IMG/VR virus record: IMGVR_UViG_3300044712_002690
Span: 64,001 to 128,000 of that record
Length of the DNA stretch: 64,000 bases
From: a virus
Direction: 5' to 3' (one strand)
Under the pieces are notes generated by a model. The model saw nothing but the letters and a program-made list of their open reading frames with translations. It searched no databases and was not told the origin of the DNA. Shown here piece after piece: positions 1-64,000 of the stretch. How positions within the stretch are numbered: the stretch's first letter is position 1; every line of letters begins with the position of its first letter. The translations under genes were made by a program, and so were the position numbers.

Positions 1-87
1 GTATTTGACATAGGAGAGACTTTTTTTGAATACGTTGCGGAAGCAGGTGTTGCTTGGATACAAGGTAATTCTATATCTCCACAACAA

Positions 88-339
88 ATGCAAGACGCAA
101 AAATAGTATATTATTTTCTTGATAGTGTCCGTGCTACTGATCCTACGTTTGAAGGATTTTTCATGGATAGTTTTTATGATATTTGGCCAGGTATTCTTAG
201 TGAAATGGGAACTGAAGATTTAGCTGAACTTGGAGTTAATTCAGATCCTATGGTATATTTTGATATGGGAAGTGACATTCTATTTGAAACAGAAATGGGA
301 CATTCTTTCTTAAGATTTGTATTTGGAATAATTGAATAA
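88..339 (+). CDS. Hypothetical protein
   Basis: ORF in the + strand gene run; no recognisable motif. Confidence 0.6.
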   Translation: MQDAKIVYYFLDSVRATDPTFEGFFMDSFYDIWPGILSEMGTEDLAELGVNSDPMVYFDMGSDILFETEMGHSFLRFVFGIIE

Positions 340-351
340 TAAGGAGTAGTT

Positions 352-1011
352 ATGAGAAATTTACATTTACAACAATTTTATAAAAAAATAGGTATTGACG
401 AACAATCAGCAATTATGCCTTATGATGATTCTAATGAAGTAGAAAAGCAAAAACAATTTGCTGAAAATGTAGTAACATTATTCGATAGTTTTTTAAATTC
501 TGAACAATTTAATGTTATTAAAGCAACTAAATCTCCAATGGAGATATTCGATACAGCAGCAATAATGACTCATGCTGCTATTCATGAAAAATTAGAACAG
601 CAGGGTAAAATTGATAAACATCCTGCTCTTCTTACAATATCAGAATATGCAGAGTATTTTGATAATTTAAGAAATGAAGATCCCGAACGTTTTGATATTG
701 AATTTAAAGAATTTCAAGATAATCCACCTCAAGATTATATTGAAGCTAATGAAATTTTAGTAGCAGAACAACTTGGATTAATGTTTATGGGTGACGAACC
801 CTCTAGAGAAAGAAAAATGTTTAATATGATTCAAGATATTCTTGTACAGAATAGACTACCAGCTATTCAATTAGAATTCAAAGATAATGCAAGGATACCA
901 TATAAGAGACCAAGACCAGGAATGGGAATGCCAGGAATAGGCGGACCTGGAATGCCTCAAGGATTACCTGGTGGAAGACCCGGACTACCTGGACCAAGAG
1001 GAAGAGGATAA
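352..1011 (+). CDS. Hypothetical protein with Pro/Gly-rich C-terminal tail
   Basis: AAGGAG RBS upstream; ends PRPGMGMPGIGGPGMPQGLPGGRPGLPGPRGRG. Confidence 0.75.
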   Translation: MRNLHLQQFYKKIGIDEQSAIMPYDDSNEVEKQKQFAENVVTLFDSFLNSEQFNVIKATKSPMEIFDTAAIMTHAAIHEKLEQQGKIDKHPALLTISEYAEYFDNLRNEDPERFDIEFKEFQDNPPQDYIEANEILVAEQLGLMFMGDEPSRERKMFNMIQDILVQNRLPAIQLEFKDNARIPYKRPRPGMGMPGIGGPGMPQGLPGGRPGLPGPRGRG

Positions 1012-1028
1012 CATTTAGGGTTATTGTT

Positions 1029-2579
1029 GTGAAAGAAAATTATTTTTCATTTTATGAACGTATAGCTGCTATAACTGTTTCTAAATTACATGAAATGTAT
1101 GATGAACAGTTAGGTGAACAAGTAGTTAATGATATTATCTCCTCTGATCCAACATATATTGGAGGAGATAGTATAGGTTCATATACCCCATGGATCTTTA
1201 AACAAATTACAAATAGAATTATTGATCTGGATCAATTAGTAGTTGTTACACAAGCACTTGATCTATTTAATAGGTATAAACCTAATTTAGAAGTCAGAGA
1301 TATTTATCAGTATCAGTCATTAGATGAATTATTAGGTGTGTTAGATTCTTATTTACCAAAACAAGTTCCAATGGAAAAGGGATCTGAAGAAATATTATAT
1401 GACAATGGAACTTGGCTTTTAGTAAGTCCTTTTACATTTGAATCAGAATGTAACTGGGGATCAGGTACGAAATGGTGTACTACAGACCAACATGGAAAAG
1501 AGAGTGGAAGACGAACTTTTGAAAGCATAATGCAAAAATCTTTATTATATATTATCATAAATCAACAAACTGGTGAAAAATATCAATTTGATAATCATAC
1601 CGGTCAGTTTATGAATTCTTTAGATAGAGAAAGCTATGAACAATTTATAAATAGTGATCCTCCAAAAGAATTAATTTCTTTTATTGAAAAAAATACTCCG
1701 AATGTAATACAAAAGTTTATAGAAAATCGAGAAAAAGAAGCAGAGTTTCAAAGAAATTTATCTAATTTTTTCCCTATAAAAGAACAATTAATTAATCATA
1801 TTCAAGAAACAGTTGGAACACTTGATACAAGAGTGTTACTTAAGACTATTGTTTCTAAATTTATAGAAATAGTAGGTAAACCTATACTTGATTATGAACA
1901 AATTCGTGAAATTATAAGAAGCAATGTTGAGTTATATGATCTTTCCAAGTCATACGAACTTATTTCTATAATTAATGATGATAAAGAACTATTGACTGCT
2001 ACTAGTCCTGAAGAAATAGATCTTAATTTTTATGTTCAAGGAAGAATAGATTATTTTATACGTAGACTAACTGATGATGAATTTAACTTTTATGATATTA
2101 CAAATAAAATTGTGAATCTTGCAAAAAATGAAGCAAGAAAAGAAGTAAGAAAAAAAGTAAAGAATCCTCGTCAAGCAGCTGTTACTTCATTAAGACAAAT
2201 TATAGAAAATTATCCTTCTAATAGTTTTACAGCACATGATATCATGGGTGTAATTTTACAGGATGATGAATTAAAAGAAATATTTACTACAGCGTATCAG
2301 CATGCAGATCCTGAAGTTATAAAGACGCAATGGAGTCTTTATCATTTTAATGATTTTTTAGAAAAGCTTATAAATCAAACATTATATAAAGAAGGACTTG
2401 TAACTAGAAAAACAAACCGTAACCCTACTCCTGGTGAAAATTGGTATACTAATGCAGAGGAATTAGGTTATGGTCCTAATGTGGGACATAGTAGTGTGGT
2501 TACTTATACAAAAGTTCCACAAGAGCAAAGACAAAGTAGTTATGTAGGTCTCTATAATAATAGAAACTGGTGGATGTAA
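1029..2579 (+). CDS. Large-phage hypothetical protein with a 'G.GT.WCT...KYQF' domain
   Basis: Motif WLLVSP...ECNWGSGTKWCTT...LYIIIN...KYQFD; a paralogous domain is in the next ORF. Confidence 0.7.
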   Translation: MKENYFSFYERIAAITVSKLHEMYDEQLGEQVVNDIISSDPTYIGGDSIGSYTPWIFKQITNRIIDLDQLVVVTQALDLFNRYKPNLEVRDIYQYQSLDELLGVLDSYLPKQVPMEKGSEEILYDNGTWLLVSPFTFESECNWGSGTKWCTTDQHGKESGRRTFESIMQKSLLYIIINQQTGEKYQFDNHTGQFMNSLDRESYEQFINSDPPKELISFIEKNTPNVIQKFIENREKEAEFQRNLSNFFPIKEQLINHIQETVGTLDTRVLLKTIVSKFIEIVGKPILDYEQIREIIRSNVELYDLSKSYELISIINDDKELLTATSPEEIDLNFYVQGRIDYFIRRLTDDEFNFYDITNKIVNLAKNEARKEVRKKVKNPRQAAVTSLRQIIENYPSNSFTAHDIMGVILQDDELKEIFTTAYQHADPEVIKTQWSLYHFNDFLEKLINQTLYKEGLVTRKTNRNPTPGENWYTNAEELGYGPNVGHSSVVTYTKVPQEQRQSSYVGLYNNRNWWM

Positions 2580-4636
2580 GAATGATAAAACTATCATCTA
2601 TACTTGATTATCAACAACAAGAACTTTGTCCAGAGATATGGAATGGCTTTGTATTAAAACCTGAAATAAAAGAATTCTTATGGTTTTTATTAAAGAGTTT
2701 TTATGATAGTCAAGATCTTAAAGGATATGATGAATGGATTGCCGAGGGAATTATTGCTTCTTCTCTTGCAACTTATTTTTATAATGAAAATACTGATTTT
2801 GATATCAAAGTATTTATAGATTTAGATGTTCTTATTGAATATAATCCGCATCTAACAAAATTTACTGACGATCAGATTCTTGAAATAATGAAAAAGGAAG
2901 GTAGAAAATCATACTATCTTACTCAAGTTATTCCTGGAACTAATCATCAAGTAGATTTTTACTTTTTACCCGCAAGTGATTTACAACATCTTAATATGTT
3001 GAAGTATGATTCTGTATATTTACTTTCAAAAGATGAATGGTTAAAAGAGCCACAAAAATTAGTTGAAGGATTATCTCCTGCTTATATTATGCAAGTAGCA
3101 AGAGAGAAAGCAGAACCCTATCTTAAAAAGATTTCTGAAGACATAGAACAAACTAAAGATGACTGTCTTGATTTCTTAGTGTTAAGAGATTTCTTGAAAG
3201 ACTTAGATCCTCAAGACCTAAATAGTTTAAGAGAAGAATTTGAAAGACAATTAGATATAATCGAATATGATATTGACCAACTTGTAGAAGATAAGAATGA
3301 AATGAAGGAAATCAGAAAGAGAGAATATGATAGAAAATCTCTTAAAACTGAATTAGAAAAGTTAATGGGATCACTGAATTATAGTGATGGAAATCTTATT
3401 TTTAAACTTGTGCAGAGATATGGGTATCTTAAAATACTTGTTGAAATTAAAGAGCTATATGAAGACAAAAATATAGTTTCTAGTGACGTCGAAAATATAC
3501 TTTCTCTTCTTACTGCAACAGCAGTAAACGAAGAAAACAGAAAGTATGCAGATGTAATTAGTGATATTATTAAAAAATATCAACAGTTTTTTACAGATGA
3601 ACAAATGCAATATATACTTAATGTTGTTCCAAGATCTTTTATTCCCTGGGTATTTAGAGAATTGAAAAATTACATATTAGAATTAAGAACGGATGAAACA
3701 GATGATGAACCACCTCCTTTTAACAAAGAAACTGTTCAGTATGCTTTTCAAGATAGAAATCTATTAGCAGATATAGATAATTGGGTTAAATATTTAACAT
3801 TTTTTGTTGATAATAAGCAAAAAATAAAAGAGAAGGGATTGGTTGTAAATATTAATGATTATACTCTTGATGATTTGAAATGGGTTGTGTATAATTTTGA
3901 TCCTTCTATTAAGTATACTAGTTATGTTAATCAAGAAAAACTCAATAATAGCGATGCTGATATAGTATATGATGATCAATATTGGACTATATATGCAATG
4001 TATGATGAAGAAACTGCATGTATTTTAGGTGAAGGTACAGATTTATGTACAACAAGAGGAAAGTTTCATGATTATTATACACAAAACAATCCTATTTACA
4101 TGTTATTAAATAAAACAGATAACCATAGATGGCAATTTGATAAAAAATCAATGATGTTTGTCACAGAAGATGACGAATCTGTAAACTTTAAAACTTTTTT
4201 TGATACATATAATGAACAAATATCAAATGAATTAACACAAAAATTATATGAACTGTCTGGTAAATCTATATTTATGTATGTGAATGATAAAAATAGTATA
4301 GAATATCAATTCGGTTTAGTTGGATTAGACTATAATAAATTTGTTGAGGTACAACAAACTCAGCCCAATCTTACTCCGGGAGAAGCTATTTATAAAATAG
4401 AAGACGCATACTATTCAAGTATAGAGTCTATATTAAATGTATATCATACTTATTTATCAGTTTTAGGAAAGGATTTAGCGGATTCTTATTTACTTGCTAA
4501 ACTAGAGGATTGGCATCATCAAGGTATTCACGAGTTAAAATATCAATTACATTTAATTATTTCAGGGCAAAATAATGGATTAGAAGATATAGAATATTAT
4601 CAAGAATTGCTTAATATATTACATGAGATTAGTTAA
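2570..4636 (+). CDS. Putative pol-beta-fold nucleotidyltransferase fused to a C-terminal 'GT.LCT...WQF' domain
   Basis: N-terminal ASSLATYFYNENTDFDIKVFID resembles the GS-x10-DxD NTase motif; C-terminal ACILGEGTDLCTT...RWQFD. Confidence 0.55.
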   Translation: MDVRMIKLSSILDYQQQELCPEIWNGFVLKPEIKEFLWFLLKSFYDSQDLKGYDEWIAEGIIASSLATYFYNENTDFDIKVFIDLDVLIEYNPHLTKFTDDQILEIMKKEGRKSYYLTQVIPGTNHQVDFYFLPASDLQHLNMLKYDSVYLLSKDEWLKEPQKLVEGLSPAYIMQVAREKAEPYLKKISEDIEQTKDDCLDFLVLRDFLKDLDPQDLNSLREEFERQLDIIEYDIDQLVEDKNEMKEIRKREYDRKSLKTELEKLMGSLNYSDGNLIFKLVQRYGYLKILVEIKELYEDKNIVSSDVENILSLLTATAVNEENRKYADVISDIIKKYQQFFTDEQMQYILNVVPRSFIPWVFRELKNYILELRTDETDDEPPPFNKETVQYAFQDRNLLADIDNWVKYLTFFVDNKQKIKEKGLVVNINDYTLDDLKWVVYNFDPSIKYTSYVNQEKLNNSDADIVYDDQYWTIYAMYDEETACILGEGTDLCTTRGKFHDYYTQNNPIYMLLNKTDNHRWQFDKKSMMFVTEDDESVNFKTFFDTYNEQISNELTQKLYELSGKSIFMYVNDKNSIEYQFGLVGLDYNKFVEVQQTQPNLTPGEAIYKIEDAYYSSIESILNVYHTYLSVLGKDLADSYLLAKLEDWHHQGIHELKYQLHLIISGQNNGLEDIEYYQELLNILHEIS

Positions 4637-4648
4637 ATATACACAATA

Positions 4649-5413
4649 ATGGAAAAATATTCGTATAGTAAAATTTCCTTATATTCTCAATGTCCTTATA
4701 AATATAAGAAACTTTATATAGAAAAATTGCCAAGTAAAATTGCTTGGCAAACTTGTTTAGGTATATCAACTGCTGACATTTTAGAAAAGATGTATAAAGA
4801 TGAGGAAATCCTATCTAATTATGCTTGTGGTCCAACACCTGAATTACTTATTTGCTTAATCGAACAGTATTGGATACCAAATCAGTATAAAAAACAATTT
4901 GCAGAATCAAACTTAGAAACACATAAGTTTCTTTGTTATCCAAGTAAACCAGCGGAATTACGTGAGAAAGAGAACCTTTTAAAATACCTTACTTTTTATT
5001 TTAAATATCGTAAACTTGAGAAAAAGTTTGGTGTTGAATTACCATTTGAAGTTCCTTTCGATGACTTTTTATTAACTGGTAGGATAGATTTACTGAATAA
5101 AGTAGGAAATCACTTAGATATTATAGATAATAAAGTAACAAGTAATTTTCTAAATGATACATTTGAAAGCATTCAATTAGGAATTTATTACTATGCAATT
5201 AAAAAACTATTCCCTAGATTCCAGATTGGGAAAGTAGGTTATTACTACATTAAGCAATCTAGAGAGGTTTTAATTAACAGTGATTTATTAAAAGTTGATA
5301 TTATATATAGAAAGATAAGAGATTCCGTAGAAGGAATTAGAAATAAGAAATTTAATTGTTCTCCAAATCAATATTGTAATTTTTGTGAGTTTAAAAATGA
5401 ATGTGGAGCGTAG
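4649..5413 (+). CDS. PD-(D/E)XK RecB/Cas4-like nuclease
   Basis: GRIDLL...IIDNK...QLGIYY motifs; N-terminal QCPYKY and C-terminal C-x5-CxxC-x5-C Fe-S-type ligands. Confidence 0.8.
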   Translation: MEKYSYSKISLYSQCPYKYKKLYIEKLPSKIAWQTCLGISTADILEKMYKDEEILSNYACGPTPELLICLIEQYWIPNQYKKQFAESNLETHKFLCYPSKPAELREKENLLKYLTFYFKYRKLEKKFGVELPFEVPFDDFLLTGRIDLLNKVGNHLDIIDNKVTSNFLNDTFESIQLGIYYYAIKKLFPRFQIGKVGYYYIKQSREVLINSDLLKVDIIYRKIRDSVEGIRNKKFNCSPNQYCNFCEFKNECGA

Positions 5414-5639
5414 AAAAACGAATATGGCTTTTAGTGATGATTTTAATGTGGTTATGAATTATTCTCAAAAAGAAGATAAGATATCCATTGAAAATGATAG
5501 ACCTTTAACTAAAGGAGATATTGTACTCCTTCTTAGTAACTTACTTTCATTACTTGAAACAAATGAAAGAGAATTTGCTTCTAAGATTGCTTTGGAAGCA
5601 GTAAATGTTAAAAAATCTACAGGTACTCTAAATGGATAA
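5385..5639 (+). CDS. Hypothetical protein
   Basis: Short ORF tightly packed in the operon; likely start at MAFSDD. Confidence 0.55.
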   Translation: MSLKMNVERRKTNMAFSDDFNVVMNYSQKEDKISIENDRPLTKGDIVLLLSNLLSLLETNEREFASKIALEAVNVKKSTGTLNG

Positions 5640-6609
5640 AAAGAAACAAGCTGTTGACATTATTCCTAGTGTCAATAAAGAGATGTTTAAAGATCCTTTT
5701 AAAGAGGAACCAAAAGCAATTCCATCAGAAGAAACAACATATAAAGGATTAGAAGATTTAAGACCTGATGAAATTGAAAAATTACCTCCTCAAATCCAAC
5801 CGTGGGTTGCACCTATTCCTGTTGACTACGATCCTAAAAATGATCATTCTTATAATACTTTCAAATATTTAGAATCTTTAGGATATAGAGATGCAGTTTG
5901 GACTCTAGCAGAAGCTCATAGTAAGCCTGATATTTGTGATGATTTACAAGGATTATCCTTTACAACTGACTGGTTACTTTTTACATCTCAGCATAATCCA
6001 CCCTCTCCAATTTTTAGTAGATCACATCCTGATTGCAGATGTTTTGTAACATGTACTCCTCCTAGTAGTCCTGAAGAAATACCAGACTCTGCTCCTGGTC
6101 TTCCAATGCACGGAACTCCTGAAGAATTACTTGAATACAAGAAAAGAATATTTTCAAATTTTGTTACTATTAATGTAGATTCACAAACATTTCCTCCTGA
6201 TACAACACATTATAGCGATATATTTAAAGTACAAAAAAGGTATGCTGAAGAAGAAGCAATAGAAGTAGAACCTGTAATTGTTAAAAACAAGCTTAGACTA
6301 TTACTTCCTTTTGGTTTATACAGGCCTGTTATCGAACCATATCAAGGAGTAAAGGTAAAAAGAAAAGGTGATATTTGTACTGTTTATTTTTCTTCTTTTA
6401 ATAGAGAAGTAGAAATACCAATGCAGTTTCTGGAAGTGTTAACACTACAACAAGCTTCTAATGCTTCACCAGAAGATGGAATGTTTGTTACATTAGCTAA
6501 TGGTGCATTAGGTCAAATTAGTAGGGTTATGGGTGATACAACATATTGCTATAATTCTACTTCTAATCAAGTAGAAGAAGTAACTAACTTTACTATTCTT
6601 TCTTTATAA
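5632..6609 (+). CDS. Protein with a MuF/phage head-morphogenesis-like HPxCRC motif
   Basis: ICDDLQG...HPDCRC resembles the C..LxG...HPNCRC signature. Confidence 0.5.
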   Translation: MDKKKQAVDIIPSVNKEMFKDPFKEEPKAIPSEETTYKGLEDLRPDEIEKLPPQIQPWVAPIPVDYDPKNDHSYNTFKYLESLGYRDAVWTLAEAHSKPDICDDLQGLSFTTDWLLFTSQHNPPSPIFSRSHPDCRCFVTCTPPSSPEEIPDSAPGLPMHGTPEELLEYKKRIFSNFVTINVDSQTFPPDTTHYSDIFKVQKRYAEEEAIEVEPVIVKNKLRLLLPFGLYRPVIEPYQGVKVKRKGDICTVYFSSFNREVEIPMQFLEVLTLQQASNASPEDGMFVTLANGALGQISRVMGDTTYCYNSTSNQVEEVTNFTILSL

Positions 6610-7170
6610 AAAAGACATTGTTTCAGGAGAGGAGAGCTGGTAATGCCAGGCTCCTCTTTCTTGTAGTACTTTTATCTTAGTTATATAGTCAATTTTTTCT
6701 TGAGTATTATTTGTACTTTTAAGTTTAGAAAGCAATTGACCAAGTTTCTTTCTTCTAATTAAACTACATATAGTTTGGACAAAAGTAGAATCAGGAAGAG
6801 GATCATGGATATAATATCTATTAACTTGGTAACTTCTTCTATCTTTGCTTACTAATCCATGTTGTTCAAGTTTAGCAATTCTTTGTGACTGACAATCTGT
6901 TGTAGTATTAAATACTGTAGCTAGATAATCTAATGATACTTCAATATAACCGGGCCCTTTCTTTTTAGAACTAGCTATATTTTGAAGTGTTTTTAAAGAG
7001 TAATATGTTTCTTTAGCTTCTGCAGACAATGTTTTATAACCGTACAGAAGAAAAACACTTTGATTATTCATGTCATACATTTGGAATTCGTCTAATATCT
7101 TTTGTAGACGTCTTAACGTTCCTTTTTTCTCTATTATAAAGAAAGGTGTAGATGGTTGTTTTTTTCTCAT
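6604..7170 (-). CDS. Hypothetical protein, possible winged-HTH DNA-binding protein
   Basis: Basic protein; SLDYLATVFNTTTDCQSQRIAKLEQHGLV is wHTH-like; divergent from the next operon. Confidence 0.5.
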   Translation of the reverse strand: MRKKQPSTPFFIIEKKGTLRRLQKILDEFQMYDMNNQSVFLLYGYKTLSAEAKETYYSLKTLQNIASSKKKGPGYIEVSLDYLATVFNTTTDCQSQRIAKLEQHGLVSKDRRSYQVNRYYIHDPLPDSTFVQTICSLIRRKKLGQLLSKLKSTNNTQEKIDYITKIKVLQERGAWHYQLSSPETMSFL

Positions 7171-7259
7171 ATTCGTATTGATATAAATAATTAGATTTTT
7201 TCTAGAAAGAAAATGCTACTTGATATTTTATTAAATATATCAAAAGATAGAGGTTATCT

Positions 7260-7436
7260 ATGGGTAGAAGTAAAATTTCTGATGAGAGAAAAGCTAAAAA
7301 TATAAGTATTTCACTATTCCCTAAATACCACAGAATTCTAGATGAGCTTGTAGCTGAATTTTCTTCGGATAAATCTAAAGTAATCCAGCATGCTCTTGAA
7401 GAACTTTATAAACAAAAAATTGGTGAAATAAAATAA
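7260..7436 (+). CDS. Ribbon-helix-helix (CopG-like) regulator, 58 aa, not in ORF track
   Basis: Manual translation MGRSKISDERKAKNISISLFPKYHRILDELVAEFSSDKSKVIQHALEELYKQKIGEIK; GAGG RBS; TAATG coupling to the next gene. Confidence 0.7.
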   Translation: MGRSKISDERKAKNISISLFPKYHRILDELVAEFSSDKSKVIQHALEELYKQKIGEIK

Positions 7437-7990
7437 TGGCAAGAATACCTATTACTGAACAACCAGAACCTTTTACTTCTTTTAAAGAAGAATTTAAAGA
7501 ACCCGAAGATGGAAGTTCTTATGAAGATCTTCAATCCTTTACAATTCAGTTTGATTCAAAGGATGTTAAATTAATTGATCCTCATAATCTTGAGCAACTG
7601 ATAATTGAAATGAATTCAATTCCTTCTACTCTATTTAAGTATAGAATGATTATGGATACACAAGCAAAACTTGTTCAGCAATTAGAAGATGAATATACTA
7701 AATGGTATGCCCAGAAGTGGATGGAAGTGGATAGTCAAACAGAACCTAAGCTTGATAAAGCAGGAAATGTTATTGGACAAGTAAAAATAGTAAGAACAGA
7801 GGGAGCAAAAGAGAAGGTTATTATTACAACATTTACGGATGAATATGATGAATTTCAAAGAAAGATAAGAGAAGAAAAATATCGTTTATCTCTTATCAAG
7901 TCAACTGTTTCTTCAATAGATAGTTATTCTTATAAATTACATTCTATTCTCAATTACAAGCAAATGTTAGAGGCTAAGCATATTTCTTAG
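7436..7990 (+). CDS. Helical coiled-coil protein, possibly UvsY-like recombination mediator
   Basis: Helical composition and position just before the SSB; family call is inference. Confidence 0.4.
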   Translation: MARIPITEQPEPFTSFKEEFKEPEDGSSYEDLQSFTIQFDSKDVKLIDPHNLEQLIIEMNSIPSTLFKYRMIMDTQAKLVQQLEDEYTKWYAQKWMEVDSQTEPKLDKAGNVIGQVKIVRTEGAKEKVIITTFTDEYDEFQRKIREEKYRLSLIKSTVSSIDSYSYKLHSILNYKQMLEAKHIS

Positions 7991-8064
7991 ACTCTCTCAT
8001 TATAAATTTTATGCTTACATCAGCCAGATTACATTAGGCAGAGACAAGCAAAGGAGTTACATTT

Positions 8065-9144
8065 ATGGACAAGATGTCAAGTTACGCATCTCAAATTTCT
8101 GAACCAGGGCAATCTAACAACACTAGTAATTTTGCTCAACAAGTTTCTATTAAGAAGGATGTACCTAATCCTATCCGTCTCGTTGATACTCCTGATGGAG
8201 TAACTCGATACTATGAAGCTTGGATTCTTTGTGATGATGATAAGAAACGTCCTTTTATCCTTGAAAACGAAACTGAAGGTAAAAGTATGCTTCTTCAGAT
8301 TCTTGGTGACCGCGAACATTTTTATCGCGGTGGTATTCTAGAATCCATTAAAGACCCTATTACAAATAGCAGTAAGTATTTGTGGGAAGAAAAAGATCCT
8401 GAACTTCTTCTTCGTATTGCATACAATAATGATGCATCAGGATCTGAAGGTTCTTGGAAACCGCGTGAAGGTTATGCAATGAATGCTATTCAGCGTAACC
8501 CTGACTCAGATAATACAGGCAATGTTTTCTTCTGGTGTAAAGAAAATAAACATACCAAATTGATGAAAATGGGTCCTACAGCATTTAAACGTCTCCAAGA
8601 TGTTCGTTTGAATGATGGAGAGCTTTCTGAGTATGATATCAACTATCTTAAGAAAGGTGTTGGTATTAATACACAACATAACATTCTGAAAGCAGGACAG
8701 AACATTCCTAATGTAGTTATTGGACCTCTTACAGAAGAAGAACAAGCATATGAACGTTATGATCTTGCAAAAGAAACTAAACTTCTTACTCCTGCTAATA
8801 CGCTAAGATATCTTAGAAATTCTATTGAGCGTATTGATGCAATTACAGGCAATAACTGGATTCAGAAACTTGAAGAAGCTTCTGGTGAAGCTGGTGAGCC
8901 TGCAACTCAAGCAGCACCTCAAGCAACATCTGCTCCTACTCGTGTTGCTACTAGAACTCCTGCTCCTTCTGGGTTAACTGAAGAGTGTGGACATTGCCAT
9001 AAACAGATTCCTGTAGGATCTGAAGTATGTCCAGAATGTAAGAATACTCTTCTTGAAGCTTGTGTTGCACCTAATTGTGGATTCAAGTTTAGTGTTTTTG
9101 CCGATAAGTGTCCAAGTTGCGGAATGGAGTATAAGACTTCTTAA
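8065..9144 (+). CDS. Putative ssDNA-binding protein with C-terminal double zinc ribbon
   Basis: gp32-like core in the replication block, Ala/Pro/Thr linker, four CxxC-type pairs at the C-terminus. Confidence 0.55.
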   Translation: MDKMSSYASQISEPGQSNNTSNFAQQVSIKKDVPNPIRLVDTPDGVTRYYEAWILCDDDKKRPFILENETEGKSMLLQILGDREHFYRGGILESIKDPITNSSKYLWEEKDPELLLRIAYNNDASGSEGSWKPREGYAMNAIQRNPDSDNTGNVFFWCKENKHTKLMKMGPTAFKRLQDVRLNDGELSEYDINYLKKGVGINTQHNILKAGQNIPNVVIGPLTEEEQAYERYDLAKETKLLTPANTLRYLRNSIERIDAITGNNWIQKLEEASGEAGEPATQAAPQATSAPTRVATRTPAPSGLTEECGHCHKQIPVGSEVCPECKNTLLEACVAPNCGFKFSVFADKCPSCGMEYKTS

Positions 9145-9696
9145 GTGAATTTCCTCGGTTTAGATTTAAGTTTAAATAGCTCAGGGGTCGTCGTTCTCGA
9201 CGACTCCTGTGTTATTCTCTTCAAAGAAACAATGTGTCCTCCTAATGGTTGCAAGAATGTTGAAAGACTTTTCTTTCTTACTAATCTTTTTATAGAATTT
9301 CTATCAAAGTATGATATTACTTATTGTTGTATTGAGAGCCCAGCATATGGTAGTGAAGCAGGTCATTTATTTGAATTAGGAGAATGGGCTGGTATAGTTA
9401 AATTAGAGTTATTTAAAAAGGGAATACCCTTTATGTTAGTAGCCCCAAATCAGCTTAAGAAATACGTTTCAGGTTCAGGGCAAAGTAAAAAGCAAACTAT
9501 TATTTTAGATGTATATAAGAATTTTGGAGAAGAAATAAGGCAAGATGATATTGCTGATGCTTATGTCTTAGCTAGAATTTCTAGAGATTATTTCGTCTCT
9601 TATGAAAAAGATGTAGTTATTCAATTTCAAGAATATCAAAAAGAAGTATTGAAAGCGCTAAGAAAAAAGTACGAAGAACAAACAGAGTTACTATAA
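9145..9696 (+). CDS. ruvC: RuvC-like Holliday junction resolvase
   Basis: FLGLDLSLNSSG, CIESP, LKKYVSGSG.SKK, DDIADAY motifs. Confidence 0.85.
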   Translation: MNFLGLDLSLNSSGVVVLDDSCVILFKETMCPPNGCKNVERLFFLTNLFIEFLSKYDITYCCIESPAYGSEAGHLFELGEWAGIVKLELFKKGIPFMLVAPNQLKKYVSGSGQSKKQTIILDVYKNFGEEIRQDDIADAYVLARISRDYFVSYEKDVVIQFQEYQKEVLKALRKKYEEQTELL

Positions 9697-9700
9697 GCCT

Positions 9701-12421
9701 ATGGGAAGTTATCATAATTCAATTTGTCAAAAATGTGGTTTGTGGGATGGAGTTAAGTCCCCATGTATGGAAGGCAGAGGTAATCCCTCTGCTAAATTGC
9801 TTGTTTTGGGGGAGACTGTTGGTTTCTATGAAGATCAGCAGGGTGTTCCCTTTGTAGGTGAGATTGGACAAAAGTTACAGAATTATCTCAATAAGCTAAA
9901 TGTACAACATTATATTAGTACTGCGATAAAATGTAGACCAACTAAAATTGTACAAAAGCCTAAAGGACCTGTAGCTGAAAATAGAACCCCAACTGGCAGA
10001 GAAATTCAATATTGTTCTGCTAAAACATTTGAATTGATTGATAGAATGAAACCTGAAGTAATTTTAGCTTTAGGTTCAACTCCTCTTAATCAATTACTTC
10101 AACTTGGTATTGGTATGGGTATTGCTAGAGGACGTATTTATTACCATCCTCAACTAGAATGTTATGTTGTACCAACATGGCATCCTTCCTATTTAGCTAA
10201 AACACAGGATCCAATTTATGAAAAGCAATTCTATGAAGATATCAGATTAGCAGCTAGTTTAGTAGCTGCTCCTAAAACTAGAAGAATTGCATCTCGTCCT
10301 ATATCATTATCTTCATCTTTAGATATAGAGAAATATCTAGAGAAACTTAAAACAGTTGAAGAGTTAGCATTTGACTTAGAAACAACAGGATTGAATTGTA
10401 GGACAGATAGAATCACTGACATTTCTTTTTGTCATACACATGGTCAAGGTGTTCATATTAAATGGGAAAATATTCTTCCATATTACTCTACATTAAAAGC
10501 TATATTTGAACGACCTGATCTTAAATTAATTGCGCATAATGGTAGGTTTGACTGTAAGTTTCTTAGAGCTGTAGGAATTAATCCAGCTAATTTTTATTTC
10601 GATACTATGCTTGCTTATCATACGACTACAATGACGTTTGAGGGTGAAGGCAAGACATTATATAGCCTAGAAATTATGTCTTGGTTATTAACTAAAGAAG
10701 GAAACTATAAATCTATTTTAGAGGAATTTGGTGGCATTGCTGGTCATCAAGGAAAGAAAGCTGAAGATGCTAAACCTGAAACTCCTAAAGTATCTAAAAA
10801 GATTAAACCTGTAGTTAGAATACCATTAGTATCTCCAATTGATCCTTTATTTGATTTGCCTGAAGTAGAAGATGTAAATGTTGCTGAAACATTCTTTTCT
10901 CATATTGATTCAAGCAATACAGATACAGCCCTTTTGGATAGCTTTATTCCACAGAAAAGAAGAAGGGTTCCTGTTAATGCACTCACAGGAGAAGAATTTC
11001 ATATTAATGAGGAAGAAGAGCAAACATTAAAAAAATATTCAACATTTGTTCAAGATAAATTAAAGAAAAGAATTACTGATTTAAATCTTGAACCTATTCA
11101 ATACTATGCAGCTATGGATGCTGATGTAACATTTCAGATTTATAAGCAATTAGAGAATGAAATAAACAAGCAATATAAAGAAGTATTTCACAATCTTATA
11201 ATGCCAGTTAATAAAACTCTTCTTAGACTTGAAGAAAATGGTATTTTGTTAGATGTTGAATATGTTGATAAGCTTATTGAAGAGAATACCAAGCAATCAG
11301 CTAAGATCCAGAAAAAAATGTTCGATAAGATAGGATTTGAATTTAACATAGGTTCTGGTAAAGACCTTCAGAAAGTAATTTATGAGCATTTGAAAATACC
11401 AGTAGATAAGAACTTTATGACTAAAGGTGGCAAGAGCGGTAATCAGCAACCTTCTACCGATAAGGAAGCTGTCGAACATTTTGCTAAAAAATATCCTATT
11501 CTAAATGGTATTGTAGAATATAGAAAAATAGAAAAAGAAACATCTACTTATCTTGAAGGATTTAAAAACTTTATTGATCCTGTTACAAAAAGGATTCATC
11601 CTTCGTATTTGCAGCATACTACTGCAACTGGACGGCTTAGTTCACTTCAACCGAACGCTCAGAATATTCCAAAAGATAATCGTATTAGAAATATGATTAT
11701 TCCTAGACCAGGTTGGAAGTTTGTTACAGCAGACTTATCACAAGCAGAACTTCGTATTCTTGCAATGATGTCTGGTGATAAAAAAATGCAGGAAGCATTC
11801 ATAGCAGGATACGACTTTCACACATATACTGCTTGTAACATTATGGGAATTCATGTAGAAGAGTATAGTAAAGAAGATAAAACTCATGTTAAAACCAGAG
11901 GATTAGCAAAGAATGTTAACTTTGGCGTTGTTTATCAGATAAGTGCTCAAGCTCTTTCAGCAGATTTAAATATCTCTTTACAAGAAGCACAAGCATTTAT
12001 TGATAAGTTTTATAATACTTATCCAGATGTAAAAAGGTGGATTGATAGAACGAAAGCATTTGCAGCTAGGCATGGTTATGTTGAAACTCTTTATGGTAGA
12101 CGTAGATATTTACCATTTGCAATGAGTATGAAAGAAGATATTCAAGCAAGAGCTTTACGACAAGCTGTTAATACTCCAATTCAAGGTACAGCTAGTGATT
12201 GTGCTGCATTAGGATTGGTTAGGGTTCAAAATTTTATTGACGAGAATAAGTTAAAGACACAACCTGTTATGATTATTCATGATGAGATTGTTCTTGAAAC
12301 TCCCCCTGAAGAAGTAGATTTGATGTTAGAGAAGTTACCATACTTTATGACAGTAGGATTACCTAAAATAACAATCCCTCTTGTAGCAGATGCAGAAGTA
12401 TTAGAAAGATGGAAAAAGTGA
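9701..12421 (+). CDS. polA: Family A DNA polymerase with N-terminal family-4 uracil-DNA-glycosylase-like domain
   Basis: UDG: CxxC, GE..G..ED, PFVG, KCRP, WHPSY; exonuclease DLETTG, HNGRFD, YAAMDAD; polymerase ADLSQAELR, RGLAKNVNFGVVY, IHDEIV. Confidence 0.93.
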   Translation: MGSYHNSICQKCGLWDGVKSPCMEGRGNPSAKLLVLGETVGFYEDQQGVPFVGEIGQKLQNYLNKLNVQHYISTAIKCRPTKIVQKPKGPVAENRTPTGREIQYCSAKTFELIDRMKPEVILALGSTPLNQLLQLGIGMGIARGRIYYHPQLECYVVPTWHPSYLAKTQDPIYEKQFYEDIRLAASLVAAPKTRRIASRPISLSSSLDIEKYLEKLKTVEELAFDLETTGLNCRTDRITDISFCHTHGQGVHIKWENILPYYSTLKAIFERPDLKLIAHNGRFDCKFLRAVGINPANFYFDTMLAYHTTTMTFEGEGKTLYSLEIMSWLLTKEGNYKSILEEFGGIAGHQGKKAEDAKPETPKVSKKIKPVVRIPLVSPIDPLFDLPEVEDVNVAETFFSHIDSSNTDTALLDSFIPQKRRRVPVNALTGEEFHINEEEEQTLKKYSTFVQDKLKKRITDLNLEPIQYYAAMDADVTFQIYKQLENEINKQYKEVFHNLIMPVNKTLLRLEENGILLDVEYVDKLIEENTKQSAKIQKKMFDKIGFEFNIGSGKDLQKVIYEHLKIPVDKNFMTKGGKSGNQQPSTDKEAVEHFAKKYPILNGIVEYRKIEKETSTYLEGFKNFIDPVTKRIHPSYLQHTTATGRLSSLQPNAQNIPKDNRIRNMIIPRPGWKFVTADLSQAELRILAMMSGDKKMQEAFIAGYDFHTYTACNIMGIHVEEYSKEDKTHVKTRGLAKNVNFGVVYQISAQALSADLNISLQEAQAFIDKFYNTYPDVKRWIDRTKAFAARHGYVETLYGRRRYLPFAMSMKEDIQARALRQAVNTPIQGTASDCAALGLVRVQNFIDENKLKTQPVMIIHDEIVLETPPEEVDLMLEKLPYFMTVGLPKITIPLVADAEVLERWKK

Positions 12422-12428
12422 GGTTTTA

Positions 12429-13541
12429 ATGAAAACGAAGTTAATTACAGAAAAGTTAAATACTTGCCTTTCATATATTGGAATGATTGTTAAAGGTGAT
12501 GGACTAGTTCCTATTTATAATCAAATCCAATTAGATTTTAAAGATAATATTCTTGAAATTTCAGCATATGATAATAGTTATGGTGTTCAAGTTAAATATG
12601 GTAAATGTGAGCATCCTAACGGAAGGTACTTAATTGATGGACCTTCCTTTATTCACCTACTTAAGTTTAGTTCTTCTATTGAAATAGAAGTTGATTTTCA
12701 GGAAGGTCAGTTGGTTGTAAAAGAACAAGGTAATAAATATAACTTTATCTACTTTAAGAATGAGAGAGATGTTGACCTTAGTTATATTTTTACAACATAT
12801 TCTGAATTACCTGAACCTATTGTACAAATAACGTCAAAAGAATTTTCTGAGGTTTATAAATTTCTTAGTCCTACTATTGGACAGGATGTTGCTAGACCTT
12901 TTCTTATGGGAATACAATATGATGGTAATTTTGTAGCTACTGATGGTAATAATTGTGGTGTTTATTCTTACAAACCATTACAAGAGAAAAAGATTTTTTT
13001 ACCAAAAGGTGGACTAGATTTTCTTTGCTCATTTCCTAATGAAGAACCGTTTAGTATTTATGATGTTAATAATATGATTGTGATTGTTTGGAATAATGTA
13101 GAATTTGTTATTCCACAGATAAACGGTGCTTATCCAAATTATCATGTGTTGAGCGAAAGAACAAAGAGTTATCCTTTTACAGTTAAATTAAACAAAGCTG
13201 AATTTTATAGAAGCTGTCAAAAACTTGTTCCTTTTGCAGATAAACATATGCGTAAATTTTGTTCAGCAATATTTATGACGGATGGTTCCGTTCTTATTTC
13301 TGCTGCCTCTGAGGGTACTAAAGCAGGCCAGGAAAGTGTAAAACCCTTAGAAGCTACTGTACCAGATAAAGACCTTTTAATACATCCTAGTATTAAAAAG
13401 TTAGCTGAGTTAATTGCTGCACATTCTTGTGAGAATCTTACTATTAGATTTTCTAGTAATTCAGCAGCCCCACTTGTGCTAACTGATAATAATGTTGGTT
13501 TTCATTATATGAGCGTATTCAATCTAAGTCAGGAAGGCTAA
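12429..13541 (+). CDS. dnaN: DNA polymerase sliding clamp (beta-clamp-like)
   Basis: 370 aa; RPFLMGI, VATDG, INGAYPNY motifs typical of DnaN. Confidence 0.8.
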   Translation: MKTKLITEKLNTCLSYIGMIVKGDGLVPIYNQIQLDFKDNILEISAYDNSYGVQVKYGKCEHPNGRYLIDGPSFIHLLKFSSSIEIEVDFQEGQLVVKEQGNKYNFIYFKNERDVDLSYIFTTYSELPEPIVQITSKEFSEVYKFLSPTIGQDVARPFLMGIQYDGNFVATDGNNCGVYSYKPLQEKKIFLPKGGLDFLCSFPNEEPFSIYDVNNMIVIVWNNVEFVIPQINGAYPNYHVLSERTKSYPFTVKLNKAEFYRSCQKLVPFADKHMRKFCSAIFMTDGSVLISAASEGTKAGQESVKPLEATVPDKDLLIHPSIKKLAELIAAHSCENLTIRFSSNSAAPLVLTDNNVGFHYMSVFNLSQEG

Positions 13542-13542
13542 T

Positions 13543-14007
13543 ATGAAAATTTCAAAGATATTTAAAACTGAGACAAGTCATATTGTAAGAGATGCTGTTT
13601 ATGTTAGGTGTAGAGAAACGCCGCATGGTCATTCTTACAAATGGATTGTAACTGTTGAAGGGCCCGTTCAGTCAAATGGTATGGTAATTGATTTTAAAGA
13701 ACTTAGTTTTGCAAAGGATTTTATTGATCTATTTGACCATTCAATAGTTTTTTGGTCTAAAGAAGATCCTATTATCCTTGAATTCTTTTTGAAGAATTTT
13801 AAAAGAGTTCTTGTAATGAATAAAAATACTACTGCAGAAAATATGGCAAAGTTAGTATTTAAGAGCCTATCTGATATTATAGAAGATAAGTTTCGACATG
13901 TAAAACTTGTTCAAGTTGATGTGTGGGAAACTGAAAATAGTTATGCTTCTGCTACATATTGCGATGAAGAAGATACATTTAGTTATATTCACAAAGACCA
14001 AAGTTAG
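13543..14007 (+). CDS. queD: 6-carboxytetrahydropterin synthase QueD
   Basis: C-x3-HGHSY, GMVIDF, FDHS, TTAENMA, WETENS. Confidence 0.92.
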   Translation: MKISKIFKTETSHIVRDAVYVRCRETPHGHSYKWIVTVEGPVQSNGMVIDFKELSFAKDFIDLFDHSIVFWSKEDPIILEFFLKNFKRVLVMNKNTTAENMAKLVFKSLSDIIEDKFRHVKLVQVDVWETENSYASATYCDEEDTFSYIHKDQS

Positions 14008-14016
14008 GATAATATT

Positions 14017-14466
14017 ATGACAGAAGCATTTATTTGTTGGGAAGACATTTCTACATATCTACTTAAATCTAAGTTTGATTGTTCTCCTGATGTAATAATT
14101 GGAGTACATCGAGGTGGGCTCCCTATAGGAGTAACGCTTAGTCATAGATTTGAAAAGCCTTTAGATTCTTTTCATGTATCGAGATATGACAGAAAATCAG
14201 AAATCGTTAGATGTCATTTAGATGCGAAATCTCATTATAACGAAGTTCTTTTAGTAGATGACATATCTGATAGTGGTGAGAGTTTAATTACTGCTATAAA
14301 ATATCTACATGAAAATTATTCGATAGGTACAATTAAAACATTATGTTATTGTATTAAAAAAGATACAAAATTTATTCCAGATTTTTATAATGAGACATTT
14401 GAGAGTAATATTTGGATAGTATTTCCTTGGGAAAATTATCTTAAGATAGGTGATTCTAATGAGTGA
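14017..14466 (+). CDS. Type I phosphoribosyltransferase (Gpt-like)
   Basis: GVHRGGL, PRPP-binding VLLVDDISDSGES, C-terminal WIVFPWE. Confidence 0.88.
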   Translation: MTEAFICWEDISTYLLKSKFDCSPDVIIGVHRGGLPIGVTLSHRFEKPLDSFHVSRYDRKSEIVRCHLDAKSHYNEVLLVDDISDSGESLITAIKYLHENYSIGTIKTLCYCIKKDTKFIPDFYNETFESNIWIVFPWENYLKIGDSNE

Positions 14467-15136
14467 ATATAAATTAAAAATTACTGAAATTTTTACATCA
14501 ATTCAAGGAGAAGGACCCCATATGGGTTATCCTTCCCACTTTATCCGCCTGTATGGCTGTTCTATGGGGTGTGCTTGGTGTGATACAAAGTATTCTTGGA
14601 AAGAGTACGAGGAAATGTCTTTGGAGGATCTAACTACCGTTTTAAAGCTATTAAAAGAATCTTACACTAATATTAATAATGTAGTAATAACAGGCGGAGA
14701 ACCTTTAGAGCAGAATATCCAGTCATTAGTTGAACTTTGCCATTCTTTTGATTTAGATGTAGAAGTAGAAACAAATGGTGATCTTAGTAAATCTGCTACA
14801 GAAGAATTACCTGATGTAGATATATATATTGTATCACCTAAATTTTTAAGTGATAAACATATCGAAAAATATACTCAAGAAGTAGTAGATAAGTTTCTTG
14901 AAAAGTTTGTTTGGTTTAAATTTGTTTGTGCTTCTATAGATGATGTTAATTTTGTTTCTGACTTTTGTCAAAAAAGAGATATTCCAAAAGAAAGTGTCTG
15001 GATAATGCCAAAAGGAATAACTAATGAAGAAGTGACACAATCAAGTAAAGCAATTGTCAATTCTTGTTTAAGTTGTGGTTACAAACTTTCCGCTAGAATG
15101 CATATATCAATCTGGGATGGAAAGCGCGGAGTATAA
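14450..15136 (+). CDS. queE: 7-carboxy-7-deazaguanine synthase QueE (radical SAM)
   Basis: EIFTSIQGEG, FIRLYGCSMGCAWCDTKY, TGGEPL, ETNG. Confidence 0.93.
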   Translation: MILMSEYKLKITEIFTSIQGEGPHMGYPSHFIRLYGCSMGCAWCDTKYSWKEYEEMSLEDLTTVLKLLKESYTNINNVVITGGEPLEQNIQSLVELCHSFDLDVEVETNGDLSKSATEELPDVDIYIVSPKFLSDKHIEKYTQEVVDKFLEKFVWFKFVCASIDDVNFVSDFCQKRDIPKESVWIMPKGITNEEVTQSSKAIVNSCLSCGYKLSARMHISIWDGKRGV

Positions 15137-15159
15137 TTATATTAAAGGAGGCCCATACT

Positions 15160-15825
15160 ATGGGAAGATCTGAAAATTGTGTAGTGCTACTATCTGGAGG
15201 ATTAGATTCCACAGTAATGTTGTATTGGGTTAAAGAGAGATATGATAAAGTGTATCCTCTTTATGTTAATTATGGTTCAAGTCATAGGGAAAAAGAATAT
15301 GCTGCTGCATTGAAAACATGCGAAGAATTTAATCTTACTCTTGAGACTGTAAAACTCGAAGGTAATATTCTCAGTGGTTCATCTCTTGTTGACAGTGCTG
15401 TTTCTACTCCTAGTGATTTGAAAGATACAATTAACACAGTTGTTCCATTTAGAAATATTATTATGCTTAGTCTTGCTGCTAGTTATGCTGACAAAGTAAA
15501 TGCCGGTGTTATAGCTACTTCACCAACTAAAGAGGATTTTGAAGTTTTCCGTGATTGTAGAAGAATTTTCCACGATCAATTGGAAGTTGTGCTGAGAACA
15601 GCAGCAAAATTTGATCAACCTTATCAAATTCTTACTCCCTTTATTAATAACACAAAGGATGAAGTTATTGCTATTGGAGTTGGTTTAGATGTAGATTTTT
15701 CTAAGACTTGGACATGTTATTCACCAAAGAATGACAAACCTTGTGGTGTATGCCCTTCATGTCAAGTAAGAGAAAAAGGGTTTAAACTTGCTGGCATTCC
15801 AGATCCACTTATTACGGAGAAATAA
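15160..15825 (+). CDS. queC: 7-cyano-7-deazaguanine synthase QueC
   Basis: LLSGGLDS, VPFRN, TWTCY...CGVCPSCQVR. Confidence 0.93.
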   Translation: MGRSENCVVLLSGGLDSTVMLYWVKERYDKVYPLYVNYGSSHREKEYAAALKTCEEFNLTLETVKLEGNILSGSSLVDSAVSTPSDLKDTINTVVPFRNIIMLSLAASYADKVNAGVIATSPTKEDFEVFRDCRRIFHDQLEVVLRTAAKFDQPYQILTPFINNTKDEVIAIGVGLDVDFSKTWTCYSPKNDKPCGVCPSCQVREKGFKLAGIPDPLITEK

Positions 15826-15826
15826 C

Positions 15827-16450
15827 ATGCATATTCATTTTCATGACGAACAAGAAGAAATTAGATATAATGGGGACCAACTTAAAAGTTTGTTTCCTTA
15901 TTCTATTTCAAAAGTAAAAGGTGATTGTCTTGTAGCCTTTTTTGGTCAAATGGATGTAAGAACAGATCATATGGTTGATATGGAAGATGTACTTCAATCT
16001 GACTATATTTGGTCTCCACTTGCATTTAATATGGTTGTAGAGATTTTCCATATTGGAATTGAGTCTGCAGTTCTTTATCAACGATCACTAATGCAAATAG
16101 CTACTGAAACGTTGAGAGACTTTTTGGTTTATCATAATATTGCTTCTGCTGATATTAAGCTAGAAGGCGATGACATTATGGTTAAATTTCTAGGACCTAA
16201 AGAAGATGATAAGTATGGAGTATGGAAAAAACTTTCTGTTTCAATTGCTACAGTAAGTCATATTTCAGGTCTTATCCATTCTGCTCTTAATGTTGATGTA
16301 GATGATAAAATTCCTGTTCCTGCAACTGGACTTCGTGATATTCTTATTGAAAGTAGTATAATTGTAGAATACTGCAAAGAAGTTTGCAACAGGTTTAAAG
16401 ATTTTGTTCATTCAGTTAAATTGGCTTCAGTTAAAGTAAAAGGTGTTTAA
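15827..16450 (+). CDS. DUF366 family protein (biotin/lipoate-ligase-like fold)
   Basis: YNGDQL, MVDMEDV, GDDI, KKLSVSIAT...GLIH motifs; ATG at 15827 preferred. Confidence 0.75.
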   Translation: MHIHFHDEQEEIRYNGDQLKSLFPYSISKVKGDCLVAFFGQMDVRTDHMVDMEDVLQSDYIWSPLAFNMVVEIFHIGIESAVLYQRSLMQIATETLRDFLVYHNIASADIKLEGDDIMVKFLGPKEDDKYGVWKKLSVSIATVSHISGLIHSALNVDVDDKIPVPATGLRDILIESSIIVEYCKEVCNRFKDFVHSVKLASVKVKGV

Positions 16451-17069
16451 TATGGCAGAATTAAAAGATTTACTTGACGTTCCTGCATTCAATGATAAAA
16501 TGGTTAAGGGAGCTTCTCTTTTGTTAGAAGGACTTATGGAAACCACTGGTTCTTCCATTGACATTACATCAGACGAAAATTTTAAAAAGACTCCTTATCG
16601 AATTGCAAAATCTTATCTTGAAATGTGTCAAGGTCTATCTCAGTTATCAGAAGTTAAAGATATACTAGCTACTAATTTTCCTAGTGATTATCATGGAATG
16701 ATTGTTATTGATTCAATTGATGCATTTTCGATGTGCCCGCATCATTTTTTACCAGTACAATATAAGATAGATTTTGGATATATTCCTCATAATAAGATGT
16801 TGGGTCTTTCAAAGATACCTAGATTTATTAAGTTACTTTCAAAAAGACCTGCGTTGCAAGAGGATTTGACTAAAGAAATTATTACTTACTTTGTAGATTA
16901 TGTGCAACCTGAAGGAGCAATAGTAACTCTTAGGGGTGTTCATAATTGTATGGTGTGTAGGGGAGTTGGAGCAGTTAACTCAGGTGCAATTACTAGTGAG
17001 ATTTTCGGTAGTTTTGAGAAAATTGAAACTAGATCAGAATTTTTGCAGTTGATTCAGCATAAGAGATAA
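16443..17069 (+). CDS. folE: GTP cyclohydrolase I
   Basis: TPYRIAK, SMCPHHFLP, GLSKIPR, LQEDLT, HNCMVCRG. Confidence 0.93.
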   Translation: MFNMAELKDLLDVPAFNDKMVKGASLLLEGLMETTGSSIDITSDENFKKTPYRIAKSYLEMCQGLSQLSEVKDILATNFPSDYHGMIVIDSIDAFSMCPHHFLPVQYKIDFGYIPHNKMLGLSKIPRFIKLLSKRPALQEDLTKEIITYFVDYVQPEGAIVTLRGVHNCMVCRGVGAVNSGAITSEIFGSFEKIETRSEFLQLIQHKR

Positions 17070-17071
17070 TT

Positions 17072-17302
17072 GTGTTCAAGAAAAAATCTAAGCTTAAAAA
17101 ATCCTGTGAGATTCCGGAGGGGGAATTACTGCCAATTTCCCCTCATAGAGTATTAGATATTTTTAAAGACCCAAAAATTGCAACAAGTTATGAAATTCAA
17201 GTATTATCTAAAACATATCTTGAATTGTTTTCAATGATTGTAGAAAGTATTGAAGAAGAAGTCATAGAAGCTGTAGGTTCTGGTGATATTCCTCTTCATT
17301 AA
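17072..17302 (+). CDS. Hypothetical protein inside the deazaguanine cluster
   Basis: Short ORF packed between folE and queF. Confidence 0.5.
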   Translation: MFKKKSKLKKSCEIPEGELLPISPHRVLDIFKDPKIATSYEIQVLSKTYLELFSMIVESIEEEVIEAVGSGDIPLH

Positions 17303-17314
17303 AGGAAGTATAAT

Positions 17315-18463
17315 ATGAAAATTCAATGTGATCCTATTCTTTATGGATTAGCAGTAAAGAAAATACGTAAAGCTAATCATAAATGTGAACTCACAGGAAA
17401 AGAGATTTCTTTAGAAACTTGTTATGTTAATAGTAAATATGATTCAGCTGAAATTCTTGATTACATTAAACAGGATATGGAAGCCTTTTATTGGATTTTT
17501 GATAGAATGTGGGAGGATTGGCTAGGTGTTTTTTCATTAGATACAGCACATTTATTTAAATCACATCCTCTAGATGATTATGCAAAAAAAATTATTGATA
17601 AAGTACTTGTTAATATGAAAACTCCTTTAGGAGCAAGAACAGAGTACATTAATCAATACGATCCTACATTACTTTTACCTGTTTTAAGAGAACCTACTCG
17701 TGAATCTATCGGGTATGAATTAGATCATATTCCTTTTAGAGGAATTGATGTGTGGAATGGTTATGAATTATCCTATTTAGACAAAACTGGAAAACCTGAG
17801 ACTAAAATGATCAGGTTAGCTTATGATTCTGACAGTGATTCTATCATTGAATCTAAATCTTTAAAACTATATTTTAATTCTTTTAATAATACTGTAGTGG
17901 AAGATCTCAATAGAGGATCAATTATAGATATTATAAAAGAAGATTTGACAAATACGATTAAATGCAACACAATTGCAGCAGAATTTGTTCAAAATAGTGT
18001 ATTTGCTTCTGATTCTAAATATACTTGTATAGATGATCTTACATGTGACAGTTATGGATATGAGTATAATCCTGATATTTTATCATTAAAACCCACAGAA
18101 GATAGAAAACCGATTTATATTTATTCAAATATGCTAAAATCTAATTGTAGACACAGTGGTTTGCCAGATTGGGGTACTGCTTATATTTCTTATCTACCCA
18201 CAACTGCTGTATTAGATAACAAATCACTATTACAGTATTTAATTTCATTTAGAAATCATAAAGAATTTCATGAAGAGTGCTGTGAACGCATCCTCCATGA
18301 TTTAATGTTTAAATTATCTCCAGATTGGCTTCGTGTTGAACTTCGTTATACTCGTAGGGGAGGACTTGACATCAATCCGATCCGTGTATATGATAGAGTA
18401 AATACTTATTCTTATGATTTTTATTCAGAATATTCTTCTTATAAAAGAGAAATGAGACAATAA
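17315..18463 (+). CDS. queF: preQ0 reductase QueF (bimodular type II) with N-terminal extension
   Basis: PLG...YDPTLL, WNGYELSYL...GKP, ESKSLKLYFNSFN, KSNC...PDWG, EFHEECCERI, YTRRGGLDINP. Confidence 0.92.
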   Translation: MKIQCDPILYGLAVKKIRKANHKCELTGKEISLETCYVNSKYDSAEILDYIKQDMEAFYWIFDRMWEDWLGVFSLDTAHLFKSHPLDDYAKKIIDKVLVNMKTPLGARTEYINQYDPTLLLPVLREPTRESIGYELDHIPFRGIDVWNGYELSYLDKTGKPETKMIRLAYDSDSDSIIESKSLKLYFNSFNNTVVEDLNRGSIIDIIKEDLTNTIKCNTIAAEFVQNSVFASDSKYTCIDDLTCDSYGYEYNPDILSLKPTEDRKPIYIYSNMLKSNCRHSGLPDWGTAYISYLPTTAVLDNKSLLQYLISFRNHKEFHEECCERILHDLMFKLSPDWLRVELRYTRRGGLDINPIRVYDRVNTYSYDFYSEYSSYKREMRQ

Positions 18464-18522
18464 GTAGAAAATACAGTTGTCTTGATATTTTATAGTATAA
18501 TTAATAGCCGTAGGAGTAAAAC

Positions 18523-19548
18523 TTGAGACTTGTAGCAAGCGCATTTATTCGATACTACCACATTTGTAAGTATCTAGGTGTAAAAAATCTACTTGCTTCA
18601 AAACACTATCCTGAACAAGTACAAAAAGCTATTGACTATGCTATAGGAACAGATAATATAAACCCTCTTACTAAAGGAAAAGATCAAGGTGTTGAAGATA
18701 CTACTTTAATTGTAGACTCTGGAGCATTTTCTGTTTGGAATGCTGGAGGTGAACTTCATCTTGATGATTATTTAGTATTTTTAAGAGATTTTGATAAAAA
18801 GCATCGTTCTAAGTTTAAAGAAGTATGGTATGTTAACTTAGACGTTATTCCTGGTAAGCAAGGTGAATCTCCAACACCTGATCAAATTGCAAAAGCATGC
18901 GAAGACGGTTATAAAAATTATGAAATAATGAGGAATGAATTTGACAATGTAATTCATGTTTATCACGAAGGTGATGATCCTGATTATCTTAGAAAAATGA
19001 TTAATGAAGGAGCTAAATATATTGGTATATCTCCTTCTAATGATGTTATGACTGGACCAAGACAAGTATGGCTGGATCAAGCATTCCATAAATTAAAAGA
19101 ACATCCTCATATTAGAACGCATGGTTTTGCTGTCACTTCATTTGAGCTAATGAAAACATTTGATTGGTTTAGTGTTGACTCAACAAGCTGGTTTATGATT
19201 GGAATGTACGGTAAATTATGTATTCCTCTTGATAGACAAGGTCATTTATTTTTAGGTGAAGGCGATCTCGTACATAAAAAAGAAGTTAGTATTTCTGAAA
19301 GAAAAAAGAAAAGCGCTGACGGATATCTTACTTTAAGAAATTCAACTAGACCAGGTGATAGAGCATTTATTACTGAAGTAGTAGATAAGTATATTGATCA
19401 TCTTTGTAAAATACATCCTATTACACCTGAAAAATTATTTGATGAGAGAAATGAAGCACGCGTATTAGCTAATCTTGCAATGTTTTTACAATTTGAAAAA
19501 CAAGGAAGAATAGCACCTAAACTTGAACCTTTATTTGACGATCTATAG
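18523..19548 (+). CDS. dpdA: DpdA-like (TGT-fold) 7-deazaguanine DNA transglycosylase
   Basis: IVDSGAFS, NLDVIPG, VYHEGD, HGFAVT, SVDSTSW; follows que genes; TTG start with AGGAG RBS. Confidence 0.7.
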   Translation: MRLVASAFIRYYHICKYLGVKNLLASKHYPEQVQKAIDYAIGTDNINPLTKGKDQGVEDTTLIVDSGAFSVWNAGGELHLDDYLVFLRDFDKKHRSKFKEVWYVNLDVIPGKQGESPTPDQIAKACEDGYKNYEIMRNEFDNVIHVYHEGDDPDYLRKMINEGAKYIGISPSNDVMTGPRQVWLDQAFHKLKEHPHIRTHGFAVTSFELMKTFDWFSVDSTSWFMIGMYGKLCIPLDRQGHLFLGEGDLVHKKEVSISERKKKSADGYLTLRNSTRPGDRAFITEVVDKYIDHLCKIHPITPEKLFDERNEARVLANLAMFLQFEKQGRIAPKLEPLFDDL

Positions 19549-19867
19549 GAGGGATATGGAAACGCTTGGGAAGCCTCAAATTGACCCAGAAGTCATTAAG
19601 AATCTGGTTTTTTATTTTATGTGGTCTATTCATTTGATTAGTAAAGGATGTCCAGAAAGTGTAGCAACTACTACTCTTAACAGTTATATTGATGATTTAA
19701 AAACACATGTTAGGGGTTTTACGCATCCAGAACATTTAGCAAATCATTTGCAAGAAGCATATTCTAGGATTCCATCTTCTTTCCTTGAAGCTCATGAAAT
19801 ACCTAGTCATTTAGGTGATGGAATTAGAACGATTGATGTTAATTATTCCTGGGTTAAAAAATTATAG
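19523..19867 (+). CDS. Hypothetical protein
   Basis: ORF in operon; probable start at METLGK after GGAGG. Confidence 0.55.
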   Translation: MNLYLTIYRRDMETLGKPQIDPEVIKNLVFYFMWSIHLISKGCPESVATTTLNSYIDDLKTHVRGFTHPEHLANHLQEAYSRIPSSFLEAHEIPSHLGDGIRTIDVNYSWVKKL

Positions 19868-19875
19868 GAGGCCTC

Positions 19876-21291
19876 ATGGCTGAGAAAGAAAAAGTTAGTG
19901 AAAAGGAAGAGACAAAAAGAGCTCCAATAGATAAAGAACTTCCTGCTATTGTTAATGAGATTAATAAACAGTTTAAAACTACTAAGATTACCACTCTTAG
20001 TAAAGCTAAATCTTTTGCGGTTAAAAGATATTTTAGTGGATCATTTGGTATAGATTATCTTACTGGTGGCGGCTATGCCTATAAACGGATTCTTCTACTC
20101 TATGGCCATAAAAGTAGTGGAAAGAATAGCCAACTCTATCAGATGATGGCATATAATCAAAGATTGTGCCGTAACTGTCATGGCATTCTACCTGAATATT
20201 ATGAAAGTGAATCACAAGATCGTTGGACACGAATTCTTTCACAATTTATTGGTGTTCATGAATGTGTTTGTAAGCAACCAGCAGCAAAAATCTTTTTGCT
20301 TTTAGATTATGAGAAATCTCTTGGTGTAGAAGACCCTAAACCAACTATTGTAAGGATGTTGACTGATAAAAAGACTAATGGTCCAGTAGATGAAAACATA
20401 TATAATCATCAAATAGATATTTTAGCAGATTTGAAAAGTAAAGATAAATTAACAGACCCACAAAAAGAAATTCTAGAAAAAACAGAAGCTTGGTTGAGTG
20501 GTGTAAAAGTAGAAGAGCAAGAAATTGAAAAAATTCCTGAAACAGATTACATGACTGCTTGTGGAATTAATATTGACAAACTTTTAGTAGCAGAACCAAA
20601 GTATATGGATGAGGGTATCGAGATTGTCAAGACAATTATCAAATCTCGTGAAGTTGATGGAATTATTTGGGATTCCATACAAGCAGCTATTCCTAAATAT
20701 GTTGAAGCAAGGGATGCTGACCAAGCAACCATGGGTGTTGAAGCTAAAATGACTGGCCTTCTTATGAGACAAGTTGTTTCTGCTTTTTCAGCAGATGATT
20801 TACTTGACCCAACAGAAGCCTATAAACCTACATTATTTATAACATCGCAAGTACGGAGTGATTTAGGAGTAATGTATGCTAAACCAGATTCATATAGTGG
20901 TGGAAATGCTTTAGCTCACCATATTTCGTTAGCACTTGAAGTGAAACGTGATCAATTCCTAGATCAGAATGGTAAAGAAGCACCTTGGGGAGCTATTTAC
21001 CATGGACAACGTACTAGAATTCGTGTAGAGAAAAGTAAACTTGGTTCTCCGGGTGAAATGTTCACTTACGATTACTATTTTAGAGCTTGTCCTAATTTTG
21101 CTGTAGGAAGTATCGACCATGTTGGTGAAATTGTCAATCTTGGTCTTTTAATGGGCCTTGTAAAACAAAGAGGTGCTTGGTGCGATTGTGGAGGACAGAG
21201 TTTCAATGGTAGAAATGCACTCAGAGAAGCATTAGCAATGGACCCTGCTCTTACAATGCAACTTTATTCTGATATAGCGAAGAGAATATGA
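19876..21291 (+). CDS. recA: RecA-like recombinase with two insertions
   Basis: SGSFGIDYLTGGG, Walker A GHKSSGKN, Walker B IIWDSI, SQVR, SGGNAL, KSKLGSP. Confidence 0.88.
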   Translation: MAEKEKVSEKEETKRAPIDKELPAIVNEINKQFKTTKITTLSKAKSFAVKRYFSGSFGIDYLTGGGYAYKRILLLYGHKSSGKNSQLYQMMAYNQRLCRNCHGILPEYYESESQDRWTRILSQFIGVHECVCKQPAAKIFLLLDYEKSLGVEDPKPTIVRMLTDKKTNGPVDENIYNHQIDILADLKSKDKLTDPQKEILEKTEAWLSGVKVEEQEIEKIPETDYMTACGINIDKLLVAEPKYMDEGIEIVKTIIKSREVDGIIWDSIQAAIPKYVEARDADQATMGVEAKMTGLLMRQVVSAFSADDLLDPTEAYKPTLFITSQVRSDLGVMYAKPDSYSGGNALAHHISLALEVKRDQFLDQNGKEAPWGAIYHGQRTRIRVEKSKLGSPGEMFTYDYYFRACPNFAVGSIDHVGEIVNLGLLMGLVKQRGAWCDCGGQSFNGRNALREALAMDPALTMQLYSDIAKRI

Positions 21292-21779
21292 CAAACTATA
21301 AAAAGATCTCTAAAAAAAGAGAGATCGAAATAGGCAAGCAGATAGGAGGAAGGCCGCACCCTGGTTCAGGGTGTTTTTGGCATAAAAAGGGTGATGCTAG
21401 TAATGAATACTTGTTAATTGAAGATAAATTTGTTATTTCAAATAAGTATTCCATACAGATGAGCATTATAAAAAAGTTAACTAAAGAAGCTAATCAGCAA
21501 GACAAACTTCCTATACTTAGATTTGGTTTTCATAAAGAAGGATCAAAAAAAGATTATGCTTGTGTAGAATCTTGCTACTGTAATGATATGATATCTTTTG
21601 CAGGACATGAAACCAATAAAAAAAGCTTAACACTTACTAATGAATATTTATATGAATGCTATACAACATGCGAAAATGAGATCATGTGTCTAACTGTTTC
21701 ATTCTTAATAGAAGATAGAAAATTTTATGTTTTTGAATGGAATGAATTTTTAGATAATATTGACAAAATTTTACCTTGA
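21288..21779 (+). CDS. PD-(D/E)XK Holliday-junction-resolvase-like nuclease
   Basis: REIEI...GGRPHPGSG...KGD...LLIEDK. Confidence 0.65.
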   Translation: MTNYKKISKKREIEIGKQIGGRPHPGSGCFWHKKGDASNEYLLIEDKFVISNKYSIQMSIIKKLTKEANQQDKLPILRFGFHKEGSKKDYACVESCYCNDMISFAGHETNKKSLTLTNEYLYECYTTCENEIMCLTVSFLIEDRKFYVFEWNEFLDNIDKILP

Positions 21780-21788
21780 GGATACTTC

Positions 21789-22508
21789 ATGAAGTGCCCA
21801 TATGATATTTGTAATGGTACTGGTTTTATTCCTGTTGTTTTGGATAATGGTGAAGAGGAAGTAAAACCATGTAAATGTAGACTTGAAAAATCAGGCAGAG
21901 ACTCATTAAAGAAAAAAAGGATTGATAGTCATATACCAGTAAAATACTGGGACTATACACTAGAGAATTATAAAAAAATAAGTAATCTCTTACCTTTAGA
22001 TATTCGTGAATTTAATAAAGATAAGATTGCAGTAATAGAACAATATATTACTGATCCACAACTATTTTTAGAAGGCTCTCAAGTGCTTTGGTTATGGGGC
22101 AAAGATGATAATTCTTGCCATACTACTTTAGCAATTATTCTAGCGGAAGAGTTGTTAAAGAAAGGTAAGAAAGTCCTATTTATTGAGTTTTATAAGCTTC
22201 TTGAGATGTTCACTAACTTTGATGAGAAGAATGTATTCTTTAAAGAATTAAAAGATCAACATGTTTATGTAATTGATGATGCTTTTGACACTACTAGATG
22301 TACTACTAGTGCTTATAAGCAAAATCAATTGTTTGGTTTTATTAATGATGTATTAAATGATAATAAGCATATTATTTGTACATCTAATTGTAAAGTAGGT
22401 GAAATAGATACCTCATTATTTGGACAGCTTAAAATTATATTAAGTAGGTCTGTTGAACAGTTAGAAATTAGAGGTACATTAACTAATATACTTAGACAGA
22501 TTAAATAA
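21789..22508 (+). CDS. DnaC/IstB-like helicase loader with degenerate Walker A
   Basis: N-terminal CxxxxC...CxC; LWLWGKDDNSCHTTLA; VIDDAF; adjacent to dnaB. Confidence 0.7.
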   Translation: MKCPYDICNGTGFIPVVLDNGEEEVKPCKCRLEKSGRDSLKKKRIDSHIPVKYWDYTLENYKKISNLLPLDIREFNKDKIAVIEQYITDPQLFLEGSQVLWLWGKDDNSCHTTLAIILAEELLKKGKKVLFIEFYKLLEMFTNFDEKNVFFKELKDQHVYVIDDAFDTTRCTTSAYKQNQLFGFINDVLNDNKHIICTSNCKVGEIDTSLFGQLKIILSRSVEQLEIRGTLTNILRQIK

Positions 22509-22516
22509 GGTGATTT

Positions 22517-22738
22517 ATGTCAAAGATCTGCTCATTTCGATGTTTAGATGTAGAATTTGATGTATTTGATACAGAAAGGGTACCTCTTACAAAAGGAGAT
22601 TACCCTTATTTTATTACACCCTCTAGATTTGCTAAAATAGAGATGTGGCGTCATGAGAATGGATCTGTGCAAATAAACAGTAAAGAGCAGTTAGATTTTC
22701 TTATTGAAAATGATTATATTGGGACATATAAAAAATGA
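22517..22738 (+). CDS. Hypothetical protein
   Basis: Packed ORF with ATGA overlap into dnaB. Confidence 0.55.
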   Translation: MSKICSFRCLDVEFDVFDTERVPLTKGDYPYFITPSRFAKIEMWRHENGSVQINSKEQLDFLIENDYIGTYKK

Positions 22739-24207
22739 CAGTACAAGAAAAAAAGTTAGTATTGGAAGATCTTCCTGTAGATATCGATAATGAAGCTTTG
22801 ATATTAGCTAATGCAATCAAAGATGAAAAAAATCGAGAAATACTAGTAAATAGGGTAGATTTTAATGATTTTCGTATAAAAGAAAATCAAGGTATTGCAT
22901 TTGCTATAAAACAAATACATGAAAAAAGATTGGAGATGAATCCAGATACTCTTGTACTTATGGTTAAATCATCTCCGGTTAGATACGGTATCGACTTTGA
23001 ATACGTTCAAAAAATGGAAGAGTATGATGTTGTACCTGAAGCAAACCTAGAACAACATATACAAAAATTACAACTTGATAAACTTAAAAATGATTTAGCA
23101 AAAGAGTTTTATGAATCTATTTTTGCTTCTTGTCTTAAGCCAGAATCCTCTCTTGCTGAATTACATGAGAGATTAGAAAAAGTAAACAATGTTTTAAAGA
23201 AAGGTTACTCACATAGTCAGTTACAATTTAAAACAATGGAAACCGTTATAGCTGATTATGAAAGATATAGAAAAGAGAAACGAGCTTTTTATACTACAGG
23301 ATTTAGACAACTAGATGAAAAATTAACTGAAGGTCTTAAACCTAAAGGAATTACTATTGTTGCTGGACTCCCAGGTTCTGGTAAGAGTTCGATGACACTT
23401 AGTATGATGAATAATCTTGCAAACCAAGGTATCTATACTGCTCAGTTTGCGCTTGAGATGGACAATAATGCTATTGCATCTAAATTAGCTGGTTATAGAA
23501 CAGGTATTCCTGTTAAGAAAATTGTAAAATATTTTGATACACTGGAAGCTAAAGAAAAGGAATTGCTTGAATATGAATTGCAACGTCTGGCAAGCAATAA
23601 GTATATGTTATTTAATGATACGCCATCACAAACATTAGCTACCATTAGAGAGCAAATTAAAATTCTTCAGGATAGAATGAGACAAGAGTATTTTGTTATT
23701 GTTATTGATCTTTTTGGTAAAATTCGAGAGTTTCAAGAGAGTGAAAACTTTGCTCGAGATTATGAAAAGAAACTTAATGATGTGCAGATTATGGCAAAGG
23801 AGCTTTCTGTTAATATTGTTCCTGTTGCTCAGATACATCGAGAAGTAGTAGGTCGTAAGTTTAATAGACCTAAAATGAGTGACATTAAGAATGCTGGTGC
23901 ATGGGAAGAAGTAGCTGACATTATTTTAGGTGTACATAGACCTTGGTATAATCCTGAAGTGGCTATGGCACATCAAATTGCAATGAACGAATATCAATAT
24001 AATCATGGAGAGGAACCACAAGAGGAAGAGGATAATCCTCTTGAATCTGTTGCTGAGGTTCTTATTCTAAAACAGAGGATGGGTGAAGGTAATCAGATTA
24101 TCAACTTTATGTTTGATAAACATACTACTAGATATATGCCTATTACACAAGAATATCAAGATGATATTAATATGCAGAAAGATGATTTTGATGAAGCAAT
24201 GATGTAA
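22735..24207 (+). CDS. dnaB: Replicative DNA helicase
   Basis: AGLPGSGKS, FALEM, VIDLF, AQIHR, IKNAGAWEEVADIIL, ILKQRMG. Confidence 0.92.
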   Translation: MTVQEKKLVLEDLPVDIDNEALILANAIKDEKNREILVNRVDFNDFRIKENQGIAFAIKQIHEKRLEMNPDTLVLMVKSSPVRYGIDFEYVQKMEEYDVVPEANLEQHIQKLQLDKLKNDLAKEFYESIFASCLKPESSLAELHERLEKVNNVLKKGYSHSQLQFKTMETVIADYERYRKEKRAFYTTGFRQLDEKLTEGLKPKGITIVAGLPGSGKSSMTLSMMNNLANQGIYTAQFALEMDNNAIASKLAGYRTGIPVKKIVKYFDTLEAKEKELLEYELQRLASNKYMLFNDTPSQTLATIREQIKILQDRMRQEYFVIVIDLFGKIREFQESENFARDYEKKLNDVQIMAKELSVNIVPVAQIHREVVGRKFNRPKMSDIKNAGAWEEVADIILGVHRPWYNPEVAMAHQIAMNEYQYNHGEEPQEEEDNPLESVAEVLILKQRMGEGNQIINFMFDKHTTRYMPITQEYQDDINMQKDDFDEAMM

Positions 24208-24208
24208 T

Positions 24209-25270
24209 ATGAATAAACTTGATGTTGAAAGAATACTAAAAGATTTAAATATTCCATATACAATCACTGGAAAGAATGCACGGATTAAGTGTATTAATCC
24301 AAATCACAAAGATGATACTCCTTCTATGTATGTCAGCCTTGCTGAAGGAGAAGAAGGAGTTTTTCATTGCTTTAGTTGTCATTATAAAGGTAATCTTCTT
24401 TCCTTTGTAAAAGATCAATTACAATTATCTGATGAAAATGCTCAAAAATATGTAAGTGACCAAAAGAAAGGCGGTTCAACAGAGGAAGAAAGATTTGCTT
24501 TTATTAAGCAACAAATGGGTAGAAGAAAAAAAGCAGGGTCAGTATACCAAGAAGCTTCTTTTATTCCTAAAATTAAACCTATAATTGACAATTACTATTT
24601 AACTAAACGTGGCTTTACATCAGATGAAATATCTAAGTGGGGAATATGCACTGTAAACGAGCCAGGTAAACCATATCATGGTTGGATTTATATTCCTATT
24701 TACTTTCAAGGTATGTTGAGAACATGGTTTTTACGTAGTACTACTTCAAATAGAAAATTATATGGATATCATACTGAGATAGATGAACATGGTAGGAAAA
24801 TTAATGTAGGTTATCCACGATCTGATATACTTTATGGATATGATGAATTACCTGAAGATTGTTCTGAAGTTTATTTATTCGAAGGAATATTTGATAAAAT
24901 TTGGTTTGAGAGAACCAAGAAACATAGTCTTGCTTTATTAGGCAATAGAATATCTGAAGAGCAACAAAAATATTTAAAAAGGTTTAAATCTGTATTTTTA
25001 GCACTAGATAATGATGAAGCAAGTTTCTTTATTGTAAAAGATGCTCTTAATCTTGCACCTTATATAGAAAATTTATGTATTTGGACACCCCCTCCCGGTA
25101 AAAAAGACGCAAATGAGTGCACAGAATTGGAACTTATGTCTCAGTTCTTAAAAGAACAGAGATTACAAGATTTTATAGAATCAGAGAGGTATATAAAATG
25201 GTACTTGAAAACGTCAACTCGAGCAATATTGAAGCCATCGGGTATGAACCCACGGAGCAAAAGCTACTAG
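24209..25270 (+). CDS. dnaG: DNA primase (CHC2 zinc finger + TOPRIM)
   Basis: CINPNHKDDTPS...FHCFSC; LFEGIFD; ALDNDEA; KDANE. Confidence 0.92.
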   Translation: MNKLDVERILKDLNIPYTITGKNARIKCINPNHKDDTPSMYVSLAEGEEGVFHCFSCHYKGNLLSFVKDQLQLSDENAQKYVSDQKKGGSTEEERFAFIKQQMGRRKKAGSVYQEASFIPKIKPIIDNYYLTKRGFTSDEISKWGICTVNEPGKPYHGWIYIPIYFQGMLRTWFLRSTTSNRKLYGYHTEIDEHGRKINVGYPRSDILYGYDELPEDCSEVYLFEGIFDKIWFERTKKHSLALLGNRISEEQQKYLKRFKSVFLALDNDEASFFIVKDALNLAPYIENLCIWTPPPGKKDANECTELELMSQFLKEQRLQDFIESERYIKWYLKTSTRAILKPSGMNPRSKSY

Positions 25271-25425
25271 TTAAATTTCGTAGCGGATCTTCTTATATTT
25301 ATAATGGTGTTCCATACGATGTATATAATGAATTTTTACGTTCATCATCTAAGGGGCAATTTTTTCATTCATCTATAAAAACAGGTGGTTACGCATATGA
25401 AAAAGTTGATATTGCAACAGTATAA
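25198..25425 (+). CDS. KTSC domain protein
   Basis: VNSSNIEAIGYE...LLVKFRSGSSYIYNGVP...SKGQFFHSSIK; GAGG RBS before ATG 25198. Confidence 0.88.
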   Translation: MVLENVNSSNIEAIGYEPTEQKLLVKFRSGSSYIYNGVPYDVYNEFLRSSSKGQFFHSSIKTGGYAYEKVDIATV

Positions 25426-25527
25426 AATATAAAATACAAAAAAATTTATACTTAAAAAAATTTTATTTGACGATTTTGGTGGTATTGATATTATATTATA
25501 TACTAATAGTATCAACACATAGAATAA

Positions 25528-25941
25528 ATGAAAATAACCATTAATTTAGATAAGTTAAACCCCTCTTTTAACCAATTAGTCTCACAAAAGTTAAAAGAAG
25601 CTGGATTACCTGGATGCTTTGGTTTAATGACTTTGCCTCTTATTCCCGAAACTGAAAAGTTTGAAGATTCTGACTTACTGATAACTACAAAAACAGTAGG
25701 TAGAGAACAAATTGCTACAACTGAGCTATCAAGTTTTATTGATGGTTCAGAAGCTTTACTAGAAGGTAAAGCTCTTTCTATTCCAGGATTTAAAAAGCTG
25801 ATTTCCAGAAAAGAAGCAATAGTAACTTCTTATGTGGATCAAGCTATTCTTTGTAGTAAATGTAAATTTACAGAAGTTTGTAATATGCTAACTAAGAATA
25901 CTTTAGAATCAGCAAAACTTCTTCAAATAGGAGAAAATTAA
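25528..25941 (+). CDS. Hypothetical protein with C-terminal CxxC-x5-C
   Basis: ORF abutting the tubulin-like gene. Confidence 0.6.
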   Translation: MKITINLDKLNPSFNQLVSQKLKEAGLPGCFGLMTLPLIPETEKFEDSDLLITTKTVGREQIATTELSSFIDGSEALLEGKALSIPGFKKLISRKEAIVTSYVDQAILCSKCKFTEVCNMLTKNTLESAKLLQIGEN

Positions 25942-27030
25942 ATGAATGACTTTTTTCATGTAGTGGGTCTTGGTCAATGTGGTATGCGTATTTCTTCTGA
26001 GTTTCAACGAGCTGGTTTTTATACAGCAGTAATGAACTCTGACGAAGTAGATGCTCGTGGTTATCAAATTGAAGAAGATAGGATTCTGGTTCTAAAGAAA
26101 ACAGGTACAGGTAAATCTCTTAAAATTGGAAGACAAATTGTAGAAGAGAATAGAGGAAAGTTTGAGTCTTTCCTTAGACGTCATGCTAACAAAAAAGGTT
26201 TGACACTTTTCATTGCTGGTGGTGGTGGAGGAACAGGTGGTTCTTTTGTTGCACCTGCTGCCGGTTATTTGAAAGAACAAGGATACAAAGTTGGTGTTAT
26301 TTATACCTTGCCACCAAAAATGCTCGGTATGGTTCCTGCAGAAAATGCTCTTCGTACTCTTAAAGAACTTACTAAAATTGAAATGGATTTGTTTATTTTG
26401 GTTGATAATGAAGTTCTACTTGAAGAAGTAGGCAAAGAAACAAGTTGGTGGGGAAAAATTAATCGACTCATCTTATCTACTTTCTATTCTTCCGTAGAAG
26501 TACTTAGATCTGATAAAACTGCTCAAACTGGTCTTGGTTCGATTGACCGTGGTGAGCTTATTCGTACTATTAGTTATGGTAAGGGTCTTACAGACATTCG
26601 TAGATGCTATTTGACCATGACAGACTGCGATCTTCCTGAACAAGATCTTAGTGAGCTTCTCTTTAAACCTCAACTGATAGAAGGATACGATTATAAAACT
26701 ACTCTTTGTTATCTTGTTTCTATTGATGTTCCTCAAAATGGTAACTTTACTGCAGTGTCTAAAAAGATATTCGATGTTGTTAAACGAAAAGTAGGTAATG
26801 GTATTTCTATTTTGGGGATGTTCCAAGATCCTCTTCTGAAAGATTCTGTAAAGGTTACTGTTGTTAATTCGGGGCTAAGACTTCCTAAAGTTCTTCAGTC
26901 CAGAATTAAAAATCTTAAGAGAGATGAGCAAGCATTTCTTGATAAGCAAGGCAAATCAGATGTCACAACTCAAATTTTTTCTGATCTTGATTTGGGGGTT
27001 AGTGTCACTGACGATGATTTTAGTATGTAG
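25942..27030 (+). CDS. Tubulin/FtsZ-superfamily GTPase (TubZ/PhuZ-like)
   Basis: VVGLGQCGMRI, MNSD, GTGKS, AGGGGGTGGS signature, LVDNE. Confidence 0.88.
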   Translation: MNDFFHVVGLGQCGMRISSEFQRAGFYTAVMNSDEVDARGYQIEEDRILVLKKTGTGKSLKIGRQIVEENRGKFESFLRRHANKKGLTLFIAGGGGGTGGSFVAPAAGYLKEQGYKVGVIYTLPPKMLGMVPAENALRTLKELTKIEMDLFILVDNEVLLEEVGKETSWWGKINRLILSTFYSSVEVLRSDKTAQTGLGSIDRGELIRTISYGKGLTDIRRCYLTMTDCDLPEQDLSELLFKPQLIEGYDYKTTLCYLVSIDVPQNGNFTAVSKKIFDVVKRKVGNGISILGMFQDPLLKDSVKVTVVNSGLRLPKVLQSRIKNLKRDEQAFLDKQGKSDVTTQIFSDLDLGVSVTDDDFSM

Positions 27031-27106
27031 TTAAAAGAGAGGTTCATACTCTATAGGCTATAATCTCCTTAAGATTATCAAACATAAAGAATGGGGGTTT
27101 TGGTAA

Positions 27107-27715
27107 ATGAAGAAAGAGTCTCAGGTAGAAGGGCTTTATGAGCAGTATGTTTCTGAAACCTCAACTGTGAAGAAGGAGAGGGTCTTATCAAAAATTATGA
27201 AATGCTATGAGAATTGGGGTAAGAGCTTGGCATATAATTATGCACAAGCATTTCCTTCTCATGAGCAGGACGATTGGAATCTTTTAGTACAGATAGGGAT
27301 CTGGGAAGGTGTAGAAAAAGCTACTAGTCCTGATAATGTACGGAAATCTATCTATTATAGAGTACGACATCAGATTTCTAAAGAGATTCAACTTATTACA
27401 GCTAGCAAACGTACTTATTTCCACGAAGTTCCTTATGATAATCTTAACTTTGGTGGAGAAGAGGAAAATTTTTGGGTATCTAAAATGGATATCCAAGCTG
27501 CTGTTGAGCTTTTGCCTGAAAAAACAAGGACAGTAGTTAAACTTTGGATGGATGGGCTACCTGTTCTATCCTGCGCATGGAATGAGGTTCCTGTTGAACC
27601 TTGTATTTGTAAAGAAGTAGGATTGAAGGATGCTGCAGTATACTTTAGGCTTCAAGAAGGCTTTGAACTTCTTAGAAGATCTTTAAAAGGATATGAGTCA
27701 TACGTATATGAGTAA
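27107..27715 (+). CDS. Divergent sigma-70-like factor
   Basis: Region-2-like DDWNLLVQIGIWEGVEK; region-4-like IQAAVELLPEKTRTVVKLWM. Confidence 0.6.
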   Translation: MKKESQVEGLYEQYVSETSTVKKERVLSKIMKCYENWGKSLAYNYAQAFPSHEQDDWNLLVQIGIWEGVEKATSPDNVRKSIYYRVRHQISKEIQLITASKRTYFHEVPYDNLNFGGEEENFWVSKMDIQAAVELLPEKTRTVVKLWMDGLPVLSCAWNEVPVEPCICKEVGLKDAAVYFRLQEGFELLRRSLKGYESYVYE

Positions 27716-27956
27716 AGAGCAGTCTGGAAATTCTGTTTCAATCTATATTTCTGATTTAAAATCTTATTCTGAAGTTCAAGATGAGATTAAAGAAGAATGG
27801 TTTAAACAGTATGGACGAACTCTTAGTAAAAGTGAGATTGTTATGAAATCTTTGATTTATCTACGTGATGCTCTTAAAGGAAAATCTCCTTTTGAAGAAG
27901 AATCTAAGAGAACAATAACATCCACAAGACAAAGTTTTTGTAGATTACATAAATGA
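27693..27956 (+). CDS. Small RHH-like DNA-binding protein
   Basis: SVSIYIS...RTLSKSEIVMKSL pattern. Confidence 0.45.
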   Translation: MSHTYMSKEQSGNSVSIYISDLKSYSEVQDEIKEEWFKQYGRTLSKSEIVMKSLIYLRDALKGKSPFEEESKRTITSTRQSFCRLHK

Positions 27957-29395
27957 TAATTCGTGATAAGATTTACATCCCTGTATCTAGATTAGGATCA
28001 AAAGTTAATGATCTAGCCAGGCTTTTTACTTATCAGAATCCAGAATACTTTCAAAAGTCAAGAATGGGCTTTAGTGTATCAAGATGCAGCCCATTCTTGA
28101 CTCATTACGCCTTCACTACTATAAATAATGAAAAATTTATTGTTCTTCCTAGGGGAGCCATAAAAAAGGTTATGACTTTCCTAAATAAGAATGGTATTCC
28201 CCTACGATATCTTGATGAAAGAGTAACTCACCCTGAAATTGATGTTCAATTAAAAGACACTACATTAGAAAAACAACAACTTGATATTATTGATATTTTA
28301 GAGACAAATGAAGGTGGATTAATTGAGATGGCTCCAGGCGGTGGCAAAACAATTGCTGCTCTTGGGTTTATTGCAAAGTTGAAGCAACCTACACTTATAT
28401 TAGTGCATGAACATAGACTTAGAACACAATGGGAAGGTGAAGTACAAAGAAGATTAGGTGGTACATTTACATTAGGTAGATATGATGGAGATAAAAAACA
28501 AGAAGGTGATATTGTAATAGGTATCATTAATACTGCCTATAATATGTATAAAGAAGACAGAGAATTCTTTTCTAAATTTGGTATTGTAATTATTGATGAA
28601 GTTCACCATCTTCCTGCTCATATGTTCACACTCGTAGTTAATAATATCCCTGCAAAATATCGTATTGGTTTAACTGGTACTGTTAAAAGAAAAGACGGTA
28701 AAGAAGTACTATTATTTGATATACTCGGTGAAATCCTTACATCCATTGACCCTGAACAATTACGTCATAGAATAACCAACTTTGAATTTGAAATGATAAG
28801 CACTGATGTAAATGGCCAAGTACCTACTAGACGTATGTGGGTAGATGGTATCATGACACATAAAATTGACTATGTTAAGTTATTAAGTTTTTTAGTAGGC
28901 AATAAAGAAAGGAATACACTTATACTAGAAAAAGTAGTTGAATCTTTAGAGTTAGGACACAAGCCTTTAATTCTGTCTGATAGGGTAGAGCATTGTAAAT
29001 ATTTGCATTCCTACTTGACAGATTTAGGATATAATACTATATTACTAATTGGAGCCACAAGAAAAAGCACAAATTGGGAGGACGTAAGGCAAGATGATAG
29101 TGTACAAGCTATCGTAGCACAGCGAAGTATCGCTGAAGAAGGCCTTGATTATCCTAGTTTATCTGCAATTCATTTAACCTGTCCGTCTACTAATCTACCA
29201 AAGATTAAACAAAGGATAGGAAGGATTCGCAGAGTATCTTCGGATAAGTTAACTCCTAAAGTATATGATTATGTAGATAATGCAATTTCAATGACAGACA
29301 CAAAAGGAAATACTTTTTATCCATTAAAGAGAAGTTCAAAATCTCGTGAATCTTTTTACAGAAAACTCCAGCAGGAGTATTCACAAACAAAATAG
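27953..29395 (+). CDS. SF2 DExH helicase (UvsW/XPB-like)
   Basis: MAPGGGKT, DEVHH, GLTGT, EEGLDYP, QRIGRIRR. Confidence 0.9.
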   Translation: MIIRDKIYIPVSRLGSKVNDLARLFTYQNPEYFQKSRMGFSVSRCSPFLTHYAFTTINNEKFIVLPRGAIKKVMTFLNKNGIPLRYLDERVTHPEIDVQLKDTTLEKQQLDIIDILETNEGGLIEMAPGGGKTIAALGFIAKLKQPTLILVHEHRLRTQWEGEVQRRLGGTFTLGRYDGDKKQEGDIVIGIINTAYNMYKEDREFFSKFGIVIIDEVHHLPAHMFTLVVNNIPAKYRIGLTGTVKRKDGKEVLLFDILGEILTSIDPEQLRHRITNFEFEMISTDVNGQVPTRRMWVDGIMTHKIDYVKLLSFLVGNKERNTLILEKVVESLELGHKPLILSDRVEHCKYLHSYLTDLGYNTILLIGATRKSTNWEDVRQDDSVQAIVAQRSIAEEGLDYPSLSAIHLTCPSTNLPKIKQRIGRIRRVSSDKLTPKVYDYVDNAISMTDTKGNTFYPLKRSSKSRESFYRKLQQEYSQTK

Positions 29396-29434
29396 CTTGA
29401 CTAAAGCGTACTGAGGGATACCGGTTATGATAAC

Positions 29435-30172
29435 ATGTTCCCTATTAACAATAGTTTTTTTACATCGGAGATGTTTGAAAAGGGTGTAAGGTTAAGTAAA
29501 AGTTTTAACACTAGAACCCAAGATGAAACTTATGAATTATATGATCTAATTAAGGACGCAGTATTGTGTGCACAGAATCCACAAAATATGGATTCTGATA
29601 AAGCATTACAATTTGTTGTACAAGCATTTGATCCTTTAATTAGAAAAGTTGCAAGTAGGATTTATTTACATGTAAAGGATTTTGAGGAGTTTGAAGATAC
29701 TCTTCAAGAAGCCTACGTGACCTTTATAAATCTTGTTTATGGTTATGATCCTAATATCGCTACCTTTCCTTATTATATTAGGAATATGCTACCACGACAA
29801 GTTAAAGCATGGAGTCAGAAAACCAGAAAACGTACATCTACTCCTGTGGATGTAGTTATTGTAGACAATGCTTTAGTTGACCCAGCATATGATAATAAAG
29901 ACAGCGTCTATGAAAGATATAATAGTATGATTTTCCAAAAAGAATATGAAGACTTTATCCTTGAACGAGCAGAAAAGAAAGCTAAAAGTGATACTGTAAA
30001 AGAAGTATGCTATAATTATTTCTTAGGTGCAAAAAGTTGTAGTACAATAGCTATGGATCTTGGTATCAGCTATCACGCGGTTTATGAAGTTTTGCAAAGG
30101 GTGAAAAGAGAATTACAAGATTTTATGCAAGATAGTTGTTTTGCAGACCCAGAATTTTGGAAACACATTTAA
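29435..30172 (+). CDS. Sigma-70-family RNA polymerase sigma factor
   Basis: FDPLIRKVA...EDTLQEAY...YDP...FPYYI; C-terminal HTH STIAMDLGISYHAVYEVLQRVK. Confidence 0.8.
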   Translation: MFPINNSFFTSEMFEKGVRLSKSFNTRTQDETYELYDLIKDAVLCAQNPQNMDSDKALQFVVQAFDPLIRKVASRIYLHVKDFEEFEDTLQEAYVTFINLVYGYDPNIATFPYYIRNMLPRQVKAWSQKTRKRTSTPVDVVIVDNALVDPAYDNKDSVYERYNSMIFQKEYEDFILERAEKKAKSDTVKEVCYNYFLGAKSCSTIAMDLGISYHAVYEVLQRVKRELQDFMQDSCFADPEFWKHI

Positions 30173-30916
30173 ATGATAATTTATAGAATTATAAATACTT
30201 TAAATAATAAATGTTACATAGGTAAAACTACTTATTCTTTATCTGTGCGAAAATCTAATCATATTTCTGATGCAAAAAAAGGAAGTAATCAATATATTCA
30301 TAAAGCAATTAGAAAATATGGTGAAGAACATTTTACTTTTGAAGTATTAGATGATTCTTGTGAGACAGAAACTGAATTAAATGAACATGAAATGTTTTGG
30401 ATTAAATTTTTGCATACAAAAGCACCTGATGGATATAATTTAACTGAGGGTGGCGAAGGTGCAAGAGGTTTAATTCATAGTGAAGAACGACGTCAACGAA
30501 ATCGAGAAGTTAACTTAGGAAAAGTAATGCCAGAAGAGGTTAAAGAAAAAATTCGACAAGCAAATATTGGTAGAACTTTTTCTGAGGAATGGAGAAGTAA
30601 AATAAGCGAAGCAAACAGAAGAAGGGGTTGTCTTAGTCAAGAAACAAAAGATAAAATCTCAAAATCTAAAAAAGGTAAAAAACAATCTGAAGAAGAAAAA
30701 CATATGAGATCAATTTCAAGAAAAACCTATTTAGCTTCACTTACGGAAGAAGAAAGAAAAAATTTAGGAAAATCCTTAAGGGGAAGACCCTCATGGAATA
30801 AAGGTCTTACTAAAGAAACTAGTGAGTCTGTAAAAAAGATTAGTGATAAAGCGAAAGTAAGACCTAGAAAGAAAAAGCAACAAATGTTGGTTATATCAAA
30901 TGATCAAATCTCTTAA
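30173..30916 (+). CDS. GIY-YIG homing endonuclease with NUMOD3 repeats
   Basis: IIYRIIN...CYIGKT; GYNLTEGGEG; HSEE/MPEEVKEKI/FSEEWRSKI/LSQETKDKI repeats. Confidence 0.92.
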   Translation: MIIYRIINTLNNKCYIGKTTYSLSVRKSNHISDAKKGSNQYIHKAIRKYGEEHFTFEVLDDSCETETELNEHEMFWIKFLHTKAPDGYNLTEGGEGARGLIHSEERRQRNREVNLGKVMPEEVKEKIRQANIGRTFSEEWRSKISEANRRRGCLSQETKDKISKSKKGKKQSEEEKHMRSISRKTYLASLTEEERKNLGKSLRGRPSWNKGLTKETSESVKKISDKAKVRPRKKKQQMLVISNDQIS

Positions 30917-31058
30917 CATAGCATTACCAGAAGAGTTACATTATAGAGTAAAGCAGAAATGTCAATTTTATGAATTGACTCTACAAGAGGTTGTAGCTGC
31001 TTTACTTGAAAAATTCGATGAAGGTGAGTTAGATTATATTTTTAAGATAACACCATAA
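30900..31058 (+). CDS. Ribbon-helix-helix (ParG/CopG-like) protein, 52 aa, not in ORF track
   Basis: Manual translation MIKSLNIALPEELHYRVKQKCQFYELTLQEVVAALLEKFDEGELDYIFKITP. Confidence 0.65.
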   Translation: MIKSLNIALPEELHYRVKQKCQFYELTLQEVVAALLEKFDEGELDYIFKITP

Positions 31059-31154
31059 CTAAACGAATTACTAAATTTTTTTATTTTTTGGAGAGTAAGA
31101 CCTAAACTGATCTTACTCTTTTTATTTTTATAAATAAATAGGAAGAAACAAACA

Positions 31155-33131
31155 ATGACAGATTCTTTAAGTGATAGACTTAGGGATCATAATTATGTTC
31201 CCTCACAAATACCAACCTCCCTTACTAAATCCACTACTCAGAAAAAGATTTGTCCTGTTAGATTTACAGAAGATGTTATTGAATATTGCCAAGGTGAAGA
31301 ATTTTTACAAGCAACTCTTCGTAAATTACAAAAAGACTTTTTACTTGATTTGTATGAGTTAGATGAAAAAGGATATCCAAAATATGATACAGGTGTTTTT
31401 ATAGCAGGTATGCGCGGCGGTAAGTCTATGCTTGCTGCTATTATAGCATCTTTTCAATTACATAAACTCTTAGCAATGCAAGATCCTGCTGCTCAATTAC
31501 ATCAGTTTAAAGGACAGCGACTAACTCTTCAATTTATAGCTTCTTCTGAAGCGCAAGCACAAGAAACAGCTTATGCTTCTTTTGAAGCTATTATAAATAA
31601 TGCGCCTTGGTGGGTGAAGTATATTGAATGGTTAAAAGAAAGAGAAGAAACAGAAGGCCTTGGTAAAGGATCTTTGTTTGAAATGCTTTCTAATAGAATA
31701 GAGTTCAAAGAAAAGAATATTGCTGCTTTATCTCTTCACTCTAACTCTGCTGCACTTGTAGGTAAAACATCAGCTTGTTGTATCTTTGATGAGTTATCTC
31801 GATTTGACGTAGCTGAGGGAGCTATACAGACAAAGACACAGAAACGATCTGCTCAAGCTGTTTATGATGGTGTTGCTAAAGCAGCTACATCGTTAATGCC
31901 TTTTTCAAAAGTAGTTACAATTACATCTCCTATGTACGAAGATGACTATGGTATGAGACTCCTTTATATGTCAGGTACATTTAGAGGGGGAAGTCAAAGC
32001 GGTATTATTCATACATTAAGAAAACAATATCCTATGAAGGTTGAAAGACAAGTAGGATATCATGCAACTACTTTTGAATTAAATCCAAAGGTAGATGAAA
32101 ATGGTAATGATATTCCTGGTGGTTTTTCTGAAGAAGATGCATTTTTCAAAGGAAAGAAAATTGAGAGCCCTGAAGGTTTTAGACGAGATTATTTAGCTAT
32201 ACCGCCTTCTGCTGTTAGTCCATTCTTTGAATATCCAGAACGTATAGATGCTTGTATTGTTAAAAATAGAAGCATTGTAGATTTCCATGATAGAGAATTT
32301 GATGAGTCTGTTCAAACAGTTGACGGGGATACTATTGTTAGAAAATATATTGGGAAATCTATTATTGTTAATAAGCCTAATATGCTTATGGATTATTTTA
32401 TTTCCTGCGACCAGGGTGAAAAGAAAGACGCGTTTGTTGTTGCTATGGGTCATGGAGATGAAGTATCCTATGATTCAGTTGATGGAGAAGGTAAACCAAT
32501 TACATTTACAAGATACAAAGTTATTATAGACTTTATAGAAGGATGGATTCCTGATAAAGAAAAACGTATAACAGTATCTTTCCCAAATGTAGAAGATATT
32601 ATTGTTAGACTAAGTGAAAACTTTAATATCAGAAAGGTAGTATTTGACCAGTGGAATAGCACAGAATCTTTACAAAGATTATTTAGTAAAGGTATTGTTG
32701 CTGAAAAAACAAAGCAACAAGAAAATCTTAAAAAGTATGAGATACTAAAAACACTAGTGTACAGTAATTTAATTGAATTACCCGAATCAGATATTTTAGT
32801 CAAAGAGTTAAGACAATTAAATCTTATCCGAGGTGTTAAAGTTGATCACCCCGGAGCAGGAAGTTCTGACCATTCTGATGCTATTGCACGTGTAGTTTGG
32901 GAGGTTTATACTAATGTAATTGAGAAAGCAATTCAAGGTGAAATACCTGGACCCCGTAGACATCAAATGCCTACCATTAGATCCGTTGCAAGCATGTATG
33001 AACACATGTCAGGACCAATGATATCGCCTATCTGCGACTTTGCTACCACATCTCCTGCAACTAAAAGCAGTATTTTTGGTAGAGGATTTATGGTTGAAGG
33101 TAATATCAAGCCTAACTTCCTTACTAAATGA
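31155..33131 (+). CDS. terL: Terminase large subunit
   Basis: AGMRGGKS Walker A, IFDELSRF Walker B, ITSP, nuclease SCDQG...D, VVFDQWNS, VDHP...SDHSDA. Confidence 0.88.
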   Translation: MTDSLSDRLRDHNYVPSQIPTSLTKSTTQKKICPVRFTEDVIEYCQGEEFLQATLRKLQKDFLLDLYELDEKGYPKYDTGVFIAGMRGGKSMLAAIIASFQLHKLLAMQDPAAQLHQFKGQRLTLQFIASSEAQAQETAYASFEAIINNAPWWVKYIEWLKEREETEGLGKGSLFEMLSNRIEFKEKNIAALSLHSNSAALVGKTSACCIFDELSRFDVAEGAIQTKTQKRSAQAVYDGVAKAATSLMPFSKVVTITSPMYEDDYGMRLLYMSGTFRGGSQSGIIHTLRKQYPMKVERQVGYHATTFELNPKVDENGNDIPGGFSEEDAFFKGKKIESPEGFRRDYLAIPPSAVSPFFEYPERIDACIVKNRSIVDFHDREFDESVQTVDGDTIVRKYIGKSIIVNKPNMLMDYFISCDQGEKKDAFVVAMGHGDEVSYDSVDGEGKPITFTRYKVIIDFIEGWIPDKEKRITVSFPNVEDIIVRLSENFNIRKVVFDQWNSTESLQRLFSKGIVAEKTKQQENLKKYEILKTLVYSNLIELPESDILVKELRQLNLIRGVKVDHPGAGSSDHSDAIARVVWEVYTNVIEKAIQGEIPGPRRHQMPTIRSVASMYEHMSGPMISPICDFATTSPATKSSIFGRGFMVEGNIKPNFLTK

Positions 33132-33160
33132 TACAAATGACATATTTTCTATTATAGGAG

Positions 33161-34417
33161 ATGAGTATGTCCAAAAAAATGTTAAAAGACTTACAGGATG
33201 TAGCTGAAAAATTTAGAAAAGACTTCCCAGGAGCAACGGCTTATGTAACACAAGCATACTTTGAAAAGCATGGTAATACTCCACGTAATCAATTCCTAGC
33301 TGAATTTGGTTCTTTTTCAAATTTTAAAGAAGAGGCAATGAAAGATGCAGGTGTAGAAACAGAGGCATTTGCATATGAAAAAAAGATATTAGGATTGCAA
33401 GAAGAAATTAAACATTTAAAAAAAGAAAAAATAGAATATATGAAAAGATCCTCAGAGTATGAGGAATTAATTGATTTATATACTTCTAATCTATCAAATC
33501 AACACATGTTTCCAATTTCAGAAGCAAAAATTAAGATAGAATCACTAACAGATAAAAAAGCAATTCTTCATTTAAGTGATCTACATTTAGGAGAAGTAGT
33601 AAAATTAGAACATGTAAATGGGGTTAATGCTTTCAATAAAGATATAGCCATTCAACGTATGGATGCAATATTAAGAAAATTTGAAAATTATTGTACAAAG
33701 AGTAAAATTGATGAATGTTTTATTTTATTGAATGGGGACCTTGTTGATGGTGGTTTAAGATTAGAGAGTATGAGGAATAGCGATTTAAATGAGTTAGAGT
33801 CTATCTTTTTTCTTCATGACTATTTAATTCAAAGACTGTGCCAATTATCTAAATCTTTTAAAAAGATTAATGTTGTTGTAATTGTAGGGAATCATTCAAG
33901 GATACTCCCTGGAAAACCTTACTATAAAGAAAAAGTTGTTATGTCATATGAATACTTGTTAGGAAGAATGCTAAAATCTTATTTTGATCATAGAAAAGAA
34001 TTAGAAACTAATAAAGTTATTGATATTATAGTTCCTGAATCTGCTTTTACAATTTTAAATGTAAATGGTAGTAAATTTTTGGTAACACATGGAGATATTT
34101 TAAGTGGTGGTGGAAGCGGAGGTTTTGCAGGTATTCCTTTTTATGCAATTGCAATGAGTTCTGCAAAACTTTATGGAATTTTACACCAAATTGGAGTTCA
34201 AGAAAACCTTCAGTTTGATAATCTTTTATTTGGACATTTGCACGTCCCTTGTAGAATACCACTTTTTAATGGTAATTTTGCATATGGAAATGGATGTATA
34301 TGTGGAGCTAATGAATATAGTATTTTTAAAATGAAAAGTGTAGCAATAAAACAACAAACACTTGTTGTTGTGTTTGGAGATGGACAAGTATCTACAAGTG
34401 ACATTTATTTTGATTAA
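33161..34417 (+). CDS. Calcineurin-like metallophosphoesterase with N-terminal helical/coiled-coil region
   Basis: SDLHLGE, NGDLVDG, GNHSR, THGD, FGHLH. Confidence 0.85.
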   Translation: MSMSKKMLKDLQDVAEKFRKDFPGATAYVTQAYFEKHGNTPRNQFLAEFGSFSNFKEEAMKDAGVETEAFAYEKKILGLQEEIKHLKKEKIEYMKRSSEYEELIDLYTSNLSNQHMFPISEAKIKIESLTDKKAILHLSDLHLGEVVKLEHVNGVNAFNKDIAIQRMDAILRKFENYCTKSKIDECFILLNGDLVDGGLRLESMRNSDLNELESIFFLHDYLIQRLCQLSKSFKKINVVVIVGNHSRILPGKPYYKEKVVMSYEYLLGRMLKSYFDHRKELETNKVIDIIVPESAFTILNVNGSKFLVTHGDILSGGGSGGFAGIPFYAIAMSSAKLYGILHQIGVQENLQFDNLLFGHLHVPCRIPLFNGNFAYGNGCICGANEYSIFKMKSVAIKQQTLVVVFGDGQVSTSDIYFD

Positions 34418-34422
34418 TTCCT

Positions 34423-34636
34423 ATGAAAGAGTACTTTGGTTTAATCTATAAAGCTACTAATATACAAACAAAAAAGATGTATATTGGAAAAACTATAGAT
34501 AGTTTTGAAAATAGGAAAACTACGAACTTTTTATGAAGTATGGCTTGAAAAGTATAGAAAAGAAGAAGCAGACATAAGATTTGAAAAATGGAAAAATAAT
34601 ATAAGAAATAGAAAGAATTCTTCTAATCAAATATAA
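34423..34636 (+). pseudogene. Frameshifted GIY-YIG endonuclease remnant
   Basis: MKEYFGLIYKATNIQTKKMYIGKTIDSF then TGA at 34534 after a T5 run; basic C-terminal remnant continues in another frame. Confidence 0.65.
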
Positions 34637-34670
34637 TTGAAGCTAATTTAACAACATCAATATCTTTTTC

Positions 34671-34733
34671 AAAGGAAAGTCCTCGCTCACGGATAACAAA
34701 TTCCACAGCGAGGATTTTTCCTTTTTTATTTTT
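34671..34733 (+). terminator. Long hairpin followed by a U-tract at the convergence of + and - gene blocks
   Basis: AAAGGAAAGTCCTCGCT pairs with AGCGAGGATTTTTCCTTT; overlaps a doubtful 63-aa - strand ORF. Confidence 0.4.
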
Positions 34734-34797
34734 AGTATAATATGAATTATACCTGTCTCTTATTTCATATTGAAAATATGAGAGTAGATATTGTTCA

Positions 34798-34956
34798 TTA
34801 TCCGACAAAAGCATCTTTTTCTTCTAGATTTAAGAGTAATTGTTCTTCAATATGAATATCTTCTGTATTTTCACACTTGTTACAATGGTTTCTTCTTTTA
34901 TCATCCAACCACATTGATCCACATTTGGGACATGAGCAAAAATACTGTGATTTCAT
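34798..34956 (-). CDS. Small zinc-ribbon protein, 52 aa, not in ORF track
   Basis: MKSQYFCSCPKCGSMW...HCNKCEN. Confidence 0.55.
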   Translation of the reverse strand: MKSQYFCSCPKCGSMWLDDKRRNHCNKCENTEDIHIEEQLLLNLEEKDAFVG

Positions 34957-34988
34957 AATTGTTACTCCTATTTTTAATTATAAAGATA

Positions 34989-35297
34989 TCATTTTTCAGA
35001 CTTTTTCTGTTCTAAAACAGCTTTAATAAATTCTTCTATTGTTTCCTCACTACTCCAGCAACAGTATTCATTTACACACCATTCTTCCCCATTTTTTATA
35101 CTTTTTACTTTCTCTGCTCCACATTGCGGGCAATAATCTTGTATCTTTTCTCCTTGTAGTTTTACCATAAGAAATTCTTTGACAGGCATACCACTTAAAG
35201 AAAATGTCATAGCTAACTCCTTAGTGTCTAAGTAAATTGATAATATTGTTTGTTCTTCTTTCGATTCTTTCTTTTTCTTCATTCTGTAGATCCTCAT
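34989..35297 (-). CDS. Hypothetical zinc-finger protein
   Basis: CPQCG...WCVNEYC. Confidence 0.55.
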   Translation of the reverse strand: MRIYRMKKKKESKEEQTILSIYLDTKELAMTFSLSGMPVKEFLMVKLQGEKIQDYCPQCGAEKVKSIKNGEEWCVNEYCCWSSEETIEEFIKAVLEQKKSEK

Positions 35298-35604
35298 ATG
35301 AAGTTAAAGGTATATTTTCTAATTCATCTACATCTTCTTTACGAATAACTATAGCACCATTATTACCTTTTTGATATTTAGTAAGGAATGCTATGATCCA
35401 TTCTTTATATTGTAGTTCTAATTGAATTTTAATTTCAGATTCTTTTTCTGATGTAAGAGAAACAATAGAGGCAGGAGGAAGTGAGGAAATTCCGACTAGC
35501 TCAATATATTGAGAGCTGTATTTATCTTTTTTGAGAGCGTTGTTCATTTCATCGTCTACGCATGATAAAAGTAAGAGAATAAGTAAGATAGATAATCTAT
35601 ACAT
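35221..35604 (-). CDS. Putative lipoprotein
   Basis: Signal peptide MYRLSILLILLLLS followed by Cys; GGAGG RBS. Confidence 0.6.
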   Translation of the reverse strand: MYRLSILLILLLLSCVDDEMNNALKKDKYSSQYIELVGISSLPPASIVSLTSEKESEIKIQLELQYKEWIIAFLTKYQKGNNGAIVIRKEDVDELENIPLTSYEDLQNEEKERIERRTNNIINLLRH

Positions 35605-35656
35605 GATTTCTACCTCCTATAAATAATTCCTCCTTTCATATTGATGTAATTACAAA

Positions 35657-35688
35657 ATAAAAAAGCCCTAAGAAATCTTAGGGCTTTA
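35657..35688 (-). terminator. Intrinsic terminator after the RNase H-like gene
   Basis: AAAGCCCTAAG-AAAT-CTTAGGGCTTT hairpin with a U-tract on the - strand. Confidence 0.75.
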
Positions 35689-35690
35689 TC

Positions 35691-36122
35691 TTAATGTAAT
35701 AAATGATCAGCGCAGTAACTAGCTGCAAATGCACCAGGTTTTATCTTGTAATCAAATCCCATAGCAGACACATATCCACTAGCAGCAGCTACATAAGAAT
35801 GTGATTTGTATTTACTGTCTGGGTTAAAGTCTAAGTGAACTTCAAATTTTCTATTTCCAACATATGGATGTATCTCCATAGCACATTTAACAGCCATATC
35901 TACTTCTTTCATTAGTCTTTCTGAGATAGCCATGTATTTAGGATCTTTGCTTTTTTCAGCAAAAACCATACTACCTTTAGATGAAGCTATATGGATAACT
36001 ACAACTAAAGCAAAGTGGGTGTGCCCATCGATAACTTGTGAATCTACACCTACATAAACAGAGCTTGATTCTGGGCTCTCCTCAATGTGTTTTTTAACCT
36101 CTTCATACACTAGCTTTCTCAT
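35691..36122 (-). CDS. RNase H-like protein (YkuK/DUF458 family)
   Basis: VYVGVDSQ, ERLMKEV, EVHLDFN, GAFAASYCADH; start at MRKLV because the upstream in-frame part lies in tRNA-His. Confidence 0.8.
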   Translation of the reverse strand: MRKLVYEEVKKHIEESPESSSVYVGVDSQVIDGHTHFALVVVIHIASSKGSMVFAEKSKDPKYMAISERLMKEVDMAVKCAMEIHPYVGNRKFEVHLDFNPDSKYKSHSYVAAASGYVSAMGFDYKIKPGAFAASYCADHLLH

Positions 36123-36135
36123 AACAAATAACCTC

Positions 36136-36210
36136 TGGGAGAAGTACGAGAATCGAACTCGTATCTTTGGAACCACAATCCAAGGTAATAGCCGTTATAC
36201 GAACTTCTCC
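36136..36210 (-). tRNA. trnH: tRNA-His(GUG) with encoded G-1
   Basis: Cloverleaf; loop UUGUGGU; G-1:C73. Confidence 0.9.
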
Positions 36211-36221
36211 ATAAAAATAAA

Positions 36222-36287
36222 TTTGAGATTGAGAGACTCGAACTCTCGGAAAAGGGTTATGAGCCCTAATCCCCACCTGGATCTCAA
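36222..36287 (-). ncRNA. D-arm-deficient tRNA-like element with CAU anticodon
   Basis: Acceptor UUGAGAU/AUCUCAA, AGGG-CUCAUAA-CCCU, T arm GAGAG-UUCGAGU-CUCUC, only about 12 nt in the D region. Confidence 0.65.
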
Positions 36288-36351
36288 CAGGATACTAGCT
36301 ATCACTAGTAACCTTTTTTGTTCATCGACCGGAGAGAATATGATGTTTATG

Positions 36352-36423
36352 TCGGGGTGGTCGGGATCGAACCGACGACTTTCTGCTCCCAAAGCAGACA
36401 CGCTACCGCTGCGCCACACCCCG
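36352..36423 (-). tRNA. trnP: tRNA-Pro(UGG)
   Basis: UCUGC-UUUGGGA-GCAGA; C1:G72; A73. Confidence 0.93.
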
Positions 36424-36427
36424 TATT

Positions 36428-36676
36428 TTACTTTAAACAATTCTTGCAGGAGTAAGTACCCTTAGCAACCCATTTCAAGTCTTTAAAAAAGACATTAGCA
36501 CCACATCTATAACAAATTCCTTTTCCTTCTTCAATTAAAACTCGTATTGAATCCCCTTGTTTCCAGAATTTACAATTTTGTATTGCTTCTTCAGTCATTG
36601 GGATCGGTTTTGCATAATTTTGTGGATGACCACAAACAAACATTGCATGAAACCAACAATTATTACAATTATCCAC
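36428..36676 (-). CDS. Cys-rich hypothetical protein
   Basis: Several CxxC motifs. Confidence 0.55.
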   Translation of the reverse strand: MDNCNNCWFHAMFVCGHPQNYAKPIPMTEEAIQNCKFWKQGDSIRVLIEEGKGICYRCGANVFFKDLKWVAKGTYSCKNCLK

Positions 36677-36957
36677 TAGCTTGCTCTTTTAACTCTATAT
36701 TGAATAGCGTCAGAAATATCTCTTAGTTTAGCTGGTTTAGAAACCTTACAATCATCATACTCGCAATTGAAACAATCATCCTCACATACACCTAAATGTA
36801 TTCTAATACAACTATTACACACAGTAAAACTATATTTATTCTCTTGTGTGATAGGAGTGTTACAATATTTACACACATTCCTTTTATTTTTAATTTTATG
36901 AATAGAATTATACTTCCTTTGATATTCTCTTTTTTGCTCAATATCCTTAAAGGGCAT
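36676..36957 (-). CDS. Cys-rich hypothetical protein
   Basis: AAGGA RBS; CxxC motifs. Confidence 0.6.
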   Translation of the reverse strand: MPFKDIEQKREYQRKYNSIHKIKNKRNVCKYCNTPITQENKYSFTVCNSCIRIHLGVCEDDCFNCEYDDCKVSKPAKLRDISDAIQYRVKRAS

Positions 36958-36990
36958 ATTTTATATCCTTATTGATATTAAAATAAAATG

Positions 36991-37063
36991 AGCTCCCGAG
37001 AGGAATTGAACCCCCAACCTACTGATTACAAATCAGTTGCTCTACCGATTGAGCTACAGGAGC
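36991..37063 (-). tRNA. trnT: tRNA-Thr(UGU)
   Basis: ACUGA-UUUGUAA-UCAGU; full cloverleaf. Confidence 0.93.
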
Positions 37064-37231
37064 AAGTAAGTTATGTAGTTGGTTTAAGAGCCAACTTCAT
37101 TTCTTTCATTTTCTTAGTCTTTTCTTTCCAGCTTAGTGATTTCCAAATCTTTTTAAAAATCCTGTAGTTAATATCTTGTGAGGAAGATATTTTCCTACTA
37201 TACTTCTTAAGTACTTTAGCTGTTTTAGTAT

Positions 37232-37432
37232 TCATTTCATCTCCTTTTTCTTAATGTCTTTATATAAATATCTTTTTTTCATTAAACTTTTTATAATTTT
37301 GTCTGTTTCTTCTATTGTTAAATTAGCTAGTTTAGCAATATTATCGATATAACAAGGTTCACTGTTTTTCCATTTATTTACAATGTTATAAACATCTTGT
37401 TCTATTTTAGAAGAGAACTTTTTATAGCTCAC
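37232..37432 (-). CDS. Small winged-HTH-like protein
   Basis: IDNIAKLANLTIEETDKIIKSLMKKRYL. Confidence 0.5.
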   Translation of the reverse strand: MSYKKFSSKIEQDVYNIVNKWKNSEPCYIDNIAKLANLTIEETDKIIKSLMKKRYLYKDIKKKEMK

Positions 37433-37450
37433 AGCATTCCTTTTATAAGA

Positions 37451-37526
37451 TAGTATACAGGCGGCTTATATTTACAACCTTTGCTCTTACCTTCCGGAAC
37501 GGTTACGCGGACGGCCTGTATACTAA
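37451..37526 (-). ncRNA. Unidentified structured RNA closed by a 12-bp stem
   Basis: UAGUAUACAGGC/GCCUGUAUACUA enclosing a GC-rich interior with small hairpins. Confidence 0.5.
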
Positions 37527-37527
37527 T

Positions 37528-37615
37528 TGGCGGAGGCCGGATTCGAACCGGCGTTACAAGTCTTTCGACGCCGAGGGTTATGAGCCCTCCGAGAAGCCAA
37601 CTCCTCTACTCCGCT
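37528..37615 (-). tRNA. trnfM: Initiator-type tRNA-Met(CAU) with 20-nt variable arm
   Basis: A1xC72 mismatch, A11:U24, GAGGG-CUCAUAA-CCCUC (three G:C pairs), variable GGCGUCGAAAGACUUGUAAC. Confidence 0.85.
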
Positions 37616-37653
37616 CTATATTATAAAATATACCAATTGGTTATATTTTTCTT

Positions 37654-37839
37654 CTAAAACTTTTTAATAATAGCAATAGTACTATCTGAAATCTCTTTCT
37701 TATCTAAATCAATTGAAAGATTAGCTTCAATTGAAATATCATTACTTATATTTACCAATCCATCTTTAGGCTGATTACTTTGCAGAGATGGATCCTTTCT
37801 TAGATTTTTACCGTTTACTGTTTTAAGCCACTCGAACAT
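37654..37839 (-). CDS. Hypothetical protein
   Basis: AAGG RBS; ORF between tRNAs. Confidence 0.5.
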   Translation of the reverse strand: MFEWLKTVNGKNLRKDPSLQSNQPKDGLVNISNDISIEANLSIDLDKKEISDSTIAIIKKF

Positions 37840-37853
37840 ATACCTTACCTATG

Positions 37854-37932
37854 CAGGGGTGACACGAGTCGAACGTGCATTGCCGAAGCACGGTTTTGGA
37901 GACCGCTGGGTTAGCCATTACCCTACACCCCT
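37854..37932 (-). tRNA. trnW: tRNA-Trp(CCA) with 11-nt variable arm
   Basis: GCGGU-CUCCAAA-ACCGU; G73; variable GCUUCGGCAAU. Confidence 0.9.
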
Positions 37933-37942
37933 AAATATTCTG

Positions 37943-38021
37943 AGCAAGTGATGGGACTCGAACCCACAATGCTTTCGCATCAGTTTGGAAGACTGACAGC
38001 TTACCTTTAGCTTACACTTGC
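37943..38021 (-). tRNA. trnG: tRNA-Gly(UCC) with 12-nt variable arm
   Basis: UCAGU-CUUCCAA-ACUGA; U73; variable UGCGAAAGCAUU. Confidence 0.9.
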
Positions 38022-38546
38022 TTATTGAATCATTCTTACTTGAGTATAGTCACTAAGTAAGAATCTTCTCTGCTTATTTACTTCTTGAATTGCCTCACAA
38101 ATATTATCATACGATTCAGTTACTAACGTATTAAATTCTTCTTCATTAAATTCTACAATAGTGCGATCTCTTTCAAGACACTCGTATAAGTCTTCTACAT
38201 TTTTATAAAATTTTCTATAAAGAAGAGTATATACTTTTTTTATATCCTTAACATAAAATCTAATAAATGAATCTTGTGTAATGAATCCAATATAAACAGA
38301 GTTATTATCTATTCTTTCCCAAGTACGAAATTTTGTTTGATCTGACCTAACACTAAGTTCTTCAATAAGATCATCTATATTAGCTTTTATATAGCCAGTA
38401 CCATAATGAAAGTTATTTAAATCATATGTACTAGCAGTATCATTACCAATAATAGGATTGTAACCTTCAGGTGCATTTAACCAAATACCATCATGAAGAA
38501 ATAAGTGAAATGAACGTAACATCCATTTGTATAATTCTTCTTTCAT
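38022..38546 (-). CDS. Hypothetical protein
   Basis: AAGGAG RBS; 174 aa. Confidence 0.7.
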   Translation of the reverse strand: MKEELYKWMLRSFHLFLHDGIWLNAPEGYNPIIGNDTASTYDLNNFHYGTGYIKANIDDLIEELSVRSDQTKFRTWERIDNNSVYIGFITQDSFIRFYVKDIKKVYTLLYRKFYKNVEDLYECLERDRTIVEFNEEEFNTLVTESYDNICEAIQEVNKQRRFLLSDYTQVRMIQ

Positions 38547-38604
38547 ATAATTTCTCCTTTCTAATTTATACTTGTAATATATAAAGAAAAGAGAATAAAA
38601 CTAA

Positions 38605-39120
38605 CTAAAGCATTGCTCCAACTTGTGGACTTGTTGTTACTCCTTGTTGTAAGAACGTTGCTGATGCCTGTTGTACAGCTTGTAACCAAGCTTCTTTAGT
38701 AATTAATGAACGAAGTATAGGAACTATATTCACTAAATTTGGATCTTGACTTCCTTGATTATATATTTCAATTCCTATCCAATCCATTGCTGGAATCGAA
38801 TCTGTTTGTGTTTTAGCTTCCTGAGGAACCATACCTTTTTGAGATATAAAATCGTCAATAGTTAATTTTGCTATATTAAGAAGCGTAGAATTAACTAATG
38901 TATTAAGATCTTGCTCAGGATTCTGTTGTATAGATGCAATTAACTTACTAATTTCACTATCAAGAATCTCTTGAGTTAAATCAGCATATTTAACTACTAT
39001 ATGAGCAAAAACAGTTTTATAAAATCTTTCAAGACAATCAGCTCTTCTTGTATCCATATATACTTCTCCTAGATAGATAATATATAAAGATAACATGAAG
39101 AGTGATTTTTTAAGTTTCAC
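38605..39120 (-). CDS. Hypothetical protein (likely start MDTRR at 39057)
   Basis: AGGAG RBS before the internal ATG. Confidence 0.65.
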   Translation of the reverse strand: MKLKKSLFMLSLYIIYLGEVYMDTRRADCLERFYKTVFAHIVVKYADLTQEILDSEISKLIASIQQNPEQDLNTLVNSTLLNIAKLTIDDFISQKGMVPQEAKTQTDSIPAMDWIGIEIYNQGSQDPNLVNIVPILRSLITKEAWLQAVQQASATFLQQGVTTSPQVGAML

Positions 39121-39133
39121 TGCTTCAAATAAA

Positions 39134-39361
39134 TTAAGCAGCTACTACTACATCTTTCTCCATACGATTAACACCAATAACTTCAAACTTCTCATCTTCA
39201 TTCCACTTAGCTTTAACAGCAGAAGCAGCAGCACCTACATCAGTAGCAACAGCTAGTTCACAGCGGTTGATAACTTTTCCTGTAGTGCGCGAGGTACGTT
39301 TAATGTCTACATGGTACAGGTTCATTATAAAGCTCCTTTCATTTAATTTATTTTGATACAT
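39134..39361 (-). CDS. Hypothetical protein
   Basis: AAGGAG RBS before MNLYHV. Confidence 0.6.
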   Translation of the reverse strand: MYQNKLNERSFIMNLYHVDIKRTSRTTGKVINRCELAVATDVGAAASAVKAKWNEDEKFEVIGVNRMEKDVVVAA

Positions 39362-39400
39362 TTAATATAAGAAACCTTTACTAATAAAGTAACTAGTATG

Positions 39401-39480
39401 TACCACGAGAGGGACTCGAACCCTCACCAATTAAGACTAGTTCCTAAGACTAGCGCGTCTACCAGTTCCGCCATCGTGGC
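39401..39480 (-). tRNA. trnL: tRNA-Leu(UAG)
   Basis: CUAGU-CUUAGGA-ACUAG; class II; A73. Confidence 0.92.
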
Positions 39481-39483
39481 ATG

Positions 39484-39556
39484 TGCTCAAGGTCGGGATC
39501 GAACCGACTACACACGGATTTTCAGTCCGTTGCTCTACCTTCTGAGCTACCTGAGC
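39484..39556 (-). tRNA. trnF: tRNA-Phe(GAA)
   Basis: ACGGA-CUGAAAA-UCCGU. Confidence 0.94.
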
Positions 39557-39561
39557 TCATG

Positions 39562-39635
39562 TGGATCGTCCCTGACTCGAACAGGGGGCCTAATGATTAT
39601 GAGTCATTTGCTCTAACCAACTGAGCTAACGATCC
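39562..39635 (-). tRNA. tRNA with CAU anticodon (elongator Met or Ile2)
   Basis: AAUGA-CUCAUAA-UCAUU; paired G1:C72; Met versus lysidine-Ile cannot be resolved by eye. Confidence 0.88.
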
Positions 39636-39641
39636 AAGAAT

Positions 39642-39716
39642 TGGGACTTCTCCGACTTGAACGGAGGACCTATTGCCTATCAAGCAATTGCTCTAACCAA
39701 ACTGAGCTAAAGTCCC
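39642..39716 (-). tRNA. trnI: tRNA-Ile(GAU)
   Basis: AUUGC-UUGAUAG-GCAAU. Confidence 0.92.
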
Positions 39717-39734
39717 TGTTTTGAAAGAAAAATA

Positions 39735-39908
39735 AACTAAAGGTGTGTTGCTACACCAAAGGAGACACATTGTTTATCCTAGCCAACACTTCCTGCGGGT
39801 CTCACAGGTCTTAGTTTTTACACTTGGTCAGTTTCGGAATGATCTCCACTCATTAAAGTATACAGTTTCCCAAGCTGCTGGCTACCTCTAAGCCCACTGC
39901 CTTTAGTT
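39735..39908 (-). ncRNA. Unidentified ~175-nt multi-stem RNA with two potential pseudoknots
   Basis: Closing stem AACUAAAGG/CCUUUAGUU and four internal stems whose G:U pairs favour the - strand. Confidence 0.6.
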
Positions 39909-39914
39909 ATTCTG

Positions 39915-39987
39915 TGGACCTGATCGGTTACGATCCGACTACCTCCTGCTTGCAGGGCAGGCGCTCTCCCAATTGAGCTACAGGCCC
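39915..39987 (-). tRNA. trnA: tRNA-Ala(UGC), atypical C33 and T loop
   Basis: G3:U70; CCUGC-CCUGCAA-GCAGG; T loop AUCGUAA. Confidence 0.88.
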
Positions 39988-39994
39988 TAATTAG

Positions 39995-40231
39995 TTAATG
40001 TTTTAGCTTTTCACCTTCTTTAATCATTTCTTCTATAACATTGTCAATTAAAGTAAAAAGTTCGTCACTATTTCTATCTAGTAAAGCAGCTACACCACTA
40101 ATTATTTTTATTTGAGTACTTATTTCTTCATCTTCGTCTTCACTTACAGGAAGATACATTGAAATTGTATTATCAGTACGAAGAACAAGTGCTGCATCAC
40201 CATCTTTTAATGTAATTTTTGTTTTACCCAT
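39995..40231 (-). CDS. Hypothetical protein
   Basis: AAGGAAG RBS; ORF between tRNAs. Confidence 0.6.
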   Translation of the reverse strand: MGKTKITLKDGDAALVLRTDNTISMYLPVSEDEDEEISTQIKIISGVAALLDRNSDELFTLIDNVIEEMIKEGEKLKH

Positions 40232-40256
40232 AAATGTCTTCCTTATGTTTGGTATT

Positions 40257-40330
40257 TGGATCGGGTGAGGGTCGAACTCACGACTCCTGCATTAAAAGTG
40301 CAGTGCTACTACCAACTGAGCTACCGATCC
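40257..40330 (-). tRNA. trnK: tRNA-Lys(UUU)
   Basis: CUGCA-CUUUUAA-UGCAG. Confidence 0.93.
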
Positions 40331-40391
40331 TTTCGTTTATTACTTTCCTTATCACTTTCCTTCATAAGGAAACCTCCTTTAAATTAAAATG

Positions 40392-40467
40392 TGTTCCTGA
40401 AGGGACTCGAACCCCTAACCTTCTGATCCGTAATCAGAAACTCTAAATCCAATTGAGCTACAGGAAC
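40392..40467 (-). tRNA. trnR: tRNA-Arg(ACG)
   Basis: UCUGA-UUACGGA-UCAGA. Confidence 0.92.
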
Positions 40468-40475
40468 TTAAAATG

Positions 40476-40548
40476 CGTCCCAGGAGAGGATCGAACTCCC
40501 GACAAACGGATTAGAAATCCGTTGCTCTTCCACCTGAGCTACTGGGAC
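40476..40548 (-). tRNA. trnR: tRNA-Arg(UCU)
   Basis: ACGGA-UUUCUAA-UCCGU. Confidence 0.93.
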
Positions 40549-40605
40549 AAAAAGCGTGTTGATATACTCAACACTAAAACCAACGATTTCCATCCAAATC
40601 GCTTG

Positions 40606-40677
40606 CTCTGGAGGCAAGGATCGAACTTGCGACCAATCGGTTAACAGCCGATGGCTCTACCGCTGAGCTACTCCAGA
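40606..40677 (-). tRNA. trnN: tRNA-Asn(GUU)
   Basis: AUCGG-CUGUUAA-CCGAU; G73. Confidence 0.94.
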
Positions 40678-40682
40678 ATATA

Positions 40683-41177
40683 TTAGATAAAAGGAGTTAA
40701 ATGCAATAACCTTTTAATTTTCCATTTGATATTTTTTATTAAGTAAATACTATATCTTACTATTCTTTTAACAGTCCATTTGTTTTTTATTTCAATTTCA
40801 TATTGACCATATTTAGTTTTAGATACTATTTGAAATGCATTGAAAAATTGATCGTTTGATCCCCATGGTACACCACAGTCATATTCTGTTCCATCTTTAT
40901 ATTCAATTGAAATACCTGTTATGTCTGAATGGTTAGTAACTCTTTTATATAAAGATACATATTCATCATTCCAATTTTTATATTGTAATGGTTTAAGGTC
41001 TTTAAATATGACATAAATCCACTCTGCACCATCACGTTCATCACCTTGTGTTACATTACAACACGAATAGTGTTTGTGAACTTTTCCAATATACCAATTT
41101 GAAATATGTTTAATATCTATTTTAGCAGTATCACAATTTTCAAAGATTAATACTACATTTTTCACTTCTTTAAACAT
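40683..41177 (-). CDS. Conserved phage hypothetical protein
   Basis: 164 aa ORF with AAGGA RBS. Confidence 0.7.
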   Translation of the reverse strand: MFKEVKNVVLIFENCDTAKIDIKHISNWYIGKVHKHYSCCNVTQGDERDGAEWIYVIFKDLKPLQYKNWNDEYVSLYKRVTNHSDITGISIEYKDGTEYDCGVPWGSNDQFFNAFQIVSKTKYGQYEIEIKNKWTVKRIVRYSIYLIKNIKWKIKRLLHLTPFI

Positions 41178-41198
41178 GTTCTATTATATCCTTGTATG

Positions 41199-41273
41199 CG
41201 AGGCTGAAGGGACTCGAACCCTCGACCTTCTGCGTGACAGGCAGACGCTCTAACCAAACTGAGCTACAACCCC
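41199..41273 (-). tRNA. trnD: tRNA-Asp(GUC)
   Basis: UCUGC-CUGUCAC-GCAGA; G73. Confidence 0.94.
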
Positions 41274-41279
41274 GTTTAT

Positions 41280-41552
41280 TTAAGAATCAGCAATCTCACT
41301 AGTAAAATAACGATTTTGTGAAACTGTAAGTGCTGTACAAAGACTACATTGCCAACATTTATGTTCCACCATCCATTTAGCATACTCTTTTAATTCTACA
41401 CCTTCAATTACTATCGAAACAAGAAGTTCTCCATTATCTTTTATTTCAATAGTAGGAAAATCTTCTTTCAAGTCAGCTAATACTTTAGCTTTAAGAGCAG
41501 TAGCACTATCCTTATCAGCACAAACTTTATCAAAAGCAAGAAGATCTTTCAT
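41280..41552 (-). CDS. Hypothetical protein
   Basis: AAGGAG RBS. Confidence 0.65.
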   Translation of the reverse strand: MKDLLAFDKVCADKDSATALKAKVLADLKEDFPTIEIKDNGELLVSIVIEGVELKEYAKWMVEHKCWQCSLCTALTVSQNRYFTSEIADS

Positions 41553-41573
41553 ACATTACTCCTTTAAAAATTG

Positions 41574-42058
41574 TGCCCAAGGCCGGAGTCGAACCGGCAC
41601 GGAGAAATCTCCATGGGATTTTACTTACCACTATAGCTTTCGCTACCAGTATTGCGCGTCTATTAAACTTTTTACTACTTATTTATTTAATGTGGTTCGT
41701 AGCCCCCACTCTTAATAGAATACTGTTTGTAGTCTGGACTTTGTCTTCACCATATTAAAGTACCACGACTGCCATATCACTGACCTCTATGTAGGCCACA
41801 GTCCTTATGACTTTAATTTAGGTGGTGCCCGTCAAGTCTCTACACGTTCCAAGCAGGTGAGGTATCAGATTATTTCTAATCTTCTCATTCTCCTTTTGCT
41901 TTCCTTACTTGGTTTCGCTCGGCGTTGGGTCATATAGATTCTAATTAAGATCTCTCCATATAGGCCGTTCACCGAATTTGAGCACTTACTACTAAAAAGT
42001 TTCCTTTTTAGCGACCCTTTAATGAGTCCCAGGTGTCTACCAATTCCACCACTTGGGC
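41574..42058 (-). tRNA. trnL: tRNA-Leu(UAA), split by a group I intron (exons 42025-42058 and 41574-41623)
   Basis: Joined exons give UGGGA-CU^UAAAA-UCCCA, class II variable arm, A73. Confidence 0.9.
41624..42024 (-). mobile_element. ORF-less group I intron, 401 nt
   Basis: P1 GACU/GGUC with U:G splice site; P2 CUAAAAAG-GAAA-CUUUUUAG; CUCAAAUUCGGUGAA, GUAGAGACUUGACGGG and AAGACAAAGUCC core motifs; terminal G. Confidence 0.9.
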
Positions 42059-42060
42059 AA

Positions 42061-42141
42061 AATAAAGTAAGGTCTAGCAAGTAGAAGTAGGGAGGTAACA
42101 TTTCAAGCGTTAACCTACTCCTATCCGTACCTTACTTTATT
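42061..42141 (-). ncRNA. Y-RNA-like element Y1 (downstream of Ro60)
   Basis: 13-bp terminal stem AAUAAAGUAAGGU/ACCUUACUUUAUU, GGUACGGA motif, 10-bp stem UAGGAGUAGG/CCUACUUCUA. Confidence 0.75.
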
Positions 42142-42153
42142 AGAATTCAGAAA

Positions 42154-43767
42154 TTAAATGCCCCCTTTAGCAAATTCAGAAATGATTGATGGTGCCGCTG
42201 AATCGAAGCCGCAAACATCAAGCATTCCAGGGTCTTTAGGATCTGCAATTGTAAATTGAGTTCCTACCATACCTACAACAGCTAATTTAGCATCTTTCAC
42301 ATGAGCGTTTCTATACTTTTTGAGTGCTTGGCTTGGTGCAATTCTTCCGGCCCAAGTCTCATTATCAGTATAGATTGTAAAAATATCAAAGTCTAATTTT
42401 TCTCTAAGAGCCCATTCCATCGGCAATGCACAATCTGTTCCTTCGAATGGAAGACCTGAAATTTTTCTAATAGTTTCATTCAATGACATTCTAGGAGTAA
42501 TGTCAAGGTGCATGAATCTACTAGAGAATCCCATAATCTCATAGTTCTTTTCTGTACGAGCAGTTACCATTGCCATACAAGCAGATGCTTCACGGCAAGT
42601 AACAATACCATACGCTCCAGAAATATAAGCTCCTCCCATTGAACCAGATACGTCAAGTGCAAGTAAGAATCTTTTATCTGTTGGTTCAATATTCTTGAAA
42701 CTAAGATAAAAAGCTTCTTCAAGTGCATCACGTACTTTACCAACAGGCTTCCAAGTAAGACTACCTTTGATTCCATGACCCATTGAATATGTTTTTAATG
42801 CAATGAGAATATTCAATGGATGCAGTCTACTTTTAGAAATATAATCCTGATTAGTTAATTTTCCAACCACACGTTCAATTTCATTAAACTTACCAGGACC
42901 AATTACTCCGATTGCAGTAAGTCTGTTAAGACTTCTCATTAATGCTGTAAGTGGAATATCATCAAGAGCTTCTGTCCAAATACTAACATTATTCTTCAGT
43001 TCAGTAGGCCAAGCATCTTGAGGAATTTTGTATTCCTTAATAAGCTTTTTAGCTTTTGCTACATCAGCTGTTTTAAGTTCATCGAAAGCATTAATAAGTT
43101 TCAATGCTTCTGATTTTTCTCCTTTAACAGCATACTTAAAAAGCTCATTATGAGCATCGGACACTGGTTTTACGTGTGCAGAACGAAGAACATCTCGATG
43201 TGTCCACTGATTTCCTGTTCCTTCAACAGTACGTCCTTGATATTTAACTAGTTGATATTCAAGTTTAGAAGGTTCCATTGCATACCAATTAGAAATAGCT
43301 TTACGTACTGACCTTCCCCAACTTCTCATTGTATCTACATAGTGAGTAAACATGAAAAGATGAGTACCTGTACGACAAATCTTAGGCATAGCCTTTGAGA
43401 TTTCAGTTTTGAAAGAACTATCTTTACAATTAGTAATAAGAGCTGCTAAAAGGAAAATAGCTTGATCATTTTTAGCTGCTCTACCTGAATCAGAAATTTC
43501 TACAATAGTTTCAAGTACACGTTTAGGGTCTTCATCTATACAAGCTAAGCAATTTGAGATGTTTAGCTTAGTAAGATCATTTTGAGTGACATAGTATGTT
43601 CCGCCTTCAGACCCAAGCACAAGGAAGCGTTGGAGCATCTTCCACTTATCTAGTACGAATGTGTACCCACCTGCATTATTCTTTGCCATTTCCTTTTCAC
43701 GACCAGGAATAGGCTGAGATTGAGGTGTTTGTTTAGAATCTTGAAAAGAACTGTAATTGACAGCCAT
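42154..43767 (-). CDS. rsr: Ro60 / TROVE-domain RNA-binding protein (Rsr-like)
   Basis: NNAGGY...LQRFLVLGSEGGTYY, YQGR...WTHRDVLR, HPL..L.AL..Y..G, vWA MIDAS LALDVSGSM, GTDC, YTDNETW; start MAVNYS after GAAGGAGG. Confidence 0.95.
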   Translation of the reverse strand: MAVNYSSFQDSKQTPQSQPIPGREKEMAKNNAGGYTFVLDKWKMLQRFLVLGSEGGTYYVTQNDLTKLNISNCLACIDEDPKRVLETIVEISDSGRAAKNDQAIFLLAALITNCKDSSFKTEISKAMPKICRTGTHLFMFTHYVDTMRSWGRSVRKAISNWYAMEPSKLEYQLVKYQGRTVEGTGNQWTHRDVLRSAHVKPVSDAHNELFKYAVKGEKSEALKLINAFDELKTADVAKAKKLIKEYKIPQDAWPTELKNNVSIWTEALDDIPLTALMRSLNRLTAIGVIGPGKFNEIERVVGKLTNQDYISKSRLHPLNILIALKTYSMGHGIKGSLTWKPVGKVRDALEEAFYLSFKNIEPTDKRFLLALDVSGSMGGAYISGAYGIVTCREASACMAMVTARTEKNYEIMGFSSRFMHLDITPRMSLNETIRKISGLPFEGTDCALPMEWALREKLDFDIFTIYTDNETWAGRIAPSQALKKYRNAHVKDAKLAVVGMVGTQFTIADPKDPGMLDVCGFDSAAPSIISEFAKGGI

Positions 43768-43785
43768 TTTGCTGCCTCCTTCATA

Positions 43786-43858
43786 TAAGATTAGGTCAAG
43801 TAGTTGGAATAGGGGAAACATTCTGAAGTTAACCTACCCCATCCGTACCTAAAACCTT
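43786..43858 (-). ncRNA. Y-RNA-like element Y2 (upstream of the Ro60 RBS)
   Basis: UUAGGUACGG...UUGACCUAA terminal helix with bulged A; UGGGGUAGG/CCUAUUCCA stem. Confidence 0.8.
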
Positions 43859-43860
43859 TA

Positions 43861-43985
43861 GGAACAAGGCAGGATTTGAACCTGCGACCAGCCCATTATA
43901 AGTGGTAACCTTTTCTCTTCCGTACCTTTCAGTCAATAGTTTGAAAAAAGGGTTTTAGCTGCTCTACCGCTGAGCTACTTGTTCC
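43861..43985 (-). ncRNA. tRNA-Y chimera Y3: tRNA-Ile(UAU)-like body with a 52-nt Y module inserted at 28/29
   Basis: Acceptor, D and T arms intact; insert 43906-43957 holds UUGACU-GAAA-GGUACGG; removing it gives GCCCA-CUUAUAA-UGGGC. Confidence 0.8.
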
Positions 43986-43988
43986 TTG

Positions 43989-44114
43989 TCCTAAGGGGAG
44001 GACTTGAACCTCCGACCCGTAGTGTGACCTGTTAACCTTAACCTGCCGTACCTTTCGGTCAAATAATCGGAAAAGGTATTTTAACTACTGCTCTACCAAC
44101 TGAGCTACCTTAGG
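43989..44114 (-). ncRNA. tRNA-Y chimera Y4: tRNA scaffold with a 60-nt Y-containing insert in place of the anticodon loop
   Basis: CCUAAGG/CCUUAGG acceptor, canonical D and T arms, GUAGU/ACUAC stem enclosing UUGACC-GAAA-GGUACGG. Confidence 0.8.
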
Positions 44115-44123
44115 ATATAAATA

Positions 44124-44191
44124 TAATTGGTCAAATGAGTTGCGATAGGATGCTAACACCATAAGTTAACCTATCACATCCGTACCAATTA
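44124..44191 (-). ncRNA. Y-RNA-like element Y5
   Basis: UAAUUGGUACGG...UUGACCAAUUA; UGUGAUAGG/CCUAUCGCA stem; UUAAC/GUUAG apical helix. Confidence 0.8.
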
Positions 44192-44194
44192 ATT

Positions 44195-44266
44195 CTGCGG
44201 GACTAGGACTCGAACCTAGACAACAGATTCCAAGGACCTGTGTCCTACCAATTAGACCATCCCGCA
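44195..44266 (-). tRNA. trnQ: tRNA-Gln(UUG), atypical C33
   Basis: U1:A72, G73; CAGGU-CCUUGGA-AUCUG. Confidence 0.88.
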
Positions 44267-44345
44267 ATAAGAAATACAATTATATCAGGTACTTTTTGAC
44301 TTCTACTTATAATATAAGATAAGTAAAAGAAGAAAGTAACTAATG

Positions 44346-44432
44346 CGGGCAGAGTAGGATTTGAACCCACGGAACCTTTAGATCCTCTAGTTTTCAAGAC
44401 TAGCGCCATAAACCAGACTCGGCCATCTGCCC
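44346..44432 (-). tRNA. trnS: tRNA-Ser(UGA)
   Basis: CUAGU-CUUGAAA-ACUAG; long variable arm; G73. Confidence 0.93.
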
Positions 44433-44436
44433 GATG

Positions 44437-44523
44437 CGGAGAGGAAGAGATTTGAACTCTTATCGGCCTGCCGGCCTACGCAGGTTTAGCAAACCTGTCA
44501 CTTACCAGTTAGTGTACCTCTCC
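44437..44523 (-). tRNA. trnS: tRNA-Ser(GCU)
   Basis: CAGGU-UUGCUAA-ACCUG; long variable arm; G73. Confidence 0.92.
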
Positions 44524-44528
44524 TAATG

Positions 44529-44602
44529 CATCGGGGACGGGACTTGAACCCGCAAATACCAACGTGAAAGGCTGGTGACTTTACCAATTTGTCTACCCCG
44601 AC
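44529..44602 (-). tRNA. trnE: tRNA-Glu(UUC)
   Basis: CCAGC-CUUUCAC-GUUGG. Confidence 0.92.
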
Positions 44603-44604
44603 AT

Positions 44605-44679
44605 TGGACCGTCAAGGAATTGAACCTTGCTGAAAAACTATCCTGTAAAAATAGCGCCTACCCAGCCGGCCCACGGTCC
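44605..44679 (-). tRNA. trnV: tRNA-Val(UAC), 8-nt variable region
   Basis: CUAUU-UUUACAG-GAUAG; GGACCGU/ACGGUCC. Confidence 0.82.
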
Positions 44680-44757
44680 ATAAAGCCTACTCTTTGTTTA
44701 TAGTGGCTGTTGGCAGCGTAATTCCACTACACGATTTAAAGCTAGTGCGTACTCATT

Positions 44758-44843
44758 TGGATGGGGAGGGATTCGAACCCCCAACGCTCAATCGAGTCCA
44801 GATTTACAGTCTGGTAGTGTCCACCAGTCTCACAAGCCCATCC
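44758..44843 (-). tRNA. trnY: tRNA-Tyr(GUA)
   Basis: CCAGA-CUGUAAA-UCUGG; class II; A73. Confidence 0.93.
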
Positions 44844-44852
44844 ATTTTCGTT

Positions 44853-44883
44853 AGGTTAATATATAAATTTTATATATTAACCT
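44853..44883. repeat. 31-bp palindrome (15-bp perfect arms, 1-nt spacer)
   Basis: AGGTTAATATATAAA-T-TTTATATATTAACCT. Confidence 0.85.
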
Positions 44884-44941
44884 GTTTTCAAATATCGTAA
44901 TATCAATATATAAACAAGTAAAGAAAAAACTAACTAGCAAT

Positions 44942-44975
44942 AAAAAAGCATGAGATTTGTTTCTCATGCTTTTTC
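44942..44975. terminator. Bidirectional intrinsic terminator
   Basis: AAAAAAGCATGAGA-loop-TCTCATGCTTTTT. Confidence 0.75.
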
Positions 44976-45114
44976 TTCCCATATACTTTGAATGAAGAAA
45001 TCACATGAGATAGACTCCGCGTTCCTTGGCTTGATATAAAGAACTAGGATCTATTGCTACTGTGAGCGATAGTGAATTAAACATATGATTTCTGGTCCTT
45101 TGCGTCATGTTTAT

Positions 45115-45143
45115 AACTTATATATCATATGGGATTTTGTCAA
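45115..45143 (-). promoter_or_regulatory. Possible sigma70-type promoter
   Basis: TTGACA-N17-TAAGTT on the - strand in an intergenic AT-rich region. Confidence 0.4.
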
Positions 45144-45491
45144 GACTTTTTTCTTTTAAATAAAGAAATATTAAAATTTTTTTTCATAATCCACAATATC
45201 TTCCATTGTTCCTAACACTTTGTTTATAACTGGATAAAATATAATATCATCAATTGTTTTAAGAAGGATGAGCAATTCACTTTTTTCATTGCATAGCTTT
45301 GTAAGTCCAGTTTCTGGACTGTGAGCTACGTACATTATTGGTTATCTTTTCCACAATCAATTTTTTCATTTGTAACCGGAACCATAATTGTGAATTGCTT
45401 TGTTCTGCCACACTGTACAAAAGGACCTTCTGTTCCTTTATGGACTGGACATTCCTTACAACTTCGTAAATCAATTTCCATTTTTACACCT

Positions 45492-45863
45492 TTATTTTAG
45501 TAATTCAATAAAATCATTTGAGTTAAAATATTTTTGTAGGGCTACTAATTCTTCCTTTAGAAAAATAAGAGAACACGTTGTATCTCCTGATACTGAGATA
45601 AGTGTTACTTGATATTTAAAATCAGGAAGTTTTTCAACCATTAATCTTTCTGTTTTAACTTCTTGTCTGTGTTCTAATAGTTTATCATATGTAGTTTTGG
45701 TTAATTGCATATAGAAAATAAAAAACAAACTAATTGCGAAAATAATGATAGAAGTAAGGTGAAATTCAAGTCTATTTCCACCTTTTTTTTGTTTTTTTAC
45801 ATAAATAATAGAAAGTACAATAATGCTTACAGTTACGGTACAATACAAAGAAATTAACAGCAT
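45492..45863 (-). CDS. Hypothetical membrane protein
   Basis: Hydrophobic N-terminal segments. Confidence 0.5.
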   Translation of the reverse strand: MLLISLYCTVTVSIIVLSIIYVKKQKKGGNRLEFHLTSIIIFAISLFFIFYMQLTKTTYDKLLEHRQEVKTERLMVEKLPDFKYQVTLISVSGDTTCSLIFLKEELVALQKYFNSNDFIELLK

Positions 45864-45873
45864 GACAATCTCC

Positions 45874-46065
45874 TTAGCAAAAAGCGTAAATGAAGGATTT
45901 TACTGACGTATCTTTAGTCATAGCAGCATTAGAGAAAACAATAATGGGCTCCTTACGGTAGAAGCCCAAAGTAAAATCTGTTTTATGTGTGTAACCTAAA
46001 TCTTCTAGCAAATATTTTAATGAATAAAGCTCTTTAGTAGTAGCTTTTAATTTCAGATATTTCAT
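45874..46065 (-). CDS. Hypothetical protein
   Basis: Small packed ORF. Confidence 0.5.
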   Translation of the reverse strand: MKYLKLKATTKELYSLKYLLEDLGYTHKTDFTLGFYRKEPIIVFSNAAMTKDTSVKSFIYAFC

Positions 46066-46237
46066 TTTTTATTTCTGACTTAATAAATTTTAAACATTCA
46101 TGTCTACTATTATTATATTCTGGATGAATATAGTCAATTCCATAATGTAAATCTTTAATTATATATCTTACACAGTAATCTCTAAATGGACATCTTTTTT
46201 TCGTTAGTTCACCTGAACAAAGATGTGGGCTAGACAT
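46034..46237 (-). CDS. Small Cys-containing hypothetical protein
   Basis: LCSG...CPFRDYCVRY; packed ORF. Confidence 0.55.
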   Translation of the reverse strand: MSSPHLCSGELTKKRCPFRDYCVRYIIKDLHYGIDYIHPEYNNSRHECLKFIKSEIKNEISEIKSYY

Positions 46238-46422
46238 TAAGGTTTCCTTTTTATTCCATATTCACAAAGTACAACAACTAGAGCTAATACACCAAGTGAT
46301 GACCATATACTAATAAATAAAATTTTATTAGGGAAGCTAAGATACTCTAAACTTCCCTTATACCAAAGTATAGCACCTGATACAGCACCGCAAATAAACC
46401 AAAGAGTCCATTCTACAATCAT
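46237..46422 (-). CDS. Small two-TM membrane protein
   Basis: Two hydrophobic segments. Confidence 0.55.
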   Translation of the reverse strand: MIVEWTLWFICGAVSGAILWYKGSLEYLSFPNKILFISIWSSLGVLALVVVLCEYGIKRKP

Positions 46423-46424
46423 TT

Positions 46425-47072
46425 CTACTCTGTCTCCTGTATTGTTGCTTTTCCATTTTTAATTTCAATGGTTCTATATTTCTTTTTTACTACAGTGACA
46501 CCTATGGGAATCTTATTTTCTTCTATAACTGATATTCTATCATTTACTTCTTGTAGCTTTGCTTTCCAAGGTGTTAATTGCATATCAATGTCTTTTTGAT
46601 AATTTTGATTAACTACTGAAGCTCTCCAATCTGCATCTGTCCAATATACCATTCTAAAATAACCAACCATTAATGTAATTGCAATTAAAGGTAAAATTAC
46701 TATAACTGTAATTAAAGCTACCTTTTTAAGGAAAAGTACATCAAGTGTTAATTTAACATTCTTTCTTTTTTTCTTTGCAATAGTTAATTTAGGTATAGTC
46801 CAATTAAGTCCTATCTCTTTTCTTTTAATATTAGGTTTTAATACTGGTATTCTAATATCTAGATCAATAGTATTAAAATAATCTTCAATTTGACCAGCAG
46901 TAGTATAATTATTTGATACAGGTATCTGTTTCTGTTTAGGTGCATTTTTTAAAATTTCTCTAGTCTTAGCTCTACCTAATCTTTGATATTTAGTATCATC
47001 AAATGCTTCTTTAATTCTAGTAAAGAAAGTCCTTTTTCTACCACTAGTTTTCCATGTAGTAGGTTTATCCAT
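46425..47072 (-). CDS. Hypothetical membrane-anchored protein
   Basis: Basic N-terminus, single TM VALITVIVILPLIAITLMVGYF. Confidence 0.6.
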   Translation of the reverse strand: MDKPTTWKTSGRKRTFFTRIKEAFDDTKYQRLGRAKTREILKNAPKQKQIPVSNNYTTAGQIEDYFNTIDLDIRIPVLKPNIKRKEIGLNWTIPKLTIAKKKRKNVKLTLDVLFLKKVALITVIVILPLIAITLMVGYFRMVYWTDADWRASVVNQNYQKDIDMQLTPWKAKLQEVNDRISVIEENKIPIGVTVVKKKYRTIEIKNGKATIQETE

Positions 47073-47541
47073 CTATTTTCCCTCGACTATACTTATCTTT
47101 AATACGAACGATATCATTTTCATCATTTTCACCAAAAGCTATGTCGAGAATTTTACCGTATGGTGCATCACCAATATATTTAACTCGATGTACAACAAAT
47201 CTATGGAATCCAAAAATGTCTCCCTCTAACGCAATTTGTGAAATCATATTTTCACTGAGGAATTTTTCAAGCTCTTTAGTTCTAAAATCATCATCATCAG
47301 ACATAGCAATTTCTTTAGGAATAGGTATTTTGCTGTATTCTACAACAAATGAGTTATCAAGAATTAAATACTCTTGATCCCGTCTAAAATGATATTGTAG
47401 TGAAAGACATTCACCTGGTTTAACATACAAAATCTTAGTCGTAGACTTTACATTATCAGCATACAATCCATAATACCCCCAAGGTCTTTTTACCTCAGAT
47501 GTATTAAATGGTTCTATCATTTCATTTCTATTTAATTTCAT
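47065..47541 (-). CDS. Cupin (mannose-6-phosphate isomerase type II C-terminal-like)
   Basis: KRPWGYY...KILYVKPGECLSLQYH..R; start at MKLNR. Confidence 0.8.
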   Translation of the reverse strand: MKLNRNEMIEPFNTSEVKRPWGYYGLYADNVKSTTKILYVKPGECLSLQYHFRRDQEYLILDNSFVVEYSKIPIPKEIAMSDDDDFRTKELEKFLSENMISQIALEGDIFGFHRFVVHRVKYIGDAPYGKILDIAFGENDENDIVRIKDKYSRGKIDG

Positions 47542-47903
47542 TATTTTCTCCCATTTACAAGATTCCAGATATGTACTGCTTCTTCTTTTGATGCTTTGAA
47601 ACCGCTGTGTGCTCCGCATGATTGACAGGATACTCCCCAACGTTTGCCTTCCCAAATATTCTCTATAACACTACAATCAGTAGAGTCACAAGAGTAACAG
47701 GGTTTTATTTCAGAGTCTGTTTCAATGTGTTTATCATCATAAGGAATAAAACAAGAAGTAGGTCCTTGAGGAGATTCATATACATGAATCCATCCTCCAA
47801 TTGTTCTAATAAATAGTGAGAAGTATTCTCCATCTTTATTGAATTGAAGAAGTTCTCCAATTTCCATGTTAAGCATTGCTTTTGTTAATTCAGTCTGTTT
47901 CAT
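47541..47903 (-). CDS. Protein with C-terminal Lar (restriction alleviation)-like zinc finger
   Basis: KPCYSCDS...VSCQSCGA...EEAVHIWN. Confidence 0.65.
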   Translation of the reverse strand: MKQTELTKAMLNMEIGELLQFNKDGEYFSLFIRTIGGWIHVYESPQGPTSCFIPYDDKHIETDSEIKPCYSCDSTDCSVIENIWEGKRWGVSCQSCGAHSGFKASKEEAVHIWNLVNGRK

Positions 47904-48144
47904 TTAATTCCTCTTTAAGTGCATTTACTCTTTTATATTCTTGATCACCGAGACCCATAGACATATCTTTAATAGCTCTGATATATCCTTCACGGTAGCT
48001 TTCTATTTTAGACTTTTTACAAAAGTCTTTATGTTTATCAGAGAAACTAGTAAAGATAAGTATTATTACTATACAAATAAGTAATATAACAGAAAGAGGA
48101 GAAAGCCATTCAATTAATTTAACGGTTTTGTTTTCTAGCTTCAT
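47890..48144 (-). CDS. Small membrane protein
   Basis: TM segment, then ESYREGYIRA. Confidence 0.55.
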   Translation of the reverse strand: MKLENKTVKLIEWLSPLSVILLICIVIILIFTSFSDKHKDFCKKSKIESYREGYIRAIKDMSMGLGDQEYKRVNALKEELNETD

Positions 48145-48155
48145 ATAAATTAAAG

Positions 48156-48252
48156 TGGGGAGCCTTTTACTAAGAATTACCTATAGCCCAGATAGAGGTA
48201 AAAGGCTCCCCATAGATTTATCTATCCGATTAAGGATACTTATCTAGGGCTA
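48156..48252 (-). promoter_or_regulatory. Intergenic structured element with overlapping stems (possible RNA switch or pseudoknot)
   Basis: 15-bp stem UGGGGAGCCUUUUAC/GUAAAAGGCUCCCCA; its loop (UAUCUGGGCUA) pairs with upstream UAGCCCUAGAUA. Confidence 0.55.
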
Positions 48253-48314
48253 CATCAAATAAAAATAAGTTCTTTTATCATTTTTTTACTAGGAAAATTT
48301 TGAAAATATGAAAT

Positions 48315-49085
48315 TTAATCAACTATTCTTGCCATCATTCCTGATTTAGCTCTAATAAGAAGTTGATCAAATTCATAAACTCCGTTTTCAGAAAAATGTA
48401 CTCCATCAGCAGTCATATTAAATTTAGGGAACATTCCCAAGAAACCTGCAAATTTCTTTTGTAAAGGCAGAAATACAGCATTCATGTCTGATAATACCCA
48501 TTGATATAGTGCTGCTTCAAATGCCATGGCATTTTTATTCACATAGATATCAACTGTAGGTGGAATACCATAAACAATAATTCTAACTTTTGGATTAGGT
48601 ATCATAGCCCTAAGATCTTTTAGAACCTCAACTGATTTTTGAATAGTAATATCAATAGGTTGCATTGCAAGTAAGGGATTACCACCAAGGCAACCAATAA
48701 TGATATTATTTACATAGATTTTATTTTCCATCATAAAAGGAATAATTTCTTTATACATATCCCTCATATGGTTTGCCCAAGAACCAGCAATATTAAAGTT
48801 TCTATCTTTCTTAACAGCTGTATAAGTGTCTTTCGTCCAACCATCCATCAAAGAATCTCCAAAGCTAACTGTATCTCTAGCAGCAGCTTTAGTTGCTAAC
48901 AATTCTTTTTTGTATTGTGCAAGTCTTTCATCATGCAGAATATGTTTAATATTCCAAGCTGATGGATCTTTAGGAAAAGAATTAGGATCCATAGAATTCA
49001 AAACAACAAAAGTTTTCTTTGTTTGATCTTCATACTTTTTCTGTGACAGTGACGTTTTAATTGCTGCCCATAATTTTGATAACAT
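48315..49085 (-). CDS. SGNH/GDSL-family hydrolase
   Basis: FGDSL, IAGS, GCLGGN, DGVH. Confidence 0.8.
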   Translation of the reverse strand: MLSKLWAAIKTSLSQKKYEDQTKKTFVVLNSMDPNSFPKDPSAWNIKHILHDERLAQYKKELLATKAAARDTVSFGDSLMDGWTKDTYTAVKKDRNFNIAGSWANHMRDMYKEIIPFMMENKIYVNNIIIGCLGGNPLLAMQPIDITIQKSVEVLKDLRAMIPNPKVRIIVYGIPPTVDIYVNKNAMAFEAALYQWVLSDMNAVFLPLQKKFAGFLGMFPKFNMTADGVHFSENGVYEFDQLLIRAKSGMMARIVD

Positions 49086-49094
49086 ATTACTCTC

Positions 49095-49364
49095 CTAATT
49101 TTTTGGTGTAAAAACTTGTTCAAAGGAATATTTAATATAATATTCAATTCTTGTGTGATTACATTTAGGGCAATTTGCTGTTGGTTTTTCTACTTGAAAC
49201 ATTTTCTTGCATTTTAGACAAATACAAGAAACTGTTTCAGATTGATTAGTACCAGCATACTTAAAAACTCGATCTTCAATAGTTATATCTTTAGGATTAT
49301 CGTCCGGAAGATGTTTGGCCTTTAACTTTTGGAGCAGTTGTTTTAGCATTTGCTTCACCTTCAT
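49095..49364 (-). CDS. Small zinc-ribbon protein
   Basis: CLKC...CPKC. Confidence 0.55.
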   Translation of the reverse strand: MKVKQMLKQLLQKLKAKHLPDDNPKDITIEDRVFKYAGTNQSETVSCICLKCKKMFQVEKPTANCPKCNHTRIEYYIKYSFEQVFTPKN

Positions 49365-49704
49365 TTTGTTTAATTTGACTAAAATCTACATATCTAACAA
49401 TAAAATCTCTATCATTGATTTTTGCAAAAGAAAAATCAGAAATATTCATTCCTTTTATAAACTCATCCATTTCTTTAATAGAGTTAAACTGTTTCTTTTT
49501 TATTTCGTACGTACCAAATTGTCCTATCTGTTGTCCAAGTAAATTTAAAACGAAACTTCCAGAAGTAGAATAACTACTTGAAGAAGACATAGATGTAGTT
49601 ACATTTGTTATTTTAATTCCACCACTAATTAAAAGATAAACATTACCGCCAATAGAGAGAATAAGAAAAATAAGAACTATTTTATCCTTTATCCAGTCAA
49701 TCAT
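49297..49704 (-). CDS. Hypothetical membrane-anchored protein
   Basis: N-terminal TM, Ser-rich linker. Confidence 0.6.
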   Translation of the reverse strand: MIDWIKDKIVLIFLILSIGGNVYLLISGGIKITNVTTSMSSSSSYSTSGSFVLNLLGQQIGQFGTYEIKKKQFNSIKEMDEFIKGMNISDFSFAKINDRDFIVRYVDFSQIKQNEGEANAKTTAPKVKGQTSSGR

Positions 49705-50146
49705 TCTTTACCTCCTTATGTACATAAATAGTTTGATTTAATTTAATTCCAAAATGATTTGCTTGTTCGTGCGTCATTAGTAAAATATCAATTTTTTTAC
49801 CTTTAATCAAATATCCAACATCTACACAAAGATATTTTACTCCATCATATTCAATAATAGAGTCTAAAGGAATAATAGTAGGATCAACAGCACAAATATT
49901 AAATCCTTTAGTTATGTAATATTCCATTGAGGGCCCTTTTGCTGTTAAACCAGCCCATTGTTCATTACAACAAGCAGAAGGGCAATATGCAGTTACAGTA
50001 ACACCTGTAATTTTTTGGCTACTAGTATAAGAAGCTGAAGCAGAAGCTTCCTTTTTTCTATCAAGTAATGTAAAGAGAATAATTAATGCAACTAGTGTAT
50101 AGAAAATAACTAAAAAAATGAGTTCCTTCTTTTTAATATAGTTCAT
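49697..50146 (-). CDS. 3D-domain (MltA-like) cell-wall enzyme with N-terminal anchor
   Basis: VTVTAYC, AVDPTIIPL, CVDVG..IKGKKIDI. Confidence 0.85.
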   Translation of the reverse strand: MNYIKKKELIFLVIFYTLVALIILFTLLDRKKEASASASYTSSQKITGVTVTAYCPSACCNEQWAGLTAKGPSMEYYITKGFNICAVDPTIIPLDSIIEYDGVKYLCVDVGYLIKGKKIDILLMTHEQANHFGIKLNQTIYVHKEVKND

Positions 50147-50658
50147 TAGTATATTTTATAATACCTCTCTTTATTTTTTTGTGCAGCATCACTATGATAA
50201 GTGATAGCATTAACATAACCCCAGTTTCTATAATTACTTTTTTTAGATGCAGGACCAGCATTATAAAATCGTAGGGCTTCTTTTTTGTCTCCTTTAGCTA
50301 AACGGAGGCAATAAGCGTAATAAGGAACACCAACTCTAAAATTTACATCTGCAAAACGTAAATCTTCTTTAGGGCCAGGATAATTAAAAGGCATAATTTG
50401 ACCGAGACCTAAAGCACCAGAAACAGAAACTTGAAGAGGTACTTCTATCCATCTGGATTCTGCTTTTACAAGTGCAGCATAGTCATCTAGAGAAACATTA
50501 CTAATTTTACATTGGTATTGTAGGCAAGCATAAGCATGAAAACTCATATTTGGATAATGAGATTTCAATCGTAAATAATCAATCCATCCATCATCTGTTA
50601 TGGGTGGTTGTAGAAGCAATAAATTGAAAATTATTATAGTTAGGATAGTAATTTTCAT
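50146..50658 (-). CDS. SLT lytic transglycosylase (endolysin candidate)
   Basis: ALVKAES, GALGLGQIMP, ALRFYNAG; hydrophobic N-terminus. Confidence 0.88.
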   Translation of the reverse strand: MKITILTIIIFNLLLLQPPITDDGWIDYLRLKSHYPNMSFHAYACLQYQCKISNVSLDDYAALVKAESRWIEVPLQVSVSGALGLGQIMPFNYPGPKEDLRFADVNFRVGVPYYAYCLRLAKGDKKEALRFYNAGPASKKSNYRNWGYVNAITYHSDAAQKNKERYYKIY

Positions 50659-51269
50659 ATATTAAAGAACCTTCTCCTTTCAAGAATCCATAAACAGCGT
50701 TGTGTATCTAAATCATAAAGATGATTTTCAATCTTTATGTATTGTTTTGAAAATTCTAATTGATTATTTGTAATAGTATTATCTACAAAAGGAAGTATTG
50801 TTAGAATACCACCATCACTTAGCTTGAATTTAAGTTTATTGTAAAAGCTACCCCAATATACAAAATGGTCTTTTTTAGGATCAAATTCCAAACTATTTAA
50901 TTCAATAAAATTATCAACTCTGTGTTTTTTAATCCATTTATACATATTAACTACATCTGTTTTTCCTTTTGGGAAAAAAGATTCTGGCCATTCAATGTCT
51001 TCTATAGCATCATAATGTTTTTCATAGAATTTAATGAAAACTTTAAATACTACTTCTGTTAATCTAGAATTATAGTTAGATAAGATATAGTAGAATAAAA
51101 ATATACTGAGAGATACAGAATTACAGAAATGTCTTAATCCCTTCTTTACTTTTCCAATTTGTTGTCTAACAAAAGATTTACTTTCTGTATAAAAAACTAT
51201 TCCTAATGCAAATAAACCGAAACAAATAATAAGTAATACTATAACACGAGCAATGTTAGTACTTTCCAT
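50655..51269 (-). CDS. Hypothetical membrane protein
   Basis: Two N-terminal hydrophobic segments. Confidence 0.6.
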   Translation of the reverse strand: MESTNIARVIVLLIICFGLFALGIVFYTESKSFVRQQIGKVKKGLRHFCNSVSLSIFLFYYILSNYNSRLTEVVFKVFIKFYEKHYDAIEDIEWPESFFPKGKTDVVNMYKWIKKHRVDNFIELNSLEFDPKKDHFVYWGSFYNKLKFKLSDGGILTILPFVDNTITNNQLEFSKQYIKIENHLYDLDTQRCLWILERRRFFNI

Positions 51270-51325
51270 GTTGTTCTCTCTATATTAATTTAATATTAAT
51301 ATATCAAGAACAATTTCTTTTCTAA

Positions 51326-51823
51326 TTACCAATTAATACTATTTACTTCCGCTTCTGTTGTAGCAGCATCAATTTGAGCTTCAAGTGTCCATCTTTTTTG
51401 ATAAAGAAGAACACCATGTACTTGCATTTCGGTAATTAATTGTCTTAGCTCAGGTATAGTAACACCTGGTTTAGTTTCTGTATATCCTTTGTAGTCAGTA
51501 GATGTTAAACCTTGTAATTCCATGACAGCAATAAGACTATCAACATTCTGTAAGTCGTTTTTAATATCTGATCTTCTAAAATCTACTTCTATTCCTAAAG
51601 ATGTAGACATAAAATGACCAGCTCTAAATTCATTTTCAAATGAAACTAAGATTTCTTTTTTCTTATTTTCTTTGAAAGGGTTTAAATTAAGTACCCAATC
51701 AGTATAATCTTCATTAGGTATATGAAATTGTGACGGTCTTTGCTTTTTCATTTCTATATCAAGGTAATAACGTAGATCACCTTCATAATATTCGCCATCT
51801 TGTCTACTTATATAGAATCCCAT
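51326..51823 (-). CDS. DUF4376-like tail-fibre-associated protein
   Basis: C-terminal LEAQIDAATTEAEVNSINW; follows a tail-fibre gene. Confidence 0.7.
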   Translation of the reverse strand: MGFYISRQDGEYYEGDLRYYLDIEMKKQRPSQFHIPNEDYTDWVLNLNPFKENKKKEILVSFENEFRAGHFMSTSLGIEVDFRRSDIKNDLQNVDSLIAVMELQGLTSTDYKGYTETKPGVTIPELRQLITEMQVHGVLLYQKRWTLEAQIDAATTEAEVNSINW

Positions 51824-54043
51824 TTAGAAACCTCTTTTTGCTATCATGAATATTTTCCATTTAGATGCTGTAGCGGCAGCAGCGTTTCCAGTAGGGTCAA
51901 GAATATATGGAGTATTTGCTGCTGACCTATATTGAGCTGTTATTTTAGTTATTTTTACTGGACCTGTTGCAAATACACCTGCTGCACCAACAACTATAAA
52001 TTTAGCTATATCACCAGGTACATGTCCTAATTCTGCTGAAATATTCCTGCCATATACTTCTACGTCAGTTATTAAAGAAGTACCCATGTTATGGCTAAAA
52101 GATTGGGTTACGTTTGCCGCTGGCATAATTACATCTGCTGATTTATAAGTTCCATTATAAGCATAAGTTCTTACATCTGAAACTGCTGCTGCTAAGTTTG
52201 TAGAATTATAGTAATTTACAGTTGTATTTGCTGCATTAAGTGCTGTCGTTGCTCCTACAAAGTTTCCATCAGATTTCATAACAGTAATATAACCTAACAG
52301 GATATGTGAAGCTGTGGGGGCTGGCTTAGCATTTATAGCGTCAGTTTCAGTTGTATATCCAGCAGCATTTCCTGCAGCATCCTTACTATGTATAGTTCCA
52401 TCAACGCCTATTTCCCAACCGAATAATCCCCATTTATTTTGAGGTACAGTAGTCGCTGTTAAAGCTTGCCCTGTTACAGCAGCCTTATAATATCCTAAAG
52501 AAGCTATCTGATAATAGAAAGCATCTGTCTGAACCTGTGTAGTAGTTCCACTTATTCTTAGATTAGGGCTGGAAATATTTCCATCACTTGTGCTTCTTCC
52601 ACTTTCACACTGACCAATATAAACTGTTTGATCTTCAGACCACGAAGCAGGATTTCCATAATACATTTTATAATCATTTGTATTAAGCCAATGCACCGAG
52701 GGTGTAGTTAATGTAGTAGGAGCAACAAAATCAGCTGTCCACAATGCATATGGTAGAAATTCATAGTTATCAATATACCCTGTCATTGGATAACCAAAAT
52801 CGGCATAATAACCAAGCTGGATATATTGTGTCATATACAATGTTGCACTACTACTAATAACTGCATCAATAGTACCATCAACAAATACTCTATAACAAGT
52901 ACCATCAAACACTAAAGCTAAGTGATACCATTGATTTTGAGTCCAAGAAGTTTTAGTTCCAGTTACTCCGTTAGCAATAGTCCAACTACCAGTTGCACTT
53001 GTTAAATGAATAATTAATCTAGTTCCATTGTGATAAATAAGTGTACCAAATTGAAGATCATTTGATAGAATTGTTTGATTACCACTAATAGCATCTAGTC
53101 TAAACCAGCAATGTTGTGTCCATTTCGTTGATGGGATAGGTTGATTAAATCTCACATATCCATTAGTTCCTTTCAATCTAAGCGATGACGATCCTGATTT
53201 ATATTGAGTAGTAGATATTTCAGCGTTAGCTGCTGAAAAAGTAGCTACATTATTCATTAAATCAGTATATGAAGTTGCTGTATTTAATCCTTCAAAAGTA
53301 GCACAAATAGAACCAATCTGTGAACCTATGAAAGTAGTATCTGCATGATATGGGTAACTAGAGCGACCGGCTGAAAAATTTCCTGCTGATACTCTCTGAA
53401 AAAATAAGTAGTGTGTTGTGAAAGAAGAATATAAATTAATAGTTTGGTCCGTTGAAACTGATTCAATATAATCAACAGCACCTCCATTATTATAACCACC
53501 AGCAAAACCAATAACTGCAGCGGTCGGGGTGTTATCCATATCAACAGCAAGACCACTACCAGCAGCAAGGGCTGAAGGTAATCCAGAAGTATCAACTTTT
53601 CCAATAAAAACAGTATTTCTTACAGTTGTATTAATTGGTTTTATTGTAGAGTACAATACTTTCTTTTTAGAATAGGTGTCTGCACTATCTTCAATAACAA
53701 ATACATCTGCATCAACTAAAGAAGTTTTTTCTGTTAATGTAGAAATTTCTCCAGAAGACGTTAAATGTATAGCATTTAGGTCTGATGCTGAAACAACAGC
53801 CCACGTTCCATCACCTCTTAAATACATTGATGTGTCATTAGGAGCTTTAGGTGTATAACCATGTTTAGTTATTGAAACATCGTTAGTTGTGTTATTTGTA
53901 AAAGAAATTTCTGTTTCAGCAATACTATTTCCACCACTTAATACACCACTTCCATTATTTTTAACAATACCAGTAGAAGTAAATGTAGTAATGATTAATC
54001 CAGTAGCTGTAGCATTACCTATTGATGGGTTATCAATAATCAT
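51824..54043 (-). CDS. Tail fibre / receptor-binding protein with LamG (ConA-like) domain
   Basis: WTQHCWFR...WYHLALVFDG..YRVFVDG...GYIDNY. Confidence 0.75.
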   Translation of the reverse strand: MIIDNPSIGNATATGLIITTFTSTGIVKNNGSGVLSGGNSIAETEISFTNNTTNDVSITKHGYTPKAPNDTSMYLRGDGTWAVVSASDLNAIHLTSSGEISTLTEKTSLVDADVFVIEDSADTYSKKKVLYSTIKPINTTVRNTVFIGKVDTSGLPSALAAGSGLAVDMDNTPTAAVIGFAGGYNNGGAVDYIESVSTDQTINLYSSFTTHYLFFQRVSAGNFSAGRSSYPYHADTTFIGSQIGSICATFEGLNTATSYTDLMNNVATFSAANAEISTTQYKSGSSSLRLKGTNGYVRFNQPIPSTKWTQHCWFRLDAISGNQTILSNDLQFGTLIYHNGTRLIIHLTSATGSWTIANGVTGTKTSWTQNQWYHLALVFDGTCYRVFVDGTIDAVISSSATLYMTQYIQLGYYADFGYPMTGYIDNYEFLPYALWTADFVAPTTLTTPSVHWLNTNDYKMYYGNPASWSEDQTVYIGQCESGRSTSDGNISSPNLRISGTTTQVQTDAFYYQIASLGYYKAAVTGQALTATTVPQNKWGLFGWEIGVDGTIHSKDAAGNAAGYTTETDAINAKPAPTASHILLGYITVMKSDGNFVGATTALNAANTTVNYYNSTNLAAAVSDVRTYAYNGTYKSADVIMPAANVTQSFSHNMGTSLITDVEVYGRNISAELGHVPGDIAKFIVVGAAGVFATGPVKITKITAQYRSAANTPYILDPTGNAAAATASKWKIFMIAKRGF

Positions 54044-54048
54044 ATTTA

Positions 54049-55437
54049 TTACTCATATATCAATGTAACATTTATATTATTAGAACAAGTATAACATAAA
54101 CCTGTATAGAACGGTAAATCTTGAAAATCAATACTAGCTACACCTGCTCCTGTTGCAATACCTAAAGATTGGTAAAGGATAGTCCCACCTGTTGTAGTAC
54201 CATCGTATATAGTTAATACAGCAGAATTGTTTCCTGAATGCACAACAGCACCATGTAAATTCCCAGCACCATATTTGCAAATTACAGCTGCAGTTTGAGT
54301 ACCAGAAGTAAATTTAGATGTAGGTTGTGAAATAAGCGGACCTAATCTCCTAATTGAAGCAACACGACAAGTTAAAGTATTGTTACTTGTAATACCACCT
54401 GAGTTAACATTATCCATATAAACATAATGACTCATAGTAGCAGACCATGTAGCAGATGAGGCGCTAACTGTATGTAAAATTTGGTCACTTACTATAAACC
54501 AAACTTTTGAATTAGTCCAATAAATTTCATATGTATGAACTGTTATACCAGGGTCATATGTTAAACCTAACTTTCCATTAAATGATCCTGAACTAATTCT
54601 TGCTTCTGAAGTTCCCTTATTTGTTACAATACTAAAAGTTGATCCATCTAATTCAAAATATGCTCCATCAGTAATAGCAGGCATTGTAGCTCCCCACGCT
54701 ATCCCCCACCTTCTTTTGTTATTTGTAACTCCTGTTGATAATTGAACTACTACTCTAAAAACCATACCAGAAGCAGAAACATATCTTCCTCTTCTTATCG
54801 ATGTTAATACTGTAGCACCATTTGGAGAAGTAGTATTAGTAGCTAAAACAACTTGAGCATTAGCTTGTGTTGTTGTGCCACCAGCAGTATTTGTTACAGC
54901 CCAAAAGTTAGGGTCTACTGTAGTACCGTCAAATGAGGCTCCTACTAATCTAACGGGTTCAACTACTCTCATCTCCCCTATAGGAGTATTTTCAACTCCA
55001 AATCCATATAAATCTTGTATGCTTTTTATACCAACTTTGAAATTACTTTGTGCATCTAGTGTTCTAGGTACAGCTTCAACAATAGGGCATAAAATTGATG
55101 TTATTCTAAAAACTGTTGTAGCTGCAGAAGCATTATTATTTACAACTCGAACTCTAAAATAAGAATTAGTCGCTTGAACTGTAATTCCAAAAGAAGAACT
55201 AGCATAATAAGTATATGAATCCGATATATCCCAATGAGGCCCAGTTGGTGTTGTGTCAGGTGATTGATCTACATATACAGTACAGTTTTGATCAGCATAT
55301 AAGTTTACTTGTATTCCAGCTATTCCCAATGTACTATCTACAGTACCTGTATATGTACCACCAGCAGCCAAAATACCTGTTGAGGTATTAAGTGTCGAAA
55401 CAACTATATTTTGTTGGAATTTACTAAAGTAACTCAT
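54049..55437 (-). CDS. Beta-rich virion structural protein
   Basis: Thr/Gly/Val-rich, lectin-like HTYEIYWT segment, within the tail region. Confidence 0.55.
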   Translation of the reverse strand: MSYFSKFQQNIVVSTLNTSTGILAAGGTYTGTVDSTLGIAGIQVNLYADQNCTVYVDQSPDTTPTGPHWDISDSYTYYASSSFGITVQATNSYFRVRVVNNNASAATTVFRITSILCPIVEAVPRTLDAQSNFKVGIKSIQDLYGFGVENTPIGEMRVVEPVRLVGASFDGTTVDPNFWAVTNTAGGTTTQANAQVVLATNTTSPNGATVLTSIRRGRYVSASGMVFRVVVQLSTGVTNNKRRWGIAWGATMPAITDGAYFELDGSTFSIVTNKGTSEARISSGSFNGKLGLTYDPGITVHTYEIYWTNSKVWFIVSDQILHTVSASSATWSATMSHYVYMDNVNSGGITSNNTLTCRVASIRRLGPLISQPTSKFTSGTQTAAVICKYGAGNLHGAVVHSGNNSAVLTIYDGTTTGGTILYQSLGIATGAGVASIDFQDLPFYTGLCYTCSNNINVTLIYE

Positions 55438-55449
55438 TTAATTTAATCC

Positions 55450-58400
55450 TTAATATATTCTATATTTAGATCCAGTTGAATATATATTCATTGCACTATT
55501 AGAAGGAATTGTTTGTGAAGTTTCGTCTTCAATTGTTTCAGCACCAGTGCAAATAACATATATATCTCCAGGTGAATTATTGTCAATTATAAATTCTCTT
55601 CCTGTGTTTCCAATAGCTGTAGGAAGTGTTAGAGTTTTTCCTGCAGCTGTAACTAATAAAATCCTATCAGTTATATTAATATTATAATCTGTAGATATAG
55701 TTTTAAGTGCTTGAGGTTGTGGGGAACCTAATGATGCTATAATAGATCCAGATTGAGAAGCACTAAATGTTACTGTAAAAGCATTAACTGTACTATGCGT
55801 TATGGTATATGGAATAAATACTACACCAGTAGAAGTAATAACTTGTACTATTGGATATGATCCAAAATTATGAGTTACTGTTACAGATGTTTGAGTTGTA
55901 AATGTAGTTAATGAATAATCATTTTCGGATGCCCCAGTTGGAGTAGCCCAGTTTCCTGTTCCATCTAAAAATTGACTTGAATTAGCTGACAATCTGGGTA
56001 AAAACCCATGACCTGTACTTGTAGCATTCCATGTTGTAACATCATTTAAAAATAAATGAGTTTCTTGAATAGGAATAATATCACTATAATGATACCCATC
56101 CCAATAATCAGCATTTAATAAAGTAACTACAGTGTTTGATGCTACAGTAAAAGGAGAAGTTCCAGGAGATACGTCACTTCTAAATGTTTCAGCTCTTATT
56201 TGGAAGGAGCCTGCGTCCCAATTAGCTGATAAAGGTCTTGTTCCATTAGCTAATAAATATTGTGTATGATCATCACTAGTTAATCCAGTTAATAAACTAT
56301 GATTAGTTACTATTGCGGTATCTCTTGGGTGCACATGATCAGCTCTAGCAATTGTATCTAATGAACCTGTGCTAGATACACCGTTCATTTTTATATTACC
56401 AGAAGATGTTTCAAAATTTTGATTAAATGCAGTATTTTGAGATATACCCGTTATTGTAGTTGTTCCAGTAAATTGTGCAAATTGTCCAGTTGATCCAGTA
56501 CCTGTAATAGGATTTGTTAAAGCTTCTTGTTTATTATTAAATGTTATATAACCAGCAGAAGTTAAATAACCGGCTTGTGTTGTAGAAGCAGGTTGAGTAG
56601 CTATTGTATATCCGGCTGATGTTAAATGATAATATTCATCAGTAGTTCCACCTTGTAGACCAGATAAACCATTGTGTATATAAGTAGAAGATAAAGATAT
56701 TGACTCTGTTATACTATCAATTTGTGTAGCTGTAGAATCACCTTTTTTAACTATAATTCTTCCAATTAAAATACCAAAGGATGCAGTTAATGAAGGGAGT
56801 TGTGCTGGTGGTTTGCTATTAATAGCTTCAGCTAATACATAGTTTCCTTGTCCTAATACAATAACAGGTCTGTTATTTTGTTGTGATACACCTCTATAAA
56901 CCCAGTTAACTGCATATCTATTTGGATTAAGAGCGACTCTATTTAATCCATTATCATAGTAAGTATTATCATACTGAGTAGTAGTTGTTCTTGTCCATAC
57001 TCCTCCAACATGATACCAAAGAGCAATCTCTTGTCCAGGTGTAGAAGAATTTATAGGAACTAATGATGTGTAGCAAGCTCCGTACCAAACATTACCACTT
57101 GTAATAGTAACATATCTTGTTGCAGCTTCGCCTAATTTTAAACCACCTTGTTCTGGACTAAATCTTTCTGTTTTAACTAAACGATGACAAAGTTTATTTG
57201 CTAAACCATTTGCCATTTCATCCCAATCAAGATATAAAATAACTCCTGAAAGATTATAAACAGTAGCAATAGGAATAATATCACTTTGGTTAATCGGGGC
57301 TACTGTATCAATCAATTCAATAATTGGATTTCCACTATTGTAATTAGCTACAACATAATGGGATATTCCATCATCTGGAACTATAAAAGTATTTCCAGAA
57401 ATAGTATATCTATTTAATGTTGCAGTTAAATAGTCACTAGTAGAATATATTAAATAGTCACCTTGACTAACAATGATAATACCAGTGCTAGTAGATATTG
57501 TTGGTTTAATTAAACCACCCGCATTATCGTAATAAATTGATTCAGGTAACTCATCTATATGGTCAAATTCAGGATGTACTACACCGCTACTGGATAATTT
57601 TTCAACACAAACTCTACCAATGTATACACAATGATCTCTAAGAAGAATCGGTGTTGTAGGGGGTAATTCATTAAAAGACTCATCTTCATTGTAAAACTGT
57701 GTTCTGCCAAGAGTATAAAAAACTTGTTTAACATCTCCTATACTTCTATAAAAAAATCTATTTGCATATCTATGTTCAGTTAATTCAATAGTACCAGTAG
57801 ATCCTTGATAATTTGTATTACCATAAACAAGTCTATCTTCATAAACCCAACCAGTACTAGTATAAGTAACTCGAGTTAGTTGATCAGTGCTAGAATTAAA
57901 ATCTTGAACAACAATTGATGTAGCTCCTACATATACAAGACCACCAGAAACAAGAACAGTTCTTGGTGAAGGAGTCGATGTTACAGATAAAATTAATCCA
58001 CCATCAATAGATCTTCTGTAGGGTTCTGTATTATATAAAGATCTATTTGTTTTTGAAACAAGACCTAATCCAAATTCTCCTTGATCAACAGAATGTATAG
58101 TATTACCTTGTCTCCAACAGACAAATATTGTAAAAATATTACTGCCATTAATTAGGGTCTTATCATTTTCTAATCTTATGATAGGAATACCTGAGTTATA
58201 ATCAACGACTATATACTGCTCTATTCCATCAGTAAGAGTGAATGTACCACTTGCAATTGTATATTTGTGCAGTAATCCTGAAAAATCTGTAGTTGAATAT
58301 ACATAAGCATCGAATGAATTTACTGTAGCAGTCCCATCTCCATTATCTGTTAATATAGTCGAAGTAACTGGTCCCGCATTTCTATGAGAATAAGCTACTA

Positions 58401-59073
58401 AATTTTCTAATGTTATTTTTTTCTTAGAAAAAGAATCAATTGAATCTTCTAAAAGGACAATGTCTTCTTCATTTATATTTAATTTTTCTGTAAATGAATT
58501 AAAATCTCCTGAAGAAGTATTTAAAAAATAGGATTCATGGTGTCCATCAAGTGTATCAGCATTTCCGCTGGAAGTAGAATATCCAGAAGTTGTTGAATAC
58601 CCTGATGAGGTTGAATAATTTGAAGTATTAGAGTTATTAGAATACCCAGAAGAAGTTGCAAAATCTGCAGTGGCCGAAGTTATTGAACTTAAAGCAAATC
58701 CAGAAGAAACTGCATATCCAGAAGAGGTAGAATAATCTGATGCATTTACAATACCATCATCATTGGTATCATAAACTAATTTGGTCATATCACCAGAACC
58801 TGCTCCTAATGAAGCATAAAGATGTTTACCTGTTGAAGTATTCCAAATTAAAATTCTTCCATTTGCTTTTGCAGAAGAATCAACATCAGAGAGATCAGAT
58901 AAATTATGATTATGTCCAGTTGAACTAAAAAATGTAGAATCATATCCATCTAACTTATCAGAATTACCACTAGTCATCGAATATCCGCTACTTGTAACAA
59001 AACCACTACTAGTAGTAACAGAGGAACCTCTTTGTAAAAAAAGTCTCTGTGTTGTATTATAAATAGATTTCAT
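55450..59073 (-). CDS. Long tail-fibre-like protein
   Basis: ADxLDG and RADHVHP tail-fibre motifs; STSSGY repeats. Confidence 0.7.
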   Translation of the reverse strand: MKSIYNTTQRLFLQRGSSVTTSSGFVTSSGYSMTSGNSDKLDGYDSTFFSSTGHNHNLSDLSDVDSSAKANGRILIWNTSTGKHLYASLGAGSGDMTKLVYDTNDDGIVNASDYSTSSGYAVSSGFALSSITSATADFATSSGYSNNSNTSNYSTSSGYSTTSGYSTSSGNADTLDGHHESYFLNTSSGDFNSFTEKLNINEEDIVLLEDSIDSFSKKKITLENLVAYSHRNAGPVTSTILTDNGDGTATVNSFDAYVYSTTDFSGLLHKYTIASGTFTLTDGIEQYIVVDYNSGIPIIRLENDKTLINGSNIFTIFVCWRQGNTIHSVDQGEFGLGLVSKTNRSLYNTEPYRRSIDGGLILSVTSTPSPRTVLVSGGLVYVGATSIVVQDFNSSTDQLTRVTYTSTGWVYEDRLVYGNTNYQGSTGTIELTEHRYANRFFYRSIGDVKQVFYTLGRTQFYNEDESFNELPPTTPILLRDHCVYIGRVCVEKLSSSGVVHPEFDHIDELPESIYYDNAGGLIKPTISTSTGIIIVSQGDYLIYSTSDYLTATLNRYTISGNTFIVPDDGISHYVVANYNSGNPIIELIDTVAPINQSDIIPIATVYNLSGVILYLDWDEMANGLANKLCHRLVKTERFSPEQGGLKLGEAATRYVTITSGNVWYGACYTSLVPINSSTPGQEIALWYHVGGVWTRTTTTQYDNTYYDNGLNRVALNPNRYAVNWVYRGVSQQNNRPVIVLGQGNYVLAEAINSKPPAQLPSLTASFGILIGRIIVKKGDSTATQIDSITESISLSSTYIHNGLSGLQGGTTDEYYHLTSAGYTIATQPASTTQAGYLTSAGYITFNNKQEALTNPITGTGSTGQFAQFTGTTTITGISQNTAFNQNFETSSGNIKMNGVSSTGSLDTIARADHVHPRDTAIVTNHSLLTGLTSDDHTQYLLANGTRPLSANWDAGSFQIRAETFRSDVSPGTSPFTVASNTVVTLLNADYWDGYHYSDIIPIQETHLFLNDVTTWNATSTGHGFLPRLSANSSQFLDGTGNWATPTGASENDYSLTTFTTQTSVTVTHNFGSYPIVQVITSTGVVFIPYTITHSTVNAFTVTFSASQSGSIIASLGSPQPQALKTISTDYNINITDRILLVTAAGKTLTLPTAIGNTGREFIIDNNSPGDIYVICTGAETIEDETSQTIPSNSAMNIYSTGSKYRIY

Positions 59074-59103
59074 TCAACTTAATCCTTACCAGGAACCTAT
59101 ATA

Positions 59104-62100
59104 TTAAAATGCCCTTTCAGCTGTAAATTGTACATTCCATTTAGATGCTGTAACATTACCATAACTGTTGGCATCTAGTCTTTGTATACTGAACGAAGTA
59201 TTTACACCACCTTTGAATAAAAAAGTATTTCGTCTTAATTGTGTAGGAACAGGAACATTGACTGCTGATGTGCCGTCTGTCATTGTTAGTGGAGATTTAT
59301 CACCGGGGAAATATCCATATTCACTACTAACATTAATTATGTAACCAGTAGGAAAATATTTTCTAGTTCCAAGATTATGAGAAAATGATACAGTAGTATT
59401 TGCTGCTGGACAAGCTGTTTCTGCTGATTCATATCTTCCATTATAAGCATATGTTGTTACGGAATTAACAGTAGTCGCTAATATTGTAGCAGTTGTTATA
59501 TGGCATGTAACATTCGCTGCATTTAAAGCAGTTGTATTTCCTACAAAGTTTCCATCGCTCTTCATTACAGTTAGATAAGTAAATAAAATATGCGATGCTG
59601 TAGGAGCAGGAACAGCAGCTAAAGCTAGTGCTTCGCTAGCGTAACCAGCAGCATTACCAGCAGCATCTTTTGAATGTACTGTACCATCAACTCCTATTTC
59701 CCAACCAAATAATCCCCACTTACCACTTGGAACTGTTGTTGCTGTTAAGGTAGCAACTGCTGCTGCTTTATAATATCCAACTGAAGCAATTTGAAAGTAA
59801 AAGTTATTATGAACTACTCTTGCTGGTGTTATAACATCAATGATTGTTCCTGTACTAGTTATAACTCCATCTGTTGATACTCTTCCTGTTTGACATTCAC
59901 CCATAAAAGTACGATATTTTTGTGTCCAACCAGCAGTAGGATTTCCTTCGTACATTTTATACTTAATTGTATCAAACCAATGTACTGTTGGGGCAGTTAA
60001 ATCAGTAGGAGGAGTAAATGTAGTAGTCCATCTTGCATAAGGTTCGAATTGGAAATTGTCTATATATCCTGTCGCAGGAACAGAACCAGCCCCAGAATAC
60101 CCAAGTCTGAAATATTGATGTGTAAATATTTGTAATGCAGAAGAAGCTATTTGATCTAAAACACCGTCAATGAAGAATCTATAACAAGTTCCATCAAACA
60201 CTATGGCGCTATGGTACCAAGTTGCATTACTGTAAGTTGTATCATAACCAGCAAGAGCATTAGCAATATTCCAAGTTGATGCGTCACTGGATAGATAATA
60301 AGTCAATCTATTGGTTGCAAAAGTAATACCTAAACTCACATCTGCACTGGCATTGATAAGAGATTGTGTTCCTGAAGCGGAATCTAGTCTCCACCAAAAA
60401 TGAATTGTCCATTTTGAGGGTAAATTATATGGTACAGGTAACTGTACATATCCATTAGTTCCAGCCACTCTAATTGATGAAGAGCCAGATTTAAACTGAG
60501 CAGTTGAAATTGTACAGTTTGCCGCTGAAAATACAGCAGTATTACCCATTAAATCAGTGTAAGAGGTTGCTCCATTCGTACCTTCAAATGTAGCACAAAT
60601 AGACTGACCTTTATATCCTATATAAGATTGATCATATACGGGAGGATATAAATTAAAATTAAATGTACCGTCTCCATAATCTGGACGCAATTCATCAGTA
60701 GTATCGCAATAAATAAAAGGAGTAGCATATTCAGTTAGAGATCCTACACCATAATAATTAGGGAAATATCTAACAAAATCTACAGGACCGTTATAACTAT
60801 TACCTCCAGCAAAAGTAATACCAAACGGTGTTGAACCACCAAGTCCCTCTACAAAATCATTATCTAATGTAATAGTTAGACCACTTCCATATGTATACGC
60901 TGCTGTAGATAAAATACTTGGTACATTACTAGTATTTTTTCCATATATGACTGTTTGTCTTTTTATAGGAGCACAGGGAATAGCAATAGGTGACCAATAT
61001 GTAGGTAAATCTATTTCAAAGTCAGAGCCCGATGTATGAGTAGAATACGCAATATATAATTGTTCTCCATACCTAACAAGAGAATATGCAACATATTCTG
61101 TACTTGCTGCCCATTGTGGGAAACGAACACCTTGAGAAGTAATACCTAAAGTAAATCCATATATAAGTTTTTTACTATAAGAATCTTCAGAATCCTCTAT
61201 TAATAAAACATCAGTTTCTACTAATTTATTTTTATTTGTTAAATTTACAATTTCACTACTTACAGATTTATGAAAAGCATCAGCATCACCTGTGCTACTA
61301 AAGAAATTACTTACAAGTATTTTCTTTTTGTTATATGAATCATTACTATCCTCTATTAAAAGAATGTCGTTGTTTTCTGGAGTAACTTTTAAAGTTAAAG
61401 CATTAAGCTCGCTAGATATAGCTTTATGAAATACAGCTGTATCTGTTGCTTTAGTTGTGTCAGATGGGTGTCGGTGATCACCTCTAGTTACTGTATTTAA
61501 AGACCCTGCCCAACCTGCACCATCCATTTGCAGATTGCCATCTGTAATTTCAATCTGCAAATAATCATCTACTCTATCTAATGCACTTTGTACAGTAGTT
61601 TGTGATGTTGTAAAAAATCCATTAAAGTTAGTAGTGTCAGTATTAACCATAGAAGCGGAAATAGTAGTAGTTGGTGAACCTAATACTGAACCTGATACTG
61701 TAGCTACACGAACATTTAAGAAAGTAGCATCTACTAATCTCATTCTATTTTGATTAAACCCAGCAGTAGTGTTATAATGAAAGGTAAGCCTATAGAATGG
61801 TACAACTTCTTGGATACTAAGTCCAGCTAATCCTACTAAATTTGCAAATTGAAATGCTGCTTCTCCGAGTGTAGTTGTTAATGTCGCACTAGTGGATTGA
61901 CCTTGTCCTAATATAGCTATTACAGGTTCGCTAGTTGTATTAGTAGCACATAGATATATAGGAAAATATCTATTTGCTGTCATGGCAGAAAATCCGCCAG
62001 CAATAGCATTGTTAAATTGATAAGTTGCTGTAGCTATTGTTGCTGCAGTAATAGCAGCACCACCAGAAACACCAACAAAGTCAGTAGTAGTTAATTTTCT

Positions 62101-63618
62101 CCATGTATAATTTGAACCACTAACATTTGAAATGTAGTAAACAGGTATTCTGGCACCTACTACAATAGCATCACCAGAAGCTAATCCTGTAACAGTAGAA
62201 ACAGTAAATGAAGTTCCAGTTCCTCCTGCACTAATTGTAGTTGTACCTCTAACAGTAGTTGTATTACCTTGCATTACTGTTATAGCTTGGCCTGTAACTA
62301 ACGTTCTACTTGTTGTAAATACTATAGTAGTTGTGTTTGTTCCAGTTGTAGCTAATGCAGTAAAGCCCAAAAATTGATTTACAGTTAGATTCCAATCTGT
62401 TGATGGTGTTGTTACTGTAGAAGATATTGATGCATCTGTATGTGCAATATTATTTAATATATCTTCGTCATAAAAAGCGCCACCAGAAATTTGAACTTGT
62501 GCTCTTCCAAAATTATTATCTGTGTTAGTTGAAAAAGCAGTTAATCCATTGTATTGACTAAAGAGTAAACCTGACTTATAGACAGCTCCTTGAGCATGAT
62601 TACGAGCATGGTTAAAAATATCTCTACCAGCTGTATGCCTTTCTTCTCCTACCCAGGTAAAAGTAAGTGCATTTGCATTAAAATATGCGTCCCATAGCAA
62701 CACATCAGGATCATAAATATTCCAAGCTTGTTGTGAAAGTGCTAAAACAGGAGAATCTGCATTTGTAGTTGATTGTGAAATATAAAAGAACCAAGTACCT
62801 TCCGCAGATGTTTCTGTCTTTGTGTATGCAGCTATATTTCCTGAAGTAACAGTAAACTTTTTACCATTGATGTAATAACTAAATGAAGTGTTTGCACCTA
62901 CAAATGAAATAGTAGCAGTAACATATCCAATAAGTGCTGGTTGTGAATAAGTAAATGCAACTTTAAATTTGCCTCTTTCGCTCCAGGGAATACCTGTAGC
63001 AAGTTTTGTATCTGAACCATATGTAACAAAATTTCTATTTAGATTTCCTATAGTAACATCAGCAAATGTAAGTTCTCCAGTACTAGTAAGATCCTGAGGT
63101 AAACTTACAGTCACATTGCTTCCGACTAAAACACCTGTACCACCAGAAACAATTAATCCTGTTGAACCAAGTAGATTTCCTTTAGAAAAACTAGGTTCAC
63201 GTGAAGTATCAGTAGGATGTATATGATCTGATCTAGGAACATTACTTGAGGCCCCAATAGAAGCGGAGCCATTCATTTTTATATTAGATACAGATGTTTC
63301 AAAGTTTTGATTAAATGCAGTACTTTTTGCACCACCAGTTATTGTATGTGTACCATTAAACTCTGCATACTGTCCAGATGTTCCTGAACCTGTAATTTGA
63401 TTAACTACAGCACCTGTTATCTCACTCCATTGTGTATTACCAGTTCCGATTTTTTGATATAAAGTAGGATTACCAATTCCAGGCACATAAATAAGTAATG
63501 ATCCTACAGGTGCTATAAAACCAGATCCAGAAGTTGGGTCTGTGTCTGTATAAAGTATTCCAACAGTTTCGTTGATACTAAATCCGTGTTTACTATCAAA
63601 TGCATTTGAATAGGACAT
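59104..63618 (-). CDS. Long tail fibre / adhesin-like protein with carbohydrate-binding and LamG modules
   Basis: RSDHIHP, RGDHRHP, WAASTEYVAYSLVRY (CBM-like), LamG WYHSAIVFDG. Confidence 0.75.
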   Translation of the reverse strand: MSYSNAFDSKHGFSINETVGILYTDTDPTSGSGFIAPVGSLLIYVPGIGNPTLYQKIGTGNTQWSEITGAVVNQITGSGTSGQYAEFNGTHTITGGAKSTAFNQNFETSVSNIKMNGSASIGASSNVPRSDHIHPTDTSREPSFSKGNLLGSTGLIVSGGTGVLVGSNVTVSLPQDLTSTGELTFADVTIGNLNRNFVTYGSDTKLATGIPWSERGKFKVAFTYSQPALIGYVTATISFVGANTSFSYYINGKKFTVTSGNIAAYTKTETSAEGTWFFYISQSTTNADSPVLALSQQAWNIYDPDVLLWDAYFNANALTFTWVGEERHTAGRDIFNHARNHAQGAVYKSGLLFSQYNGLTAFSTNTDNNFGRAQVQISGGAFYDEDILNNIAHTDASISSTVTTPSTDWNLTVNQFLGFTALATTGTNTTTIVFTTSRTLVTGQAITVMQGNTTTVRGTTTISAGGTGTSFTVSTVTGLASGDAIVVGARIPVYYISNVSGSNYTWRKLTTTDFVGVSGGAAITAATIATATYQFNNAIAGGFSAMTANRYFPIYLCATNTTSEPVIAILGQGQSTSATLTTTLGEAAFQFANLVGLAGLSIQEVVPFYRLTFHYNTTAGFNQNRMRLVDATFLNVRVATVSGSVLGSPTTTISASMVNTDTTNFNGFFTTSQTTVQSALDRVDDYLQIEITDGNLQMDGAGWAGSLNTVTRGDHRHPSDTTKATDTAVFHKAISSELNALTLKVTPENNDILLIEDSNDSYNKKKILVSNFFSSTGDADAFHKSVSSEIVNLTNKNKLVETDVLLIEDSEDSYSKKLIYGFTLGITSQGVRFPQWAASTEYVAYSLVRYGEQLYIAYSTHTSGSDFEIDLPTYWSPIAIPCAPIKRQTVIYGKNTSNVPSILSTAAYTYGSGLTITLDNDFVEGLGGSTPFGITFAGGNSYNGPVDFVRYFPNYYGVGSLTEYATPFIYCDTTDELRPDYGDGTFNFNLYPPVYDQSYIGYKGQSICATFEGTNGATSYTDLMGNTAVFSAANCTISTAQFKSGSSSIRVAGTNGYVQLPVPYNLPSKWTIHFWWRLDSASGTQSLINASADVSLGITFATNRLTYYLSSDASTWNIANALAGYDTTYSNATWYHSAIVFDGTCYRFFIDGVLDQIASSALQIFTHQYFRLGYSGAGSVPATGYIDNFQFEPYARWTTTFTPPTDLTAPTVHWFDTIKYKMYEGNPTAGWTQKYRTFMGECQTGRVSTDGVITSTGTIIDVITPARVVHNNFYFQIASVGYYKAAAVATLTATTVPSGKWGLFGWEIGVDGTVHSKDAAGNAAGYASEALALAAVPAPTASHILFTYLTVMKSDGNFVGNTTALNAANVTCHITTATILATTVNSVTTYAYNGRYESAETACPAANTTVSFSHNLGTRKYFPTGYIINVSSEYGYFPGDKSPLTMTDGTSAVNVPVPTQLRRNTFLFKGGVNTSFSIQRLDANSYGNVTASKWNVQFTAERAF

Positions 63619-63627
63619 ATAAATACC

Positions 63628-64000
63628 TTAAAATGCTGTTGTCAATCTTGTTAATGAGTAGTCAATAATAGCAGAGCCTGTTAGTCTTAATCTAATTGTT
63701 CCACCGCTTATATCTACTGTAATATTTAAAGAAGAGATAGCTGTACCTAATGTATTTGCAGCAAATACTGTATAATCTAATAATGAACCATCTGTAACTG
63801 CTATTACTTTTCTAGTAGAAATATTTGTAGGCGTGCTTGTTTGTCTGATTGTAACCATCCATTCAACACTATTAAGATCAGTAACTGCAATAGTATCTGC
63901 TGTATATCCTGAACTTATATTTTTATTAGTTTCTTTCTTTTTATAAATTGCTACAGCATCTAATTTACCAATTGCAGCCCTTAAATCATCACCATCACTA
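63628..64000 (-). CDS. Virion structural protein, 5'-truncated by the window edge
   Basis: Frame stays open from the window end (SDGDDLRAAIGKLD...) to the stop at 63628. Confidence 0.6.
   Translation of the reverse strand, partial: SDGDDLRAAIGKLDAVAIYKKKETNKNISSGYTADTIAVTDLNSVEWMVTIRQTSTPTNISTRKVIAVTDGSLLDYTVFAANTLGTAISSLNITVDISGGTIRLRLTGSAIIDYSLTRLTTAF

What the first reader, a model, noticed from the sequence alone, without database searches (positions are those of the whole stretch)
43989..44114. Second tRNA-Y chimera with the anticodon loop replaced
Seen: perfect acceptor, D, anticodon and T stems, but 60 nt (44024-44083) replace the 7-nt loop, including UUGACC-GAAA-GGUACGG and GUUAA/UUAAC. 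The insert shares UAAAA and AGGUUA boundary motifs with Y3, but the tRNA body and insertion register differ, so the architecture arose or was maintained twice. The residual GUCAC-ACUAC-GGGUC resembles tRNA-Asp, yet no simple excision restores U33. Inference: a non-decoding tRNA-shaped tether or decoy.
Basis: partly seen in the sequence, partly recalled or inferred. Interest (0 to 1): 0.85.

Follow-up and report, generated by a model that had tools for sequence, protein, structure and literature searches.

The report
tRNA-shaped Ro60 partner RNA lacking anticodon
Just upstream of a phage's Ro60 gene lies a 126-base RNA gene built like a whole tRNA whose anticodon loop is replaced by the docking helix for Ro60; it is a conserved, rewired form of the known bacterial YrlA Y RNAs that I could not find described in print, and not a tRNA with an intron.

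Summary
Observation confirmed. 44114-43989 (minus strand) is a tRNA body with four perfect stems and a 60-nt insert in place of the anticodon loop, 222 nt upstream of a phage ro60 gene. The insert is the Y module found five times in this genome, only around ro60, here with its strands swapped and capped by GAAA. The RNA is thus a circular permutation of YrlA: acceptor end open, Ro60 stem closed. About 87 such RNAs lie beside ro60 in phages and bacteria. A model built without the target scores it 76.6 bits, against 59.2 or less for real tRNAs. It is conserved, not decayed. The Asp likeness, GUUAA/UUAAC and 'boundary' motifs are incidental or misread, and splicing is unlikely. Best reading: a non-decoding Ro60 tether or gate. 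Binding, expression and partner are untested, and RNAfold disfavours the Ro helix in this copy. The scan found this family before on other DNA.

The parts
43989..44114 (-). tY-A: tRNA-order Y RNA without an anticodon hairpin (class B); nt 1 = 44114, discriminator A73 = 43989
   Evidence: model R1 76.6 bits, full length
44108..44114 (-). Acceptor 5' strand; pairs 7/7 with 43996-43990 (C1-G72)
   Evidence: pair probability 0.99-1.0
44090..44105 (-). D arm (GCUC/GAGC stem, loop with G18G19); stem invariant in the clade
44084..44088 (-). Anticodon-stem 5' strand GUAGU; pairs 5/5 with ACUAC at 44023-44019
   Evidence: orthologues GCAGU/ACUGC, CCAGC/GCUGG, CCAGU/ACUGG
44068..44077 (-). Upper stem of the Y module, first strand; pairs with 44045-44035 (5 bp, two U.U, 2-3 bp; weaker than in the other four modules)
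44046..44062 (-). Permuted Ro60-type bulged helix: 3' strand UUGACC, GAAA cap, 5' strand GGUACGG
   Evidence: 100% of cells paired in 11 clade RNAs, 2 compensatory pairs
44031..44035 (-). UUAAC, the YUAY-type motif that follows the upper stem in YrlA RNAs and in all five modules here
   Evidence: (Chen 2014)
44024..44030 (-). Unpaired 7-nt tail AGGUCAC; not conserved in orthologues
43997..44018 (-). Variable loop GGGUC and T arm (5/5 stem, UUCAAGU loop)
43986..43988 (-). 3-nt trailer/spacer CAA; no encoded CCA; an N73-CA trailer is shared with 17 of 23 true tRNA genes of the phage
   Evidence: (74.1 bits)
44124..44190 (-). Hairpin Y RNA in canonical order (Ro helix formed by its two ends), directly upstream
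43788..43853 (-). Hairpin Y RNA in canonical order, between tY-B and ro60
42154..43767 (-). ro60 gene, 537 aa, TROVE + vWA_Ro60; keeps the H-x-D-x-x-R-x-x-H stretch of Xenopus, human and Deinococcus Ro60
42061..42136 (-). Fifth Y module, canonical hairpin just after the ro60 stop codon

Best explanation
tY-A is a stable, non-decoding Y RNA partner of the phage's own Ro60, a circular permutation of YrlA. SHOWN from sequence: a full tRNA body with native open ends, a Ro60-type bulged helix closed by GAAA on a stem that extends the anticodon arm, no anticodon loop, and conservation beside ro60. INFERRED: (1) it is co-transcribed with the tRNA cluster and cut out by host tRNA enzymes (7-bp acceptor for RNase P; the same N73-CA trailer as the phage's tRNAs), probably receiving CCA. 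(2) It folds into an L shape, with Ro60 bound at the far end of the anticodon arm, as on YrlA. (3) It works as a tether or gate: the free elbow and acceptor end engage a host tRNA-recognising or RNA-decay protein (PNPase by analogy, or the RtcB the phage encodes), bringing Ro60 to RNA turnover or repair during infection. Having no anticodon loop, it cannot decode and offers no site to anticodon nucleases. Odds: about 0.8 that it is an unspliced Ro60-bound RNA; about 0.45 for the tether role within that.
For: Five copies of the module in the genome, all at ro60, control 0. About 87 distinct RNAs of this order beside ro60 in viral, metagenome and bacterial contigs. In a motif scan blind to ro60, all 4 loci with such an RNA also held ro60. 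Model R1 (25 RNAs, target excluded) gives 76.6 bits against 59.2 or less for true tRNAs. Covariation in those 25: anticodon stem 5/5 pairs and Ro helix 4/7 pairs with double changes, 0/500 shuffles. 15 members have exactly a 5-bp stem against 1.7 (cross null) or 5.3 (conditional null, max 12) expected. Nearest Ro60s (58-68%): class-B orthologues in L378, L379, L381, L382, L384, each locus also with class A. The Ro helix is 100% paired in 11 clade RNAs with ACC/GGU, GCA/UGC, ACA/UGU, ACU/AGU. L382 keeps the same ACC-GAAA-GGUACGG cap. A profile of 47 YrlA-order RNAs scores the target best when opened at the GAAA cap: 52.5 against 23.7 bits native. A phage Ro60 binds its Y-like RNAs and host PNPase in vitro (PMC12135203). 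M. smegmatis YrlA stays Ro-bound after RNase P opens its acceptor and CCA is added (PMC4201824).
Against: RNAfold puts the Ro-type fold 3.2 kcal/mol above a competing fold, with Ro-helix probability 0.02 against a class median of 0.92. Some clade members are equally low (0.01-0.08), and RNAfold does not score the bulge or A.G well. The 5' strand GGUACGG does not meet the YrlA GNCGAA motif and has an A.G where other Y RNAs have C-G. The permutation score is only moderately specific: insert-shuffled controls averaged 44.0 +/- 1.9 and 1 of 60 reached 52.6; true tRNAs reached 47.0. The covariation structure was chosen while looking at the alignment. No expression, binding or partner data exist.
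Confidence: 0.75

Rival explanations
1. Decoy: the Ro60-bound tRNA mimic soaks up a host anti-phage protein that recognises tRNA (anticodon nuclease, tRNA-modifying toxin or uncharged-tRNA sensor) instead of tethering an enzyme. It would still be a Ro60 partner RNA.
For: It sits in a phage tRNA cluster. A Ro60-like protein of phage Bas63 counters the Ppl defence system (PMC11482910). Acb2/Tad1-hairpin genes lie next to ro60 in four close relatives. Class A members show many different anticodon-like loops, 37 of 39 with U33.
Against: This copy has no anticodon loop, and its 3' tail is not conserved, so it cannot bait loop-reading nucleases. The same RNAs sit beside ro60 in bacterial chromosomes such as Sorangium and Minicystis. 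The phage has 23 real tRNAs that would serve as decoys.
Confidence: 0.12
2. A decaying copy: once a working class-B RNA, now misfolding so that the Ro site is buried.
For: Competing fold favoured by 3.2 kcal/mol; two U.U mismatches in the upper stem. Four other modules could serve Ro60.
Against: All 21 tRNA-stem pairs are Watson-Crick. The Ro helix strands, GNRA cap and YUAY motif are intact. It scores as high on R1 as its orthologues (76.6 against 70-80 bits). Other intact-looking members are also predicted to misfold.
Confidence: 0.08
3. An intron-containing tRNA: the insert is cut out and the halves joined by the phage's RtcB, giving a decoding tRNA (Asp, or Phe by ARAGORN) and a free Y RNA.
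For: The genome encodes RtcB. ARAGORN -i calls a 55-nt intron. The tail resembles the loop of the phage's tRNA-Asp. Wang 2018 raised processing of YrlA to tRNA as a possibility.
Against: No excision gives Y32-U33-R37 on the 5-bp stem in the target or in 3 of 5 orthologues, and the two that can use different registers. Family-wide 5 of 15 can, against 2.5 by chance. The ARAGORN product needs a 4-bp stem and an AAA anticodon. The acceptor is not Asp-type. 60 nt is too short for a self-splicing intron, and RtcB lies 65 kb away.
Confidence: 0.04
4. The real RNA is an ordinary YrlA read across the tandem, from GGUACGG of tY-A to UUGACU of tY-B.
For: Rfam YrlA matches 43926-44045 weakly (23.2 bits, E 0.12, cut-off 69).
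Against: The junction's would-be acceptor strands do not pair, while each unit's own acceptor pairs 7/7. The junction folds no better than shuffles (z +0.34). In L378 and L379 the two types are not adjacent.
Confidence: 0.02

Closest known systems
YrlA (Y RNA-like A; Rfam RF02553; Chen et al. 2014 PMC4201824; Wang et al. 2018 bioRxiv 10.1101/312249)
   Same: Encoded next to ro60 on the same strand. Same modules in the same circular order: Ro strand, stem, YUAY, variable region, T arm, acceptor, D arm, stem, Ro strand. Ro-binding stem in place of the anticodon arm; no anticodon loop.
   Different: The ends are at the acceptor stem and the Ro helix is closed by GAAA; in YrlA the ends form the Ro stem and the acceptor is a closed loop. 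The 5' strand is GGUACGG, not GNCGAA. It does not reach the Rfam cut-off.
[quoted passage not shown]
   Same: A Ro-bound RNA with an open 7-bp acceptor stem.
   Different: That RNA is in two pieces, open at both ends. Here one chain is encoded with the Ro stem capped.
Deinococcus radiodurans Yrn1 and hairpin Y RNAs (Yrn2, YrlB, phiLo Yrl1/Yrl2; PMC4201824, PMC12135203)
   Same: A bulged Ro helix with both strands kept; several Y RNAs clustered with tRNAs upstream of ro60.
   Different: In these the 5' and 3' ends form the Ro stem. Yrn1 has D-AC-T order with the Ro stem in place of the acceptor; the target keeps a true acceptor.
b7a-tRNA (Burroughs and Aravind 2016, known to me only through Wang 2018)
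   Same: A predicted RNA strongly resembling a tRNA, sometimes encoded next to Rsr. One close relative (L384) has a Band_7 gene near ro60.
   Different: The paper was not held, so I could not check whether b7a-tRNA carries a Ro module. No Band_7 gene was found in this 76%-complete genome. It is the one possible prior description left open.
tRNAs with introns (group I in bacteria and phages; BHB type in archaea)
   Same: Extra sequence in the anticodon arm; gene finders call it so.
   Different: No fixed splice register, no canonical product, and the insert is a conserved Y module. The phage's real group I intron (tRNA-Leu, 401 nt) looks quite different.

Membership tests
YrlA | Encoded within about 4 kb of a Ro60 gene on the same strand | tested here: met
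   222 nt upstream of ro60
YrlA | tRNA-like D and T arms with the conserved elbow bases | tested here: met
YrlA | Order T arm, closed acceptor hairpin, D arm; 5' and 3' ends pair to form the Ro60 stem | tested here: not met
   Native tRNA order with open acceptor; YrlA-order profile 23.7 bits native, 52.5 permuted
YrlA | GNCGAAN(0-1)G motif on the Ro 5' strand | tested here: not met
   GGUACGGCAG; a variant shared by this Ro60 clade, including its canonical hairpin Y RNAs
YrlA | YUAY motif at the start of the variable region | tested here: met
   UUAAC here (one base off YUAY); UUAUC in the orthologues
YrlA | Rfam RF02553 gathering score (69 bits) | tested here: inconclusive
   Only a 23.2-bit junction match, but the Gordonia polyisoprenivorans YrlA, a species in Chen 2014, also scores only 45.2
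Y RNA (general) | Bulged Ro60-binding helix | tested here: met
   Both strands present, with compensatory changes in the clade; predicted stability in this copy is low
Y RNA (general) | Binds Ro60 in vivo or in vitro | not testable with these tools
   No protein-RNA assay or fold available
Decoding tRNA | 7-nt anticodon loop with U33 on a 5-bp stem, directly or after one excision | tested here: not met
Decoding tRNA (Asp) | G73 discriminator and GUC anticodon in a canonical loop | tested here: not met
   A73, C1-G72; GUC lies in an unconserved tail; identity rule from own knowledge
Group I intron in tRNA | Catalytic core of 200 nt or more, match to RF00028 | tested here: not met
   60-nt insert with no match; the tRNA-Leu intron nearby does match
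b7a-tRNA | tRNA-like RNA next to Band-7 and RtcB genes; structure as published | not testable with these tools
   Paper not held; no Band_7 gene in this genome

The most novel reading that the evidence does not exclude
Because its acceptor end is open, tY-A receives CCA and is handled as a tRNA (aminoacylated, or bound by EF-Tu, the ribosome or an uncharged-tRNA sensor), delivering phage Ro60 to the host translation machinery. The conserved pairing of an anticodon-bearing type and an anticodon-less type would then be a division of labour: one is nuclease bait or sensor, the other a nuclease-proof tether. The pair would also be the living ancestor of YrlA, whose 'variable' hairpin is a leftover anticodon arm.
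Probability: 0.2. Interest if true: 0.8.

Novelty: new variant of a known kind. Interest (0 to 1): 0.55.

Why it matters
Wang et al. 2018 state that all characterised Y RNAs form the Ro60 site by pairing their 5' and 3' ends. This family does not, and it is common beside ro60 in phages, Myxococcota and Gemmatimonadota, where tools miss it or call it an intron-containing tRNA. It bears on two open questions. First, the origin of YrlA: a tRNA carrying an inserted Y module, once in tandem, contains a YrlA at its junction, and the two orders interleave on the Ro60 tree (17 changes, at least 7 forced by strong branches). Second, what the tRNA domain of Y RNAs is for: an open acceptor end makes CCA addition and charging directly testable, in culturable hosts such as Sorangium.

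Tried and rejected
Exact-motif scan of viral contigs: 5 hits, all chance matches in coding DNA. Loose GGUACG-variant scan: nearly all chance, one real locus (L355). Sequencing runs: no RNA holder listed, so no evidence on expression. Run X1, the possible source of this DNA, gave only scattered cover. Promoter/terminator scan: no more sites than shuffles. ATP-grasp RNA ligase (PF09414) and Band_7 were not found in the 76%-complete genome. Rfam at gathering threshold on 20 Ro60 loci found no YrlA, so YrlA-order RNAs were collected by pattern instead; a few of them (such as L166) are probably tandem junctions, which inflates the tree count slightly. Papers not held: Burroughs and Aravind 2016, Sim and Wolin 2018, Sim et al. 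2020, Boccitto and Wolin 2019; no supplement for Chen 2014. Six literature searches found no description of this layout. Four close Ro60 loci came without DNA. The IQ-TREE run timed out; FastTree was used. The host was not identified. Rejected: Asp ancestry, GUUAA/UUAAC as a conserved hairpin, UAAAA/AGGUUA as splice boundaries, a YrlA across the junction.

Full report
Setting. The window is part of a 179-kb, 32% GC viral record, 76% complete. The finding lies on the minus strand in a cluster of 23 tRNA genes, 222 nt upstream of a 537-aa Ro60 gene (TROVE and vWA_Ro60; E about 1e-108 to human, Xenopus and Deinococcus Ro60). The protein keeps the H-x-D-x-x-R-x-x-H stretch that, from my own knowledge, holds Y RNA-contacting residues in Xenopus Ro60.

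Observation. The four stems are perfect (7, 4, 5 and 5 Watson-Crick pairs) and 60 nt (44083-44024) replace the loop. A contig of a second study covers 43795-44527 without differences. The motif GGUACGG-N-AGGUUA occurs five times in the genome, all next to ro60, against none for the reversed control. In the three hairpin RNAs GGUACGG comes first and UUGACC (or UAGACC) last, as in ordinary Y RNAs. In tY-A and tY-B the order is swapped and the strands are joined by GAAA.

What it is. In YrlA the ends pair to form the Ro60 stem, which takes the place of the anticodon arm, and the acceptor is a closed loop (Chen 2014; Wang 2018). tY-A has the same modules in the same circular order, opened at the acceptor instead. 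I collected 47 YrlA-order RNAs beside ro60, including that of Gordonia polyisoprenivorans, a species in Chen 2014. Their profile scores tY-A best when it is opened at the GAAA cap: 52.5 bits against 23.7 in native order. This test is only moderately specific. Most of the score comes from the D and T arms: insert-shuffled controls averaged 44.0 +/- 1.9, one of 60 reached 52.6, and true tRNAs reached 47.0. AGGUUA is not a boundary; it is the stem end plus the YUAY-type motif of YrlA.

Family. Loci around 215 Ro60 relatives and a motif scan gave about 87 distinct RNAs in tRNA order with this module, in viruses, metagenomes, Myxococcota, Gemmatimonadota and others. In the motif scan, which was blind to ro60, all four loci with such an RNA also encoded Ro60. 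There are two types. In class A (tY-B) the module sits after 2-3 bp of the anticodon stem and an anticodon-like hairpin follows; 37 of 39 have U33, with many different triplets. In class B (the target) a full 4-5-bp stem carries the module and only a short unpaired tail follows. Fifteen members have a 5-bp stem and none a longer one, against 1.7 expected when strands are swapped between RNAs and 5.3 (maximum 12) in a stricter null. In 25 class-B-like RNAs without the target, all 5 anticodon-stem pairs and 4 of 7 Ro-helix pairs show double changes, with 0 of 500 shuffles as high; the structure was chosen on this alignment, so the counts lean upward. A covariance model from them scores the target 76.6 bits over its whole length, tY-B 74.1, and true tRNAs 59.2 or less.

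Nearest relatives. A protein search found a clade of Ro60s at 55-68% identity. Of eight loci obtained with DNA, five (L378, L379, L381, L382, L384) carry a class-B RNA, and each of these also carries a class-A RNA. L381 has B then A with a 3-nt spacer, as here. Their anticodon stems are all 5/5 paired with compensatory changes. In 11 RNAs of the clade, the target included, the Ro helix is paired in every cell, with the variants ACC/GGU, GCA/UGC, ACA/UGU and ACU/AGU. L382 keeps ACC-GAAA-GGUACGG and a 60-nt insert. The GGUACG variant of the helix, with its A.G apposition, is a mark of this Ro60 clade: the two closest proteins on the tree (L061, L064; support 100) have hairpin Y RNAs with it. The 3' tail is different in every orthologue, so the Asp likeness is incidental; GUUAA/UUAAC is not kept either.

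Not an intron. No single excision gives Y32-U33-R37 on the 5-bp stem in the target or in three of five orthologues, and the two that can use different registers. Family-wide 5 of 15 can, against 2.5 by chance. ARAGORN's intron call needs a 4-bp stem and an AAA anticodon. The genome encodes RtcB, but 65 kb away.

How it probably works. Inferred, not shown. The 7-bp acceptor and the A73-CAA trailer suggest normal tRNA processing: 17 of 23 true tRNA genes here have N73-CA, against a 5% background for CA. M. smegmatis YrlA is cut by RNase P, receives CCA and is still recovered with Ro60, so an open acceptor is compatible with binding. Ro60 would sit at the tip of the extended anticodon arm, leaving the elbow and acceptor end free for a partner. 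By analogy with Deinococcus, Salmonella and Thermus phage phiLo that partner is PNPase, or RtcB. A counter-defence role is possible: a Ro60-like protein of phage Bas63 counters Ppl. A bait for anticodon nucleases suits class A, not this RNA.

Weak points. RNAfold prefers a competing fold by 3.2 kcal/mol and gives the Ro helix a probability of 0.02; the class median is 0.92, though several clade members are as low. The upper stem has two U.U mismatches. The GNCGAA motif of YrlA is not met. Nothing here shows expression or binding.

Evolution. On a FastTree of 113 Ro60 proteins the two orders are clustered (17 changes against 34.7 shuffled) but interleaved, with at least 7 changes forced by strong branches; a few labels may be tandem junctions. 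A tandem of tRNA-order RNAs contains a YrlA-order junction, seen here as the weak Rfam match at 43926-44045. This offers a route between the two forms, close to the dimeric-tRNA model cited in Wang 2018. The direction of change is not established.

Novelty. It works like YrlA but fails two defining features (end topology, 5' motif), so it is a new variant of the Y RNA kind. Six searches found no paper on this layout. The b7a-tRNA of Burroughs and Aravind 2016 could not be read and might overlap. Earlier notes of this scan report the same family in at least 12 genomes; I reached this reading before opening them and tested it independently. Interest 0.55.

Noticed in passing
window 41573-42058 (-): tRNA-Leu(UAA) with a 401-nt group I intron, apparently after U33 (P1 GACU/GGUC); Rfam Intron_gpI 39.7 bits, E 1e-8, below the cut-off of 50. 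It starts 3 nt after the fifth Y module.
   Followed up: partly
window 36137-44844 (-): 17 of 23 tRNA genes are followed by N73-C-A and none encodes CCA: a phage-wide 3' processing signature.
   Followed up: partly
L214:2690-2830 and other YrlA-order RNAs: The 'variable' stem-loop of many YrlA RNAs is an anticodon hairpin (Gordonia: CCA-CUCAUAA-UGG), nearly the same as in tY-B (CCA-CUUAUAA-UGG).
   Followed up: partly
G000:C1:173356-174375 (-), outside the window: RtcB RNA ligase gene (PF01139, E 5e-65).
   Followed up: no
L384 and three close Ro60 loci without DNA: An Acb2/Tad1-hairpin gene lies within about 1.5 kb upstream of ro60; L384 also has a Band_7 gene and further tRNA-order Y RNAs at 128-391.
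   Followed up: no
L382:4802-4901: A shortened tRNA-order RNA: D arm, Ro module capped by GAAU, YUAY, then the T arm directly, with no anticodon stem. L239 near 4570 looks similar.
   Followed up: no
L006:4300-5000: An array of about six Ro modules upstream of ro60, several in swapped order without a tRNA body.
   Followed up: no
L182, L206 (Sorangium, Minicystis): In cultured myxobacteria ro60 and its tRNA-order Y RNAs are embedded in large tRNA arrays; a practical test system.
   Followed up: no
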